The notes beneath the pieces were generated by a model. It was not told where the DNA came from, did not search any database, and saw only the letters and a list, made by a program, of their open reading frames with translations. From NCBI GenBank assembly GCA_963833225.1, contig CAWHXD010000008.1, positions 160,001 to 224,000 on the forward strand: 64,000 nt of DNA, in the 5' to 3' direction. Below, piece after piece: positions 1 through 64,000 of this stretch. A program made the translations under genes and the position numbers. Source of the stretch: an uncultured Chloroflexia bacterium (lineage in GTDB: Bacteria; Chloroflexota; Limnocylindria; Limnocylindrales; CSP1-4). Every line of letters begins with the position of its first letter. The first letter of the stretch is position 1.

Positions 1-413
1 CTGGCGGTCACAGGGACGGGAGCGCCGGATGCTCGATCTGGCCGATGGCGGGCACGACGGTCGCCGCTCTCGTGCTGGTCCTCTCCCCCACCCTGCCGGT
101 GCTCGTCATCGTGATGGCGGTGGTGGGATTCCTCAACGGCCCGCTGGACGTCGCGATGTTCACGCTCCGCCAGCGTCGCACCGACCAGGCCTGGATGGGT
201 CGGGCCTTCGCCGTGTCGATGGCGCTCAACTTCAGCGGCTACCCGTTCGGCGCGGCCATCGGCGGGGCGCTGGTGGGCCTGGGCGTGGGCATCCCGCTCG
301 CCGCCGCGGCCGCGTTCACCGCGCTGGCCGCCGTGCTGGCGGCGGTGCTCCTGCCTCGCGACGACCCGCCCGGGTCCACGGCCCCGCTGGTCGCGCCCTC
401 GGAGGCGCCGTAG
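1..413 (+). CDS. MFS transporter, C-terminal part (runs off the window start)
   Basis: ORF 45..413 encodes several hydrophobic helices and the motif 'TLRQRRTDQAWMGRAFAV..', typical of the last helices of MFS_3/DHA3-type transporters. Confidence 0.8.
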   Translation, partial: GGHRDGSAGCSIWPMAGTTVAALVLVLSPTLPVLVIVMAVVGFLNGPLDVAMFTLRQRRTDQAWMGRAFAVSMALNFSGYPFGAAIGGALVGLGVGIPLAAAAAFTALAAVLAAVLLPRDDPPGSTAPLVAPSEAP

Positions 414-464
414 CGCGTACCGACGCCGCTGAACGCGCCATCCGCTGCCCGGGCCGCCTGGCGA

Positions 465-604
465 ATGCGCCAGATATCACCCCAGCCTGCTGCAGCGACG
501 GTCGATGTGCCGGGATGCGCACGTTGCATCACCCCTGGTCGATATTGCGGGCAGCGGGGGCCGTCCGCGGTTGGTGCAGCGCCGGTGGGTGATATCTGGT
601 GCAT
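465..604. repeat. 140-bp palindromic element with 18-bp terminal inverted repeats (MITE/REP-like)
   Basis: atgcgccagatatcaccc (465-482) pairs with gggtgatatctggtgcat (587-604), 1 mismatch. Internal hairpin gatgc..gcatc. Lies between convergent genes. Confidence 0.6.
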
Positions 605-615
605 CGGGCACGCGC

Positions 616-727
616 GCCGCCGGGTGCGGGCCGGCGCCGTCGGGTGGGGGCCGCTGGCGGGAGCCGGCGCCGCCGGGTGGGTGCCGCCGCGGCCGGGTGA
701 GAGCCGGCGCCGGCCGGGTGAGAGCCG
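616..727. repeat. Degenerate ~20-21 bp tandem repeat (gccgggtg-rich)
   Basis: cggccgggtgagagccg occurs at 690-706 and 711-727. Looser copies lie upstream (gccgggtgcgggccggcgcc, gccgggtgggtgccgccgc). Confidence 0.5.
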
Positions 728-755
728 AAGCCCCGGCTCCCTCCGCCAACGTCCC

Positions 756-1097
756 TTAGCGGGGGCTGATCCCGATGAACGTGCCGCCGGAATCGCGGAT
801 CAACCGCCTGACCTCGATCACGCTCGTCGTGTCGATCGGGCCGTAGACGTGCGGGTAGATCCCGGCAGGGTCGTCGAACCGCCACGGGCTCCCGGTCGCG
901 TCGAGGTCGATGGTCAGCAGCAGGAACGATCGCGGATCCTCGCGGTAGAACCGGTTGGCCACCGCGACCATCGCCTCGTCACCGTCGGTGCAGTGCACGA
1001 ACCCGTCGTCGCGGTACCCGGCCGGGAGGTACGCGACGGCCGGATCGTGCGCCTCCCAGGTCGCCTCCGGGACCAGGTGCAGGGTCGGCCGGGTCAC
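756..1097 (-). CDS. DUF952 domain protein
   Basis: 113 aa with 'GFVHCT' and 'YPHVYGPI' motifs characteristic of DUF952. Its GTG start overlaps the upstream stop (GTGA). Confidence 0.88.
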   Translation of the reverse strand: MTRPTLHLVPEATWEAHDPAVAYLPAGYRDDGFVHCTDGDEAMVAVANRFYREDPRSFLLLTIDLDATGSPWRFDDPAGIYPHVYGPIDTTSVIEVRRLIRDSGGTFIGISPR

Positions 1098-3227
1098 GCG
1101 GGCGCCAGCTCCGCAAAGGCGGGCTCATCGACGCTCACCCATCGCCGGTCCAGCGCGAGCTGGATCACGGTGGGTCCGGAGGCGGCAAGCGCCGTTCGAA
1201 GCACCCCCTCGAACGCGGCATCGCTCTCCACCCTCACCCCGCGGGCACCACAGGCACGCGCCGCGGCGGCGAAGTCCAGCGGGCCCAGGTCCGTCCCGGG
1301 TGAGCTCGGGGCTCCCCTGCCGGTCCTGGTGGGCCCGGATCATGCCGTAGCGCTCGTTGTCGAACACGATGGCGACGACGTGGGCTTCCTCGCGGACCGC
1401 CGTCTCGACCTCGGCCAGGGTCATGCCCATGCCACCGTCGCCGAGCACGGCGACCACCCGGCGCTCGCGGTGGACGAGCGCGGCCGCGAGGGCGGCTGGA
1501 AAGCCGTAGCCCATCGCGCCCGACGTGGGACCGAGGAACGTGCCCGGCCGCCTGAACCGGAAGCCGCGAGCCGCCCACCCGCCGAACGCGCCCGCGTCAG
1601 TGGTCAGGATGGCGTCGTCGGGGAGCAGCCGGCGCAGATCGGCGATGATCTTGCCGGGGTGGACGCCGGGTCCGGTCCAGGTCCCCTCGTCGACGGCGGT
1701 TGCCGCCTCCCATGCGGTGCGGTCGGCCGTGTTGTGCGCATCGCGGACCGCGAGGGGTGCCGCCAGCAGGACCGCTTCCTTGAGACGCGCGTTGGCCGCC
1801 CGAAGGAAGGCGCGGGCATCGGCGCGCACGGCCAGCTCCGGAGCCGCCGCGAAGCCCACGGGCGCGGTCCGCGGCTCGACGTCCACGTGCATCCAGCGCT
1901 GGCCCATGGCCGGGACCCGGTAGTCGAACGTCGTCGGCTGGTTGAGGCGCGAGCCGAGGACGAGCAGCGCGTCCGCCTGCTCGATCCGCTCGCGCACGAC
2001 GCGGGGGCTGCCGAAGCCGGCCATCCCGAGGAACAGCGGGTGATCGTTGGGGATGACGTCGCCGCGCCGCCAGCTCGCGATCACCGGCACGTGGAGGAGC
2101 TCGGCAAAGCGCACCAGATCGTTTGAGCATCGGGCCCGCAGGACACCCGCCCCGGCAAGGATCAGCGGACGCTCGGCGGAGGCGAGGAAGTTGAGCACGG
2201 CGCGCACGTCCGTGACGGTCGGCGCCTCGGGATGCGGGCGCACGACCGGGACGAGCGTGCCTTCGGGGAGCTGCTGCTCCTGGACATCCTCCGGGATCGC
2301 GAGGACAACGGGGCCGGGCCGGCCTTCAACGGTGGCTCGAACGGCACTCTCGAGCATGGCCGCTGCCGTGGCCGGGTCGTCGATCGAGCCGGCCCACGTG
2401 GCAAGCCCGCCAACCGTGCCGACCAGGTCGACCTCCTGGAACGCCTCGCGTCCGACCAGACCGCGATCGACGTCGCCGAGGATGACGAACATCGGCGTCG
2501 AGTCGGCGGTGGCCGTATGGATGCCGATGGCCAGGTTCGCCGCGCCCACGGCACGGGTGCCAAGGCACACGGCAGGCCGGCCGGTGAGCTGGCCATAGGC
2601 TTCCGCGGCGAACGCGGCGCCGCCCTCGTGGCGCGTGGCGACGATCCGGATCCCCACGGCGGCCAGCGCGTCGAGGATGGCGAGGAAGCTCTCGCCGGCA
2701 ACCGTGAACGCGACGCGGACGCCCGCCGCGCGCAGGGTGGCGGCGACGAGCTCGGCGACCGTGGTCGGCTCCACGGGCGCGGTCGAGACGGGCTCTAGCT
2801 CGGGGGTCTCGGGTTCCGTGGTCTCGGCGGTGATCGGCGCTGCGGCAGGCTCCGGATCGGGAGCTGCCGTCGTCGTGGGCTCGGCCTCCGTCGGCTCGGC
2901 CTCCTCGGGCTCTGTCGCAGGGAGCTCGGCCTCCGCGGGCTCTGATGCCTCCGGCTCCGTTTCCGTGGCCGGCTCTGGCGCCGGTTCGGCAACTTCCGGA
3001 TCGGCTTCGGGTTCGGCGACTTCCGGATCGGCTTCGGGCTCGGCCTCCGGCTCGCCCGCTTCGGGATCGGCCACTTCGGGGTCCGGATCCGCCGCCCCGG
3101 GCGCGGCGTCGGGTCCCGTCAGCACCGCCGCGTCGACGTCGACCCCCACCGGTTCGACCTTCTCGTCGTCGGCGGCCTGCGGCCCGGCGGCCGGCTCGTC
3201 AGTGGCTTCAGGGCGAAACGGTTCCAT
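1094..3227 (-). CDS. Thiamine pyrophosphate-dependent enzyme (acetolactate synthase-like) with a long acidic N-terminal extension; frameshift near 1310
   Basis: Motifs 'TRHEGGAAFAAEAYGQLTGRP', 'GAMGYGFPAA' and TPP-binding 'GDGG...N'. The C-terminus continues in another frame (DLGPLDFAAAARACG...) to TGA at 1094. Confidence 0.85.
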
Positions 3228-3310
3228 CGGAGACCTCCTCTCCGGCCTGACGGCGGTCCGTCCGGGGCCGGTGCCTGCGAAGTGGATCTGGGGACGCGAC
3301 GGGGGGTTGA

Positions 3311-3421
3311 TCAGGTCGGGGCGACGACCAGGCTCGCGGCCACCATCCCGAACACCATCCCGGTGATGATGACGACCGTGAGGATGATCATGATGGTGCG
3401 GCCGGCACGGGATCCCGGCAT
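3311..3421 (-). CDS. Small 36-aa single-pass membrane protein (absent from the ORF track)
   Basis: Reads MPGSRAGRTIMIILTVVIITGMVFGMVAASLVVAPT*. A GGAGG RBS lies 5 nt upstream, overlapping the yajQ stop. Confidence 0.65.
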   Translation of the reverse strand: MPGSRAGRTIMIILTVVIITGMVFGMVAASLVVAPT

Positions 3422-3430
3422 GCCAACCTC

Positions 3431-3922
3431 CTAGCGGTAGTTCTCGAACTGGAGCGGGACCGTCTCGTCGAGCTGCCGGAGACGACCGATCACCTTCTGG
3501 AGCTCATCCCGGCTCTTGCCGACCACCCGGATCGCGTCGCCCTGGACCCGGGGCTGGACCTTGGGGAACTCGTCGCGGATCAGCTTCACGAGCTTGCGGG
3601 CCAGGTCGTCCGGGAGCCCGCGCCGCAGGGTGATCTCCTGGCGCACCTTGTTGCCGCCAGCGGGGAGGACCTCGCCCCAGTCGAAGATCTTGAGCGACAG
3701 GCCGCGCCGCACGGCCTTGGACTCGATGAGGTCGTGGACGGCCCCCGCGCGCATCTCGCTGTCGGTCACCAGCACCAGGCGCGTCTTCTCCTGCGTGAGG
3801 TCGACGTGGGCGCCCTTGAAGTCGTAGCGCTGCTGGACCTCGCGACGGACCTGGTCGAGCGCGTTCCGGAGCTCCTGCTCATCGAAGTCCGACACGACGT
3901 CGAACGATTCTCCGCCCGCCAT
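3431..3922 (-). CDS. yajQ: YajQ family cyclic di-GMP/nucleotide-binding protein
   Basis: 'SFDVVSDFDEQELRNALDQ..QRYDFKG' and C-terminal 'PLQFENYR'; 163 aa. Confidence 0.95.
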   Translation of the reverse strand: MAGGESFDVVSDFDEQELRNALDQVRREVQQRYDFKGAHVDLTQEKTRLVLVTDSEMRAGAVHDLIESKAVRRGLSLKIFDWGEVLPAGGNKVRQEITLRRGLPDDLARKLVKLIRDEFPKVQPRVQGDAIRVVGKSRDELQKVIGRLRQLDETVPLQFENYR

Positions 3923-3934
3923 CGGCGCTCCTTC

Positions 3935-4321
3935 CTAGCCCGCGAGGTGCTCGCGGGTCACTGCCCATTGCCTGAGGCGCACGATGCGCCCGTCCTCTCC
4001 GACCTCGGCGGAGAGAAACCCAGCCTGCCGGACCTTCGCCTCGTCGCGGCGCCGGTTCCAGCTGGCATGCCACGCGGCGAGGACCATGTTGCCCGACACC
4101 CAGTGCCGTTCGATCGCCAGATCGTAGTACCGCTCGGACTCGGCCGCGTCGTTCAAGTATGCCCGGAGCGCGTTGTGGCCTGCCAGCGGTGGTGTGAAGG
4201 GGTCCAGCGAGACCTCGGCCGTCTCGGCGAAGCGGTCCGTGAACGCGTCCCCGTCGTAGGCCGTCCGGGCGTGGGACAGGGCGGCCAGCAGGTCGTGGGC
4301 CTGGGGGTAGGTGATGTCCAT
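3935..4321 (-). CDS. NTF2/SnoaL-like family protein
   Basis: 128 aa from ATG 4321 (MDITYPQAH..). Pattern 'PLAGHNALRAYL' and 'GRIVRLRQW' fits the NTF2-like fold. Fused to the murC tail in the ORF track only through a frameshift. Confidence 0.7.
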   Translation of the reverse strand: MDITYPQAHDLLAALSHARTAYDGDAFTDRFAETAEVSLDPFTPPLAGHNALRAYLNDAAESERYYDLAIERHWVSGNMVLAAWHASWNRRRDEAKVRQAGFLSAEVGEDGRIVRLRQWAVTREHLAG

Positions 4322-5894
4322 CAGGCCTCCAGCTGGTCCAGCAGGAGCTCGCCGATCCGGTAGCGAGCGGCCGCCGCCCATGACCAGCACCACGTCACCG
4401 GCACCGACCCTCGTCGCCAGCCAGGCGGCCGTCTCCTCGACGGATCCTGGGGCCTCGACGGGCTTGCCGGGTGCCAGCTCCGCGATCAGGCGGGCGAGCG
4501 CCCCCGACGAGGTGATCGTGGTGTCCGGATCTCGACCGGCCCAGATATCGGCGATGGCCACGGCATCCGCCGCGGCCAGCACCTCGGCGAAGGCGTCGAG
4601 CATCGCCGCGGTGCGGTGATAGGTCAGCGGCTCGTAGACGGCCCACACGCGACGCCCGGGCTCGCGCTGACGGACGGCCGCCAGCGTCTCTCGAATGGCG
4701 GTGGGATGGTGGCCGTAGTCGTCGTAGACGACGACCCCGCGCGCCTCTCCCTTGCGCTCGAGCCGCCTTCCGACCCCCGCGAACGAGGCGATCCCCGGAG
4801 CCAGGACGTCCGGCCGGACGCCCGCGGCAATCCCCGCCCCGAGCACCCCGAGGGCGTTGGAGGCGTTGTGGCGGCCGGCGGTCGCGAGCTGGATCGATGC
4901 CCAGGCTGACATCGCCGGGTGCTGTCGCGACCTCGAGCGCCGTCCCATCGGGTCCGGCGGCGGCGATCCGTCCGACGATGCCCACCGTGGCGGGCCAGTG
5001 GGTGCGGAACCCGTCGGCGGCGGCGCGGGCATCGAGCGGCTCCCCGTCCCCGATCAGCTTCGTGGCGACGAGACGGCCCTGCCAATCCCAAAGCCGCCCG
5101 ACCAGCGTGGCCACCCCCGCGTCGCCGACGTTCGCCACGAGCACGGGGGGTGCCTCGGAGGGTCCCCGGTCCGCGGCCGCCCGCCGGACCCAGGCCTCGA
5201 ACGCATCGAGCACCGCGTCGCGGTCCGCGAACACGTCTGGGTGGTCCCACTCGACCGTGGTCAGGACGATCACGTCGGGCCGGTACGGGTCGAAGTTGCC
5301 CGCGTACTCGTCGGCCTCGACGACGAACGGCCGCCCGGCTCCCCGCCGGGCGGTTGCCGGCACGCCGATCCCGGTCAGGCTTGCCGGCAGGAGCGCGCCG
5401 ACGAACGCTCCAGGGTCGGTGCCGGCGGCCGCGAGCGCATGGACCAGCCAGCCGGCCGTGGTGCTCTTGCCGTGAGTCCCCGCGACGGCGATCAGGCGAC
5501 GTCCCGACGCGGCGTCCGCGACGACCTGCTGCCAGGGTTCCAGCGGGATGCCCGCCGCCCGGGCCGCCGCCAGCTCCGCGTTGTCCGGGTCGATCGCGGT
5601 GAGGGCCTTGGTCACGGCGAGCCGGTCAGGCGCGGGTCCTCCGGTGATGTGGGCGGCATCGTGCGCCCCCGCGACCACCACCCCCGCGGCGTCGAGCGCC
5701 TGCGAGTAGGGCGACGGTCCCCCCGGGTCGCACCCGTCCACGTCCGCGCCGGCCCAGGCGGCCAGCAGGGCGGCGGCTGAGGCGCCCGCCCCGTGCGCCC
5801 CGACCACATGGATCCGCTCGCCGGGCCGGATCGGCCGCGCGAGCCGCGCCGCGGCGAGCCCGGCCCCGATCTCCGCGGCCCCGCGAACGCTCAC
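4321..5894 (-). CDS. murC: UDP-N-acetylmuramate--L-alanine ligase (frameshifts near 4900 and 4360)
   Basis: 'AGTHGKSTT', 'VVEADE', 'EWDHPD', 'GRHNASNA', 'GVGRRLE' and 'DDYGHHPTAI' are spread over ORFs 4395..5894 and 3935..5032. Confidence 0.9.
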
Positions 5895-6394
5895 GCGGGC
5901 GCGTCGCGCAAGCCGAGCTCGGTGAGCATCGTCATGGCCGCCTCGGCGCTCGCGAGCTTGTTCTGCGTCCGGTCACCGGACCACTGGAACCGCCGGACCT
6001 CGGGCGGGGCGCCGCCGCCGCCGGCCACCGCCACGTACACGAGCCCCACGGGCTTGGACGCGGTCCCTCCGTCGGGACCGGCCACGCCCGTCACCGAGAC
6101 ACCCAGATCCGTCCCGAGCCGCGCCCGGACCCCCTCGGCCATCGCGATCGCCACCTGGGCCGACACGGCCCCGTGAGCGGCGAGCACCTCCCGGGGCACG
6201 CCGAGCTGCGCCACCTTGACGGCGTCCGCGTAGGCGATCACCCCGCCACGGAAGTAGCCCGATGACCCCGGAACCTCGGTGAGCAGGTGCGCCACCAGCC
6301 CGCCGGTGCACGACTCGGCCGTGGCGACGGTCAGGCCGGCCGCCAGGCAGGCGGCCTGGAGGCGAGCAGCGAGCGCTTCGAGCTCCTCGGCCAC
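5891..6394 (-). CDS. cinA: CinA C-terminal / PncC nicotinamide-nucleotide amidohydrolase
   Basis: 'TAESCTGG', 'GAVSAQVAIAMAEG', 'TGVAGPDGG..KPVGLVY'. Confidence 0.9.
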   Translation of the reverse strand: MAEELEALAARLQAACLAAGLTVATAESCTGGLVAHLLTEVPGSSGYFRGGVIAYADAVKVAQLGVPREVLAAHGAVSAQVAIAMAEGVRARLGTDLGVSVTGVAGPDGGTASKPVGLVYVAVAGGGGAPPEVRRFQWSGDRTQNKLASAEAAMTMLTELGLRDAPA

Positions 6395-6397
6395 CGG

Positions 6398-7819
6398 CTA
6401 TGTCCGGTTGGTCTTGACCGGCGGATCGGGCGGCGCGAACAGCCAGGTCTCCGGGTTGCCCAGCTTGGACATGTGTCCCAGGTCCTCCCCGTTGAGGGTG
6501 AAGTACGTCGCGCTGGACTTGCCCGTGCGCACCTCGATGGACTGCTGCGCGGTGAACGTCAGCACCTTGCCCGGGCTGTAGACGGTGCCCGCGGCACCCG
6601 TCACCTTGGACAGCTTGCCATCCACCCAGACCTTGAGCCACGCCGTGGAGCCCTTGACCGTGATCACGAGGTTCACGCCCTTGTAGACGATCGTGACGTT
6701 GCGCGTCAGCGTGGTGGCCTTGCCCTCCTGCGAGGTGGCGGTCACCACGATCGTCCAGGCCCCGGCCGAGAGATCGAGCGGCGTGTCGAACGAGCCGTCC
6801 TCGCCCACCTCGACCGTCACCGGACCCACGGTGGGACCAGCCGGGATCACTGGCGCCGGCGAGCCCGAATCCGGCGCGGCGGTCGGCGTGTCTGCGGGGG
6901 CTGCGGGCGTCGCGACCGGCTTCCCGTCGGCGTCCGCGGTCTGCACCGCCCCGATCGCGACCGACACGGCGTTCGATGTCGTCCCTCGCACCGGGATGGC
7001 GCCGTTCTCGAACTTGGAGCCCTCGGCCGGCGAGTCGAGGTTGAGCGTGGGCGCCTCGATCACGAGGAAGGGCACGGTGATGAACACCCGCTCGGAGTTC
7101 TCGGACGCCTTGCCGGTCTCCGGGTCCAGCGCGCTGATGTCGAACTGGTTGCGTCCGCGGCGAAGCTCGACATCGGCGGTCCAGCGCCCATTGTCGTCCG
7201 CCGTCACCCGGTATGGCTGCTCGCGCCCGGCAGCGTCGACCGTGATCGTCGCCCCCGCGATCGAGGTCCCGCGCAGGGAGTACGTCGTCGTGTCCTCGGG
7301 GACCTCGATCACCGCCTGGGGCGGATTGGTCAGAGCGAGCGTCGGCGGCTTGGCAAACCGGACGAGCTGGATCCCGATGTACACGGCGAACACCGCGATC
7401 AGGATCGTGAGCAGCGCGGCCACGATGATCACCGGGGAGAACGTCAGGCCCTGCCGCGGCGCGGCCAGCGGCTTGGGCACCGACAGGGCGGGCTCTGCCG
7501 CCACCTGGGTATCGCCGCGCTCCCGGCGCCACTGGCGGATCACGTCCTCCGGGTCCAGGCCCAGATACAGCGCGTAGTTGCGCAGGAAGCCCTTGGTGTA
7601 GACGGCACCCGGCAGCTCGGCATACTCGCCGTGCTCGAGGGCCGCGAGATAGCGGGCGCGGATCTTGGTGTCGCGCTCGGCGCGGTAGAGGTCGACCCCC
7701 TTGCGCTCGCGAGCGGCCAGCAGCCGTTCCGGAAGGAGCGGGCCGGCCTCCTGGGCGTACGCGCGGTCCCCATCTCGCGCATCGGCGCGGGCCCGGCGCA
7801 GTCGGTCTCGCGTCGTCAT
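6398..7819 (-). CDS. rodZ: RodZ-like protein: HTH, TM helix, Ig-like beta domains, DUF4115-like C-terminus
   Basis: ATG 7819 overlaps the ftsK stop. RodZ HTH 'TKIRARYLAALEHGEYAELPGAVYTKGFLRNYALYLGLD', a TM helix, and C-terminal 'WLKVWVDGK..IEVRTGK..LNG'. Confidence 0.82.
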   Translation of the reverse strand: MTTRDRLRRARADARDGDRAYAQEAGPLLPERLLAARERKGVDLYRAERDTKIRARYLAALEHGEYAELPGAVYTKGFLRNYALYLGLDPEDVIRQWRRERGDTQVAAEPALSVPKPLAAPRQGLTFSPVIIVAALLTILIAVFAVYIGIQLVRFAKPPTLALTNPPQAVIEVPEDTTTYSLRGTSIAGATITVDAAGREQPYRVTADDNGRWTADVELRRGRNQFDISALDPETGKASENSERVFITVPFLVIEAPTLNLDSPAEGSKFENGAIPVRGTTSNAVSVAIGAVQTADADGKPVATPAAPADTPTAAPDSGSPAPVIPAGPTVGPVTVEVGEDGSFDTPLDLSAGAWTIVVTATSQEGKATTLTRNVTIVYKGVNLVITVKGSTAWLKVWVDGKLSKVTGAAGTVYSPGKVLTFTAQQSIEVRTGKSSATYFTLNGEDLGHMSKLGNPETWLFAPPDPPVKTNRT

Positions 7820-10255
7820 GCCCTGTCCTCGTCCTCTGCCGGGCCCGGCGCTTCCGCCCGGCGGAGGACCACCCGGGCATTGGAGCCGTCGAACTTGCCC
7901 ACGTATCCCCGCACCTCGAGCTGGTCGATGATCCGGGCGGCCCTGGCGTAGCCGATTCTTCAGGCGCCGCTGGAGCAGGGACGCCGAGGCCCGATCGTAC
8001 TCCTGGATGACCGCGACCGCGTCCAGCAGGAGCCGGTCGGCGTCATCCTCGACGGCCTCTTCGACGGAGCCCGTGGAATCCTCGTCGGACGCGACGATGG
8101 CGAGGTCGTAGCGCGGCGGCCCGTCCACCTGGTCCCGCCAGTGCTGGGTCACGGCCACGATCTCCGGGTCCGAGACGAACACGCCCTGGTGGCGCGTGGG
8201 CTTGGGCTGGTCGGACGGCTGGTACAGCATGTCCCCGCGGCCGATCAGGTCCTCCGCGCCGGGCGCATCGAGGATCGTGCGGCTGTCGATCTGGCTGGCC
8301 ATCGCGAACGCGATCCGCGAGGGGAAGTTGGCCTTGATCAGGCCGGTCACGACGTTGACCGACGGGCGCTGGGTGGCGAGGACCATGTGGACGCCGGTGG
8401 CCCGCGCCTTCTGCGCCAGCCGGACGATCGGGTCCTCGACGTTCTTCCCTTCCCGCATCATGAGGTCCGCGAGCTCGTCGATCACGATCACGATGTACGG
8501 CAGGCGGTCGGCCGGATCCACCCGGGTGTCGTTGTAGGACTTGATGTTGCGGGCGGTCGCGCCGGCGAACTTGCGGTAGCGGTGCTCCATCTCGGACACG
8601 GCCCACTTGAGCGCCGCCTTGGCCTTGTCGGGCTCGGTGATCACCGGGACCAGCAGGTGCGGCAGCTCGTTGTAGCCGGCGAGCTCGACGCGCTTGAGGT
8701 CCATCAGGATCATCCGCACGTCGTCCGGGGTGGCGTTGCACAACAGGCTGGTGATCACGGCGTTGACCATGACGCTCTTGCCCGAGCCCGTGGCGCCCGC
8801 GATCAGCAGGTGGGGCATCCGGGCGAGGTCCACGGCCACGGCGCGGCCGGCCACGTCGCGGCCGAGGGCGAAGGTCAGGCGCGTCCCCGAGGCTGAGAAG
8901 TCGACCTCCTCGAGGATCCGGCGCAGCGCGACGACGTTGAAGTCCGCGTTGGGGATCTCGATGCCCACGGCGCTCTTGCCCGGGATGGGCGCCTCGATCC
9001 GGATGCTGCGTGCGGCAAGCGCCATGGCGAGATCGTCCGAGAGGGCCTCGATCCGGCTGACCTTGATGTGGGCCGCCGGCTGGACCTCGTACTGGGTGAC
9101 GACGGGCCCCGCGTTGCGTCCGACGATCCGGGCCGGGATGTCGAAGCTCTGGAGCTTGCGGACGATGATCTCCTCGTTGCGCGCGTGGAGCACGTCCTGG
9201 TTGCCGGAGGCGACGGCGCTGATCGGCTCGCCCGGATCGAGCAGCGCGTGGGGCGGCAGCGTCCACTCGATAGGCGCGCGTGTGGGCGGCGTGTCCGCCC
9301 CGTCCGTGACGTCACCCGGATCGCGACGAGGACGCTCGGCCGGCACGCGCGCGAGCCCCGGATCGGCGAGCGCCGAACCCGCCGCGCGCAACGGGGCGAT
9401 GGTGGCCGACGCGGGCCCCATCGTGGGCATCGCGACCGGGATGTCGTTCATCCCGTCGTCCGAGCCCCAGACGCCGGTCTGGCCAGGGGCGTCCACGGCC
9501 GGGATCCGGGCGCCCCGGCCTCGACGGCCGCCTTCCGACGGGGCCGGCCCGGTTGCCACGTCCACGACGCGTTGCCCGTTGGCGCTCTTGCCATTAGCCT
9601 TCGGGGTCGACCCCTCCGTCTTCACGGCCTTGATCGTCCGGTCCTGGAGCGTGGTCCCGGCCGCCTTTGCGAGGTTCGTGGCTGGCGCCAGCATGGCCCG
9701 CAACGGTTGGTCGAAGGCGATCAGCAGGCCCGCGAGCAGCAGGACGGTCAGCACCACGAACGCACCCGGGCCTGTCAAGAGCGGTGCCAGGAGGTCCGCC
9801 AGGAACCGCCCGATGCGTCCGCCGGTCCAGCGATTGACGTCGATCAGCTGGAGCATGCCCACGAACCCCACGTAGGCGAGGCCGATGCCCAGCAGCGTGC
9901 GTCCCCAGGGCGCGCCCTTCTCCTTGCCGGGACCCCATTCGAGGTACCAGCCGGCAACGAGCAGCACGAACGGCAGCAGCCAGCGCCCGGATCCCACGAA
10001 CGGGGCGGCGGTGTCGCGCCACCAGTCCGTGAGGCTCCCCTTGCCCGGCAGCGTCAGGGCGATCAGCGTCACGGCGCCCAGGCCCAGCAGGAACAGGCCA
10101 ACCAGCGACCGGACCACATCCGAGGACAGCCCGAGCGACAGCCGCGGCAGCGGCAGACCACGACGCCTGGCCGTCGACCGCGACCGGGATGACGGGGCCC
10201 GGGTCGGTCGCCGCGCCGGCGCGGAGCGCGACGTCGGGCGTCGCTGCTTCGCCAT
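7816..10255 (-). CDS. ftsK: DNA translocase FtsK/SpoIIIE (1-nt insertion near 7958)
   Basis: 4-TM N-terminus, 'PHLLIAGATGSGKS', 'VIDELADLM', 'LATQRPS'. The gamma domain reads 'ASASLLQRRLK(I)GYARAARIIDQLE' once one extra A is removed. Confidence 0.95.
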
Positions 10256-10258
10256 CCG

Positions 10259-11926
10259 CTAGACCTCGACCACGACGGGGAAGACCATCGGCCGGCGCTT
10301 GGTCTGCTCGTAGAGGAACCGGGAGACGCCGCCCTTGATCTGCTCCTTGAGCAGCGCGATCTCGGAGATCCGGTCGCCGGGGGTCTCCACCGCCTCGCGG
10401 ATCCGGCGGATCGCCTCCTCGATCAGCGGGTCGTCCTCGTTCCCGTGGACGAACCCGCGGGTGATGATCTCCGGCCGGCCGACCATCTTGTTGGTCTGCT
10501 TGTCGATCTGGACCACGACCATGAACATGCCGTCGTTGGCGAGCGCACGGCGGTCCCGCAGGACGACGTCCCCCACCTCGCCCACCGACAGGCCGTCCAC
10601 GTAGACATACCCCGCGGCGACGGGCTGGCCCCGGCGCGCGGACCCGTCCGCGAAGATCTCGATCGGCGTCCCGTTCTCGATGATGAACACGTTCTCGGGC
10701 TCCACGCCCGTCTCGATCGCCAGGCGCCCGTGCTGCACCTGCATCCGGAACTCGCCGTGCATGGGGATGAAGTACCGGGGCTTGGTGAGCCCCAGCATGA
10801 GCTTGAGCTCCTCCTGGCTGGCGTGGCCCGAGACGTGCGCGTGCTTGATCGTGTGGTAGTAGACGTTGGCACCCGCCTTGAACAGGTTGTCGATGGTCCG
10901 GGCCACGTATTCCTCGTTGCCCGGGATGGGGCTCGCGGACACGATGACCGTGTCGCCCTGCTGGATCTCCACGAACCGGTGGTCCCGGTTGGCCATCCGC
11001 GCGAGTCCCGACATCGGCTCACCCTGCGCCCCGGTCGTCGCGATCACGGTCCGATGGGCCGGGTGATCGCCGATCTTGTCCTTGGCCAGGAACTGCGACG
11101 GCTCGAAGTTGAGATAGCCGAGGTCCGACGCGATCCGGGTGTTCTGCTCCATCGACCGGCCGACCACGGCCACCTGCCGGTTGAACGTCTTGGCGGCGTC
11201 GAACACCTGCTGGATGCGGGCGATGTTGGATGCGAAGGTGGCGACGATGACCCGCCCCTCGAGGCCCTCCATGATCTCGCGGAAGGCCTCGCCCACCGTG
11301 CGCTCGGACGGCGTGTAGCCCGGGTTCTCGGCCCGCGTCGAGTCCGACAGGAGGCAGATCACGCCCTCCTGGCCCATGCGCGCGATGGTGGCGAACTCGG
11401 ACGGCTTGCCGTCAACGGGGGTGTGGTCGAACTTGAAGTCCCCCGTGGTGACCACGACCCCGACCGGGGTCCGCAGGGCAAGGCCCATGGCGTCGGGGAT
11501 CGAATGGCCGACCCGGAACGGGATGACGTCGAACGGGCCGATCGTGATCTCATCGCCCGGATCGAGCGCGAGGATCGGGTTGGCGTGGAGCTTGTGCTCC
11601 TTGACCTTGTTGCCCAGCAGGCCGCGGGCGAGGGTGCTCGCGTACACCGGCACGCCGGGGAACTCCGGGAGCACGTAGGGCAGGCCGCCGACGTGGTCCT
11701 CGTGGGCGTGGGTGATCAGGAACGCCCGGACCTTGGCGCGGTTCTCCTTGAGATAGGTCACGTCGGGGACGACGAGGTCGATGCCGAACATCTCCTCGTC
11801 GGGGAACATGAGCCCGCAGTCGATCACGACGATGTCGTCGCCGTACTCCACGACGTAGCAGTTCTTGCCGATCTCGCCCACACCTCCGAGCGGGATGATG
11901 CGGAGCGGGATGTTGGGGTCGGCCAT
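10259..11926 (-). CDS. rnj: Ribonuclease J
   Basis: 'PLGGVGEIGKN', 'THAHEDHVG', 'HVSGHAS', 'PMHGEFR'; 555 aa. Confidence 0.96.
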   Translation of the reverse strand: MADPNIPLRIIPLGGVGEIGKNCYVVEYGDDIVVIDCGLMFPDEEMFGIDLVVPDVTYLKENRAKVRAFLITHAHEDHVGGLPYVLPEFPGVPVYASTLARGLLGNKVKEHKLHANPILALDPGDEITIGPFDVIPFRVGHSIPDAMGLALRTPVGVVVTTGDFKFDHTPVDGKPSEFATIARMGQEGVICLLSDSTRAENPGYTPSERTVGEAFREIMEGLEGRVIVATFASNIARIQQVFDAAKTFNRQVAVVGRSMEQNTRIASDLGYLNFEPSQFLAKDKIGDHPAHRTVIATTGAQGEPMSGLARMANRDHRFVEIQQGDTVIVSASPIPGNEEYVARTIDNLFKAGANVYYHTIKHAHVSGHASQEELKLMLGLTKPRYFIPMHGEFRMQVQHGRLAIETGVEPENVFIIENGTPIEIFADGSARRGQPVAAGYVYVDGLSVGEVGDVVLRDRRALANDGMFMVVVQIDKQTNKMVGRPEIITRGFVHGNEDDPLIEEAIRRIREAVETPGDRISEIALLKEQIKGGVSRFLYEQTKRRPMVFPVVVEV

Positions 11927-11944
11927 GGGGTCTCTCGTTCCTGG

Positions 11945-12707
11945 CTAGAAGAGGGTGAGCTGGGACGCATCGTCGGCCGCGGGGTCGGCGGCGCTGGGCG
12001 ACGGGGTGGGGGCCGGCGGCGGGTCGGCGGGACCGGGGGTCGGCGGCGGGTCGTCGGGACCCGGGTCGGAGGATGGCGGGGCGGCTTCCCCGACCGCGGA
12101 GGCCGGGTCGGCACGACGTTCGCGGGCATCGAGCAGGACGGTCGGAACCCGGGCCATGTCCTCGAAGCTCTCGCGCTCGATGGCCGCGGTTCGCAGCGCC
12201 GCGGCGGGGTGGTACATCGCGAACACGAGGGCGTTCCGGGCGCCGGTGGCGGGGTCCACCGGGGCCGTCGTGCCGTGGACCTGCCCGATCCGGGCGCCGG
12301 GCATGAACGCGCCCATCGAGTACCGGCCCAGGGTCACGACCACGGCGGGATCGAGCACCTCCAGCTGCCGGCGGAGGAACCCGGCGCAGGCCGCGATCTC
12401 GTCCGGTTGCGGGTCCCGGTTGTCCGGCGGGCGGCACTTCACGACGTTGGTGATGAACACGTCCTCCCGGCGCCAGCCGACGTGCGCGCAGGAGACGAAC
12501 GAGCAGCGCGCCGGCACGGCCCACGAACGGGCGCCCCTCGCGGTCCTCGTTGAACCCCGGCCCCTCGCCGACGAACACGACCTCCGTGTCCGGATCGCCC
12601 TCGCCCGGGACAGCGCGGGTGCGCCCCTCGTGCAAGCGGCAGGCCGTGCAGTCCCGGACCTCGTTCGCGATCAGCTCGAGCGCCGCGCGGCGCTCGTCGC
12701 GGGTCAC
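11945..12707 (-). CDS. Uracil-DNA glycosylase family 4 (frameshift near 12495)
   Basis: 'CTACRL', 'VGEGPG..EDREGRPFVGRAG', 'NVVKCRPP.NRDP..DEIAAC', 'YHPAAALR'. C-terminal Pro-rich linker ending QLTLF. Confidence 0.9.
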
Positions 12708-13822
12708 GCGGGCCGTCCCCCGGACGCTGCCAGCACGCCCCGCTCGGATCCCTTCCGCACCCAGCCACGCTCGACGAGGACCTCGGCGATCTCCACGGCG
12801 TTGGAGGCCGCGCCCTTGCGCAGGTTGTCCGAGACCACCCAGAAGGCCAGGCCGCGGTTGCCGTCGATCGACGGGTCCTGGCGGACGCGGCCGACGAAGA
12901 CCTGGTCCGAGCCCGCCGACTCCGTCGCGAGCGGGTAGACGTTGTTGGCTGGATCGTCCTGGACCACCACGCCGGTGACGGCCGCGAACAGCTCCCGGGC
13001 CTCCTCGGGCGTGATCGGGTCCCGCGTCTCCACGTGGACCGCCTCCGAGTGGCCGATGAACACCGGCACCCGGACGGCCGTGCACGAGACGCGCAGGTCC
13101 GGCAGGTGCAGGATCTTGCGGCTCTCGGTCACGACCTTCCACTCCTCCTTCGTGTACCCGTTGTCGAGGAACACGTCGATGTGGGGAAGGGCGTTGAACC
13201 CGATGACGTGGGGATACACGTTGGCGACCTTCGGGCGGCCCTCCGCGTGGGCCTTGATCTGCTCGTCAAGCTCCACGATCGCCTTCTGGCCGGTCCCTGC
13301 CACCGCCTGGTAGGTGTCCACCACCATGCGCTCGATGCCCACGGCGTCGCGCAGCGCCATCAGCGGCGGCATCAGCTGCATCGTGGAGCAGTTGGGGTTG
13401 GCGATGATGCCCTCGTGCCAGGCGAGGTCGTCCGGGTTGACCTGGCTGACCACGAGCGGCACCGACGGGTCCATCCGCCAGGCGCTGGAGTTGTCGACCA
13501 CGACACAGCCGCGCTTCGCGGCCTCGGGGGCCAGCGCCTTCGAGGTCCCGCCACCGGCGCTGAAGATCGCGATGTCGATCCCCTCGAACGCGTCGGGGGT
13601 GGCCAGCTCCACGGTGATCGCGTCGCCGTTCACGGTCATCACCGTGCCGGCCGAGCGCTCGGAGGCCAGCAGGCGCAGCTCCGTGTACGGGAACCGCTTC
13701 TCGGCGAGAACGGCGACCATGGTCCGGCCGACGGCGCCGGTGGCGCCGACGACGGCGACGGTGAGCTTGTCTGGGAGGCTTCCGGGCACGGTCCGACCTG
13801 CTAGCGAGGAGTTGTCGGGCAC
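12704..13822 (-). CDS. asd: Aspartate-semialdehyde dehydrogenase
   Basis: 'VVGATGAVG', 'NPNCST', 'DNLRKGAA'. The likely GTG start at 13822 lies 7 nt after TGGTATACT. Confidence 0.95.
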   Translation of the reverse strand: MPDNSSLAGRTVPGSLPDKLTVAVVGATGAVGRTMVAVLAEKRFPYTELRLLASERSAGTVMTVNGDAITVELATPDAFEGIDIAIFSAGGGTSKALAPEAAKRGCVVVDNSSAWRMDPSVPLVVSQVNPDDLAWHEGIIANPNCSTMQLMPPLMALRDAVGIERMVVDTYQAVAGTGQKAIVELDEQIKAHAEGRPKVANVYPHVIGFNALPHIDVFLDNGYTKEEWKVVTESRKILHLPDLRVSCTAVRVPVFIGHSEAVHVETRDPITPEEARELFAAVTGVVVQDDPANNVYPLATESAGSDQVFVGRVRQDPSIDGNRGLAFWVVSDNLRKGAASNAVEIAEVLVERGWVRKGSERGVLAASGGRPA

Positions 13823-13829
13823 GGCGCGG

Positions 13830-13838
13830 AGTATACCA
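13830..13838 (-). promoter_or_regulatory. Extended -10 promoter of asd (probably leaderless)
   Basis: TGGTATACT on the minus strand, 7 nt upstream of the GTG, with no SD. Confidence 0.55.
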
Positions 13839-13961
13839 GCGGGCCTCCCCCGCCCTCCCACGGGCCGCAGCGACCGCGCACGGAAGACCCAAGGTGGGTC
13901 GGGGACGGAACCTGGAGCGGCGGCGCATCGCCGCCTCGACGCGGGCCCAACGGGGTGGGGA

Positions 13962-14393
13962 TCAGTCCCGCTCCATCCAGCGCTCGGGATGGATCAGCGG
14001 GCCAAACCCGTAACGCGCATAGAAGGACCCGGCGTCGTTGGTCGCGAGGACCATCCGCCGCAGGCCCTGCAGACGGGGGTCCGCGACGATCGCGGCCATC
14101 AGCCGGCTGCCGACGCCCGCCGAACGCCATGCCTCGTCGACGAACACGTCGCACACCCAGGCGAAGGTCGCCTCGTCGGTGACGACGCGCGCGAACCCGA
14201 CCTGGCGATCGCCGGCCAGGGCCGAGAAGCACAGGGAGCCGCGGAGCGAGGCCTCGACCCGCGCCCGGGACCGGCCCATCGCCCAGTAGGCGCGCTCGGA
14301 CAGGGCGGGATGCAGCCAGCCGAGGTCGACATCCGCGGGATCGATGCTGATCCGGAGGCCGTCCGACGGGACGACCTCCGCATCGCGGGTCAT
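13962..14393 (-). CDS. GNAT family N-acetyltransferase
   Basis: 'QVGFARVVTD..FAWVCDVFVDEAWRSAGVG', 'FYARYGF'. Confidence 0.9.
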   Translation of the reverse strand: MTRDAEVVPSDGLRISIDPADVDLGWLHPALSERAYWAMGRSRARVEASLRGSLCFSALAGDRQVGFARVVTDEATFAWVCDVFVDEAWRSAGVGSRLMAAIVADPRLQGLRRMVLATNDAGSFYARYGFGPLIHPERWMERD

Positions 14394-14397
14394 CCGG

Positions 14398-16983
14398 CTA
14401 CTTCGCCAGATGCCGCTGCATCGCCGCCTTGCGGGACAGGTTGACGCGGCCCTGGCGGTCGATCTCGGTGACCACCACCATGACCTCGTCGCCGACGGAC
14501 ACGACGTCCTCGACGGACGGCACGTGGTAGTCGGCGAGCTCGCCGATCCGGATCAGGCCTTCCTTGCCGGGCAGGATCTCCACGAAGCAGCCGAAGGTCA
14601 TCAGCCGGGTGACCTTGCCCAGGTACAGGGCGCCGATCTCGACCTCGCGGGTGAGGCTCTCGATCCAGGTGATCGCCTTGCGCGAGTTCTCGCCGGAGAC
14701 GGCCGCGATCTCCACGGTGCCGTCGTCCTCGACGTTGATCTCGGTCTCGGTCTCCTCCTGGATCTTGCGGATCATCGATCCACCCTTGCCGATGATCTCG
14801 CGGATCTTCTCGGGGTTGATCTTGATCGTGATGATCCGCGGGGCGAAGTCGGACATCTCCTCGCGAGCCGAGGGGAGGACCGCGGTCATCTTGTCAAGGA
14901 TGAACAGGCGGGCCGCCAGGGCCTGCTTGAGACCCTCACGGATGACCCGCTCGTCGATGCCCTTGACCTTGATGTCCATCTGGAGAGCCGTGATGCCCTC
15001 CGTGGTGCCGGTCACCTTGAAGTCCATGTCGCCGATCGAGTCCTCCTTGCCGAGGATGTCGGTCAGCACCACGAAGTTGCCGGTATCGGCGTCGAGCACG
15101 AGGCCCATCGCCGCGCCGGCCACCGGGGCCTTGATCGGCACGCCGGCATCCATGAGGGCGAGGGTCGAGCCGCAGGTCGAGGCCATGGACGTCGAGCCGT
15201 TGCCGGCGACCACCTCGGACACGAGGCGGATGACGTACGGGAACTCGTCGTGCGACGGGAGGACCGGCAGCAGCGCCCGGCCGGCCAGGTTGCCGTGGCC
15301 GATGTCGCGCCGGCTGGGGCCGCGCATGGGCTTGTTCTCGCCCGTGCTGTACGGCGGGAAGTTGTAGTGGTGGAGGTACCGCTTCTCGGTCTCGGGGCTG
15401 ATGGTGTCGATCCGCTGGACGTCCGAGGACGCCCCCAGGGTGGCGACGGTCAGCGCCTGCGTCTGGCCACGGGTGAACAGGCCCGAGCCGTGGGCGCGCG
15501 GCAGCAGGCCGACCTCGACCGAGATCGGGCGGATCTCGTCGGTGGCACGGCCGTCCATCCGGAGCCCCTCGGCGAGGACGAGCCCGCGGACGGTCTTCTT
15601 GTTGACGAGGTTGAACAGGCTCTTGCTCACGCGCGCGCTGCGACGCGCCGCCTCCAGCATGGCAGCCGCCTTCGCGGCATCCCCGCGGGTGGCCCGGACG
15701 GCATCCGCGATGCCGGCCTTGAGCGTCTCGAGGCGGCCCGGCAGCTCGTTGCCGAACCAGATCAGCAGGTTCGCGGTCGCCTCCGCGTCCGGAAGGGCGC
15801 GGTGGTTCTCGGACAGCTCGACCCCGAAGAACTTGGCCAGGGTGCCCAGCTTGTAGTTCTCGAGATCCGGGTAGCCCTCGCGGGCGATCACCAGCGTGTC
15901 CAGGTAGCGGCCCTGCTCCACGCGGGTGCCGTCGCCGAGAGCCTCCTCGATGAACCCGATGTCAAACCCGACGGAGTGGCCGACGAACGGCGCATCGCCC
16001 ACGAAGTCGAGCGCCTTGCGGGCGGCCTCGGCCGGGGTCGGGGCGCCCTTCACGTCCTTGTCCGTGATGCCGTGCATCTGGTTGCCCACGATCGGCCGGC
16101 CCGGGTTGACGAGGGTGGACCAGCGGTCGGTGATCTTGCCGCCCTTGACCCGCACCGCGGCGACCTCGACCAGGTCCGCCATCTTGGGGTCCGTGCCCGT
16201 GGTCTCGACGTCCACCACGACGAACTCGCCGCCCGCCTTCGCCAGGTCGGCGAAGTTGAGCACGGAGCTGGTCGCCGGCTCGATGTAGGGCAGGCGCTTG
16301 GGCTTGCCGACGAGCTCCCGGAGCTTCTCCTGGATGTCGATCAGCGGCTGCAGGGCCCGGTGGCCGAACAGGATGGCCTCGGCCATCACGTCCTCGGGCA
16401 GGATCTTGACGCCCGCCTCGACCATCATGATCGCGTCGCGCGTGCCGGAGACGATCAGGTCGAGCGCCGAGTCGGCCAGCTGCGGGTAGGTGGGGTTGAG
16501 GACGAACTCGCCGTCGATGTAGCCGACGCGGACCGCGCCGACCGGACCCTGGAACGGGATCTCGCTGATCGTGAGCGCCGCGGACGCGGCGATCGTGCCC
16601 AGGATGTCCGGGTCGTTCTCGTGGTCCGTCGAGAGGACGGTGATCACGAGCTGGATATCGTCCTTGTAGCCCTCGGGGAACAGGGGGCGGATGGGGCGGT
16701 CCGTGAGGCGCGCCGCGAGCGTCGCTGCCTCGGACGCGCGGCCCTCGCGCTTGATGAAGCCGCCGGGGATCTTGCCCGCGGCGTACATGCGCTCCTCGAA
16801 GTCGACCGTCAGCGGGAAGAAGTCGAGGCCGGGGCGCGGCTCGGACCGGTTCGCGGTCCCGAGGACCATGGAGTCGCCGTAGCGCAGGGTGACGGCGCCG
16901 CCGGCGAGCCCGGCAAGCTTGCCGGTTTCCAGCGTGAGCGTGCGATCGCCGAACTCGATCTCGAGCGTGGTGGGAGTGGGCAC
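14398..16983 (-). CDS. pnp: Polynucleotide phosphorylase with an internal DEDDh (DnaQ-like) exonuclease domain
   Basis: RNase PH1 ('FFPLTVDFEE','GKIPGGFIKREG'), PH2 ('RRDIGHG','NGSTSMAS','DILGKEDSIGDMDFKVTGT'), KH ('IIGKGG') and S1 domains. Insert at about aa 253-408 with 'VVDVETTG','HSVGFD','HRALPDA'. Follows rpsO, with an AAGGAGGT RBS. Confidence 0.96.
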   Translation of the reverse strand: MPTPTTLEIEFGDRTLTLETGKLAGLAGGAVTLRYGDSMVLGTANRSEPRPGLDFFPLTVDFEERMYAAGKIPGGFIKREGRASEAATLAARLTDRPIRPLFPEGYKDDIQLVITVLSTDHENDPDILGTIAASAALTISEIPFQGPVGAVRVGYIDGEFVLNPTYPQLADSALDLIVSGTRDAIMMVEAGVKILPEDVMAEAILFGHRALQPLIDIQEKLRELVGKPKRLPYIEPATSSVLNFADLAKAGGEFVVVDVETTGTDPKMADLVEVAAVRVKGGKITDRWSTLVNPGRPIVGNQMHGITDKDVKGAPTPAEAARKALDFVGDAPFVGHSVGFDIGFIEEALGDGTRVEQGRYLDTLVIAREGYPDLENYKLGTLAKFFGVELSENHRALPDAEATANLLIWFGNELPGRLETLKAGIADAVRATRGDAAKAAAMLEAARRSARVSKSLFNLVNKKTVRGLVLAEGLRMDGRATDEIRPISVEVGLLPRAHGSGLFTRGQTQALTVATLGASSDVQRIDTISPETEKRYLHHYNFPPYSTGENKPMRGPSRRDIGHGNLAGRALLPVLPSHDEFPYVIRLVSEVVAGNGSTSMASTCGSTLALMDAGVPIKAPVAGAAMGLVLDADTGNFVVLTDILGKEDSIGDMDFKVTGTTEGITALQMDIKVKGIDERVIREGLKQALAARLFILDKMTAVLPSAREEMSDFAPRIITIKINPEKIREIIGKGGSMIRKIQEETETEINVEDDGTVEIAAVSGENSRKAITWIESLTREVEIGALYLGKVTRLMTFGCFVEILPGKEGLIRIGELADYHVPSVEDVVSVGDEVMVVVTEIDRQGRVNLSRKAAMQRHLAK

Positions 16984-17072
16984 AGGTGAACGACCTCCTT
17001 GGTCGAGCGTGTGAGGATGCCTTGCGGCGGGTGGGGCCGGGTTGTCGCGAGGGACCGGGCGCCGGATGCGTA

Positions 17073-17099
17073 CGACCCCGGGACAACGGCCCGGGGTCG
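17073..17099. terminator. Hairpin in the rpsO-pnp intergenic region (terminator or processing stem)
   Basis: cgaccccggg-acaacgg-cccggggtcg, perfect 10-bp stem; no U-tract. Confidence 0.5.
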
Positions 17100-17113
17100 G
17101 GATGCGGCTGGTC

Positions 17114-17383
17114 CTAGCGGCGAAGTCCGAGCGAGCCGATCACGGCTCGATAGCGAGCGGGGTCCTTCTTCACCAGGTAGGCGAGAAGGCGCCGGCGCTG
17201 TCCCACGAGCTTGAGGAGGCCGCGGCGCGAATGGTTGTCCTTCGGGAAGCGGCGGAGGTGCTCCGTCAGGTCCCGGATCCGCTCCGTCAGGAGCGCGATC
17301 TGGACCTCGGGCGAACCCGTGTCGCCGTCCTTGACGGCGTACTCGGTGATGACCTCTTGCTTCTTCTCCCGCGCGAGCGGCAC
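17114..17383 (-). CDS. rpsO: 30S ribosomal protein S15
   Basis: '[13 protein letters not shown]', '[23 protein letters not shown]'. GTG 17383 with a GGAGGA RBS gives 89 aa. Confidence 0.97.
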
Positions 17384-17439
17384 TCGATCCTCCGACACGA
17401 ACGATGGCGTGACTACACAACTTGTTCTTCGACCCGCGG

Positions 17440-17448
17440 AGGATAGCA
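17440..17448 (-). promoter_or_regulatory. Extended -10 promoter upstream of rpsO
   Basis: TGCTATCCT on the minus strand. The same 13-mer (gcggaggatagca on +) precedes rplS. Confidence 0.5.
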
Positions 17449-17500
17449 GGCGCTTCCATGTTCCGCCACCAGCCCGGGGGCACGTCGCGGGTGGCCGGCC

Positions 17501-19207
17501 TCAACCGCTGCCGAGCGCCGGCGGCGTCCACGGCGATGTCCCCGCCGCTCCCCGTCGCACCACGACCCACGCGTCGCCGTCAACCGTCAGTCCACGCGCC
17601 CACCTCGCCGTCCGGCCAGGTGACCCGGACGTCGGCTCGTTGCGACGGCCCCAGCCCCACATGCAGCGGCCCGAGACGCCCACCGATGTGCCCGCCGCCC
17701 ACGACGATCTCGTGGCTCACCACCGACTCCCCCACCCGGACATCGACCACGGCCCCGATCGCGTCCCGATTGGGACCTGCCTGCTCCAGGCGGATCCCAA
17801 GCCAGTGGCCCATCGCGACCGGACCGGTCCCGTCACCCGGCGCCCACGTTGCGCCACACGCGCACGGGTGCGCCCAGGTACACCTCCACGAGGTCCGGCA
17901 GGCCATCGAGGTTGAGATCGGCCAGGCTGGCGCCGCGGCCGCGGTCAAAGCCGGTGATCCCGGCGGCCTCGGCCGCCTCGACGAACGTCCCGTCGGGCTG
18001 GCCCAGGAACAGGTCGCTGGGGTCCCGGCTCGCATACCCGGGATCCGCGCTCACGTTGCCCTTGGTGACGAGGAGGTCGAGGAACCCGTCGTTGTTGACG
18101 TCGTCGAACTCCGGGTGCCACGCGGTCGAGGGCAGGACGTCGCCGCCGCTGCTCGGGGTGGCCGCGTTGACCCCGCGCTTGAGGGCGATGTCCCGGTACA
18201 TGGGCTGTGCCGGGCCGGACAACAGCGTCTGCAGCTTGTTGTCACCCTGGCTGGTCAGGTACACCTCGGGCATCCCGTCGCCGGTGAGATCCTGGCTGGC
18301 GATCCCCATGCCCCAGATCTGCATGCTGACCCAGCCGTCGTCGGCCGTGTACGGGCGCGGTGCCGCGCCGGGCTCGATCCGCCACAGCTGGTCCGAGCCA
18401 TCGCTGTAGTAGTGGCGGTCGTTGGTGACCCGCAGGTCGCGGCGGCCGGACCCGTCCCAGTCGCTGAACAGCATCGACAGGGTGCAGTACCCGGGCGTCA
18501 GGGCGATGGGCGCCCCGTAGCCCGTTGCCGACGCGGGCCGGTAGAGGGCGTTGTCCTCGCAGTGCCAGGTGGGCTGGAGGGCACCATCGACCGTCACGTA
18601 GTGGCCGACGCCAGCGTCGGCAGGGCAGCGTCGCCCTCCCACGTGGCCGAGAACGCCGTCGTCCAGGCGTCCTGGCCGGCGAAGCCCCAGGCTTCGTTCG
18701 CGCGCTCGAAGCCGCAGCCACCGGTGCCACGCAGCAGGACCGGCTCGCCGACCCGGAGCACCGCGAGGTCGATGATCCCGTCGCCGTCGATGTCGAGCGG
18801 GTAGGCGCCGGTGACGCCGGCGAGATCGGTGGCCTCGCCGGGCACGCGCGTGAACCGCAGCGCCCCACCCACCTGGCTGTCGTTGCGGAACAGCGCGGCG
18901 GGATGCTCGCCCCCAGCGAGGTACAGGTCGGGCCTTGCCGTCGGCGTCGCAGTCGAGGGCGGCCACCCCGCCACCGGTGGAGAAGGTCGGCCCGCCGTCA
19001 TAGGTGTGCTCGATGCCGGCGTCGCCGGTTTCCTCGACGAAGCGCGGCGGACCGAGGGCCGTCACCGGCGTCGTGGCGCCGCCCAGCGTGCCGGTCGCCA
19101 CCAGGCCCGTCGCGGCGACCCCGACCACGACCAGGATCGCCAGGACCGCGACCCACGCTGCCCGGCCGGCGGCCACCGGCCGCCGGTGCCGCGGGCCTGT
19201 CGCTCAC
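17501..19207 (-). CDS. CRTAC1 family protein (FG-GAP repeats plus ASPIC/UnbV domain) with N-terminal TM; several frameshifts
   Basis: Repeated DxDGDG motifs ('DIDGDGIID','DWDGSG','DLTGDGMPE','DVNNDGFLD','DLNLDGLPD') and 'GMGIA'. ASPIC motif 'NRDAIGAVV...LHVGLG...VTWPDG'. Spread over ORFs 17833..19176, 18594..19001, 17580..18035 and 17501..17683. Confidence 0.85.
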
Positions 19208-21241
19208 GAGCCTCCCATTCCCGCGTAGTACCGCTGCGCGAGTGCCCAGGCGCCCTTGCCGCAGATCGCCCCGATCTCGCGGCCCGCGAAGTCGTCGGCC
19301 TGGATGTGGATGCCGCCCCACAGCCGTGACCGGCCGGCCTGGTCGGACGCGTCGTAGTAGGTCGCCCACTCGAGCCGGATGTCGGTCGTCGGCCCCTGCT
19401 CGAACTTGAGCGAGCCCGCCTTGATCGTGTAGCCCGACACCCCGCCCGGGAAGTACTCGCTTCCGGTGAATGCCGTGAGCACCTCGGCGCCGGCCCGGCT
19501 GAACGTGCTGTGCCCCGAGATGTACCCGGGAACGAGGGCGTCACGAACGTCGGCAGCTGGTACGGGACCCAGTCACCGGCCAGGATCCAGCCCACCCCGC
19601 CGAGCTCTGTCTTCGGGTCCGCAGGGGTTCCCGTCCACGCGTGCACGGCGATCTCGCCCTCGTGCCCGGCGAGCGCGGCGTGCCGCCCGCCCGGCGCCGT
19701 CGTCTCGGGGGTGATGAGCTCGATCAGGTCCGGGATCAGCGGCAGCCCCTCCGGGTCGTACGAGGGCAGCGACGGGTCGCTCGACTGACCGAGGCCACCC
19801 ATGTACCGGATCATCGAGATCGGGCGGATGCTGTCGTAGTGGCCCTTGAGCCCCCAGGCGGTGATGGCGGCGTCGTGGACCGCGCCGTTGAGGGCGAGGT
19901 AGAGCTTGACGTCCCACTCCAGCCGGCCGACGCGGCGCGCCCGTGCCCCCGATCCGGAGATCGGGGTCGAGCTCGTCGGACACGAAGTTGGCCAGCACGT
20001 TCCAGTGACCGGGTGGCGTCTCCGAGCTGGGGCCGTCGGCCCAGAACTCGGCCATCACCCGCCCGAAGTCCGCCTCGAGCACGATGTCGGGCGGGTACGG
20101 CTCACCGGTCACCGGGTTGACGGGGTGCCCGGCGCCGTCGTTGGTGCCGAGGTCGCTGCCGCCCATCACGGCGGGCGAGATGTCGATCGTCGCGCCGTCC
20201 GTCGGGTCGAGCAGGCTGCTGAGCTGGAGGACCTCGACGGCCTGGTCGCGATACGCCTGGTCGGTCGCGGGGTCACCCAGGCGGGGCGGCGGCCCGGGAT
20301 CGATCGGCGTGCCCGCCCCGCTGTCCGCCGGGAGCGCGAAGCCGGTCACGTGACCCCAGTGGGGGCCCGACGGCCTGCTGGACGCCGTTGGTCACCGGGA
20401 TCCCGTTCTGCGAGATCATGTGCTCGATCTGGAGCGGCTGCCAGCGGTTGGGATCCACGAGCGTCGTGCCCGATCCGGCGACCACGAGCGGCGGGTTCAC
20501 CGGCGCGTAGCCGACCGGCGCGTAGCCACCGTCCTCGTTCGATCCATCCGTCTTGCCATAGGCGATCACGACCTCGGCGATGCGGTTGCCCAGCGCCGCC
20601 GGGGAGTCGCCCTCGGTGATGGTGACGTCCACCGGGTAGCACATCGCGTCCATCAGGTCGGCGAACTCGCTCAGCGAGTCGGCGCCGCCCGTTGCCTTGA
20701 TGTAGCGCTCATTGAGCAGGCGATACGCGGCGTAGGACATCGCCTCGGCACGGGCCGCATCGACATCGTCGGCATGGAGCTTCTCGGTGACCAGGTAGCC
20801 CCGCGCGGTGGGATCGTAGGCGGCCCACGCATCCCACATCGCGACCGACGTGTGGAACAGGTTTCGGGCGTGGACGGTCGGGGCGGGCAGCGCCCGCCGG
20901 ATGGCGTCCAGCAGGACCTCGTCCCAGCGGCGGGCGACGGACCACGTCGGGTGCTCGGCGATCGGCGGGCAGGTGGGCGCCGTGACCCACGGACGCGTCA
21001 CCAGCAGCGCAGCGACCCCGCCAACCACCAGGACCGCGGCGACGGCCACCCCGGCGATCATCACGGCGGGTCGACGCCGCCGCGACGGCGCCGGTCGAAC
21101 CGGCTCGTCGGCCGGTGCCCCTTGGGCCGGGCTTCCGGCCGCGACCTCGGCCGTCGTCTCGCCCGTCGGCATCGTGGTCCCGTCCTGGCCGGGGCTCTTC
21201 GTCGCGTCACCGTTGCTCACGCCTTCGCCCTCCTCTGGCAC
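19204..21241 (-). CDS. Vanadium-dependent haloperoxidase (PAP2 superfamily)-like protein with N-terminal TM anchor; 3 frameshifts
   Basis: 'ARRWDEVLLDAIR..PTVHARNLFH', 'EFWADGP..ETPPGHWN', 'AWGLKGHYDSIRPISMIR', 'TPSFP(G)YISGHSTFS', 'SRLWGGIH', across four ORF fragments. Confidence 0.85.
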
Positions 21242-21329
21242 CCGGCGTTGGCCGCCGCGGACGGCAGCCCGTCTGCGGCCGCTCCAGCCTCGTCATGCTA
21301 CTCCGCTGGCCCATCCGTCCCGCCGTGGA

Positions 21330-22316
21330 TCATGAGCCGGCCGCCGCGAACAGGCGCTCGATCACCCGCACGCCCGCCACGGCATCCGCCGCCGGGACCG
21401 CGGGCGCCACGCCATCGAGGACGGTCGCGGCGAATGCGTCCACCTCGCAGGCGTACGGGTCGGACGGTCCGAACACCAGCGTCTCGGTCTCGGGGGCCAC
21501 GGGCGGATCACCGCCCGCCGTGACGAACACCCGGGTCGGTCGGTCCGGCGGGATGTTGAACGGGATCTCGATGCTGATCCGGCCTGCCGACCCGTAGACA
21601 TGGACCCGCTGGTCGGGCTCCACGCGAGTGGAGCAGGTGAAGCTGGCCCGGCCGGAGCCAAAGGCCATGAGCGCCGTGGTCAGGACGTCCACCCCGGACA
21701 CCGGGTCCCGCGCCAGGGAGGCGGCGACGGTGTCGGGCTCGGCATCGAACAGCCAGCGCGACAGGCTCACCGAGTAGCACCCGATATCCCACAGCGCCCC
21801 ACCACCGAAGGCGAGGATGTTCCGGATGTTCGCCGGGTCGTCATTGAAGTACGAGAACCACGAGTCGACCGCGGCGAGCTGGCCGATCCGCCCCGACGCG
21901 ACCAGGTCGCGCACGGCAAGCCAGGTCGGGTGATGGCGATACATGAACGCCTCGGCCAGCACCCGCCCGGCCCGGCTGGCGGCATCGACCATCGCCTCGG
22001 CGTCCGCGACCGTCAGCGCGAGCGGCTTCTCGCACAGCACATGCTTGCCCGCCTCGAGCGCCCGGAGCGTCCACTCGGCGTGCAGGTGGTTGGGCAGCGG
22101 GATGTAGATCGCGTCCACGCCGGGATCCGCCAGGAGTGCCTCGTAGGACCCGTGGGCGACGGGGATCTCGAGCCGGTCGGCCACCGCGCGCGCCCGTCCG
22201 GCATCGCGCGACGCGATCGCGGCCACCTCGGCGCGCGCGGCCCGGCGCATCCCCGGGATCACGTTCCCGGTCGCGATGTCCGCTGTCGACAGGACCCCCC
22301 AACGAAGCCGATCCAT
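21330..22316 (-). CDS. Gfo/Idh/MocA family oxidoreductase (possible sugar/xylose dehydrogenase)
   Basis: 'LRWGVLSTADIA', 'YIPLPNHLH', 'HVLCEKP', 'GGALWDIGCY'. Divergent from the ROK regulator. Confidence 0.88.
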   Translation of the reverse strand: MDRLRWGVLSTADIATGNVIPGMRRAARAEVAAIASRDAGRARAVADRLEIPVAHGSYEALLADPGVDAIYIPLPNHLHAEWTLRALEAGKHVLCEKPLALTVADAEAMVDAASRAGRVLAEAFMYRHHPTWLAVRDLVASGRIGQLAAVDSWFSYFNDDPANIRNILAFGGGALWDIGCYSVSLSRWLFDAEPDTVAASLARDPVSGVDVLTTALMAFGSGRASFTCSTRVEPDQRVHVYGSAGRISIEIPFNIPPDRPTRVFVTAGGDPPVAPETETLVFGPSDPYACEVDAFAATVLDGVAPAVPAADAVAGVRVIERLFAAAGS

Positions 22317-22336
22317 GAGTTCCTCCGCCGCTGGTC

Positions 22337-22366
22337 TTGACAGCCGTGGGGCTCACGCGTCAGTCT
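22337..22366 (+). promoter_or_regulatory. Sigma70-type promoter for the ROK regulator
   Basis: TTGACA (22337-22342), 18 nt spacer, CAGTCT (22361-22366). Confidence 0.5.
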
Positions 22367-22373
22367 GGCACAT

Positions 22374-22396
22374 ATTTGAACGGGAGGAACACAAAC
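22374..22396. promoter_or_regulatory. Putative XylR(ROK) operator 1
   Basis: Minus strand reads GTTTGT-N11-TCAAAT. Same architecture as the site upstream of xylA; AT-rich within a GC-rich context. Confidence 0.55.
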
Positions 22397-22399
22397 CCT

Positions 22400-23635
22400 G
22401 TGACTCACCGGCGGCTCGACCTCGGGCAACGCAGCGAGACGGTTCGGCGAGCGAACCTGAGCTCGATCGTCCGCGTCCTGCACAACGATGGCCCGCAGTC
22501 GAGATCGGACCTCGTCGGGCACACCGGCCTGACGCGCAGCGCCATCCGCGCGCTGGTCGGCGAGCTGACCAGCGCCGGGGTTGCGATCGAGGATCCGGGC
22601 GTGGCCAATGGCCGGCCCGGTCGTCCCTCGCCAGAGGTCCGCCTCGTCCCCGATGCCGTCGTGGCCGTCGCGTTCTCGATCCTGGTCGACTCGCTCTCCG
22701 TGGCGGTCGTGGGCCTGGGCGGCGCGATGCTCGCCGAGGCCCGCACGGACCGCCCGCGGGGCCACAGCTCCCCGGAGGAGGTTGCCGACGATCTCGTGGC
22801 GCTGCTCCGGCACCTGCCCGGCGGCCCGCCGCCCGTCGACCGCGTCGCCGGCGTTGGCGTGGCCGTGGCCGCCGTCGTCCGACGATCCGATGGGATGGTC
22901 GAGATGGCGCCCAACCTGGGCTGGCGTGGCGTGCCCCTCGCACGGCTGGTGGCCGGGCGCCTGGGCTGGTCCGTGCCCGTGCTTGTGGGCAACGAGTCCG
23001 ACTTGGGAATGCTGGCCGAGGTCCGCCGCGGCGCCGCGATCGGTATCGATGACCTCATCTACCTCCACGGCGAGGTGGGCGTCGGTGCCGGCATCTACGC
23101 CGGCGGCCGACCCCTCACGGGCGCCGCCGGCTACGCGGGCGAGCTTGGCCACTTCCCGATCGAGGCCGAGGGAGCGCGGTGCCGTTGCGGCTCTCGGGGC
23201 TGCTGGGAGACGGTCGTCGGCACCGAGGCCCTGCTCGTGCGCGCGGGACGACCCGCGGATTCGGGCGACGATGGCGTCGAGGAGCTCTTCAGCGATGCCG
23301 CCGCCGGCGATCGCGTCGTGCTCGGAGCGATCGAGGAGACCGGCCGCCGGCTCGGGATCGGGCTGGCCGGCTTCGTCAACGTGTTCAACCCGCGGCTCGT
23401 GGTCCTCGGCGGCCTGTTCGGCCGCCTCGAGCCATTCGCCCACGCCGCGATCGTGAGCGGGCTCGATGAGCGTGCCCTGCCCGCAAGCCGCGCCATGGTG
23501 CGCGTGGTGCCTGCAGCCCTGCGCGAGGAAGCGACCCTGCTCGGCGCGGCCGAGCTCGCCCTCGAGGGCTTCCTGGATGATCCATCGGCATGGCTCGCCC
23601 CAAGCGAGGCTGTCGGCGAGCTTGCGACGGCATGA
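22400..23635 (+). CDS. xylR: ROK family transcriptional repressor (XylR-like)
   Basis: N-terminal wHTH 'SRSDLVGHTGLTRSAI', 'GRPGRP', 'GYAGELGH', Zn motif 'CRCGSRGCWE'. Sits in the xylose cluster. Confidence 0.88.
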   Translation: MTHRRLDLGQRSETVRRANLSSIVRVLHNDGPQSRSDLVGHTGLTRSAIRALVGELTSAGVAIEDPGVANGRPGRPSPEVRLVPDAVVAVAFSILVDSLSVAVVGLGGAMLAEARTDRPRGHSSPEEVADDLVALLRHLPGGPPPVDRVAGVGVAVAAVVRRSDGMVEMAPNLGWRGVPLARLVAGRLGWSVPVLVGNESDLGMLAEVRRGAAIGIDDLIYLHGEVGVGAGIYAGGRPLTGAAGYAGELGHFPIEAEGARCRCGSRGCWETVVGTEALLVRAGRPADSGDDGVEELFSDAAAGDRVVLGAIEETGRRLGIGLAGFVNVFNPRLVVLGGLFGRLEPFAHAAIVSGLDERALPASRAMVRVVPAALREEATLLGAAELALEGFLDDPSAWLAPSEAVGELATA

Positions 23636-23805
23636 GACCGTCGCCCGTCATCCTGACTCGTGGCTGCCAGTCCCCGCTCGGGGTCGGGCGTGATGAAAGG
23701 AGCGATCGAACGCTGTAGCCTGTCCGGGAACCGTCCACATCGCGTGACCATTCTGGCTCCCGCCGTCGAGCCGACGCCGGGGGACCCCTGGAGGAGAGCA
23801 CACGC

Positions 23806-24948
23806 ATGAATCTGCGCAAGATTGCGGCCCTGCTGGGCGCCTCGGCGGTCTTCGTCGCGGCCTGTGGCAGCGGAGCGGCAACGACCGCTCCCACGACCGC
23901 TCCCACGACCGCTCCCACCGTAGCCCCGACCGAGGCCATGACCGAGGCGCCCAGCGCCCAGGCCGGCTGCGTCGTCGGTGTGTCCTGGAACAACTACCAG
24001 GAGGAGCGCTGGGCCCACTGGGACGAGCCCGCCCTCAAGGACGCCATCGCGGCCGGCGGCGGCTCGTACATCTCGAACGACGCCAAGTCGTCGGCTGAGG
24101 CCCAGGCATCCAACGTCGAGAACCTGATCGCACAGGGCGCCAACGTCCTGGTGATCCTCGCCCAGGACGGCACCGCCATCAAGCCGTCCGTTGCCAACGC
24201 GATCGCCAACGGCGTCCCCGTCATCGCCTACGACCGCCTGATCGAGGATCCGGCGGCCCTGTACATCACCTTTGACAACAAGCTGGTCGGCAAGATGCAG
24301 GCGGAGGCTGTCCTGGCCGTCGTGTCCGAGGGCAACTTCGCGGTCATCAAGGGCAACTCGGCCGACGCCAACGCGGACTTCCTCCGCGCGGGCATGGTCG
24401 AGGCCGGCATCCCGGCCGTCGGCGAGACGGATCCCACGGGCAAGATCAAGATCGTGGGTGAGACGTACACCGACAACTGGGACCCGGCCAACGCCCAGAC
24501 CGAGATGGAGCAGATCCTGTCCGCAAACGACAACAAGGTCGATGCGGTGCTGTCGGAGAACGACGGCATGGCCGGAGGCGTCGTCGCGGCGCTTGAGGCC
24601 CAGGGCATGGCGGGGACGGTTCCCGTGTCCGGCCAGGACGGCGACAAGGCCGCCCTCAACCGCGTGGCGCTCGGCACCCAGACGGTCTCCGTCTGGAAGG
24701 ACGCCCGGGAGCTGGGCAAGGCCGCCGGCGAGGCGGCAATCGCCCTGTGTGCCAACCCCGACATCAAGTCCGTCCCCGGCGTCGTGCAGTTCATGAGCCC
24801 GGGCAACAACGACATGACCTCGATCTTCCTGACCCCGATCCCGATCAAGCAGGACAACCTGAATGTCGTGGTCGACGCCGGCTGGATCGACAAGGCCTCG
24901 CTCTGCCAGGGCGTGACCGACACCGCGGCCGTCCCCGCCTGCCAGTAG
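23806..24948 (+). CDS. xylF: Xylose ABC transporter substrate-binding lipoprotein
   Basis: Lipobox 'FVAAC', 'EERWAHWD', 'VIAYDRLI', 'VSGQDGDKAALNRVALGTQTVSVWKD' match the XylF family. Confidence 0.88.
   Translation: MNLRKIAALLGASAVFVAACGSGAATTAPTTAPTTAPTVAPTEAMTEAPSAQAGCVVGVSWNNYQEERWAHWDEPALKDAIAAGGGSYISNDAKSSAEAQASNVENLIAQGANVLVILAQDGTAIKPSVANAIANGVPVIAYDRLIEDPAALYITFDNKLVGKMQAEAVLAVVSEGNFAVIKGNSADANADFLRAGMVEAGIPAVGETDPTGKIKIVGETYTDNWDPANAQTEMEQILSANDNKVDAVLSENDGMAGGVVAALEAQGMAGTVPVSGQDGDKAALNRVALGTQTVSVWKDARELGKAAGEAAIALCANPDIKSVPGVVQFMSPGNNDMTSIFLTPIPIKQDNLNVVVDAGWIDKASLCQGVTDTAAVPACQ
23881..23930 (+). repeat. 12-bp tandem repeat encoding a (TTAP)n linker
   Basis: acgaccgctccc x3 followed by a degenerate copy, just after the lipobox. 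Confidence 0.8.
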
Positions 24949-25011
24949 GCGAGACGCCGCACTGACCCACTCGCGCCCTGCGCCGCGATCGCGACGCAGG
25001 GCGCGTCTCGC
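24949..25011 (+). terminator. Stem-loop between xylF and xylH (mRNA stabilisation or attenuation)
   Basis: cgcgccctgcg (24972-82) pairs with cgcagggcgcg (24995-25005). An outer gcgaga/tctcgc pairing is also possible. Confidence 0.55.
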
Positions 25012-25037
25012 ATCCGCCGTCCTCCACGAGGGAGCTG

Positions 25038-26321
25038 ATGTCCGACACGAAATCGCCGAACGCCACCCGGCAGCCTGGGGGCCGATCCGTCCGGTCGACC
25101 ATCGCCGCGATCGAGGTCGACACGCGCCTCATCGGCATGGTGGTGGCCCTCGCGGGCATCTGGGTGTTCTTCAACGTCCTGTCCGGCGGCAACTTCATCA
25201 CGCCGCGCAACCTCTGGAACCTGTCGGTCCAGAGCGCCTCGATCGCGATCATGGCCACGGGCATGGTGCTGATCATCGTGTCCCGCAACATCGACCTCTC
25301 CGTGGGCTCGATGCTGGGCTTCCTGGGCTACGCGATGGCGATGCTCCAGGCGGTGTGGATCCCCAACGCGCTCGGCCTGGGCTTCGACCAGCCGTACACC
25401 TGGGTCGTCACGATCCTGTTCGGGATCGTCCTGGGGGCCATGGCGGGCGGCATCCAGGGTCTCCTGGTCGCCTACGCCGGCATCCCGTCGTTCATCGTCA
25501 CCCTTGGCGGCCTCCTCGTCTGGCGCGGCTTGATCTTCCGGTTCCAGCAGGGTCAGACCATCGCCCCGCTGGACAGCACCTTCCGATTGCTGGGGGGCGG
25601 TGCGACCGGCTCCCTGGGCGACACGGCGAGCTGGGTCCTCGGCGCGCTCATGTGCGTCGGCATCATCTACACGCTCGTTGCCGGCCGGCGCCGGCGGCAG
25701 CGATACGACTTCCCGCTGCGCCCGATCTGGGCCGAGGCCCTGATCGGTGCCGTCGGCTGCGGCGCCGTGATGGCCGCCATCTGGGTCGCCAACAGCTACC
25801 TGTGGCCGGAGCAGCTCGCCAAGCAGGCCGGCTTTGACGTTCCGCCCGCGACCGGCGTCGCCTACCCCGTCGTCATCCTGATCGTCGTGGGCCTGGCGAT
25901 CACGTATCTCGCCACGCGGCGCCGGTTCGGACGCTACGTCTACGCGATCGGCGGCAACCCCGATGCCGCGGAGCTGGGCGGCATCAACGTGCGGCGCACC
26001 ATCCTGGGCACCTTCGCCCTGATGGGCATGCTCGCCGCGATCAGCGCCGCGGTGCAGACCGCGCGCCTCAACTCGGCAGTCACCAACCTGGGCGTGACCA
26101 ACGAGCTCGACGTCATCTCCGCGGCCGTGATCGGCGGCACTTCCTTCGCGGGTGGCATCGGCACCATCCCGGGCGCCATCCTCGGCGCCGTGGTGATGCA
26201 ATCGTTGCGCTCCGGCATGCTCCTGCTCAACGTGGACTCGCCCACCCAGGACGTGGTCGTCGGCATCGTCCTGATCGCCGCCGTCGGCTTCGATGCATTC
26301 CTGCGTCGCCGGGCTTCCTGA
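25038..26321 (+). CDS. xylH: Xylose ABC transporter permease
   Basis: 'NIDLSVGS', 'IPSFIVTLGG', 'FGRYVYAIGGNPDAAELGGI', 'ELDVISAAVIGG'. Confidence 0.9.
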   Translation: MSDTKSPNATRQPGGRSVRSTIAAIEVDTRLIGMVVALAGIWVFFNVLSGGNFITPRNLWNLSVQSASIAIMATGMVLIIVSRNIDLSVGSMLGFLGYAMAMLQAVWIPNALGLGFDQPYTWVVTILFGIVLGAMAGGIQGLLVAYAGIPSFIVTLGGLLVWRGLIFRFQQGQTIAPLDSTFRLLGGGATGSLGDTASWVLGALMCVGIIYTLVAGRRRRQRYDFPLRPIWAEALIGAVGCGAVMAAIWVANSYLWPEQLAKQAGFDVPPATGVAYPVVILIVVGLAITYLATRRRFGRYVYAIGGNPDAAELGGINVRRTILGTFALMGMLAAISAAVQTARLNSAVTNLGVTNELDVISAAVIGGTSFAGGIGTIPGAILGAVVMQSLRSGMLLLNVDSPTQDVVVGIVLIAAVGFDAFLRRRAS

Positions 26322-26331
26322 GGGTATCGAG

Positions 26332-27232
26332 ATGGACCAGCGCAACGAGCCCGTGCCCCAGACACCGGCCGCTTCCGGACCAGGCGAACCGGCCGATCCG
26401 ATGACCCCTCCGACTGCTCGAGGCTCCCCGGGGGGGCGTACCCCTCGTCGACCGCTCCGGGCCGCCCCTTGTCGAGATGCGCAATATCCGGGTCGCGTTC
26501 GGCGGCGTCCACGCCGTCGAGGACGTGTCCGTTGACCTCTACCCCGGCGAGGTCATGGGCCTGGTCGGCGGCAACGGCGCCGGCAAATCGACGCTCATCC
26601 GCGTGCTCTCCGGCGCCCACGTCGCGGACTCGGGCAAGATCCTGATCAACGGGGCCCCGGTCGAGATCCGGAACCCGCGCGATGCCAAGGCCTACGGCAT
26701 CGAGACCATCTACCAGACGCTCGCGCTCGCCGACAACGTCGACGCGGCGGCCAACGTGTTCCTCGGGCGCGAGCGCCTCACCCGGATGGGCTCGCTCGAC
26801 GACGCGGCGATGGAATCCGCCACCCGCAACGTGATGGGCCGGCTCAACCCGCGGTTCCACAACTTCAAGACGGCGGTGAAGTCGCTGTCGGGCGGCCAGC
26901 GCCAGTCCGTCGCGATCGCGAGGGCGGTCCACTTCAACGCCAAGATCCTGATCATGGACGAGCCCACCGCGGCGCTCGGGCCGGCCGAGACGGCCCAGGT
27001 CCGGGACCTCGTGATGCAGCTCAAGGCGGAGGGCATCGGGATCTTCCTGATCAGCCATGACATCCACGACGTGTTCGACCTCTCGGACCGGATCAGCGTC
27101 ATGCTCCAGGGCCGCCTGGTGGGCACGGTGGACCGGGACAGGATCACCAAGGACCAGGTCCTGGCGATGATCATCATGGGCAAGCAGCCCGGCGAGGCAT
27201 CGGAGCGGGAGATGGCCGAGCTCCTCGGCTGA
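26332..27232 (+). CDS. Sugar ABC transporter ATP-binding protein (single NBD); probable frameshift near 26460
   Basis: Walker A 'GGNGAGKST', signature 'LSGGQRQ', 'DEPTAALG'. Core ORF is 26477..27232; upstream ATG at 26332. Confidence 0.88.
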
Positions 27233-27309
27233 CCAGCAGCCGCCCAACGGGGCGAGCGGGCTCCCGCGACCACGGGGCGGGTCCCCGGGCGGTCGCGCCC
27301 GTGGCCGCC

Positions 27310-28798
27310 TCAGCCGGGGTGGTGGAACAACGGCGCCAGGGCCGGGTAGAGCGCCCGGTAGCGTGCGTGCGTCTCGGCATAGACCGGTGCATCGGGGCCG
27401 GGCTCCGCGACGAGCTCGGAGCGCACCAGGGCGTTCGCGGCCGCGTCCACGTCGGGGAACCAGCCGCCACCCACGGCGGCCAGCAGGGCGGCCCCGAACG
27501 CCGCGCCCTCGGTCGTTGCCGGCGTGGCGATCGCCGCCCCCAGCGCATCGGCCAGGATCTGCCGCCACACGGGACTCGCGAGGCCGCCACCGGAGGCGAG
27601 GATCGTCGAGGGCATCGGCATGCCCGCCGCCAGCATCAGGTCCAGCCCGTCCCGCAGGCCGAAGGCGACGCCCTCCAGCACGGCGCGGGTCAAGTGGCGG
27701 CGATCGTGCCCGAGGGTGAGACCCACGAACGCGCCGCGCGCCTGCGGGTCGGGGTGCGGGCAGCGTTCACCGGTCAGGTAGGGCAGGAACAGCAGGCCGT
27801 CGGCTCCCGGGGCGACCTCGGCGGCGGGCTCCACCAGGTCGGGGTAGGGGTCGCCGGGCGCCACGGCGTCCCGGAACCAGCGCAGGCTCCCCGCGGCCGA
27901 CAGCATCACCGACATCAGGTGCCAGCGACCGGGCACCGCGTGACAGAACGCGTGAACGCGACCCGCCGGGTCGAAGATGGGCCGGTCCGTGGTCGCGAAC
28001 ACCACACCCGAGGTCCCCAGCGACAGGGCGACCTTGCCGGGCACCACGGCGCCCACGCCGACGGCGTTCGCCGCCTGGTCTCCCCCGCCGGCGACCACGG
28101 GAGTGCCCTCGCGCACGCCGGTCGCCGCCGCGGCGGCGCGGGTGACCGTCCCCGTCACGGCCGTCCCCTCGTGCGTCGCCGGCATCCAGGCCGGCTCGAT
28201 CCGGAGGGCGCCGAGCATCTCCGCCGACCAGTCGCGCGCGGCGAGGTCGAACAGGATCGTCCCGGAGCCGCCGGCCTTGTCCATCGCGTGCTCGCCGGTC
28301 AGCTGCAGCCGGACGAAGTCCTTGGGCAGCAGGACATGCGCGACGCGCGCCCAGGCCGCGGGCTCGTGGTCCCGCACCCAGACGAGCTTGGGGGCCGTGA
28401 ACCCGGTGAGGGCGTCGTTGCCGGTGATCTCCACCAGGCGCGCCGGACCCAGCGCGGCCCGGATCAGGTCACACTCGGCCGCCGTCCGCTGGTCGTTCCA
28501 CAGGATAGCCGGACGGATCACCTCGCCTGCCGCATCGAGCAGCACCAGCCCATGCATCTGGCCGGTCAGGCCCACCGCAACGACATCCTGCCCGGTCACC
28601 CCGGCAGCGGCCAGCGCGCGCGGGATGGCCTCGATCGCCGCCTTCCACCAGAGGCCCGGATCCTGTTCGCTCCACTGCGGCTGTGGCTGCTCGAAGCCGT
28701 ACTCCGACGCAGCCACGCTCAGGACATCGCCACCGCTCGCCGACGACGATCGCCTTGGTGGCGGTGGTCGAGACGTCGATCCCGAGGACGACGCCCAT
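27310..28798 (-). CDS. xylB: Xylulokinase (frameshift near 28740)
   Basis: 'LGIDVSTTATK', 'TGQMHG', 'ILWNDQRT', 'GGGDQAA', 'LPYLTGERCP'. Confidence 0.92.
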
Positions 28799-28801
28799 CG
28801 A

Positions 28802-30152
28802 TCAGCCCCCGGCGGGCCGGTTCGCCGCCCAGACGCTCCGGTTGACGAGGTGCTCGAGCCGCTCCTGGCCGCCGGAGACCCGGGTCGGCTGGATCGAGCC
28901 GCTCGCGACGCGAGCCTCGAGGTCCGCCAGGCTCTCGCTCCCGTCGAGGATCGCGCGGCCCAAGGCGCCCTCCCAGCCCGCGTAGCGCGCCTCGCGGTTC
29001 GCGAGCAGCTCGCCTCGCTCCACGAGATCGGCCGCCGCCAGCAGGGCCTGGGCAAGCGCGTCCATGCCACCGATGTGGGCGTAGAACAGGTCGGTGCGGT
29101 CGGTGGACTGGCGGCGCAGCTTGGCGTCGAAGTTGAAGCCACCCGTGGTGAACCCGCCGGCCTTGAGGATCTCGTACAGCGGCATGACCAGGTCGTCCAC
29201 GGAGTTCGGGAACTGGTCGGTGTCCCAGCCGTTCTGGGGATCGCCCCGGTTGGCGTCGATCGAGCCGAACATGCCGTTCGCCACGGCGTACGCGACCTCG
29301 TGGTGGAAGGAGTGACCGGCAAGCGTGGCGTGGTTGGCCTCGATGTTGGTCTTGAACTCGCCCTCCAGGCCGTGGCGGACGAGGAAGCCGTGCACGGTCG
29401 CGGTGTCGTAGTCGTACTGGTGCTTGGTGGGCTCCTGCGGCTTGGGCTCGATCAGCAGCTGGCCCTCGAAACCGATCTTTGCCTTGTGCTCCGCGACCAG
29501 GTGCAGGAACCGGGCGAGCTGGTCGCCCTCGCGCCGCAGGTCCGTGTTGAGCAGCGTGTCGTAGCCCTCACGTCCACCCCACAGGACGTAGTTGGTGCCG
29601 CCCAGCCGCTGGGTGACCTCGAGCATGTGCTTGACCTGCGCCGCCGCGTAGGCGAACACCTCGGGATCCGGGTTGGTCGCCGCGCCCGCCTGGTAGCGCG
29701 GGTGGGTGAACAGGTTGGCGGTGCCCCACAGGAGCTTGACGCCCGTGCGCTCCTGGTAGCCCGCTGCCTCGTCCGTCGAGGGCGTCGAGATTGTCCCGGA
29801 ATTCGGCGAAGCTCGCGCCTTCCGGGGCCACGTCACGGTCGTGGAAGCAGTAGTACGGAACGCCCAGCTTGCCCAGGAACTCGAACACGACGGCGAGCCG
29901 CTCGCGTGCGGCACCCATCGGGTCTGCGAGCGGGTCCAGCCACGGGCGGTCCAGCGTGCCGGCGCCGAACATGTCGCGACCGTCCCAGGCAAAGGAGTGC
30001 CACAGGCAGGCGCCAATCCGGAGGTGCTCCTCCATCCGCTTGCCGAGGACCAGCCGATCCGGGTCATAGACCTTGAAGGCGAGCGGGTCCGTCGAGTCCA
30101 GTCCGCCGAACTGGATGCGGTCCGTCACCTCGGTGAAGAACGGCTCGGTCAT
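28802..30152 (-). CDS. xylA: Xylose isomerase, class II (frameshifts near 29780)
   Basis: 'WHSF', 'FHDRD', 'WGGREGY', '[14 protein letters not shown]', 'NIEANHA', 'GWDTDQF', 'GGFNFDAK'. Confidence 0.95.
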
Positions 30153-30209
30153 TGCGCTTGCCTCCACGTTGCCGACGCCACGGCCGGCGCCAGGCGCCCG
30201 GTCCGCGGT

Positions 30210-30232
30210 GTTTGTTCGATGATATTACATAC
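30210..30232. promoter_or_regulatory. Putative XylR(ROK) operator 2, upstream of xylA
   Basis: GTTTGT-tcgatgatatt-ACATAC, an imperfect palindrome with the same 11-nt spacer as site 1. Confidence 0.6.
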
Positions 30233-30258
30233 CCGCCGGGCAGGCTACCCCGGCGCGG

Positions 30259-31039
30259 TCAGCCGCCGGTGAACGCCACGCGTACCCACGGCGCGGGAGC
30301 CGTCGCCTCCAGCCTGACGCTGCCGTCCTCGATCACGGCGCGGTCCGGCGATCCGGCATGCACCGGACCGACCTCCACGGCATACGACCCCGCCGGTGGC
30401 AGCGCGACCGGGAGCGGGAAGCCGGAGCAGGCTGCCGGTCCCCTGTCCTGTCGCCCGCTCGACGGCCTGGCCCACGACGCAATGCGCACGGCCGAGCAGC
30501 GCGGCCGCCGTGGCGAGGTCGCCGGCCGTGATCGCGGCGCGGACGTCCGTGCTCCGGACGGGCCGGCCGTCGAGCTCGAACGGGGGCACGACGACCACCT
30601 CGAACCCGCGCTCGCCACCCAGGACGGCCAGCGTCTGCGGCGTCCCGGCCCGCTGGTACCCGAACGCTGCGTCCGGGGTCATCAGCAATCCGGCGACGGG
30701 GACCCGGTCCGTGATCATCTCGACGAACGCGCCGTACGTCGTCTCCCGCAGGCGCTGGTCAAAGTGCACGACGACGGTCGTGTCCACGCCGGCGGCAGCC
30801 AGGCGCTCGAGGCGCTCGTCAGGGTCGCACAGGAGCGGCGGCGCCGAGCCGGTGAGGATCTCGTCGGGGTGGTGGTCGAACGTGATCACGACCGGCCTGG
30901 CGCCGCGACGGCGAGCCTCGGTCGCAAGGTGGTCCAGCAGGTACGCGTGGCCCCGGTGGAGGCCGTCGAACACGCCGACCACGACGAACACGGGAACCTC
31001 GGAGCGGGGCAGGTGCTCGAGCCCGCGGGCGACGTGCAT
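30259..31039 (-). CDS. ribF: FAD synthetase (FMN adenylyltransferase) with a degenerate riboflavin kinase domain; frameshift near 30420
   Basis: 'GVFDGLHRGH', 'TFDHHP', 'VRSTDVRAAI..GDL..AAALLGR'. The C-terminus is short and lacks the PTAN motif. Confidence 0.8.
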
Positions 31040-31041
31040 GC

Positions 31042-32032
31042 TCAGCCGACCTCCGCCGGCTCGATGGGCGCGCGCCGCGCGGGCCGGCCGCTCTCGGCGG
31101 CCCGCTCCGCGAGCACCTTGTGGGGGTGGAGCGCGCCCGCGACCGCCCGGCAGACGGCCGCGATCCGGCCGTCAGGCCCGACGGCGAGCACGAGCGGCGC
31201 GTCGCGCACCGCGAACGGCGCCTTGGGGGCGGTGATCAGGCCCTCACCCAGGCGCCGCACCTCGTCGAGCGTGATCTGCGCGTGCGGCAGGTCCTCGAGT
31301 CCGGCGTCGATCGGCCGCAACACCCGCTCGATCCCGGCCGGCCCGTCGGCCGCGTGCTCGCGCAACGACTCGAACGAGATCGCATCCTCGAGCCGGAAGC
31401 TGCCCGAGGCGGTCCGCACCAGCGCCCCGAGGTAGGCGCCGCTCCCGAGGGCCGCCCCGAGGTCCCGGGCAAGCGCCCGGATATAGGTGCCGGCCGAGCA
31501 GCTGACGTCCACGACCGCGACCGGCCGCGCCGGGTCCGATCCGTCCCACTCGAGGAGCGTGGCTTCATGGATCACCACGTCACGCGGCGCGAGCTCGACG
31601 TGCTCGCCGCGCCGGGCCAGCTGGTAGGCACGCCGCCCCTCGATCTGGACCGCCGAGTACACCGGCGGGACCTGGCTGGAGCGGTCCAGTGAAGTCGGCC
31701 AGCGCCCGCTCGACGGCCTCCCGGTCCAGGGCCGGCCCGTCGATCGGGGTCCGCTCGCCATCGATGTCGTCCGTGGTCGATGTGGCCCCGAAGCAGATCG
31801 TCGCCCGGTAGCGCTTGGTGCCCGTGAGGTGGTACTCGACCAGGCGCGTGGCCCTGCCCAGGAAGACGGGGAGCACCCCGGCGGCGAACGGATCCAGGGT
31901 GCCGCCATGTCCCACGCGGCGCGTGGACGACAGGCGCCGGACCAGCCCCACCACGTCGTGGGAGGTCGGACCGGAGGGCTTGGCGACGATGAGCACGCCG
32001 TCGAGGCCCCCGCGACGGTCCCGCGGGCTCAA
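31042..32032 (-). CDS. truB: tRNA pseudouridine(55) synthase (frameshift near 31680)
   Basis: 'KPSGPTSHDVV', 'GHGGTLDPFAAGVL', 'QVPPVYSA', 'CSAGTYIRALARD'. Confidence 0.93.
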
Positions 32033-33066
32033 CGCCGGACCTCGGCGGCGAGGCGTTCCGCTACCTCGCGAACCGCGGTGACCGCGGCCTCGAGCGATAG
32101 CGGCACGGTGGCCCCCGCCGCGCGTGCGTGGCCGCCACCGCCCCACGTCCCGGTGAGCACCGTGGCATCGACCCCGCCCGGCTTGGTGCGGACGGAGAGC
32201 CTCGTCGTGCCGTCGTCCTGCTCCTTGAGCAGCATCGAGACCTCGGCCAGCTCCGCCTGGGCGAGCAGGTCGATGATCCCCTCGGAGTGGGCCGGCATGG
32301 ACCCGGTCTGGTCGAGGTCGGCGGCGCGCAGCGTGGACCACACGACGCGCCGGTCGGGCGTGGTATCGAGGCGGTCCAGGACGCGCCCGAAGAGCCGCAG
32401 CTGGGCATCCGGCTTGGTGCGGTAGAGCCGGCGCGAGATGTCGGACAGCGGCGCCCCCGCCTCCATGAGCGCGGCCGAGACGGCGAGCGTCCGGGGCGTG
32501 GCATTCGGATGCGCGAAGGTCGCCGTGTCCATCACGATGCCGGCCATCAGGACCGCAGCCAGGGTCCCATCGCCCAGGTCGAGCGGCAGGCCGAGACGGA
32601 CCGCGAGCAGCGCCACGAGCTCGCAGGTCGCCGCGGCTCCCGGGTCGATCCAGTCGGCGTCGTTGGTGGCCTCGTTCGACGCGTGGTGGTCCACGATCAC
32701 CCTCGGCAGCGAGCCAAACAGGTCCGCGTGCCTCTGGGCCACGCCGCCGACGCGCTCGGCCGTGGCGCAGTCCGCGAGCACGAGCAGGTCGTAGGCCACG
32801 TCGGGATCGGGATCGGGATCCGTCAGGAACCGGTCCATTCCCGGCAGGAATGCGTACAGGGGCGGCACCGGATCCGTGGAGATGGCGGTCGCCCTGCCGC
32901 CCAGCGCCTCCACGATCAGGCACAGGCCCATCACCGCTCCGAGCGTGTCCGCGTCGGGGTGCTCGTGGGAGACCGCGAGCACGTTGCGCGCCCCGCGCAG
33001 GCGCGCGAGCGCCGCCGACGGGACGGCGTCGCGGGCAAGCAGCGAGAGGTCCACGGCCCGGCTCAC
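32029..33066 (-). CDS. nrnA: DHH/DHHA1 phosphoesterase (NrnA nanoRNase/pAp phosphatase)
   Basis: 'HEHPDADTLG', 'IVDHH', 'GIVMDT', 'GGGGHARAAG'. Canonical position between rbfA and truB. Confidence 0.9.
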   Translation of the reverse strand: MSRAVDLSLLARDAVPSAALARLRGARNVLAVSHEHPDADTLGAVMGLCLIVEALGGRATAISTDPVPPLYAFLPGMDRFLTDPDPDPDVAYDLLVLADCATAERVGGVAQRHADLFGSLPRVIVDHHASNEATNDADWIDPGAAATCELVALLAVRLGLPLDLGDGTLAAVLMAGIVMDTATFAHPNATPRTLAVSAALMEAGAPLSDISRRLYRTKPDAQLRLFGRVLDRLDTTPDRRVVWSTLRAADLDQTGSMPAHSEGIIDLLAQAELAEVSMLLKEQDDGTTRLSVRTKPGGVDATVLTGTWGGGGHARAAGATVPLSLEAAVTAVREVAERLAAEVRR

Positions 33067-33659
33067 GCGCGGTGGCTCCGCGGCGACCGGCGCGGCGACC
33101 CCGACGGCGGGCCTCCACGTCGGCTGGACCGGCCGCCGGGTCCACGACCGGGCGCCGGGCGGCGTCCCGTGGGGGCCGGCGGGATGGCGGGCAGACCCCC
33201 CTCGCCACCGGGCGAGCCGGTGGCCGCGTCCTCGACCGGCTCCGCGTCACCCTCGTGCGGCAGGCGCTTGACCGGTGTGGGAAGGGACTCGTTGATGGGC
33301 GCGATCTCGTCGGGATCCACGCCCTTCTCCAGCTCGTTGATCAGGTGCAGGATGCGGGTCCCCCGCGCCGCGGAGTCATCGAGGTGCACGTGCAGGTCCG
33401 GGATCCGCCGGATCCGCAGGCGCTTGCCCAGCTCGTGCCGGATGAACGGCATCGCCGCCCGGAGCGCGCGCAGCGTCTCGTCGCGGTCGCCCTTCTGGCC
33501 GATCACGCTGACCCACACCTTGGCATGGCGAAGATCCGGGGTGGTCTCCACGTCCGTGATGGTCGCAAAGCCGATCCGTGGATCGCCGATCTCCTTGGCG
33601 AGCAGCGCGCCGATCTCCTGGCGGAGGAGCTCGTCGACGCGCTCCGTGCGCTGGCTCAT
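33063..33659 (-). CDS. rbfA: Ribosome-binding factor A with a C-terminal extension
   Basis: 'MSQRTERVDELLRQEI..DPRIGF.TITDVETTPDLRHAKVWVS', 'LRIRRIPDLH'. Confidence 0.93.
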   Translation of the reverse strand: MSQRTERVDELLRQEIGALLAKEIGDPRIGFATITDVETTPDLRHAKVWVSVIGQKGDRDETLRALRAAMPFIRHELGKRLRIRRIPDLHVHLDDSAARGTRILHLINELEKGVDPDEIAPINESLPTPVKRLPHEGDAEPVEDAATGSPGGEGGLPAIPPAPTGRRPAPGRGPGGRSSRRGGPPSGSPRRSPRSHRA

Positions 33660-33690
33660 CTGGTGCTCCGGCTGGTGCCGCCGCGCGCGG

Positions 33691-35598
33691 CTAGCCGGCG
33701 ACCCGGCTGCGCACCTGGTTCGTGAAGCACTCGATGATGTCGCCTTCGACCAGGTCGTTGAACCCGGCGAGACCGATGCCACACTCGAGGTTCTGGGCCA
33801 CCTCGCGCACGTCGTCGCGGAAGCGGCGAAGCGAGTCCAGCTTGTCCGTCGCGATCAACTTGCCACCGCGGTACACCCGGGCGCCCCCCGCGCGGACGAT
33901 GCGTCCGTCGGTGACGAAGCAGCCGGCGATGACCGTGCTCTTGCCGACCTTGAAGATCTGCCGAACCTCCGCGCGACCCTCGACCACCTCGACGATCTCC
34001 GGCTCGAGCATGCCCTTGAGGGCAAGGTCGATGTCGTCCGTGAGCTTGTAGATGATGTCGTACAGGCGGTAGTCGACGCCCTCGGCCTCGGCGGCCCGGC
34101 GCGCGGTGTCCGTGATCCCGGTGTTGAACCCGACGACGATCGCGTTCGACGCCGTCGCGAGCATGATGTCGTTGTCGGTGATGTCGCCCGCGGCCTCGAG
34201 CAGGACGTTGATCTTGACCTCGTCCGTGCTGAGCTGCTGGAGCGCGTGGGTGATCGCTCCGAGCGAGCCCGACACGTCGGACTTGAGGATCACCCGCAGC
34301 TCCTTGGCCTGGCCGGCCTGGATCTGCTTGTACAGGTCCTCGAGCGTCGCGCGGCTGGAGCCCGCCCCGGCCAGGGCGAGGGCGGCGTTCTTGCGTGCCT
34401 CAACCCGCTCGCGCGCCACCGTGACGTCCTTGACGACGCGGAGGATGTCGCCGGCCTCCGGCACGTCGGACAGCCCGAGGATGACCGCGGCCGTGGCTGG
34501 GCCCGCCTTGGCGATCCGCTTGCCGGCCGAGTTCTCGAGGGCCTTGATCTTGCCATGCGTGTTGCCGGCCACCACGGAGTCACCGACCTTGAGCGTGCCG
34601 GTCTGCACGATGATCGTCGCGACGGGGCCGCGTCCCTTGTCGAGCCGGGCCTCGATGACGGTGCCCACGGCGTCCCGCTTGGGGTTGGCCTTGAGCTCCT
34701 GCAGGTCGGCGACCAGCAGGATCATCTCGAGCAGCGAGTCGATGCCGACCCGGCTCTTCGCGGACACCGCCACCATCGGCGTGTCGCCACCGTAGTCCTC
34801 GATCACGACGCCGGTCTCGGCCAGCTCGTTCTTGACCCGGTCCGGGTTGGCGTCCTGCTTGTCGATCTTGTTCAACGCGATCACGAGCGGAACCTTGGCC
34901 GCCTTGGCGTGGCTGATCGCCTCCAGCGTCTGGGGCATCACGCCATCGTCGGCCGCAACCACGATCACCGCGATGTCGGTGACCCTGGCGCCACGCGCCC
35001 GCATCGAGGTGAACGCCTCGTGGCCCGGGGTGTCGAGGAACACGACGCGCTTGCCGTCCTTCGTGGTGACCTCGGACGCGCCGATATGCTGGGTGATGCC
35101 GCCCCGCTCGCCGGACGCGACGGTCGTCGAGCGGATGGCGTCGAGCAGGCTCGTCTTGCCGTGGTCGACGTGTCCCATGACGGTGACGATCGGGGCGCGG
35201 TCAACGAGCGAGGACGGATCATCCTCGTCCTCGTCCCACAGCTGCTCCTTCGCCGCCTCGGCGGGGGTTCCGCCCTCCTCGGCCTCATCCTCGCTGGCGG
35301 CCGTGGCCTCGGCGACCTGGTAGCCCAGCTCCTCGGTGATGAGGGAGGCCGTGTCGCGGTCGATCAGCTGGTTGATGGTCGCGAAGATGCCGCTCTTGAT
35401 CAGCTCGCGAATGATGTCGGCAGGGCTGGTGCCGAGCAGATCCGCAAGGTCTTTGACGGTGATCGTTCCCGGCAGCTCGATCGCGCCGCGCTCGCTCGGA
35501 TCAACGACCGAGACGGCGCCCGGCGTGAATCCACCCTGGCGGCGCGGCGGCTTGCGGGGGCCGCGACGGCCGCGGGTGCCGCTCCTACTTCGGGCCAT
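33691..35598 (-). CDS. infB: Translation initiation factor IF-2 (short form, 635 aa)
   Basis: '[12 protein letters not shown]', 'GGITQHIGA', 'DTPGHEAF'. ATG 35598 with an AGGAGG RBS. Confidence 0.97.
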
Positions 35599-35959
35599 GG
35601 GCTCCTCCTTGGTGATCGTCGGGTTCGGGGTCGGCGCCGATGGCGCGGTGAGTGTCTGTGGTGTTCGCGGTGGCCGGCATCGCCGGGCCCGATGCGAGGG
35701 CGGCGACGACGTCGTCGGGAAGGGCCATCCCGAGCGCGTGCTCAAGCGATCGCTTGCGACCGGCCAGGGTCCAGCACTCGCCGCTGCGGCACAGGTAGGC
35801 GCCCCGGCCGGGCATGCGGCCGGTGGGGTCGATGGCCACGGTCCCCTGCGGCGAGCGGACCACGCGGACCAGGTCCTGCTTGGGCCGCGGCGTGCGGCAG
35901 GCAACGCAACTCCGCTCCGGGAGCCGGCGCGGCGTGGCGAACCGGGACCGACCGGCCAC
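35585..35959 (-). CDS. ylxR: YlxR/RnpM family RNA-binding protein
   Basis: 'PERSCVACR..PKQDLVRVVR..DPTGRMPGRGAYLC'. Confidence 0.9.
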   Translation of the reverse strand: MAGRSRFATPRRLPERSCVACRTPRPKQDLVRVVRSPQGTVAIDPTGRMPGRGAYLCRSGECWTLAGRKRSLEHALGMALPDDVVAALASGPAMPATANTTDTHRAIGADPEPDDHQGGAHGPK

Positions 35960-35967
35960 CGCGGCGC

Positions 35968-37257
35968 CTACGACGACACCTCCTCGGAGGCCTTCTTCTT
36001 GCGGCTCTTCTTCACCGGGGCGGCGGGGGCGGGCTCACCTGCCGCGACCGGCACATCGGGCGATGCATCGGCAGCGACGGCCTCGCTCGGGGGTGCGGGC
36101 GGGGCCTCGGGCTCGGCGACGGCCTCGGATACGGGTTCGGCAACGGCCTCGGGGGCCGGCTCGGCAACGGCCTCGGATACGGGTTCGGCAACGGCCTCGG
36201 GGGCCGGCTCGGCAACGACCTCGGCGGCGGGCGCATCGCTCCGGATGTCGATCCGCCAGCCCGTCAATCGTGCCGCGAGCCGCGCGTTCTGGCCCTCTCG
36301 GCCAATGGCCAGCGACAACATCCGCTCGGGCACCGTCACGTTTGCGATCCGGTGCTCCTCGTCGATCTGGACCCCGATGACCTGGGCCGGTGACAGCGCG
36401 TTCGCCACGAACACCGACGGGTCCTCGTTCCACGGGATCACGTCGATCTTCTCGCCGGCCAGCTCCGCGACCACCGCCTGGACGCGAGCTCCGCGCTGGC
36501 CCACCGTCGCGCCGACCGGGTCCAGCCCGTCCTGGCGCGAGGCCACCGCGACCTTGCTGCGCGAACCCGCCTCGCGGGCGATCGCCTTGATCTCCACCGT
36601 CCCGGCGTGGATCTCCGGGACCTCCAGCTCGAACAGCCGGCGCAGGAAGCCCTTGTGGGTCCGGCTCACCATGACCTGCGGCCCGCGGGCACTGCGACGC
36701 ACCTCGAGCACGAATGCCTTCACCGGCTGACCGATGCGGTAGTGCTCGAGCGGGCTCTGCTCGCTCGTCTGGAGGACCGCCTCGTCGCCCTTGCCCACGT
36801 CGAGGATGATCGCTCGCGGCTCCACGCGGCTGACCGAACCGGTGAGGATCTCGCCCTCACGGGCCAGGAGCTGGTCGTAGCGCTGGTCGCGCTCGACCTC
36901 GCGCATCCGCTGGAGGATGATCTGCTTGGCGGTCTGGGCGCCGATCCGGCCGAAGTGCTCCGCGTCGAGCTGCTCGATCTCGATGACCTCGCCCGCGCTG
37001 GCCTCGGGGTGCGACTGGCGGGCCTCGTCCACGGTCACCTCGACCATGGGATCCTCGACCTCGTCGACGACGTGGCGGCCGCGGTACACGCGGATCTCGC
37101 CGGTGCCGGGCTCGATGCGGACGAAGATGTCCTCCTCACCAGCGACCCGGCGATAGGCAGCCTGGATCCCCTCCTCCACGGCGCGGATCAGCGCCTCCTG
37201 GGGAACCTGCTTCTCGGCGTTGAGCTGGAGCAGCGCACCGACGAAGTCACGACTCAT
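35968..37257 (-). CDS. nusA: Transcription termination/antitermination factor NusA
   Basis: '[11 protein letters not shown]', 'FELEVPEI', 'AREAGSRSK', '[23 protein letters not shown]'. Acidic repeat tail. Confidence 0.97.
36110..36225 (-). repeat. 48-bp tandem repeat in the nusA tail ([16 protein letters not shown])
   Basis: acggcctcggatacgggttcggcaacggcctcgggggccggctcggca occurs twice in tandem. Confidence 0.8.
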
Positions 37258-37306
37258 CCTGTGCCTCCCTGCTTCGCCGTTGCTCCAGCGACCGCACAGT
37301 CCACAC

Positions 37307-37335
37307 AAAGAAACGTGGGCTGGTCACCCACGTTC
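37307..37335 (-). promoter_or_regulatory. rimP-leader-type terminator hairpin upstream of nusA
   Basis: Minus strand reads GAACGTGGG-TGACCAG-CCCACGTT-TCTTT: a GGG..CCC stem plus U-tract, between the promoter and nusA. Confidence 0.7.
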
Positions 37336-37362
37336 GGTGGCGGCCTCGTTGTATTGGGCGGG

Positions 37363-37391
37363 AGTATACACCCGGGCCCGTGGACCCTCAA
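37363..37391 (-). promoter_or_regulatory. Sigma70 promoter of the nusA-infB operon
   Basis: TTGAGG, 17 nt spacer, TATACT on the minus strand. Confidence 0.65.
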
Positions 37392-37405
37392 TCGCGCCGG
37401 CTGCC

Positions 37406-38645
37406 TCAGGGTTGGCTGCCGTACCGCCGCTCCACGTACCGCCTCCATCAGGTCGATGAACTCGGGCACGATCGCGTCGCCACGCAGCGTGCGATCGAGC
37501 TTCCCATCCACGAACACGGGCGCCACGGGCGCCTCGAACGTGCCCGGCAGGCTGATCCCGATGTCGGCGTGCTTGGACTCCCCGGGTCCGTTGACCACGC
37601 AGCCCATGACCGCGACCTTGAGCTCCTCGACGCCCGGGTAGGCCTCGCGCCACTCGGGCATCCGGACCTTGATGTGGTCCGTGATGTCGCGCGCCATCTC
37701 CTGGAAGAACGTGGACGTGGTCCGGCCGCAGCCGGGGCAGGCCGAGACCTGGGGCAGGAACGAGCGCAGACCCATCGACTGGAGCACCTGCTGCGCGACC
37801 TCGACCTCCAGCTCGCGTCCGGCCCCGGGCTCGGGCGTCAGCGAGACGCGGATCGTGTCCCCGATCCCCTCGTTGAGCAGGATCGCAAGCCCCGCCGTCG
37901 ACGTCACCATCCCCTTCATGCCCATGCCCGCCTCGGTCAGCCCCAGGTGGAGCGGGTAGTCCGAGCGCGGCGCCAGTCGCCGGTACGTGTCCACGAGGTC
38001 CCGCACGCCCGAGACCTTGGCCGAGATGATGATCCGGTCGTGTCGCAGCCCGGTCGCCTCGGCAAGCTCCGCCGAGCGCATCGCCGACTCGATCATGGCC
38101 TCGATCATCACGTCCCGGGCATCGCGCGGCTCCACGAGCTTCGCGTTGGCCTCCATCAGGTCCGTGAGCAGCTGCTGATCCAGCGAGCCCCAGTTGACCC
38201 CGATCCGGACCGGCTTGTCGTGCTCGATCGCCGCCCGGATGATGGTGGTGAAGTTCTGGTCGTGGTACTTGCCCCCGACGTTGCCCGGGTTGATGCGGTA
38301 CTTCGCGATGGCCGCGGCCATCTCCGGGAACTCCACCAGGAGCTTGTGGCCGTTGTAGTGGAAGTCGCCGATGACTGGCACGTCCACGCCCAGGTTGTCG
38401 CGCAGCTTGCGCATCATCTCGGGCACCGCGGCCGCCGCCTCCTCGGTGTTGACCGTGACACGCACGAGCTGCGAGCCGGCATGGGCGAGACGCGCGACCT
38501 GGAGCGCGGTCGAATCCGGATCGGCTGTGTCGGTGTTGGTCATCGACTGCACGACCACCGGGTGGGCGGATCCGACGAGCACGCCCCCGACGTCGACCGA
38601 CACGGTCGGGCGGCGGACCGGCCTGAGGCTGTCCGGGGTCGTCAT
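37406..38645 (-). CDS. ispG: HMBPP synthase (flavodoxin-dependent); frameshift near 37440
   Basis: 'VQSMTNTDT', 'RINPGN', 'RIGVNWGSL', 'CPGCGRT', '[11 protein letters not shown]'. Confidence 0.95.
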
Positions 38646-39886
38646 GGGGTCCCGCCGCCGGTCACCAGGCGCACGATGTCAAAGCCGGTGACCCAGATCA
38701 GGAACCCGAACAGGGCGATGAACCCCACCGCGTAGGTCAGCTGCTCGGCGCGCAGCGAGATCCGGCGGCCGTAGCGCGGGATCGCCTTGAGCATGAGCAT
38801 GAGCATTCGTCCGCCGTCGAGCGGCGGGAACGGCAGGAAGTTCACGAGGGCAAGGTTGGCCGAGAGGATGCCGGCGACGTAGATCGTCATCACGATCCCG
38901 CTGCCGCGGAAGGTGTCGCCGAGGGAGGTGGCGATGCCCACCGGCCCCGACACCGGCGGCGCCTGGGTCGGGTTGGCGATGAACGAGCTCACGAGGCCGC
39001 TGAGCCCGTCGATGATGAGCCCGAACCAGCGGAACGTCTCCTGCCAGCCGATGCTCGCGGCCTCGCCGATCGGCCGCCCCGTGTAGTCACCGGTGAACAC
39101 GTACTCGAACCCGCCGGCCGCGGCGCGGATCCCCAGCGCGCCCTGACCCGCGTCGACCTCCGCCTTCGACCGCAGCGTGGCCTGGACCGTGTCCCGTGAT
39201 CCATCGGCACGCAGGATGCCGAGCGTGACGGTCTGGCCGGCCCTGGTGCGCAGGTCCGTGATCGGAGATGCCCCCTCGTACGGCCCGAAGAAGTCGTAGC
39301 GCGTCCCATCGATGGTCAGGATCGCGTCGCCGTCCCGGAGCCCCGCGGCCGCGGCCGGTGAGGCCGGCTCGACCTGGTCGAACCGCAGCCCGACGTACGG
39401 CGTGGCGAACCACGCGATCGAGGTGAAGATCGCGAGCGCGAGCACCAGGTTCATGAACACGCCGGCGACCAGGATCAGCAGCTTGGTCACCAGGCGGGCC
39501 TTGCCAAACGAGCGCGGGTCGAAGCCGTCGCCGCCGTTCTCGTCCTCGAGCTTCACGAAGCCGCCGATGGGCAGCCAGTTGAGCGTGTACTCGGTGCCGA
39601 GCGGTGCTGCCGGCGTCTCGAGCAGCGCCTCGGATGCCGCCTCGTCGTCGCGCACGGCCTCGAGCGCCTCGGCGCGGGCACGGGCGTACGACTCGGTGTC
39701 GGCCGCCGACACGCCGCCGCGGCCAAGCGAGCGAGCCCTGGGCGGGAAGCCGACGCCGAACTCCAGGACCCGGATCCGGGCGATCCGGGCCGTGATGAAG
39801 TGACCCAGCTCGTGGAACAGGACGATCCCGCCCAGCACCACGATGAACAGCACGATCGAGACGATCGTGTCGATGATGGCCGTCAT
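38642..39886 (-). CDS. rseP: RIP metalloprotease RseP (M50 family with PDZ domain)
   Basis: 'HELGH', 'LPIGGFV', 'AGVFMN', PDZ 'SPAAAAGL', '[11 protein letters not shown]'. Confidence 0.92.
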
Positions 39887-41112
39887 GCGGGACCTCCGAT
39901 GGGACCGGTCGCGAAGGCGGCGCGGACCTCGCGGTCCAGCTCGACGAGCGCGGGCAGGTCGGGCGCCTGGTCGGGTCCGTCACCGAACCGGCGCACCGCC
40001 GCCTCGAGCAGACGTGGGATCCCCGGGAAGTCCAGGGTGCGGTCAAGGAACCGGGCAACCGCCACCTCGTCCGCGGCGATCAACGCCGCCGACGCGCGGG
40101 GGCCCATCCGCCCCGCCTCGCGGGCGATCCGGAGCGCGGGGAAGCGGTTCTCGTCGGGCGCACGGAAGTCGAGCCGGGCGGTCGCCACCAGGTCGGGCGG
40201 CGTCGTCGGCGACGGGAGGCGCTCGGGATAGGTCAGGGCATACTGGATGGGGAGCCGCATGTCAGGAGTGCCAAGCTGGGCCTTGAGGGAGCCGTCGATG
40301 AACAGGACGGCAGAGTGGACGACGCTCTGGGGATGCACGACGACGTCGATGGCGTCGTAGTCCACATCGTAGAGCCAGTGGGCCTCGATGACCTCCAGGC
40401 CCTTGTTGGCGAGAGTGGCGGAGTCGATGGTGATCTTGGCCCCCATCGTCCATGTCGGGTGGCGGAGCGCACGGTCAGGGGTGATCGCGCCCAGCTCGGC
40501 GGCTGGCGTATCGAGGAACGGGCCGCCCGACGCCGTCAGCACCAGGCGGGCGATCCCTGCGGGCGATTCGCCGACGAGGCACTGCCAGATGGCCGAATGC
40601 TCGGAATCGATCGGGCGCAGCCATGCCAGCGGCGTCCCCAGCGGGTCGCCGGGACTCGTCGCGGCGCGCATGGCGGCGTTGCGATGGGCCTCGGGCATCA
40701 CCAGGTGACCGCCCGCGACCAGCGTCTCCTTGTTGGCAGTGGCGACAACCTTGCCGGCGGCGAGCGCCGCCAGCGTCGGCCGCAGCGAGACGACGCCGCC
40801 GGTGCCCACGATCACGAGGTCGACATCGTCACGGGTCGCCATCTCGACCATCGCGTCCACGCCGGCCAGCCGGCGGGTGGTGGCGGGCAGGTCCAGCGAC
40901 ACCGCATCGTCGGCAAGGGCCGCGACGGCCGGGCCCACGCGTCGGGCCTGCGCCTCGAGCTCCGCGGCGTTCCGCCCGGTTGCCAGGGCGACCACCCGGA
41001 ACCGGTCGGCGTGGGCCTCGAGCACCTCGACCGTCTGTCGGCCGATGCTCCCGGTGGAGCCCAGCAGGGCGACGCCAAGGCGCCGCCCGTCAGCCAACGA
41101 GCGCGACGACAT
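39883..41112 (-). CDS. dxr: 1-deoxy-D-xylulose-5-phosphate reductoisomerase
   Basis: 'LGSTGSIG', 'ANKE', 'PIDSEHSAI', 'HPTWTMGAKITIDSATLANKGLE'. Confidence 0.96.
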   Translation of the reverse strand: MSSRSLADGRRLGVALLGSTGSIGRQTVEVLEAHADRFRVVALATGRNAAELEAQARRVGPAVAALADDAVSLDLPATTRRLAGVDAMVEMATRDDVDLVIVGTGGVVSLRPTLAALAAGKVVATANKETLVAGGHLVMPEAHRNAAMRAATSPGDPLGTPLAWLRPIDSEHSAIWQCLVGESPAGIARLVLTASGGPFLDTPAAELGAITPDRALRHPTWTMGAKITIDSATLANKGLEVIEAHWLYDVDYDAIDVVVHPQSVVHSAVLFIDGSLKAQLGTPDMRLPIQYALTYPERLPSPTTPPDLVATARLDFRAPDENRFPALRIAREAGRMGPRASAALIAADEVAVARFLDRTLDFPGIPRLLEAAVRRFGDGPDQAPDLPALVELDREVRAAFATGPIGGPA

Positions 41113-41917
41113 AGAGCGCCACCACCGGGCCGGCGAACAGGAACGAGTCGATCCGGTCCAGGATGCCGCCGTGGCCGGGGATCAGCGTGCCCGAGTCCTT
41201 CGCGCCGGCGGCGCGCTTGAGCATCGACTCGGCGAGGTCGCCGGCCTGCGCGGCGAGGCCCAGGAGCGGCCCAAGGAGCCCGGCGCCCAGGGGGTTCTGC
41301 CCGAGGGCGCCGAGGACCAGCCCGATCACGACGGTTGTCGCCACGAGGCCGCCTACCAGCCCCTCGATGGACTTGGCGGGCGAGATGTGCACGAGGAACT
41401 TGTGGCGCCCGATCTGGCGGCCGACGAGGTAGGCGCCCGTGTCGTAGCTCCACACGCCGAGCACCAGCAGCAGCAGCCATCCCCGCTCGGATCCGACCGG
41501 CGCAAGCAGGGCTCCGGCGGGGATCGCAGGACCCAGCGAGGCGACCTGGAGGATGACCGCGAGGAGCCCGATGTACAGCGCGCCGAACACCGTCGCGATC
41601 CAGGCCACCAGGCCGTCGCGCGGATCCGTGCGCGCGAACGCCCCGACGCCGGCGAGCACGATGCCCACGGCGATGAGGAGCACCCCCTTGTCGCCGATCA
41701 GGCCCAGGGCCGCCTCGAGCACGAACGCGACGGCGAGCGCCGTCCCCAGCAGCGGGAGCGACGGATAGCCCGCGCCCTTGAGCAGCCGGAACACCTCGAT
41801 CCCGCCGATCACCGCCACGAGCACCAGCAACGCGGCGATCGCCGCCATCCCGATCCACAGCGCCACGAGGAGCACCGGAACGAGGACGAGCGCGGAGAGG
41901 GCGCGGGTCTTGAGCAT
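41090..41917 (-). CDS. cdsA: Phosphatidate cytidylyltransferase
   Basis: 'DTGAYLVG', 'ISPAKSIEG', 'GDLAESMLKR..KDSGTLIPGHGGILDRIDS'. Confidence 0.95.
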   Translation of the reverse strand: MLKTRALSALVLVPVLLVALWIGMAAIAALLVLVAVIGGIEVFRLLKGAGYPSLPLLGTALAVAFVLEAALGLIGDKGVLLIAVGIVLAGVGAFARTDPRDGLVAWIATVFGALYIGLLAVILQVASLGPAIPAGALLAPVGSERGWLLLLVLGVWSYDTGAYLVGRQIGRHKFLVHISPAKSIEGLVGGLVATTVVIGLVLGALGQNPLGAGLLGPLLGLAAQAGDLAESMLKRAAGAKDSGTLIPGHGGILDRIDSFLFAGPVVALYVVALVG

Positions 41918-41933
41918 GGCTCCAGCCTAGCGG

Positions 41934-42746
41934 CTAGCGGCCAAAGCGGCGGGTGCGGCGGGCGAACTCGAGGAGGGCCTCGTCAAGGATCTCCGGGGTG
42001 AAGTCCGGCCACAGGCAGTCGGCGAAGTAGAGCTCCGCGTACGCGGACTGCCAGATGAGGAAGTTGCTGATCCGCTGCTCGCGGCCCGTTCGGATCATGA
42101 GGTCGGGGTCGGGCAGGCCGCCCGTGTACAGCGCCCCACTGATGGCGCCCTCGTCGATCTCGTCCGGCGCGATCCCCGACGCGGCGAGCCGCCGGAACGC
42201 GTCCACGAGCTCCGTCCGCCCCGCGTAGTTCCAGGCGACGTTCAGCTCCAGGCGCATTCCCTGGGCCGTGCGCGCGAGCGCATGCTCGATGGCGGCGCGG
42301 GTGTCGCCCGGGAGCTCGTCGAGCCGGCCCAGGAGCCGCACCCGGACGCCCTGCGCGGCGAGCTCGTCGGTCTCGCTGGCGATCGCCTTGGCCAGGAGGT
42401 CGAACAGCCCCGCGACCTCGTCGTCCGAGCGCGCCCAGTTCTCGCGGCTGAACGCGTAGATCGTGAGCATCGGGATGCCCCGGCGGACCGCGTGCTGGAG
42501 CAGGCTTCGCACCGCCTCGACCCCGGCGGCATGACCCTCGAAGTCCGGGACGCCCCGGGCTCGCGCCCAGCGCCGGTTGCCATCCATGATGATGGCCACG
42601 TGCCGGGGCAGCTCCTCCGGAGGCAGCAACGGCGCGTCGGCGGCAGGCGCCGTGACCTCCGGCGCGTCGCGCTCACCCTCGGGATCGTGGGCGAGCGGAG
42701 GGGCGTCGGTGGGTCGCGCCAGCGAACCGTCGGGCGCCTGCGCCAC
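41934..42746 (-). CDS. uppS: Undecaprenyl diphosphate synthase
   Basis: 'HVAIIMDGNRRWA', 'AFSRENW', 'RISNFLIWQSAY'. Confidence 0.96.
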   Translation of the reverse strand: MAQAPDGSLARPTDAPPLAHDPEGERDAPEVTAPAADAPLLPPEELPRHVAIIMDGNRRWARARGVPDFEGHAAGVEAVRSLLQHAVRRGIPMLTIYAFSRENWARSDDEVAGLFDLLAKAIASETDELAAQGVRVRLLGRLDELPGDTRAAIEHALARTAQGMRLELNVAWNYAGRTELVDAFRRLAASGIAPDEIDEGAISGALYTGGLPDPDLMIRTGREQRISNFLIWQSAYAELYFADCLWPDFTPEILDEALLEFARRTRRFGR

Positions 42747-43303
42747 TAGACCTCCATGACCTCCTGTTCCTTCACGTCACCCAGGCGATCGACGTCGGCC
42801 ACGGCCCGGTCCGTCAGCTTCTGGAGCGCGTCCAGCTGGCGGTGAACCTCGTCGGCTCCGAGAACCCCGTCGCGCTCCTCCTTCTTGAGGGCGTCGTTCG
42901 CCTCGCGCCGGAGATGACGGATCTCGACCCGGGCCTCCTCCATGCGCTTGTGGACGGTCTTGACGATGTCCCTGCGCCGCTCCTCGGTGAGCGGCGGGAT
43001 GTTGAGCCGGACAACCGTGCCGTCGACGTTGGGCATGATGCCGATGTCCGACTTCATGATCGCCTTCTCGATGCTCCCCAGGACACCCCGGTCCCAGGGC
43101 TGGATGACGATCTGGTGCGGCTCGGGCACGCTGATCGAGGCCAGCTGGTTGAGCGGCGTGGGTGACCCGTAGTAGTCGACATGGAGGCGCTCCACCAGGG
43201 CGGTGGAGGCGCGTCCGGTCCGCAGGCCGTGGAAGTCGCGCTCCATGGCCTCGGCCGCGCGGAGCATCTTGCGCTCCGCCTCGGCAAGGATCTCGCTGGT
43301 CAT
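42746..43303 (-). CDS. frr: Ribosome recycling factor
   Basis: 'LRTGRA', 'DYYGSPTPL', 'PPLTEERR'; 185 aa. Confidence 0.97.
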
Positions 43304-44094
43304 CTGGTGGTTCCTCCGTTGCGCGCGGAGATCAGCGTACCCACTCGATCGCCACGGGCAACCCGCGTGATGTTGTCGGGTGCGTTGAGATCGAACACCA
43401 CGATCGGCAGGTCATTCTCCATGCACAGGGAGACGGCCGCTGCGTCGAGGACCTTCAGCTGGTCCTTGAGCAGGTCGTGGTAGCTGAGCGTCTCGTACCG
43501 GCTGGCCGTGGGGTCCTGCATCGGATCCGCATCGTAGACCCCGTCGACCTTGGTGGCCTTGAGCAGCACTTCGGCGTCGATCTCCACGGCGCGCAGCGCG
43601 GCTGCCGTGTCGGTCGTGAAGTACGGGTTGCCGGTTCCGGCCACGAAGATCGTGACCCTCCCCTTCTCGAGGTGGCGCACCGCGCGTCGCCGAATGTAGG
43701 GCTCCGCGATCTCGTTCATCGCGATCGCCGACATCACGCGCGAGGGGACGCCCACACGCTCGATGGCATCCTGGAGGGCGAGGCCGTTCATCACCGTCGC
43801 CAGCATCCCGATGTAGTCGCCGGTGGCGCGGTCCATGCCGCGGGCCGACGCTGCGAGGCCCCGGAAGATGTTGCCGCCGCCGACCACGATGCCGACCTGG
43901 ACGCCCATGGCGTGGACCGCGGCGATCTGCTCGGCGACGAACACGCAGAAGGCCGGGTCGACGCCGTACTGGCGTTCGCCGAGCAGCGCCTCACCGGACA
44001 GCTTGAGCAGGATCCGGCGGTAGCGGAGCGAGCCCGGCGCGGGGGCCGTCACTGGCCCCTCACGCGGCTCGGGCTCCCGGCCCGCGTCCGTCAC
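43300..44094 (-). CDS. pyrH: UMP kinase
   Basis: '[11 protein letters not shown]', 'GGGNIFRG', 'GNPYFTTD'. Start is approximate (GTG overlapping the tsf stop). Confidence 0.96.
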
Positions 44095-44687
44095 ATCTCC
44101 TCCCCGAGAGCGAAGCGCACGAAGCGGCGGACACGGATGTTCTCGCCGATCGTCGCGATCTTCTCCGTCACCAGGTCGCGGACCGTGCGGTCCTCGTCGC
44201 GGAACGGCTGCTCGAGGAGACAGACCTCCTTCTGCCACTTCGCGAACTGGCCGTCCACGATCTTCTCCCGGATGGCCTCCGGCTTGGCCTGCACGGCCTC
44301 GTCGGCCAGCAGCGCGGCCTTTCGCGCCACCTTCACGTCCTCCGGAATGCTATCCGGATCCACGTAGAGCGGGGCCAGGCCGGCGACCTGCATCGCCAGG
44401 TCCCGGACAAGCTTCTGGAACTCGTCCGTGCGAGCGACGAAGTCCGTCTCGCAGTTGACCTCGATCAGGACCCCGACCCGTCCGCCGGTGTGGATGTAGC
44501 TGGAGACGAGGCCCTCGCGGGCGTCGCGGCCGGCCTTCTTCGCGGCGGCCGCGAGGCCCCTCTCGCGAAGTTGCGCGACGGCCTTCTCCATGTCGCCGCC
44601 AGTCTCCTCCAGGGCGCGCTTGCAGTCCATCATGCCGGCGCCGGTACGCTCTCGCAGCTCCTTGACGGCCGCGGCAGTGATCGCCAT
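44091..44687 (-). CDS. tsf: Elongation factor Ts (short, 198 aa)
   Basis: '[16 protein letters not shown]', 'NCETDFVA'. Confidence 0.97.
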
Positions 44688-44823
44688 GTCTCGTTGTGCT
44701 CCTCGTGTCGTGGTGAGCGCGCGGCGGGGCCGCGCTGGGATGGATCGTGATGTTGCCGGGCCTCCGCCGAGTGGTCCCGACTCCGGCCGGGGCGGGTGGC
44801 TGGCCACCCCTCCCCCGTCAGGG

Positions 44824-45990
44824 TCAGCCCGCGGCCGGCGTTGCGGGATCGCCGGCGGGCGCTGCGGGCTCGGTGGACTCGGCGGCCGGCGCTGCGGGTT
44901 CGGCGGACGGGGCCGCAGGCTCAGGGGCGGGGGTCGCCTTCGCGGCAGCGGGGGCGGCCTTCGCTGCGGCAGGGGCTGCCTTGGCAGCGACGGGTGCCGC
45001 CTTCGCGGCAACCGGGGCCGCCTTCGCGGCGGCTGGGGCTGCCTTCGCAGCGGCTTGGGCTGCAGCTTCAGCGGCCGGCGCCACTGTCCCGGACGCCGCG
45101 GCATCGGCGGTTGCATCCGGCACGCGGCCGTCGCCCTTGGGGGCGCCCGGCAGCAGGTCGCCGTCGTCGAGGTCGGGGTCGAACGACAGGGTGCCGCCGG
45201 CGGCGAGCTGGGCAACGAGATCCGCGGCCGCGGCCTCGTCGAACTCGGGCTCATCGACCGAAGCCGGGAGCTCCTGCACCTCGGCCTCCGACGAGGCCCG
45301 TGCCGCGCGCTCGCGGGCGCCTTCGATCGCCGCGTCGGCGACCAGCTGGCACAGCAGCCGGATCGAGCGGATCGCGTCGTCGTTGGCGGGGATGATGTAG
45401 TCGAGCTCGTCCGGATCGACGTTGGTGTCGCCGGTGCCCACGACCGGGATCTCGAGCTTGTTCGCCTCGGTGACGGCGATCCGCTCGCGGTGCGGATCGA
45501 CGATGAAGATGACGCCGGGCGGGCGCTTCATCTTGCGGATGCCACCGAGCATCGCCTGGAGCTTGTTGAGCGTCTCGGTCAGCTGCGCGGCTTCCTTCTT
45601 CGGGAGCCGGTCGAAGTCGCCCGCCAGCTGTCGGGCTTCGAGCTGGTCCATCAGCCCGATTCGCTTCTTGATGGTCACGAAGTTGGTGAGCATGCCGCCG
45701 AGCCAGCGCTTGGTGACGTACGGCTGGCCGGCGCGGATGGCCTCCTGCATCACCGGTTCCTGGGCCTGCTTCTTGGTCCCCACGAACAGCACGGAATCGC
45801 CACGGGCGACGGTCTCGGTGACATACGTGAGCGCGGTGTCGAGACGCTTGACCGTCTGCGCCAGGTCAATGATGTGGATGCCGTTGCGCTCCGCGAAGAT
45901 GAATGGCTTCATCTTGGGGTTCCAGCGGCGAGTCTGGTGTCCGAAGTGGACACCTGCCTCCAGCAGCTGGCGCATCGAGATGGTGGGCAC
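44824..45990 (-). CDS. rpsB: 30S ribosomal protein S2 with a long Ala/Lys/Pro tail
   Basis: '[19 protein letters not shown]', 'RWLGGMLTN', 'PANDDAIRS'. GTG 45990 with a GGAGG RBS. Confidence 0.97.
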
Positions 45991-46005
45991 GGGGTTGCCT
46001 CCTGC

Positions 46006-46101
46006 GGTTTGACCTCCGCGGAACCCCGTCGGGGGCCTCGTGCCGGCGCATCGGCCGGTCGTCAGGCACCGTCCCGTTCGGGTGACGATTCCGCGTGTGG
46101 G
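46006..46101 (-). ncRNA. rpsB (S2/t44-type) leader RNA
   Basis: Minus strand: CACAC-GCGGAA pairs with TTCCGC, followed by GGAGG..AAACC. This is the conserved layout of S2 leaders. Confidence 0.6.
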
Positions 46102-46169
46102 CTCCGTACCGGCGATCTGCCGGGGCGGGCTTGCCATGAGCGTGCCGCGGCCGTGCCGCGGCGGCCGGG

Positions 46170-46180
46170 AGTGTAGCACA
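46170..46180 (-). promoter_or_regulatory. Extended -10 promoter of rpsB-tsf
   Basis: TGTGCTACACT on the minus strand. Confidence 0.6.
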
Positions 46181-46246
46181 AGGCCCCGGGCCGGCCCGAG
46201 GGTCGGCCATCGGCCGCCGGGCCCCGGCAGCGGCACCGTCCATCGC

Positions 46247-46657
46247 TCAAGGGCGGATCCCGCGATGATGCCGGATCGATGGCCGGCCGTCCGGTCCGGC
46301 GTCGATCGCCACCAGGTCCACGCGGAGCTCGAGGGCCGGCAGCCTGCGACCATCTGGCAGGAGCCCGCCTTCGCGCAGGTGGCCGATCGCACGCCGCAGG
46401 GCCGCCCGCTTGCGGTGGTCCAGCGTCTCCTCCGCCAGCCCGAAGTCCCGGCGGCCGCGCCAGCGCACCTCGACGACGACCAGCGCGGCGGGCGGCCCGG
46501 GGTCGATGGCGACCACGTCGAGCTCATCGCGTCCGAGCCGCATGTTTCGAGCCAGGATCGTCCAGCCCTCGCGCTCGAGGCATGCGACCGCGAGATCCTC
46601 GCCGGCGTCCCCGGTCCGCTGCGCTGCCGTGGTCGTCCGCCGTTGCATCTCCGCCAC
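46247..46657 (-). CDS. yraN: YraN family (UPF0102) putative endonuclease
   Basis: '[28 protein letters not shown]'. Confidence 0.88.
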
Positions 46658-46714
46658 AGCATCGTGGCACCCACTTATCGGCGGCTTACGTCCGTCGGCA
46701 GGGACGAATGGCGA

Positions 46715-47437
46715 TCAGGTCGTGGCCGCCAGCGCCTCCAGCACGAGCGTGTCGGCATCCGCGGGCTCAAGATCCAGGACGGGCACGCCATCGAACAACC
46801 CGAGCTGGTCGCCCGCGGTGAGCACTCGGAGCGCCTGCCACGACGCCCGGTGGTGCGGGGTGAGCCCGTGTGCGCGGATGGCGTCCCGGTGCTCGCGGGT
46901 CGCGTACCCCTGGTTTCGCTCCCAGCCGTACTCCGGGTAGCGAACGGCGAGCTTGGCCATCATCCGGTCACGGACGGTCTTGGCCACGACCGACGCGCAG
47001 GCGATCGAGTAGGCAAGGGCGTCACCGTCGACGATCGCGGTGTACGGCCCGACAAACCCCTCGAACTCGGCGATCCGCAGCCCGTCCACGAGCACGTGAT
47101 CGTGCCCGCCGAGACGGGCGATCGCCCGCCGCATCGCGAGATGGGTCGCGTGGTAGATGTTGAGCCGGTCGATGTCGGCGACCGACGCCGCGCCGACACC
47201 CACCGCGATGGCGCGGCGGCGGATCACGGGGGCAAGCCGCTCACGCTGCCCGGCGGACAGCGTCTTGGAGTCGCGGACGCCCGGGATCCGGTGGCAGTTG
47301 GGCGGCATGATGACGGCGGCGGCGACGACGGCCCCCGATGTCGGCGCGACACCCACCTCGTCCACCCCGGCGATCCGGGTCGCACCGGCGCGCCACAGGG
47401 GCCGTTCAAAGCGGAGGGTGGGGACGATCACGGCCAT
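46715..47437 (-). CDS. rnhB: Ribonuclease HII (atypical motif)
   Basis: 'AGVDEVG', 'RDSKTL', 'VLVDG', 'SIACASVVAKTVRD', 'GYAT', 'HHRASW'. Confidence 0.92.
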   Translation of the reverse strand: MAVIVPTLRFERPLWRAGATRIAGVDEVGVAPTSGAVVAAAVIMPPNCHRIPGVRDSKTLSAGQRERLAPVIRRRAIAVGVGAASVADIDRLNIYHATHLAMRRAIARLGGHDHVLVDGLRIAEFEGFVGPYTAIVDGDALAYSIACASVVAKTVRDRMMAKLAVRYPEYGWERNQGYATREHRDAIRAHGLTPHHRASWQALRVLTAGDQLGLFDGVPVLDLEPADADTLVLEALAATT

Positions 47438-47477
47438 CGTGAACGATCGTACCGCGCGCCATGGCAGACTCGTGGGC

Positions 47478-48308
47478 ATGACCCGTCCGTTCGCCCAGGT
47501 CGACGTCTTCACCACCGGTCCCGGGACCGGCAACCCGCTTGCCGTCGTGCTGGACGGCAGCGGGCTCTCGACAGGCGACATGCGGCGCTTCGCGCGGTGG
47601 ACGAACCTGTCCGAGACGGCGTTCGTGCTGCCACCGGACGATCCCGCCGCGGACTACCGGGTCCGGATCTTCACGCCCGACGAGGAGCTGCCGTTCGCCG
47701 GCCACCCGACCCTGGGGACGTGTCACGCGTTCCTGGAGGCCGGCGGCCAGGCCCGAGATCCCACGAGGGTGGTCCAGCAGTGCGGCGCCGGCCGCGTCAC
47801 GATCCGGCGGGACGCGGACGCGCTCGCGTTCGCCGCTCCTCCCCTCCTCCGCTCAGGGCCAGTGGACGAGGCTGACCTCGCGGCGATCGCGGCGTCCATC
47901 GGGATCGAGCGATCGGCCGTCGCGGATGCCCAGTGGGGCGACAACGGTCCAGGCTGGGTGATCGTGCTGCTCGAGAGCGCCGAGGCCGTGCTCGCGGTGC
48001 GGCCCGGCGCCGTGGCCGTGGACCTCGGAATCGTGGGCCTCTACCCGCCCGGGTCGCCGGCGGCCCTGGAGGTCCGGGCGCTCTACCCGCAGAACGGGCT
48101 CGTGGTGGAGGATCCGGTCACGGGCTCGCTCAACGCCTCGGCCGCGAGCTGGCTCATCGAATCCGGCTGGCTGGCCGCGCCGTACGTCGCGACGCAGGGC
48201 GGGGCGATCGGGCGGGCTGGGCGTGTCTCGATCACGCAGGACGCCGACGGGACGATCTGGACCGGTGGCCGGAGCGTGACGGTGGTCGCGGGCACGGTCG
48301 ACATCTGA
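47478..48308 (+). CDS. PhzF family isomerase
   Basis: 'QVDVFT..GNPLAVV', 'NLSETAF', 'ELPFAGHPTLG', 'EDPVTGS'. Confidence 0.92.
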   Translation: MTRPFAQVDVFTTGPGTGNPLAVVLDGSGLSTGDMRRFARWTNLSETAFVLPPDDPAADYRVRIFTPDEELPFAGHPTLGTCHAFLEAGGQARDPTRVVQQCGAGRVTIRRDADALAFAAPPLLRSGPVDEADLAAIAASIGIERSAVADAQWGDNGPGWVIVLLESAEAVLAVRPGAVAVDLGIVGLYPPGSPAALEVRALYPQNGLVVEDPVTGSLNASAASWLIESGWLAAPYVATQGGAIGRAGRVSITQDADGTIWTGGRSVTVVAGTVDI

Positions 48309-48345
48309 GCGGTCCACCCCGGGCGGTTCGGTCCCGGACATGGAG

Positions 48346-48370
48346 CGACCCCCGCGCCAGGCGGGGGTCG
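48346..48370. terminator. Hairpin between convergent phzF and rplS
   Basis: cgacccccgc-gccag-gcgggggtcg, perfect 10-bp stem. Confidence 0.6.
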
Positions 48371-48410
48371 GTTGCGGTTCGCGTTGTTGGGCGTGCGCCC
48401 CGCGACGAGG

Positions 48411-48755
48411 CTAGCGGCGCTCGCGGAGCGTGGTCGCGGCCTTGCCCACCCGGTTGCGCAGGAAGTACAGCTTGGCGCGCCGGACCTGTCCGTGGCGGAC
48501 GACGTCGATCTTCTCGATGCGCGGGCTGTGCAGCTTGAACGTGCGCTCGACGCCGACACCCGACGCGATCCGGCGGACCGTGATGGTCGAGGCGATGCCC
48601 GCGTTGCGCATCCGCATCACGAGGCCCTCGAAGACCTGGATGCGCTCGCGCGTGCCCTCGACGACCTTGGCCGCCACCTTGACGGTGTCCCCGGGGGTGA
48701 TCACCGGCAGGTCGGTGCGCAGCTGGTCCTGGACGATCTCGTTGAGCACGTTCAC
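48411..48755 (-). CDS. rplS: 50S ribosomal protein L19
   Basis: 'ERIQVFEG', 'GVGVERTF', '[10 protein letters not shown]'. Confidence 0.97.
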
Positions 48756-48849
48756 GGGTGATGGATCCTTCGTCTCGGTCGGCGGCAGCCAGGGCTGCGG
48801 AAGTCACGGGTTCCGGGCGGCGAGCCAGGAGCGGCACGGCCGACGGCGG

Positions 48850-48858
48850 AGGATAGCA
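48850..48858 (-). promoter_or_regulatory. Extended -10 promoter upstream of rplS
   Basis: TGCTATCCT on the minus strand, identical to the rpsO site. Confidence 0.5.
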
Positions 48859-48995
48859 TGCCCGTTCCGGCGAGGCGAGTCCGCGCGGGGTGGCCCCCGC
48901 GCCCCGGGAACCCCGCCACGCAGGTTTCGTCCTCCCGTGCGGGACCCGGATCGACGGCCCCGGCGTCGCCAGCTCGCGATTCGCCGCAAGGCGCG

Positions 48996-49751
48996 CTATT
49001 CGCGCTCGTCGACCTCGTCAACCTCTGCCCCCTCGGCGCGAATCTCGGCCACGAGCTTCGTCTCCTCCTTCGTCTGTGGGCGACGCTCCATCAGGTCCGG
49101 CCGGCGATCCAGCGTCCGGCGCAGGGACTCGCGCAGGCGCCATCGGCGGACCTGCTCGTGATGGCCCGATACGAGCACCGGCGGCACGGAGACGCCGTCG
49201 AACGTCGCCGGGCGCGTGTATTGCGGGTACTCCAGCAGCCCAGCCGCGAAGGATTCCTCGGTCGTGGACGCCTCGTCGATGGCCCCCGGCAACAGCCGGA
49301 GAACCGCGTCCAGGACCACGAGGGCCGCGAGCTCGCCACCCGTGAGCACGTAGTCGCCGATCGAGATCTCCAGGTCGACCATCGAGCGAACTCGCTCGTC
49401 GACACCCTCGTAGCGCGGGCAGACGAACACGAGATGGGGTCGCTCGGCCAGCTCGTGGGCGATGGCCTGCCGGAACACGGTGCCGGCCGGATCGAGGAGG
49501 ATCACGGTGGAGTCGGCTCGCCGGACGTCGGCAAGGGCCGCCGCGACGACGTCGGCCCGGAGCACCATCCCCGCTCCCCCGCCGTAGGTGTAGTCGTCAA
49601 CGGTCTGGTGACGCCCCAGGCCCCAGCGACGGAGGTCGTGGACGCGGACCTGGGCGAGGCCCTGCTCCTGGATCCGCGCCGGGATGCTCTCGGCCAGCGG
49701 CCCCTCGACCATCGGCGGGAACAGCGTCAGGACGTCGACCTCGAGCGCCAT
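48996..49751 (-). CDS. trmD: tRNA (guanine37-N1)-methyltransferase
   Basis: 'VLTLFP', '[12 protein letters not shown]', 'RYEGVDER', '[11 protein letters not shown]', 'LEYPQYTRP'. Confidence 0.97.
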
Positions 49752-50446
49752 CAGGCGCCGGGCGTGGGTGGGTCCGCCCTGGGCCGCGGCTTGCGCACGG
49801 GTCCCGTTCCCTTCGGGGGCTGGGCGGGCCCCTTGGGGCCACGTGGCTGCTTCTTCGGTCGCCGGTCCCGCGGCCGGACATAGGCCTCGTCCTCGACGGC
49901 GCGGGCGTCCAGGTCGAGGGCCTCGAGGTTCACGATCATCTCGCCCCGCTCGGGCGCGAGCTCGGTGACGATCCCCCGGACGCCCGGGACGTCCAGCTCG
50001 CCGCGGGGTCCGCGGACCACGAACACCTCGGCGCCCCCGGCGCGGTAGATATCGCTCACGATCCCGAGATCCTCGCCCGTCGATGAGCGGACCGAGAGGC
50101 CGACCAGCTCGTGGAAGAACCAGCGTCCGGGCTCCCGCTCCTCCGCGGGCGCATCGATCTCCAGGTACACGTCCCGGAGCGTCTCGGCCGCCTCGCGCGA
50201 TGGGAGCTCGCGGAACCGCAGCCACCAGCCCGGCCCGTCCGCGACGGGCGAGGCCTCGTCGATGGTGAACGCGGCCGTGGACCCTTCCGGGTACAGCACG
50301 GCGCCCACGGCAAACCGATCCTCGGGACGGTCCGTGAGGAGCTCGACGCGAACGTGGCCGTGCAGCCCGCGGAATCCGCGGACCAGCCCGACGGCGAGCC
50401 GCACCGGTCCGCTGCCGGACGGTGCGGTCTCGGACCCGCCGGACAC
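49751..50446 (-). CDS. rimM: Ribosome maturation factor RimM
   Basis: '[16 protein letters not shown]', '[15 protein letters not shown]'. Position between khpA and trmD. Confidence 0.9.
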
Positions 50447-50492
50447 CGTCGTGGTGTCGTCGGCAGGGCGCCTGGGAGCCAGCGCCGGCTCC

Positions 50493-50726
50493 CTAGACGA
50501 TCTCGAGGCTGACCGGTTCGCCCGTGCGGGCGGACGTCACCTTGAGCAGTGTGCGCAGCGCCTTGGCCACGCTCCCGTTGCGCCCGATGACCTTGCCCAT
50601 GTCGGACTCGGCCACGTGCAGCTCGATGATGGTGCCTTCCTCCCCGGTGACGACTTCGACCGTGACCGAATCGGGGTCGTCCACGAGGGACCTGGCGACG
50701 TACTTGACGAGATCGGCGGCTGCCAT
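50493..50726 (-). CDS. khpA: KH domain RNA-binding protein KhpA
   Basis: 'LVDDPDSV', 'DMGKVIGRNGSVAKALRTL'. Confidence 0.92.
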   Translation of the reverse strand: MAAADLVKYVARSLVDDPDSVTVEVVTGEEGTIIELHVAESDMGKVIGRNGSVAKALRTLLKVTSARTGEPVSLEIV

Positions 50727-50733
50727 CGCGGGC

Positions 50734-50988
50734 CTACTTGGCGCCCGGCAGGACGCCGGCCTGCTTGAACAGACGGCGGACGGTGTCGGACGGCTGAGCG
50801 CCCTTGGCCATCCACTCCTTGGCCTTGGCCTCGTCCACCACGAGCTCGATCGGCTCGGTGCGGGGGTTGTAGTGCCCGATGGTGTCGATGGCTCGGCCGT
50901 CCCTCGCGGAACGGCTGTCGGCGACGACCAGCCGGTACGTCGGCTGCTTGGTCGCCCCGACACGGGTCAGGCGGATGCGAACGGCCAT
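50734..50988 (-). CDS. rpsP: 30S ribosomal protein S16
   Basis: '[11 protein letters not shown]', 'RDGRAI..IGHYNP', 'GAQPSDTV'. Confidence 0.97.
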
Positions 50989-51078
50989 GTGGTGCGGTGC
51001 TCCTCCGATGGGCGGGTCCTTGGGCGGGACCCGCATGCGTGGCGATTGGGTTGGCTGGACGGTGGTCGATGGACTGGG

Positions 51079-52991
51079 TCAGCCACCGGTCACCCGGATG
51101 ATGACGGTTCCACGGTCGACCTTGTCGCCAGGAATCGCCACGGAGATCATGCTGTCGAGCGCCTCGAGATAGGGCTTGACGTCGGAATCGTAGCGACCGA
51201 GTGCGTCGGAGGGCACGAGGTCCTCGACGGCTCCGCGCACGCCTGTGATGTCGACCCACAGCAGCGAGGCATGCTCCGTGCCGGCCTGGGTCAGGGCCGT
51301 CGAGAAGCGGTCGGTGGTGGCCAGCGAATCGCCGGCCTGGGCATCGAGCACGCCCTTCACGAAGGCCGTGCCGTAGCCGATGACGACGACCTTGTCGGTG
51401 ACCGCATACGCGAGCTTGATGTCGCTGGGAGCCTGGACGGCACCCTCGGACATCGAGTCGACCATGCCGCCCAGTCCCGACAGGTCAATCACGGTGATGG
51501 TCGTGCCCGCGTAGGCCTCGTCGGTGACGGTGACGCCCGACTGGGCGCCGCCGAACTGGACGAACCCCTTGAGCTGGGTCATCAGCCGTTCGGCATCCGT
51601 GGCGTCCTTGGGGGTGACGACCAGACCGCCCGCGATGTCGCTGCCGTCACGGGTGATGGCGACGCCCGCCTCGCCGATCCAGCCGGTGACGGCGTCGAAC
51701 CCGCCGACCATCGCGAGCGCATCGTCGACCTGCTTGACGGCATCGGCCAGGTCCGGCTCGTTGGCGAGCAGCGTCTTGAGCTCGGCCAGCGTGGCGCCGA
51801 CATCGTGGCTCTCGGCGAGGATCACGGTGGTCGGGGGCACGAGACCCGGCAGCGCTGATACACCGCTGGTCTTGGGGCCAAGCGTGTCCACGTGCGGCGA
51901 GCGCGACTCCATGACGAAGGCCCCGTCCTGGGCCCGGATCGTCCCGACGACCCAGGGGGCCGCCCAGTCCTGCATGAAGGCCGGCATCGACGGCATCGCG
52001 TCCCCGGACTGACCGGCGAGCGCCTCGGCGCCCTTGGTGATGGTCTCGAGATCCGCGTAGAAGAACGCGAGGCGGTCGCCGGTGACGGTGGCCGACGCCT
52101 CCTTGAACCGGGCGGTCGTCGCGAGGCCGGACTTGCCGGCCGTGTCCACGACGCTCCGGATCGAGCCGAGGTCGCCGACGGCGAGGACCGGCCCGACGAC
52201 CGCGTAGCCGGCCTCGATGCCAGCCGTGGAGTCACTCGCGCGCCGGCTTGACCGTCGTGATCTCGACGCCGCTGTAGGTCGTGGTTGACAGGGAGGCGCC
52301 GGTTTCGGCCACGATCTGGTCGAGCCAGGCCTTGGCCTTGGTGCCGTCCTTCACGGACAGCAGCACGACGGCGCGGGCGTCCTTGGCGTCGACCTGGGTC
52401 GGCAGCGGGCCGACGCTGACGGCGAGCTGGCCACCGAACCAGGGCTCGATATCCGTCTTCCAGCTCACCTTGCCGTCGCTCGCCTTGTCGGCCAGCTGGT
52501 CGAGGAGCTCGGAGAGCTTGACCGGGAACGCGGCCTGGTCCTCGAAGCCCGGGAAGGCCTTCATGACCTTGGCCAGCTCCGTGGCCTGGTTGCCCGGCAG
52601 GTCGAGGCGCAGCTCCGTGTAGGCCACGCTGTCGGCCGGCGCGTAGGACAGCACCGCCGGGTTGCCGGAGTCGCCGGTCATGAGCAGCGTGGCGCCGGCG
52701 GCGGTTGCCGCGACGAGGAGGGTCACGGCGGCCGCGATCAGCCACCGGGCCTTGCTCCGTCCGGGTCGCGCCGCGGCCCGGGCCGCCCCCACCGGCTCCG
52801 TGGGAATGGCCCCAACGGGTCGCCGGTTCCGTGCCCGCGAAGGGCGTGGACGGTGCCGGCGGCTGGGCCGGCTGGGCCGGCGGCTGGGGCTGGGCCTGCT
52901 GGGCCGGCGGTGCCGCGGGCGGCTGGGCCGGCGGCCCATCCGGTGGTGCCGCGGGCGGCTGATAGGCCTGGGTCGGGTCCTGGTCGGTCAT
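51079..52991 (-). CDS. DUF3352-like membrane-anchored extracellular protein (frameshifts near 52810 and 52150-52240)
   Basis: Pro/Gln-rich N-terminus, a TM helix, and the DUF3352-style motifs 'YAPADSVAY' and 'DIEPWFGGQ', with a second repeat 'WIGEAGV'. Three ORF fragments. Confidence 0.65.
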
Positions 52992-53008
52992 GGCTTGGGT
53001 CCACCCAT

Positions 53009-54343
53009 CTAGCGGCGCCCCATCAGCTGGCTCACGGCGGCACGGCGGCCGCCGCCCCCCGAGAGCTGCTTCATGAGCTTCTGCATCTCGGCAAACTGCT
53101 TGATCAGCCGGTTGACCTCCGGCAGCGAGGTCCCGGATCCGTTCGCGATCCGTCGCCGGCGCGAGGCATTGAGGATTCCGGGGTCACGACGCTCGCGCGG
53201 CGTCATCGACAGGATGATGGCCTCCACCCGCCTGAGGTCGCCCCGGTCGACGGCGTCCTGCGCCTCCTTGGCCATGCCGCCCATGCCGGGGATCATCCCC
53301 ATCAGCTGGCCCATCGGCCCCATCTTCTGCACCTGGCGCATGGAGCCGAGCATGTCCTCGAGCGTGAACGCGCCCTTGCGGACCTGCTCCTCCAGCTTCT
53401 GCGCCTGCTTCTCGTCAAATGCATCCTGGGCGCGCTCCACGAGCGACAGCACGTCACCCATGCCCAGGATCCGGCCGGCCAGGCGGTCCGGGTAGAACAC
53501 CTCGAGCGCATCGGTCTTCTCACCGGTGCCCAGGAACTTGACCGGGATCCCGGTGACGGCACCGATCGACAACGCGGCGCCACCGCGGGCATCACCGTCC
53601 ACCTTGGTCAGGACGAGGCCCGTCACGGGGACGGCGCCCGCGAACCCCTGGGCCACGGTCACGGCCTCCTGGCCGGTCATCGCGTCCACCACCAGGAGCG
53701 TCTCGACGGGGGTCGTGGCGTCCGCGATCTCGCGGATCTCGGCCATCAGCGCATCGTCGATGGTGAGCCGCCCGGCGGTGTCGACGATCACCGTGTCGCG
53801 GCCGATCCGCTTCGCGTGCTCGATGCCCCCGCGGACGATGTCCAGCGTGGGGGTCCCCACCGACGCCCGATAGACCGCGATGCCGAGGCTCTTGCCCAGC
53901 GTCTCCAGCTGGTCCGCCGCGGCGGGCCGGTACGGATCCGCGGCGACCAGGAGCGGCGCGCGACCCTGCTTGACGATGTGCTTCGCCAGCTTGGCCGCTG
54001 ACGTCGTCTTGCCGGAACCCTGGAGGCCGACGAGCACGATCACGGCGGGGTTGCCGTGAACCCTGAACGTCCGGTCGCCGGCCGAGAGCAGCGCCGTGAG
54101 CTCCTCGTGGACGATCTTCACGACCTGCTGGCCGGCCGTCAGGCTGGCCAGGATCTCCGCCCCGATGGCGCGCTCGCGCACGCGCGCCACGAACTCCTTG
54201 ACGACCTTGAAGTTGACGTCCGCCTCGAGCAGCGCGAGCCGGACCTCGCGCATCGCCGCATCCACGTCCGCCTCGGACACGCGGCCACGACCGGTCAACC
54301 CGGCAAGGGTCTTGCGAAGGCGATCGCTGAGGCTGTCGAACAT
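53009..54343 (-). CDS. ffh: Signal recognition particle protein
   Basis: 'MFDSLSDRL', 'ALLEADV', 'GLQGSGKTT', 'DTAGR', 'RILGMGD', M domain 'SRRRRIANGSG'. Confidence 0.97.
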   Translation of the reverse strand: MFDSLSDRLRKTLAGLTGRGRVSEADVDAAMREVRLALLEADVNFKVVKEFVARVRERAIGAEILASLTAGQQVVKIVHEELTALLSAGDRTFRVHGNPAVIVLVGLQGSGKTTSAAKLAKHIVKQGRAPLLVAADPYRPAAADQLETLGKSLGIAVYRASVGTPTLDIVRGGIEHAKRIGRDTVIVDTAGRLTIDDALMAEIREIADATTPVETLLVVDAMTGQEAVTVAQGFAGAVPVTGLVLTKVDGDARGGAALSIGAVTGIPVKFLGTGEKTDALEVFYPDRLAGRILGMGDVLSLVERAQDAFDEKQAQKLEEQVRKGAFTLEDMLGSMRQVQKMGPMGQLMGMIPGMGGMAKEAQDAVDRGDLRRVEAIILSMTPRERRDPGILNASRRRRIANGSGTSLPEVNRLIKQFAEMQKLMKQLSGGGGRRAAVSQLMGRR

Positions 54344-54517
54344 GGGTGGACGGCGACCCTGTGACTGTCGGTGGGGCAGGAGGCCGCGCGGCAGACGCCG
54401 GACGGTTGGTGCGCGGGTTCTGGCGACACCGAGGCGTGGGGAGTGTACGCCACGGAGGGCCATTGCGCCCCCCGGACGATCGTCCCCGGGCCAGATCCGG
54501 GCGTGTACCCTCCCGCG

Positions 54518-55837
54518 GTGACCGCGGACCCCCAGCTCGATCCGACACCACCCACGCACGATGCCGTGCCGTCCCGGCGCCTGCGTGCGAACCGGGCGTT
54601 CCTGTCCCTGTGGACCGCCGCGACGGTCTCGGTGTTCGGGTCGTTCGTGACCCGGATCGCCCTCCCGTTCGTCGCCATCGAGACGCTCCGGGCGGGCCCC
54701 ATCGAGGTCTCCATCCTGCGCTCCGTGGAGCTCGTGGCGGCCCTGCTGTTCGGGTTCGTCGCCGGGGCGTGGGTGGACCGGCTGCGGCGACGCCCGGTCA
54801 TGATCTGGGCCGACCTCGGGCGGGCGGTCGTGCTGGGATCCGTCCCGGTCGCCGCGATCGGCGGCTGGTTGTCGCTGCCGCAGGTGTTCGCCGTCGCGGC
54901 CATCGCCGCCGTCCTGACCACGTTCTTCGATGTCGCGGATCGCGCCTACCTGCCCACGATCGTCGACCGGGCAGATCTCGTCCGGGCGAACGGCGCGCTC
55001 ACGGCGACATCGGCGGCGGTGGAGTTCGTGGGGTTCGGCGTCGCGGGCTTCCTGGTCAAGCTGCTGACGGCGCCCATCGCGATCGCGATCGATGCGGTCA
55101 CCTTCGTGGTGTCGGCCGGCCTCCTGGGCACGATCCGCCGGCCGGAGCCGCCCCCGCCGCCGGCCGCCGACCGCGAGCCGATCGCGCGCGAGATCCGGGC
55201 CGGCCTTGCCGTCGTCGCGAGCGACCCGGTGCTGCGCGGCCTGCTGTGGGGAACGATGGGCCTGGCCGCGATGTGGGGCGTGTTCGGGGCCGTCTGGCTG
55301 CTGTTTGCCACGCGGACCCTTGGCCTCGACGCCGGCGTGATCGGGGTCGTGGCCGCGCTCGGTGGGTTTGGATCGCTCATGGGCGCCCTGCTGGCGGAGC
55401 GGACGGCGGGACGCTACGGCCTGGGGCGGCTGGTCGTCGTCTCGCTCCTGTTCGCGGCCCTCGGGAACCTGCTGATCCCGCTGGCCCCCGAGGGAGCGCC
55501 GCTGATCGCGGTCGCGTTCCTGGTAGGTCAGCAGCTGATCGGCGACACGGCCGTCACGATGTTCGACGTGACCGAGGTCTCCGTGCGCCAGGCGCGCGTC
55601 GACGATCGTTCGCTGGGGCGGGTCAACGCGACGGTGCGGGTGATGATGGTCCTCGCCCAGCTCGGCGGCACGGTGGCCGGCGGGCTGATCGCGGAGATCG
55701 CCGGGTTGCGGATCGCGGCGTTCATCGCGCCGGTGTTCGCGCTGGTGGGCGCGGTGGGTCTCTACGCGTCCCCGGTGTGGACGCTGGGCAAGGATGCCCG
55801 CGGTCCACGCGGTGCGGAGGACGCGCCGCGCTCCTAG
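54518..55837 (+). CDS. MFS transporter (DHA3/MFS_3-like)
   Basis: 'FLSLWTAATVSVFGS', 'GAWVDRLRRRPVMIWADLGRA', 'RQARV...LGRVNA'; about 12 hydrophobic segments. Confidence 0.9.
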   Translation: MTADPQLDPTPPTHDAVPSRRLRANRAFLSLWTAATVSVFGSFVTRIALPFVAIETLRAGPIEVSILRSVELVAALLFGFVAGAWVDRLRRRPVMIWADLGRAVVLGSVPVAAIGGWLSLPQVFAVAAIAAVLTTFFDVADRAYLPTIVDRADLVRANGALTATSAAVEFVGFGVAGFLVKLLTAPIAIAIDAVTFVVSAGLLGTIRRPEPPPPPAADREPIAREIRAGLAVVASDPVLRGLLWGTMGLAAMWGVFGAVWLLFATRTLGLDAGVIGVVAALGGFGSLMGALLAERTAGRYGLGRLVVVSLLFAALGNLLIPLAPEGAPLIAVAFLVGQQLIGDTAVTMFDVTEVSVRQARVDDRSLGRVNATVRVMMVLAQLGGTVAGGLIAEIAGLRIAAFIAPVFALVGAVGLYASPVWTLGKDARGPRGAEDAPRS

Positions 55838-56925
55838 TCGAACAGGGCGGTGACGAAGCGCTCGGGATCGAACGGGAGCAGGTCGTCGACCTTCTCCCCC
55901 ACCCCGACGAACCGGACCGGGACCCCGACCTCCTTCTCGATCGCGAACACGATGCCGCCCTTGGCCGTCGAGTCGAGCTTGGTGAGGATCACGCCGGTCA
56001 GGCCGACCGCCGCGTGAAATGCCTTGGCCTGGGCGAGCCCGTTCTGGCCGGTGGTGGCATCGAGGACGAAGAAGGTCTCGACCCGCGCGCCCGGGATCCG
56101 CTTGTCGATGACCCGGCGAACCTTCGAGAGCTCCTCCATCAGGTTGGACTTGGTGTGGAGCCGGCCGGCCGTATCGGCGATGAGGATGTCGGCGCGCCGG
56201 GCGATCGCCGCGTCGAGGGCATCGAACACGACGGCCGCCGGGTCGGCATTGGGCGCATGGGCCACGATCTCGCTGCCCGTTCGCTCGGCCCAGATCCGGA
56301 GCTGGTCGATGGCCGCGGCCCGGAACGTGTCCGCTGCCGCGAGCACCACGCGCCGGTTGCCGGCCCGCTCCCGGGCGGCGAGCTTGCCGATGGTCGTCGT
56401 CTTGCCGGTCCCGTTGACGCCCACCACGAGGACGATCGCGGGTGCGCCCTCGGCCGCAGGCCGTGGCTCCCAGTGGGCGGCATCGCGCGGGGCGAGCAGG
56501 GCGACGAGCTCCTCGCGGACGGCCGCCTCGGCGGTCACGTCCCGCCGCTTGCGGGCGCGCTCCACGAGGTCCATCGCCAGCAGGGCGCCGACATCGCCCG
56601 TGATCAGCGTCTCCTCGATCTCGTCCCAGTCGGCATCCCCACCGGCCCCGAAGGCGCTCCGGAGCCGGGCACCGAACCCGACGCGCGACTTCTCGAGCCC
56701 GGACTCGAGCGCTTCCCGCTCCCGCTCGAGGCGTGCGGCGTCGGCCTTCTCCGGGCTGTAGTCGGCTCCCCACGCCCATGCCGGCTCGGAGGGCTCGGGA
56801 GTTGGGGTTGGGGTCGGGGTCGGGGTCGGCTGGGCGGCATCACCCGTGGGCTCGGGAACCGCGTCGGGCGGCGTCTCCCGCGGCTCGTCCTGCGGCCCTG
56901 GGTCGCCACGACGGATGAAGCGCAC
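55834..56925 (-). CDS. ftsY: SRP receptor FtsY
   Basis: '[15 protein letters not shown]', 'DTFRAAA', 'DTAGRLH', '[10 protein letters not shown]'. GTG 56925 with a GGAGGT RBS. Confidence 0.96.
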
Positions 56926-56941
56926 GAACCGGACCTCCGCG

Positions 56942-59900
56942 TCAGCCGGCCACGGCGCCACCGGGAACCGCGTGGGTCCCGGGGCGAGCGTGCTCGGCGA
57001 TGGCCGTTGCCTCTTCCAGGCGCAGGCTGATCACGCGGCTCACCGAATCGTCGCCGACGGTGATGCCATAGAGGGCATCTGCCGACTCGATCGTCCCGCG
57101 GTTGTGGGTGATGACGATGAACTGGGTCGCCGCCGCGAGCTCCCGGAGGGCGTCCGTGAACCGGCCCACATTGGCCTCGTCGAGCGCGGCGTCCACCTCG
57201 TCGAGCACGCAGAACGGCGTCGGGCGCACCTCGAGCATGGCAAACAGCAGCGCGACGGCGGTCAGCGTCCGCTCGCCGCCCGAGAGCATGTTCAGCGCCT
57301 GCGGCTTCTTGCCGGGAGGACGGGCCGTGATCTCGATGCCGGTCGCCGCGAGATCGGTGGGGTCGGTCGAGCTGGAGCCTCGCGAACCCACCGCCGAACA
57401 GCTGCTGGAAGCGGCGGTCGAAGGCGACCTCGAGCGCCGCAAACGTCGTCCGGAACTGGGTCGCGATCAGGACGTCCAGGTCGGCGATCAGGGCGCGCGT
57501 CCTGCTGATCGCCTCGCGCAGGTCCTTGTCCTGCGCGTCGAGCGTCTTCGAGGCGTTCGCGGACCGCACGGTACTCGTCGACCGCGAACGGGTTTGCCGC
57601 GCCGAGCTCGTGGAACCGGCGACGGAGCGTGGCGAGCCGTCCGGGTGACGGCATCTCGCCGTCGGGGGCCCCGTCCGCCCAGCGGGGCGCCAGCAGGTCC
57701 AGCGCGGCCTCGAGCGCGCCCGTTTCGCCGGTGCTCTCGGTGTCTGCGTCCGCCTCGGCCGCCTCCTGCGGGCTGAGCTCGACGATCGTCTGGCCCGTAG
57801 CCTCGGCGAGGTGGCGCAACCCGACCTCGCCCAGGCCGGCAAGCTCCACCAGCAGCTGCTCGCGAAGGGAGTCGAGGTTCAGGCGAGCCTCGAGCGAGGC
57901 GACATCCGACGCCCGGGCCTGGTCGTCGGCCGCGCGCAGGCGCTCTCGCGCCGCGGTGGCCGCACGCTCGGACTCCGCGAGCCGGGTCCGCTCGACGCGA
58001 TCGTCCGAGAGGAGCGCCTCGAGCGCGTCGCGTGCCTGGCCCTCGCGAGCAGCGGCGGCAGCGAGCTCGCCGGCGACGACGTCGCGCTCTTCGCCCGCCG
58101 CCCGCTCCCGGTCCGCGAGCGCGGCGAGGTCGCGCTCGACCGAGGCGATCCGGGCCTCCGCGAGCGCAATCGCTGCCTCCGCACGCGCTCTTCGTCCGTC
58201 CACGTCCCGGCGGGCTCGATCGTGCTCCGCGACATCGGCGGCGAGCCGGTCACGGCGGGTCCGGATCTCGCCGACGCGTGACTCCCAGGCGCTGATCCCC
58301 TCCTGCGCGGGCGTCACCGCCTCGCCGGCCGCGGCCTCGGACGGGGGCCGGGTCTCGAGCACCTGGAGTGCCGCGGCGGCCCGGTCGGCCTCGGCCGTCA
58401 GGCGCTCCACCTGGGTGGCGTGCCAGGCGGCCTCGCGGGCCGCCGCCTCCAGGTTCCGGCCGGCCGATCGTTCCATGTCCTCGGCCCGGCGGCGCCGCGA
58501 CACGGCGGCCAATTCGACCGTTCGAGCCGCGTCGAGGGCGGCGCGGGCGTCGGCGGCGGCCGTCGTGGCGGCCGTCGAGCTCGACCTCGGCCGCCCCCGC
58601 CTCATCCGCCAGGGAGACCGCATCGCGCGCGAGCCTGTCAACCTCGGCCCGCCGCTCGAGTGGCGAGTCGCCACGCCCGATCCGGACGGTCAGCGCGTCC
58701 ACGACGGCGCTCCCGTCACGGGTCACGGCGATCCAGCCGAGGGGCAGCGCCGCCTGGATGTCGAGGGCCGCCGCGAGATCCGGCGTCCACACGGCCCGCG
58801 CCAGGAGGGCTCGGACGACACCGGCGGGATCGCGTCGAAGCGCATCGGCAAGCCGCCCGCCGCCCGCCGTCGCCAGGAGGTCCTCGAGGCGCCGGACCTC
58901 GGCGGCCGTGCCGCCACCGGGCACCTTCGCCGCCGCGTCGAGCCGCTCGCGCACCACGAGGTGGCCTCGCTCCCCCGACAGCGCCTCCGTGCCGCTGCGC
59001 TCGACGATGTACGCGCGGGCGAGCTCGCCGAGGGCCGCCTCCACGGCCGGCCGGAGCGACGGCTCGATCCCGAGGTCCTCGTCGACCCGCGTTCCGCCGA
59101 GCTTGCGTGCCGCCCGGGCGATGCCGCGCTCCTCGTCCTCCGCAAGACGGCGCTCGAGCTGTTCGAGTCGCGCACGGGCGCCGGCGATCATCGAGCCGGC
59201 TCTCGCCGCGCGCTCGCCGGCCGCTCGGCGTGTCCCCTCGGCGGCATCCGCGGCGGTCCGAGCCGCCTCGCGCACCTCGACCGCGTGCGCCTCGTCGGCT
59301 GCCGCCGCGGCCAGCGCCGTGCGGGCCTCGGACAGCGTCGAATCGAGCTGCGACCGGCGTGCCTCGGATTCCAGCGGCCTTCGCCCGCTCGTCGGCCGCG
59401 CGGCGGTCCGCCTCGGCGCGCCGCCTGCGCGCCGTCTCCGCCTCGGCGGCGTGAACCGCCTCGGCGCGCCGGGCCGCTGCCAGCTCGTCGCCGCGCGCCC
59501 GGGAGGCGGCCCGCAGCGAGCCGAGCTCCGCCAGCGCCTCGGCCAGGGCGCGGTCCGCGTCGCCGAGCGCCGCCTCGAGCTCCAGGTCCCGCTCCGGGAC
59601 GGGTTCGGCCAGGACGCGCCGCTGGAGTGCAAGCTCGGCCTCCGACGCCGCCCGCTCCCCCGCGATGCGGGCACGATCTCGTCCCGCGGCGGCGATCTCG
59701 CCGGCGGCGCGGGCTTCGCGGAGACCCAGCGCGGTCAGCGTCCGCCCGGGCGGCCTCATGCCTGGCCCGGCCCTCGCGCTCGAGCTCGGCGCGCGCCGCC
59801 ATGGAGGCCGCGATGGCGGCGACGGAGCGTCTCGGCGCTCTCGAGCGCCTCCAGCGCCCGGTCGGTCTCCAGCCGCAGCGCGTCGCGCCTGCGGTCCGCC

Positions 59901-60634
59901 TCGGCAGCTCGTCTGGCTGCCTCGTGCCACCGGCCGTGCGCGGCGGCGATCAGCGACGCCGCCAGCTCCTCACCGGCGGTGAGACGCGTCGCCTGCTGCT
60001 CGGCGAGCTGCCCGAGGCGGCGCGCCTGGGGTCGCAGCTCGGCCAGGATGTCCTCGATCCGGGCGAGGTTCGCCTCCGCCTCGGCCAGCTGGCCCTCCGC
60101 CTTGCGGCGCCGCCGCTCGTGGCGGCGTACGCCGGCGACCTCCTCGAACAGCGGTCGCCGCTCCTCGGGCCGCAGCGCAAGCGCCTGGTCCACCATGCCC
60201 TGCCCGATGAACAGGAACGCGTTCTCGGCGAGGTTCGCGGAATCGAGCAGGTCGGAGGTCGCGGAGCCGCACCCGCTGGCGGTTGAGCAGGTAGTCGTTC
60301 TCGCCCGATCGATAGAGGCGGCGGCCAAGCTCCACCACCGGGTACTCGACCGGCAGCAGCGCATCCCCGTTGTCGATGACCAGGGTGACGTCCGCCATGC
60401 CCGGGCAGCCCGCCGCTCCGAGCCCGCCCAGATGACGTCCTCGCTCTTGCGGATCCGCAGCGATCGGCCCTGCTCGCCCATCGCCCAGCGCAGCGCGTCG
60501 GCGAGGTTCGACTTGCCCGAGCCGTTGGGCCCGACGATGGCGCTGATCCCCGGCCCGAACTCCACGACGGTCCGCTCGGCGAACGACTTGAACCCCTGGA
60601 CGCGAAGGCCAAGGAGCCGGGCGGGTGCGCTCAC
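56942..60634 (-). CDS. smc: Chromosome segregation protein SMC (multiple frameshifts)
   Basis: N-terminal '[15 protein letters not shown]', coiled coils and hinge, C-terminal '[21 protein letters not shown]'. Position rnc-smc-ftsY. Confidence 0.92.
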
Positions 60635-61497
60635 GAAGTCGCCGGGCGGGCGGCGCCGCTCGTCGTCGCCCTGCGTCGTCTCCGTCCTCGCCGGCGGCGA
60701 ACCGATGCCTCGAGGGCCGGTTCCACGGCGTCAAGCGACTCCCCGACAGCCTCGGCCGCGAGAGCCTCGGTGGCGGCGTGCCCGCGGGCCTGGCGCGCGG
60801 CGGCTCGTTCCCTGCGCAGCACCTCGAGCGCCCCGGCGGCCGCGGATGTCTCGGCGACCCGCCGGGACGGGCCCTCGCCGGTCCCCAGGACGCGGCCATT
60901 CACGATGACCTCGATCCGGAACTGCTTCTCGTGGTCGGGGCCTACGGCCTCGAGCAGGCGGTACAGCGGCCGCTCCCCCGTCGTCCGCTGGGTGTGCTCC
61001 TGGAGCCGGCTCTTGGGGCTCTTGAGCGTCGTCAGCGCCGTGTCGGCCGACAGCTCATCGGCCGCCCACCCGAGGATCCAGTCGCGGGCGGCATCCCACC
61101 CGAGGTCGAGGTAGATGGCGCCCACGAGCGCCTCGAACGCGGAGGCGAGCAGGGACGGCCTGACGCGTCCGCCGCGCTGCGCCTCGCCCTCGCCGAGGAG
61201 CAGGAACGAGCCCAGGCCAAGGCGGGCGGCCAGCCCGGCGAGCCCCGGGGTGCTGACGATCGCCGCCCGACGCGCGGACAGGACGCCCTCGTCGTCGGCG
61301 GGATGGCGCAGGTAGAGCGCCTCGGACACGGCGAGGCTGACCACCGCGTCACCAAGGAACTCCAGCCGCTCGTTGTGCCCCCGAGCGAGGTCGGGGTGCT
61401 CATGGAGCCAGCTGCTGTGCACGAGCGCCTGCGCAAGCAGGTCGCGATCGCGGATGGGGAGCCCGAGGCGCTCCGTCAGCGCGTCGGCCGGGTGCAT
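60631..61497 (-). CDS. rnc: Ribonuclease III
   Basis: 'NERLEFLGDAV', 'FEALVGAIYLD', dsRBD 'PKSRLQE..GPDH'. Confidence 0.97.
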   Translation of the reverse strand: MHPADALTERLGLPIRDRDLLAQALVHSSWLHEHPDLARGHNERLEFLGDAVVSLAVSEALYLRHPADDEGVLSARRAAIVSTPGLAGLAARLGLGSFLLLGEGEAQRGGRVRPSLLASAFEALVGAIYLDLGWDAARDWILGWAADELSADTALTTLKSPKSRLQEHTQRTTGERPLYRLLEAVGPDHEKQFRIEVIVNGRVLGTGEGPSRRVAETSAAAGALEVLRRERAAARQARGHAATEALAAEAVGESLDAVEPALEASVRRRRGRRRRRATTSGAARPATS

Positions 61498-61516
61498 GCC
61501 GCCCCGGGGCTGGCCG

Positions 61517-61753
61517 CTAGGAGCTGCGCTCGTCGATGTATTCGACGGCGTCCTGGACGGTCCGGATCTTCTCGGCGTCCTCGTCGGAAATCTCCGTCCC
61601 GAACTCCTCCTCGAGGCTCATGATGAGCTCGACCAGGTCCAGGGAGTCAGCGTTGAGGTCGTCGACGAAGGAGGCCTCGGGCGTGACCTCGGCCTCGTCC
61701 ACGCCCAGCTGCTCGATGACGATCTTCTGAAGCCGGTCGTACGTGCTGGCCAC
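61517..61753 (-). CDS. acpP: Acyl carrier protein
   Basis: '[21 protein letters not shown]'. GTG 61753 with a GAGGAGG RBS. Confidence 0.96.
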
Positions 61754-61763
61754 AGAGCCCTCC

Positions 61764-62246
61764 TCAGGTCGGGGTCTCCCGACGGGTTCCATTCTGGTCC
61801 CGGGCCACACGCCCGAGCACGCCATTCATGAGCCGTCGCATCGGATCACCCGAATACGTTCGGGCTAGCTCGACCCACTCGGCGATTGCCACCCGGGCCG
61901 GCGTCGCCGGGGAGTGTAGCACCTCGCACAGGGCGCAACGCAGCAGGGAGCGGTCCATGCGAGCGAGCGAAACGACCGGGTACTGGGGCGCGGCGGACGT
62001 GATCTGGATGTCCAGCGATTCGCGGTGGCGGACGACGTTCGCGGTCAGCTCCCGTGCGTAGGCCGCCGTCGCCTCGTCCGCCTCCACCGCCAGGTGGCGC
62101 TCGAGGATCGCGTCCGCGGTGCGCTGGCCGAACTCGGCCTCGAACACGGCGGCGAGCGCCAGGCGACGGGCCGCCCGCCGGCTCCGGGCCCGATCGTCGC
62201 TGACACGATCTCGCCGGTGACGGGTGAGGTCAGACCCCGACGCCAT
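61764..62246 (-). CDS. nusB: Transcription antitermination factor NusB
   Basis: '[10 protein letters not shown]', '[10 protein letters not shown]', '[13 protein letters not shown]', 'MNGVLG'. Start uncertain. Confidence 0.88.
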
Positions 62247-62541
62247 CAACCACGACGGTGACGGCGCCGAGCTCGAGCGCGAGGAGGCGCACCATGGCAC
62301 CGCCCACCGCCTCGCGGACCTGCGCGGTGAGGGGGACGAGCTGCTGGCGGGGCCGGGCCACGAGGCGGACCGTGACATGGACCAGGCCCTCGCGGATGCG
62401 GATCCGGACCGGCGCGCCGCCGATCGCGTCACGCCAGCGGGGGCCGCCGCGGCCGACGCGCAGCACGCCGGGCACCTCCAGGGCGGCCAGGCGCACGGTC
62501 TCCCGGATCACTCCGGGTCCGACGATCAAGGATGACGTCAC
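62230..62541 (-). CDS. Asp23/Gls24 family protein
   Basis: 'LAALEVPGV', 'QVREAV', 'VTVVVDGV'. Adjacent to nusB, like yqhY-nusB. Confidence 0.8.
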   Translation of the reverse strand: MTSSLIVGPGVIRETVRLAALEVPGVLRVGRGGPRWRDAIGGAPVRIRIREGLVHVTVRLVARPRQQLVPLTAQVREAVGGAMVRLLALELGAVTVVVDGVGV

Positions 62542-63599
62542 GGATCCACCTCCCCGGGCCCGGTCGTGGACCCGTTCCCGAGCGCGTCCGCGATCAGCTC
62601 GGGCACCCGCTCGCGCGCCGTGGTGGCGCCGACGCGGACCGCGTGTTCGATCATGCGCCGTCTGGCCCGGCCGTGCGTGATGATCACCGCGCCCTTGACC
62701 CCGAGCAGCGGGGACCCACCCACGACCTCGTAGTCAAAGGTGGCCCGGATCCGGACGACCCCGGGCCGCAGGAGCAGGTACGCCAGCCGACCGCGCAGGC
62801 CGCGTCGGAACTCCGTCCGCAGGTTGTCGAAGATGAACCCCGACAGGCCCTCGAAGAACTTGATGACGACATTGCCCAGCATCGCGTCGCACACGACGAC
62901 GTCCGCCATGTCGGCGGTCAGGTCCTTGCCCTCGACGTTGCCGATGAAGTTGAGGTCGGTGGCATCGATCAGCTCGGTCGCCCGCTGGACACGGACATCT
63001 CCCTTGCCCTTCTCCTCGCCCAGCGAGAGCAGCGCGACGCGGGGCTGCCGCACCCCCACCACACGCTCGGAGAAGATCGCGCCCATGCGCGCGTACTGGG
63101 CAAGGTTCTCGGGCGTGGAATCCGGGTTGGCGCCGATGTCGAGCAGCAGCAGCGGCGGGTCTCCGCCCGGGACCTGGACGGCGAGCGCCGGTCGATCGAT
63201 CCCCGGCAGCGAGCCCAGGATCAGCACGCCGGCCGCCATGCCGGCACCCGTATGGCCGGCGGTCACGACGGCGTCGGCGTGGCCATCACGGACCAGCTCG
63301 GTGGCGACGACGATCGAGCTGCGCTTCTTGCGCACCAGCGCTCGGGCCGGATGCTCGTCCATCCCGATGAGCTCCGGGGCGTGGACCGTGCGCACGTTGG
63401 CCGGACGGTCCCGGAGCAGCGGGGCCATGAGGCGCTCATCGCCGACCAGGATCAGCTCGTCCTGCGGGTTGGACCGCGCGTATGCGAGCGTCCCGGGCAC
63501 GATCTCGGGGGCGCCATGATCACCGCCGATGGCATCGACGGCGACGCGGACGCCGGGTCGGGCCGGCGTGGCCGTGACGGGATCCGCCAACGCGGTCAC
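62538..63599 (-). CDS. plsX: Phosphate acyltransferase PlsX
   Basis: 'VAVDAIGGDHGA', 'GIDRPAL', 'NFIGNVEG', 'PLLGVKG..HG'. Confidence 0.95.
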   Translation of the reverse strand: MTALADPVTATPARPGVRVAVDAIGGDHGAPEIVPGTLAYARSNPQDELILVGDERLMAPLLRDRPANVRTVHAPELIGMDEHPARALVRKKRSSIVVATELVRDGHADAVVTAGHTGAGMAAGVLILGSLPGIDRPALAVQVPGGDPPLLLLDIGANPDSTPENLAQYARMGAIFSERVVGVRQPRVALLSLGEEKGKGDVRVQRATELIDATDLNFIGNVEGKDLTADMADVVVCDAMLGNVVIKFFEGLSGFIFDNLRTEFRRGLRGRLAYLLLRPGVVRIRATFDYEVVGGSPLLGVKGAVIITHGRARRRMIEHAVRVGATTARERVPELIADALGNGSTTGPGEVDP

Positions 63600-63608
63600 G
63601 GGCCGTGG

Positions 63609-63818
63609 TTACGGGGTCTCGTCGCCCGCGGTGCCGCCGGCCGGCTTGAGCTCGATCGCCTGGCGGCCGTTGTACCAGCCACAGGCGGGGCAGACCCGGT
63701 GCGGCAGCTTCTGCTCGTGGCAGTGCGTGCACTCGACGAGCGTCGGCAGGGTGAGGGCGAGGTGGCTCCGGCGCTCCATCTGCCGCGCGTGAGCGACCTT
63801 TCGCTTCGGCACACCCAT
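63609..63818 (-). CDS. rpmF: 50S ribosomal protein L32 (Zn-binding form)
   Basis: 'MGVPKRK', 'CTHC..PHRVCPACGWY'. Confidence 0.96.
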   Translation of the reverse strand: MGVPKRKVAHARQMERRSHLALTLPTLVECTHCHEQKLPHRVCPACGWYNGRQAIELKPAGGTAGDETP

Positions 63819-63939
63819 GTCGGTCCTGGCTCCTTTTCCGAGTGATGGCGCGGGCGGGCCCGCGTGACAGTCTGCGTGAGGGGCTCACCACGCCGGGCGC
63901 GCGTACGCGATCCACGGGTCGTGGGGCCGAACGCGGAGT

Positions 63940-64000
63940 CTACCCGCTCTCGTCGCCGGCGTCGAACCGGAAGGCGCGGAGCGCCTCGAGCCGTGGGTCG
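63940..64000 (-). CDS. DUF177/YceD family protein, C-terminal end (partial)
   Basis: Minus strand reads DPRLEALRAFRFDAGDESG*, matching the 'DPR(W/L)xxL' end of YceD. Canonical position upstream of rpmF. Confidence 0.7.
   Translation of the reverse strand, partial: DPRLEALRAFRFDAGDESG

Follow-up and report, generated by a model that had tools for sequence, protein, structure and literature searches.

Polynucleotide phosphorylase (PNPase) is among the best-studied enzymes of RNA decay, and to our knowledge its five-domain plan has been regarded as universal. In canonical enzymes of known structure (7ogl, 4aim, 3gcm, 1e3p, 8wxf) the order is RNase PH domain 1 (PH1), α-helical linker, RNase PH domain 2 (PH2), KH, and S1, and none of the solved PNPases listed exceeds 730 residues or has a further domain in the linker. 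The linker domain probably lies on the face of the ring opposite KH/S1. The KH and S1 domains have been described on top of the ring (PMC6144817, PMC3351181).

Coordination of phosphorolytic and hydrolytic 3'-5' decay elsewhere relies on separate enzymes, whether PNPase with RNase R, Orn, or REXO2, or the exosome with Rrp6 or Rrp44. In the eukaryotic exosome the ring is catalytically inert, and Rrp6, of the DEDDy/RNase D type, and Rrp44, of the RNB type, are attached to it as separate subunits. PNPase and REXO2 of human mitochondria, also separate proteins, are reported to act in RNA decay by phosphorolysis and then hydrolysis by a DEDDh enzyme. Other DEDDh domains are joined to larger machines. 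The PolC exonuclease, which proofreads DNA, is embedded in a larger enzyme; in Cas2-DEDDh (8fy9, 8fyc) a DnaQ-type domain is fused terminally to a nucleic-acid machine for CRISPR adaptation and trims DNA; and in ExoDinG of Staphylococcus aureus, Bacillus subtilis, and Listeria a DEDDh domain is combined with an SF2 helicase. Listeria ExoDinG is described as a dual 3'-5' RNase and DNase that clears unprocessed rRNA (PMC12774634), and B. subtilis DinG as preferring ssDNA, which it degrades along with the RNA strand in R-loops (PMC12525004).

A DEDDh exonuclease domain lies inside the linker of PNPase

The window analyzed here, the whole stretch of DNA of 64,000 nucleotides, carries pnp at 14398..16983 on the minus strand, as are its domains, rpsO, and the intergenic region between the two genes. 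The open reading frame encodes 861 aa from a GTG start, with zero internal stops and no frameshift. As with canonical pnp, the gene follows rpsO (ribosomal protein S15, 94 aa; 17114..17398), which lies directly upstream and which we take to be rpsO by recognition of its translated sequence rather than by a family search. An earlier note on this DNA, made from the letters alone, had described just such an unshifted, overlong pnp behind rpsO. The NCBIfam model TIGR03591 (polynuc_phos) matched the protein at 936.3 bits against a cut-off of 525, in two stretches with the insert between them, and this was the only full PNPase match in the genome; NF008805 scored 932.5 bits against a cut-off of 471.

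Pfam recovered RNase_PH, RNase_T, RNase_PH, KH, and S1 in that order, with RNase_PH split over two stretches (E 3.8e-50) and RNase_PH_C in addition. PH1 together with RNase_PH_C extends from aa 1 to about 225 (16309..16983), as delimited by Pfam, the alignment, and model helices at 197-225, and a conserved GKPK motif at aa 226-229 closes the region. There follows a lineage-specific insertion, about aa 232-433 (15685..16290), which is missing from insert-less relatives in the alignment and which in the models consists of an N-terminal helix (239-249), the DEDDh core, and a long helix (396-431). The core, aa 255-407 (15763..16221), matches PF00929 (RNase_T) over the full profile (1-164 of 164, E 2e-26, 93.9 bits against a cut-off of 24), in close agreement with the span proposed in the earlier note (aa 253-408, nt 15760-16227). 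All of the motifs quoted there are found in the translation, among them ExoI D258-x-E260 (16204..16212), ExoII D341 within HSVGFD (15961..15963), and ExoIII H394-x4-D399 within HRALPDA (15787..15804).

Behind the insertion are two residual linker helices, modeled at 436-450 and 454-472 within aa 434-479 (15547..15684). PF03726 matched this segment over profile positions 35-80 of 81 only (E 0.0014, 19.5 bits, under the cut-off of 24.6), and a complete all-α linker domain is thus absent from the fusion protein. The earlier suggestion of a partial replacement of the helical domain by the insert held for the first half of that domain, in place of which stand about 200 residues with a full DEDDh fold, but the last two helices remain. 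PH2, the phosphorolytic catalytic domain, spans aa 483 to about 705 (14869..15537; best Pfam stretch 483-616). Its residues R558, R559, G562, H563, G564, S597, S599, D648, D654, and K656 were invariant over 54 PNPases, and those with catalytic roles, which presumably bind phosphate and metal, are common to the fusion and canonical PNPase. The KH domain (KH_1, aa 718-775; 14659..14832) and the S1 domain (aa 781-852; 14428..14643) were both found by Pfam, so that the PNPase features reported as intact were indeed so; the RGG-rich C-terminal tail of insert-less Chloroflexota relatives is absent. The full-protein model (pLDDT 88.4, pTM 0.80; 83-95 in the insert region) matched solved PNPases in Foldseek with E values as low as 1e-74. 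It is therefore confirmed that 14398-16983 encodes a PNPase with a full DEDDh domain inside the linker.

No description of a PNPase with a DEDDh exonuclease in the linker was found in the literature searched for this design, in keeping with what the earlier note had supposed, and the fusion apparently has not been described before.

The insert is related to the DnaQ, PolC, and ExoDinG exonucleases

Among solved structures, the insert gave its best sequence matches with the PolC exonuclease (2.7e-24 for 9qpc, 1.1e-22 for 2p1j), a DNA-proofreading domain, in contrast to the RNA-degrading host here; DinG matched at 2.7e-17 and Cas2-DEDDh (8fy9, 8fyc) at 5e-13. The model of the module (pLDDT 90.8), an RNase H-like α/β fold of the DnaQ type, had as its top fold match the exonuclease of S. 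aureus ExoDinG (8zef, E 4e-12). PolC 9qrn aligned with an rmsd of 2.0 across 161 columns at 35% identity, the Foldseek probability was 1.00 for 8zef, 9qrn, 8h2f, and 2ido, and DnaQ/epsilon was also among the best structural matches. RNase T structures ranked 15th or lower, and no Orn structure was among the top 50 fold matches listed. The 25 best of 64 NCBIfam matches were to models of the DEDD-GIY-YIG type, PolC, DinG, and DnaQ, and PF01612 (RNase D) was absent from the Pfam matches of the protein at E<=0.01. The insert falls within the DnaQ/PolC/ExoDinG branch and outside RNase D, RNase T, and Orn.

ExoDinG and the fusion share DEDDh motifs and the tethering of an exonuclease to machinery that handles single strands, but Pfam finds no DinG/XPD helicase domain in the fusion, whose host is instead a phosphorolytic RNase ring. 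Cas2-DEDDh likewise joins a DnaQ-type domain to a nucleic-acid machine, although there the fusion is terminal, whereas the pnp insert is internal. The comparison with Rrp6 drawn in the earlier note fails at the level of family, since ExoIII is of the H-x4-D (DEDDh) form and the relatives are ExoDinG, PolC exonuclease, and DnaQ rather than RNase D. A functional analogy with the exosome stands, in that both pair a PH-type ring with a hydrolytic exonuclease, but the fusion is a single chain with a ring predicted to be phosphorolytically active, a DnaQ-branch DEDDh domain, and an independent bacterial origin. If the linker indeed lies on the face opposite KH/S1, the position of the insert would be nearer to that of Rrp44 than to that of Rrp6.

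The exonuclease domain of the ExoDinG found in the same Chloroflexota class is 36-53% identical to the inserts. As a candidate donor it was not upheld by the maximum-likelihood tree, which does not nest the insert there and instead gives it a weakly supported position (93/85) next to small stand-alone DEDDh proteins. An AU test of a DinG origin gave p 0.094, which neither rejects nor supports it.

The fusion was gained once and is maintained by purifying selection

We surveyed five families (f1-f5) of the Chloroflexota class that the sources name Candidatus Limnocylindrales. An unbroken match spanning the junctions was present in 44/44 genomes of f1, 6/6 of f2, and 48/50 of f4, whereas pnp lacked the insert in all 49 genomes of f3 and the single genome of f5, with frames of about 740-770 aa. 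These tallies take in the unpublished genomes G122, G131, and G156 (f4) and G102, G126, G139, and G145 (f3); the alignments and trees exclude all seven, and the conclusions hold without them. In a phylum-wide sample of 301 genomes, full matches at E<=1e-45 were confined to f1 (15/15), f2 (2/2), f4 (15/15), and the genome from which the window derives, and the remaining Chloroflexota genomes searched had an ordinary pnp. The top 150 matches from a search of 1.84 billion representatives included no fusion outside the f1/f2/f4 group, and a protein atlas held three clusters pairing RNase_PH with RNase_T, with Chloroflexota as the commonest phylum. In the genomes searched, the architecture is restricted to three families of one class.

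Several long or DEDD-containing proteins were considered as independent fusions and rejected. None of the long PNPases P0161, P0222, P0240, P0242, and P0191 has a DEDD domain; P0158 carries three DEDD domains with GIY-YIG and UVR and is not a PNPase; L080-L082, DEDD matches from outside the class with frames of 862-893 aa, have no PNPase part; and L083 and L084 are both ExoDinG.

All 12 inserts in the insert tree formed one clade (support 100/99), and all 26 insert-bearing cores did so in the core tree (SH-aLRT 100) with a congruent internal order. Because each tree gives one clade, the insert was gained once, anciently, in the common ancestor of the three families, which span two orders, and has been inherited vertically since.

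That the gene is an assembly chimera or an annotation artifact, the concern raised by the possibility that relatives have an ordinary pnp, is excluded, because the gene runs unbroken in members of three families; ordinary pnp is found in f3 and f5. The unbroken frame is present in dozens of independent assemblies, single-contig genomes among them. Genomes of the same genus had it at full length in 18 of 24 cases, the other six being split or cut by contig ends, and 13 of 16 f2 genomes in a frame check did likewise. Both insert junctions were bridged by contigs from four independent public runs of four studies. Two of these runs are RNA libraries, whose contigs are no proof of transcription; the best word share of any run was 0.29, with no run containing the strain of the window, and bins 15711-15912 of run X1, which are without depth, prove nothing. 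Purifying selection on the insert, described below, also argues against an artifact.

Some run-contig joints skip the insert region, for example 15517>16522 (X6) and 14863>16372 (X3). With 85% likeness and short sides, they probably derive from the pnp genes of other organisms.

The catalytic residues D258, E260, D341, H394, and D399 were retained in 122/122 fusion proteins and were invariant in 22/22 modules from f1, f2, and f4 that span 40-90% identity. Over 66 same-genus pairs, the median dN/dS was 0.166 for the insert, 0.161 for PH1, and 0.087 for PH2, with 0.41 for the residual linker. The insert is under purifying selection at the same level as PH1. These data bear on the idea that the insert has no catalysis of its own and only regulates PNPase, as a structural module or by binding nucleic acid. 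Such domains have a precedent in pExoDinG, a group of DinG relatives with pseudo-exonuclease domains that are described as having lost their catalytic residues (PMC11981726). By contrast, neither the five residues nor the motifs around them vary here, which would be unexpected of a silent domain, and we consider this idea very improbable.

The fusion is complementary to ExoDinG in distribution

Full-length ExoDinG was found in 21/21 f3 genomes and in the f5 genome (1/1), while in f1 (30/30), f2 (4/4), and f4 (33/34) matches to the exonuclease part of the ExoDinG query fell only within pnp. The helicase profile PF13307 gave the same picture (f3 21/21 and f5 1/1, versus f1 1/30, f2 0/4, and f4 1/34) and had no match in the genome of the window. 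The insert-bearing genomes G121 and G075 each had one short, weak match to the helicase part of ExoDinG. The distribution of the fusion is complementary to that of ExoDinG, but because f1, f2, and f4 together form one clade, this counts as one observation rather than many.

The RNB domain of RNase R/II was detected in 0/91 genomes of the class, using a search that was positive in 11/14 known control genomes; unpublished genome G122 is included in the ExoDinG, RNB, and PF13307 tallies. Loss of RNase R/II as the driver of the insertion was discarded, since the absence is class-wide, extends to the insert-less families, and does not track the insert. With RNase R/II missing, hydrolytic 3' exoribonuclease activity in these organisms may come mainly from the insert, and this could become important under phosphate limitation.

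Predicted function of the fusion protein

From the conserved residues and the relatives of the insert, the reading we consider probable is that of a functional PNPase into which an active hydrolytic 3'-5' DEDDh site, likely acting on RNA, was inserted once and may have replaced the ExoDinG nuclease. A complete domain of the DnaQ/PolC/ExoDinG type entered the N-terminal half of the α-helical linker between the RNase PH domains. Each protomer would then most likely have two 3'-5' exonuclease sites, a phosphate-dependent one in PH2 and the metal-dependent, phosphate-independent hydrolytic site of the insert, for a predicted three plus three in the trimer. The DEDDh site probably attacks 3' ends of single-stranded nucleic acid recruited through KH/S1; RNA would be the likeliest substrate, as unprocessed or structured RNA ends or as the RNA of R-loops, and the site would assume the nuclease job performed by ExoDinG in sister lineages. 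B. subtilis PNPase is itself reported to digest RNA within R-loops (PMC13251995).

More tentatively, the protein might be a one-chain decay ring of dual chemistry, in which three DEDDh hydrolases in the linkers, opposite the KH/S1 entry, would share the threaded strand with the ring or work on its limit products. This would converge on the exosome with its hydrolase and would replace ExoDinG in rRNA quality control and removal of R-loop RNA. We regard this fuller scheme, including cooperation of the two sites, as possible.

A finishing role, in which the DEDDh site near PH2 would hydrolyze the 2-5-nt limit products of PNPase as a built-in equivalent of Orn or REXO2, appears doubtful. Orn and REXO2 are reported to finish PNPase products in other systems (PMC7261184, PMC6521605, PMC6900737), and the genome of the window showed no Orn-like gene among its three PF00929 matches, which are the pnp insert, a small DnaQ-like protein, and an RNase_H_2 protein. 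However, the branch to which the insert belongs is another DEDDh subfamily than that of REXO2 and Orn, and a DHH/DHHA1 NrnA-like gene is present at 32029..33066 (minus strand). The earlier note had called this gene NrnA; its DHH identity stands, but its match to the NrnA model, the only candidate in the genome, is weak (78 bits against a cut-off of 350), which lends the finishing role some weight.

Alternatively, the DEDDh site may trim ssDNA 3' ends in repair or in replication-transcription conflicts, with PNPase as the delivery platform, which we judge unlikely. The closest solved relatives (PolC exonuclease, DnaQ, ExoX, Cas2-DEDDh, and ssDNA-bound ExoDinG) are DNA exonucleases, B. subtilis DinG is reported to prefer ssDNA, E. 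coli PNPase has been implicated in recombination and repair (PMC5379764), and an ORF resembling uracil-DNA glycosylase is located 2 kb downstream. On the other hand, the scaffold has RNA-binding KH and S1 domains and intact phosphorolytic residues, ExoDinG itself is described as acting on rRNA precursors in vivo, and gene neighborhood is weak evidence.

If the preferred reading of an active hydrolytic site within a working PNPase is correct, the PNPase linker is able to host a catalytic domain, a point relevant to the helical domain, whose role is poorly understood, and the fusion would be a natural test case for the coordination of phosphorolytic and hydrolytic 3'-5' decay. The complementary distribution links PNPase to the biology of ExoDinG, namely rRNA quality control and R-loops, and one would predict from it that either a helicase or a PH ring can deliver the same nuclease module.

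Neighborhood of pnp

The uracil-DNA glycosylase-like ORF occupies 11945-12517, and its identity is presumed from recognition of the sequence rather than from a family search. Upstream of pnp, an Rfam search of the rpsO-pnp leader gave zero matches. The intergenic region (16984..17113) contains a GC-rich hairpin (about 17074-17099), whose fold z-score of -1.0 is not significant, and an AAGGAGG Shine-Dalgarno sequence (about 16994-17000) positioned ~10 nt upstream of the GTG start of pnp.

The pnp gene of the window encodes a PNPase with a DEDDh exonuclease insert

The only pnp gene in the window's genome (86% complete) spans 14398..16983 on the minus strand, encodes 861 aa in an open frame from a GTG start, and has an AAGGAGG Shine-Dalgarno sequence approximately 10 nt ahead of that start. 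The rpsO gene (17114..17398, minus strand) lies directly upstream. A GC-rich stem-loop (17074-17099, minus strand) directly follows the rpsO stop codon and precedes pnp. It is reminiscent of the hairpin that acts in attenuation or processing between rpsO and pnp elsewhere in bacteria; its fold was no better than those of shuffled sequences (z -1.0).

The motifs that an earlier note had quoted from this gene were all found in the translation, and its proposed order of RNase_PH, DEDDh, RNase_PH, KH, and S1 was borne out by Pfam. The Pfam matches run from RNase_PH and RNase_PH_C through RNase_T, a partial helical domain, and the second RNase_PH to KH (aa 718-775) and S1 (aa 781-852). Residues 255-407 match the whole 164-position RNase_T profile (PF00929, E 2e-26), and the PNPase helical domain is matched in part at aa 434-479, over profile positions 35-80 of 81 with an E value of 0.0014, a match under the cut-off. 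The polynucleotide phosphorylase model of NCBIfam gave 936 bits (cut-off 525), with the match split by the insert into two stretches, and the best NCBIfam models for the insert by itself were DEDD-exonuclease, PolC, and DinG. No base-composition break was seen over the insert. Near-identical proteins are publicly annotated as "polyribonucleotide nucleotidyltransferase", "exonuclease domain-containing protein", or "DNA polymerase III epsilon subunit family exonuclease". The earlier note knew of no description of this architecture, and a full-text literature search for PNPases with a DEDD or DnaQ domain likewise found none.

The insert-bearing pnp is not an artefact of assembly, a possibility raised in the earlier note and refuted by contigs from public sequencing runs that cross both borders of the insert. 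Contigs of four runs from four studies tile pnp, with junction 1 spanned by records 27 and 28 of run X6 and record 5 of X1, and junction 2 by record 11 of X2 and record 25 of X6. Two of the four runs are RNA libraries, contigs from which are no proof of transcription. Within the same genus, an unbroken full-length match was present in 18 of 24 genomes at 87-96% identity, the remaining six being split or cut at contig ends. The match was also unbroken in 13 of 16 genomes of family f2, whose genomes are approximately 1.1 Mb, at approximately 70% identity.

Predicted fold of the insert

Alignment places the start of the insertion just after the conserved GKPK motif closing the first RNase PH domain (PH1), and its end before the last two linker helices. 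The whole-chain AlphaFold model (pLDDT 88.4, pTM 0.80, insert 83-95) predicts a short helix at 239-249 followed by the DEDDh alpha/beta core, whose ExoIII helix would extend as a single long helix (396-431) that leads to helices 436-450 and 454-472, with the second RNase PH domain (PH2) beyond them. The module modeled alone reached a pLDDT of 90.8, and its best structural match was the exonuclease domain of Staphylococcus aureus ExoDinG, a DEDDh exonuclease joined to a DinG helicase (8zef, E 4e-12). It superposed on PolC (9qrn) with an rmsd of 2.0 over 161 columns at 35% identity and also matched DnaQ-type domains, with RNase T further down the ranking; a sequence search of solved structures concurred. 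None of the solved PNPases among the matches listed exceeds 730 residues. The earlier idea of a one-chain "exosome + Rrp6" holds in that a PH ring is joined with a hydrolase, but the analogy fails at the family level, as Rrp6 is a DEDDy enzyme whereas the insert is a DEDDh domain of the DnaQ branch.

Two proteins of a library of 1.84 billion representatives are of note in this context. P0191, an 823-aa PNPase, has approximately 140 residues without a Pfam match between PH1 and PH2, and the PNPase linker may thus tolerate other expansions too. P0158 (1045 aa), among the library matches listed the strongest to the insert outside the PNPases, has three DEDD exonuclease domains in tandem, with GIY-YIG and UVR domains after them.

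Among the genomes searched, the fusion is confined to three families of one Chloroflexota class

The names under which near-identical proteins are deposited assign the organism to "Candidatus Limnocylindrales" in the Chloroflexota. Genomes were searched with the junction-spanning residues 150-560 of the fusion protein, and among them the architecture was confined to the lineage of families f1, f2, and f4. Among 151 genomes of the class, an unbroken match was found in f1 (44/44), f2 (6/6), and f4 (48/50), the f4 exceptions being one partial match at a contig end and one genome without a pnp match. The insert-less sister families f3 (49/49) and f5 (1/1) matched the flanks only, mostly in frames of approximately 740-770 aa. 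Across 301 genomes of the phylum (E<=1e-45), full matches occurred only in f1 (15/15), f2 (2/2), f4 (15/15), and the window's own genome. The best 150 matches among the 1.84 billion representatives comprised a single full-length cluster of the fusion (P0123) and numerous fragments, with no fusion from any other group. In the ESM Atlas, RNase_PH and RNase_T were combined in three clusters, in all of which Chloroflexota was the commonest phylum. DEDD-matching frames of PNPase-like size outside the class were not PNPases. The class tallies for the junction query, and those below for ExoDinG, RNB, and PF13307, include a few unpublished genomes, whose sequences were left out of the analysis and on which no conclusion depends.

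The trees indicate that the insert was gained once and then descended vertically. In the insert phylogeny that the earlier note had proposed, built from 49 DEDD domains, all 12 sampled inserts grouped in a single clade (100/99), within which f4 formed a subclade. A PNPase tree without the insert columns likewise united 26 of 26 insert-bearing proteins (SH-aLRT 100), repeated the inner order f4 | (f2, f1), and placed the clade next to the insert-less PNPases of the class. A few insert-bearing genomes also encode a stand-alone PRK06063-like DEDDh protein, at loci L075 (G068:C10) and L076 (G069:C18). This protein is weakly sister to the inserts in the ML tree (93/85) and hence a possible relative of the donor.

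The catalytic residues D258, E260, D341, H394, and D399 are retained in 122 of 122 fusion proteins, and these five, together with flanking motif residues, do not vary among 22 modules that range from 40 to 90% identity. The median dN/dS over 66 same-genus pairs was 0.166 for the insert, compared with 0.161 for PH1, 0.087 for PH2, 0.144 for KH-S1, and 0.41 for the residual linker helices, so the insert is kept as strictly as a core domain. That the insert persists as a silent structural domain is unlikely because the catalytic set is invariant.

The C termini also differ in the alignment. Insert-less PNPases of f3, f5, and a further Chloroflexota family, f18, end in an Arg/Gly-rich (RGG-like) tail of 40-90 residues (C-terminal ends of L022:2434-4686, L023:2478-4688, L024:2467-4686, L025:2274-4484, and L027:1864-4206). 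The tail is missing from all sampled insert-bearing PNPases, which stop shortly past S1; its loss may have accompanied acquisition of the insert.

ExoDinG, unlike RNB enzymes, separates the two groups of families

No enzyme of the RNase R / RNase II (RNB) family was found in the window's genome or in any of the 91 class genomes searched, 89 of which are at least 90% complete; the search control was positive in 11 of 14 known genomes. With RNB missing class-wide, PNPase is left as the principal 3'-5' exoribonuclease of the class as a whole. This absence is common to insert-bearing and insert-less families and does not discriminate between them.

ExoDinG does. With the G041 protein as query, full-length ExoDinG was found in f3 (21/21) and f5 (1/1), and it is common elsewhere in the phylum. 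In f1 (30/30), f2 (4/4), and f4 (33/34), the exonuclease part of ExoDinG matched solely inside pnp, at 36-53% identity, and genomes G121 and G075 gave in addition a short and weak hit on the helicase portion. The PF13307 helicase profile was matched in f3 (21/21) and f5 (1/1) versus f1 (1/30), f2 (0/4), and f4 (1/34), and not in the window's own genome. Both exceptions, again G121 and G075, are atypical, one match lying in a frame of 2041 aa and the other in a contig-end fragment of 107 aa. The G121 match (G121:C10:21916-22632) is a DinG/XPD-type helicase C-terminal domain within a different, very large protein. Families f1, f2, and f4 form a single clade, so the complementarity with ExoDinG amounts to one event.

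Proposed activity of the insert

The best-supported reading of the sequences is that the insert provides each PNPase protomer with an active, phosphate-independent 3'-5' exonuclease site. This site would act on 3' ends recruited by PNPase, and in the insert-bearing lineages it would plausibly take over the nuclease function of ExoDinG, a subgroup delimited with its DEDDh motif in a review (PMC11981726). According to a study of the Listeria enzyme, ExoDinG is a dual 3'-5' RNase/DNase that selectively breaks down unprocessed rRNA, although DNA is its preferred substrate in vitro (PMC12774634), and a 2026 preprint describes digestion of R-loop RNA by Bacillus subtilis PNPase itself (PMC13251995). 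Phenotypes tied to dinG are R-loop removal and, with the Listeria homologue, suppression of RNA-helicase mutants. We favor RNA as the substrate of the insert because the host scaffold carries KH and S1, because rRNA and R-loop RNA are targets common to ExoDinG and PNPase, and because the class is without any other hydrolytic 3' exoribonuclease. Trimming of DNA and finishing of nanoRNA by the insert are both live alternatives.

Other nuclease genes in the window's genome

Further PF00929 matches in the window's genome were limited to two, a small DnaQ-like protein and an RNase_H_2 protein. A DHH/DHHA1 protein at 32029-33066 (minus strand) weakly resembles NrnA (78 bits versus a cut-off of 350). 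RNase J is encoded four genes downstream of pnp at 10259-11926 (minus strand). Beside it, a 1285-aa frame at 6398-10255 (minus strand) with FtsK domains, HTH_25, and a Glucodextran_B-like stretch may represent two genes joined in a single reading.
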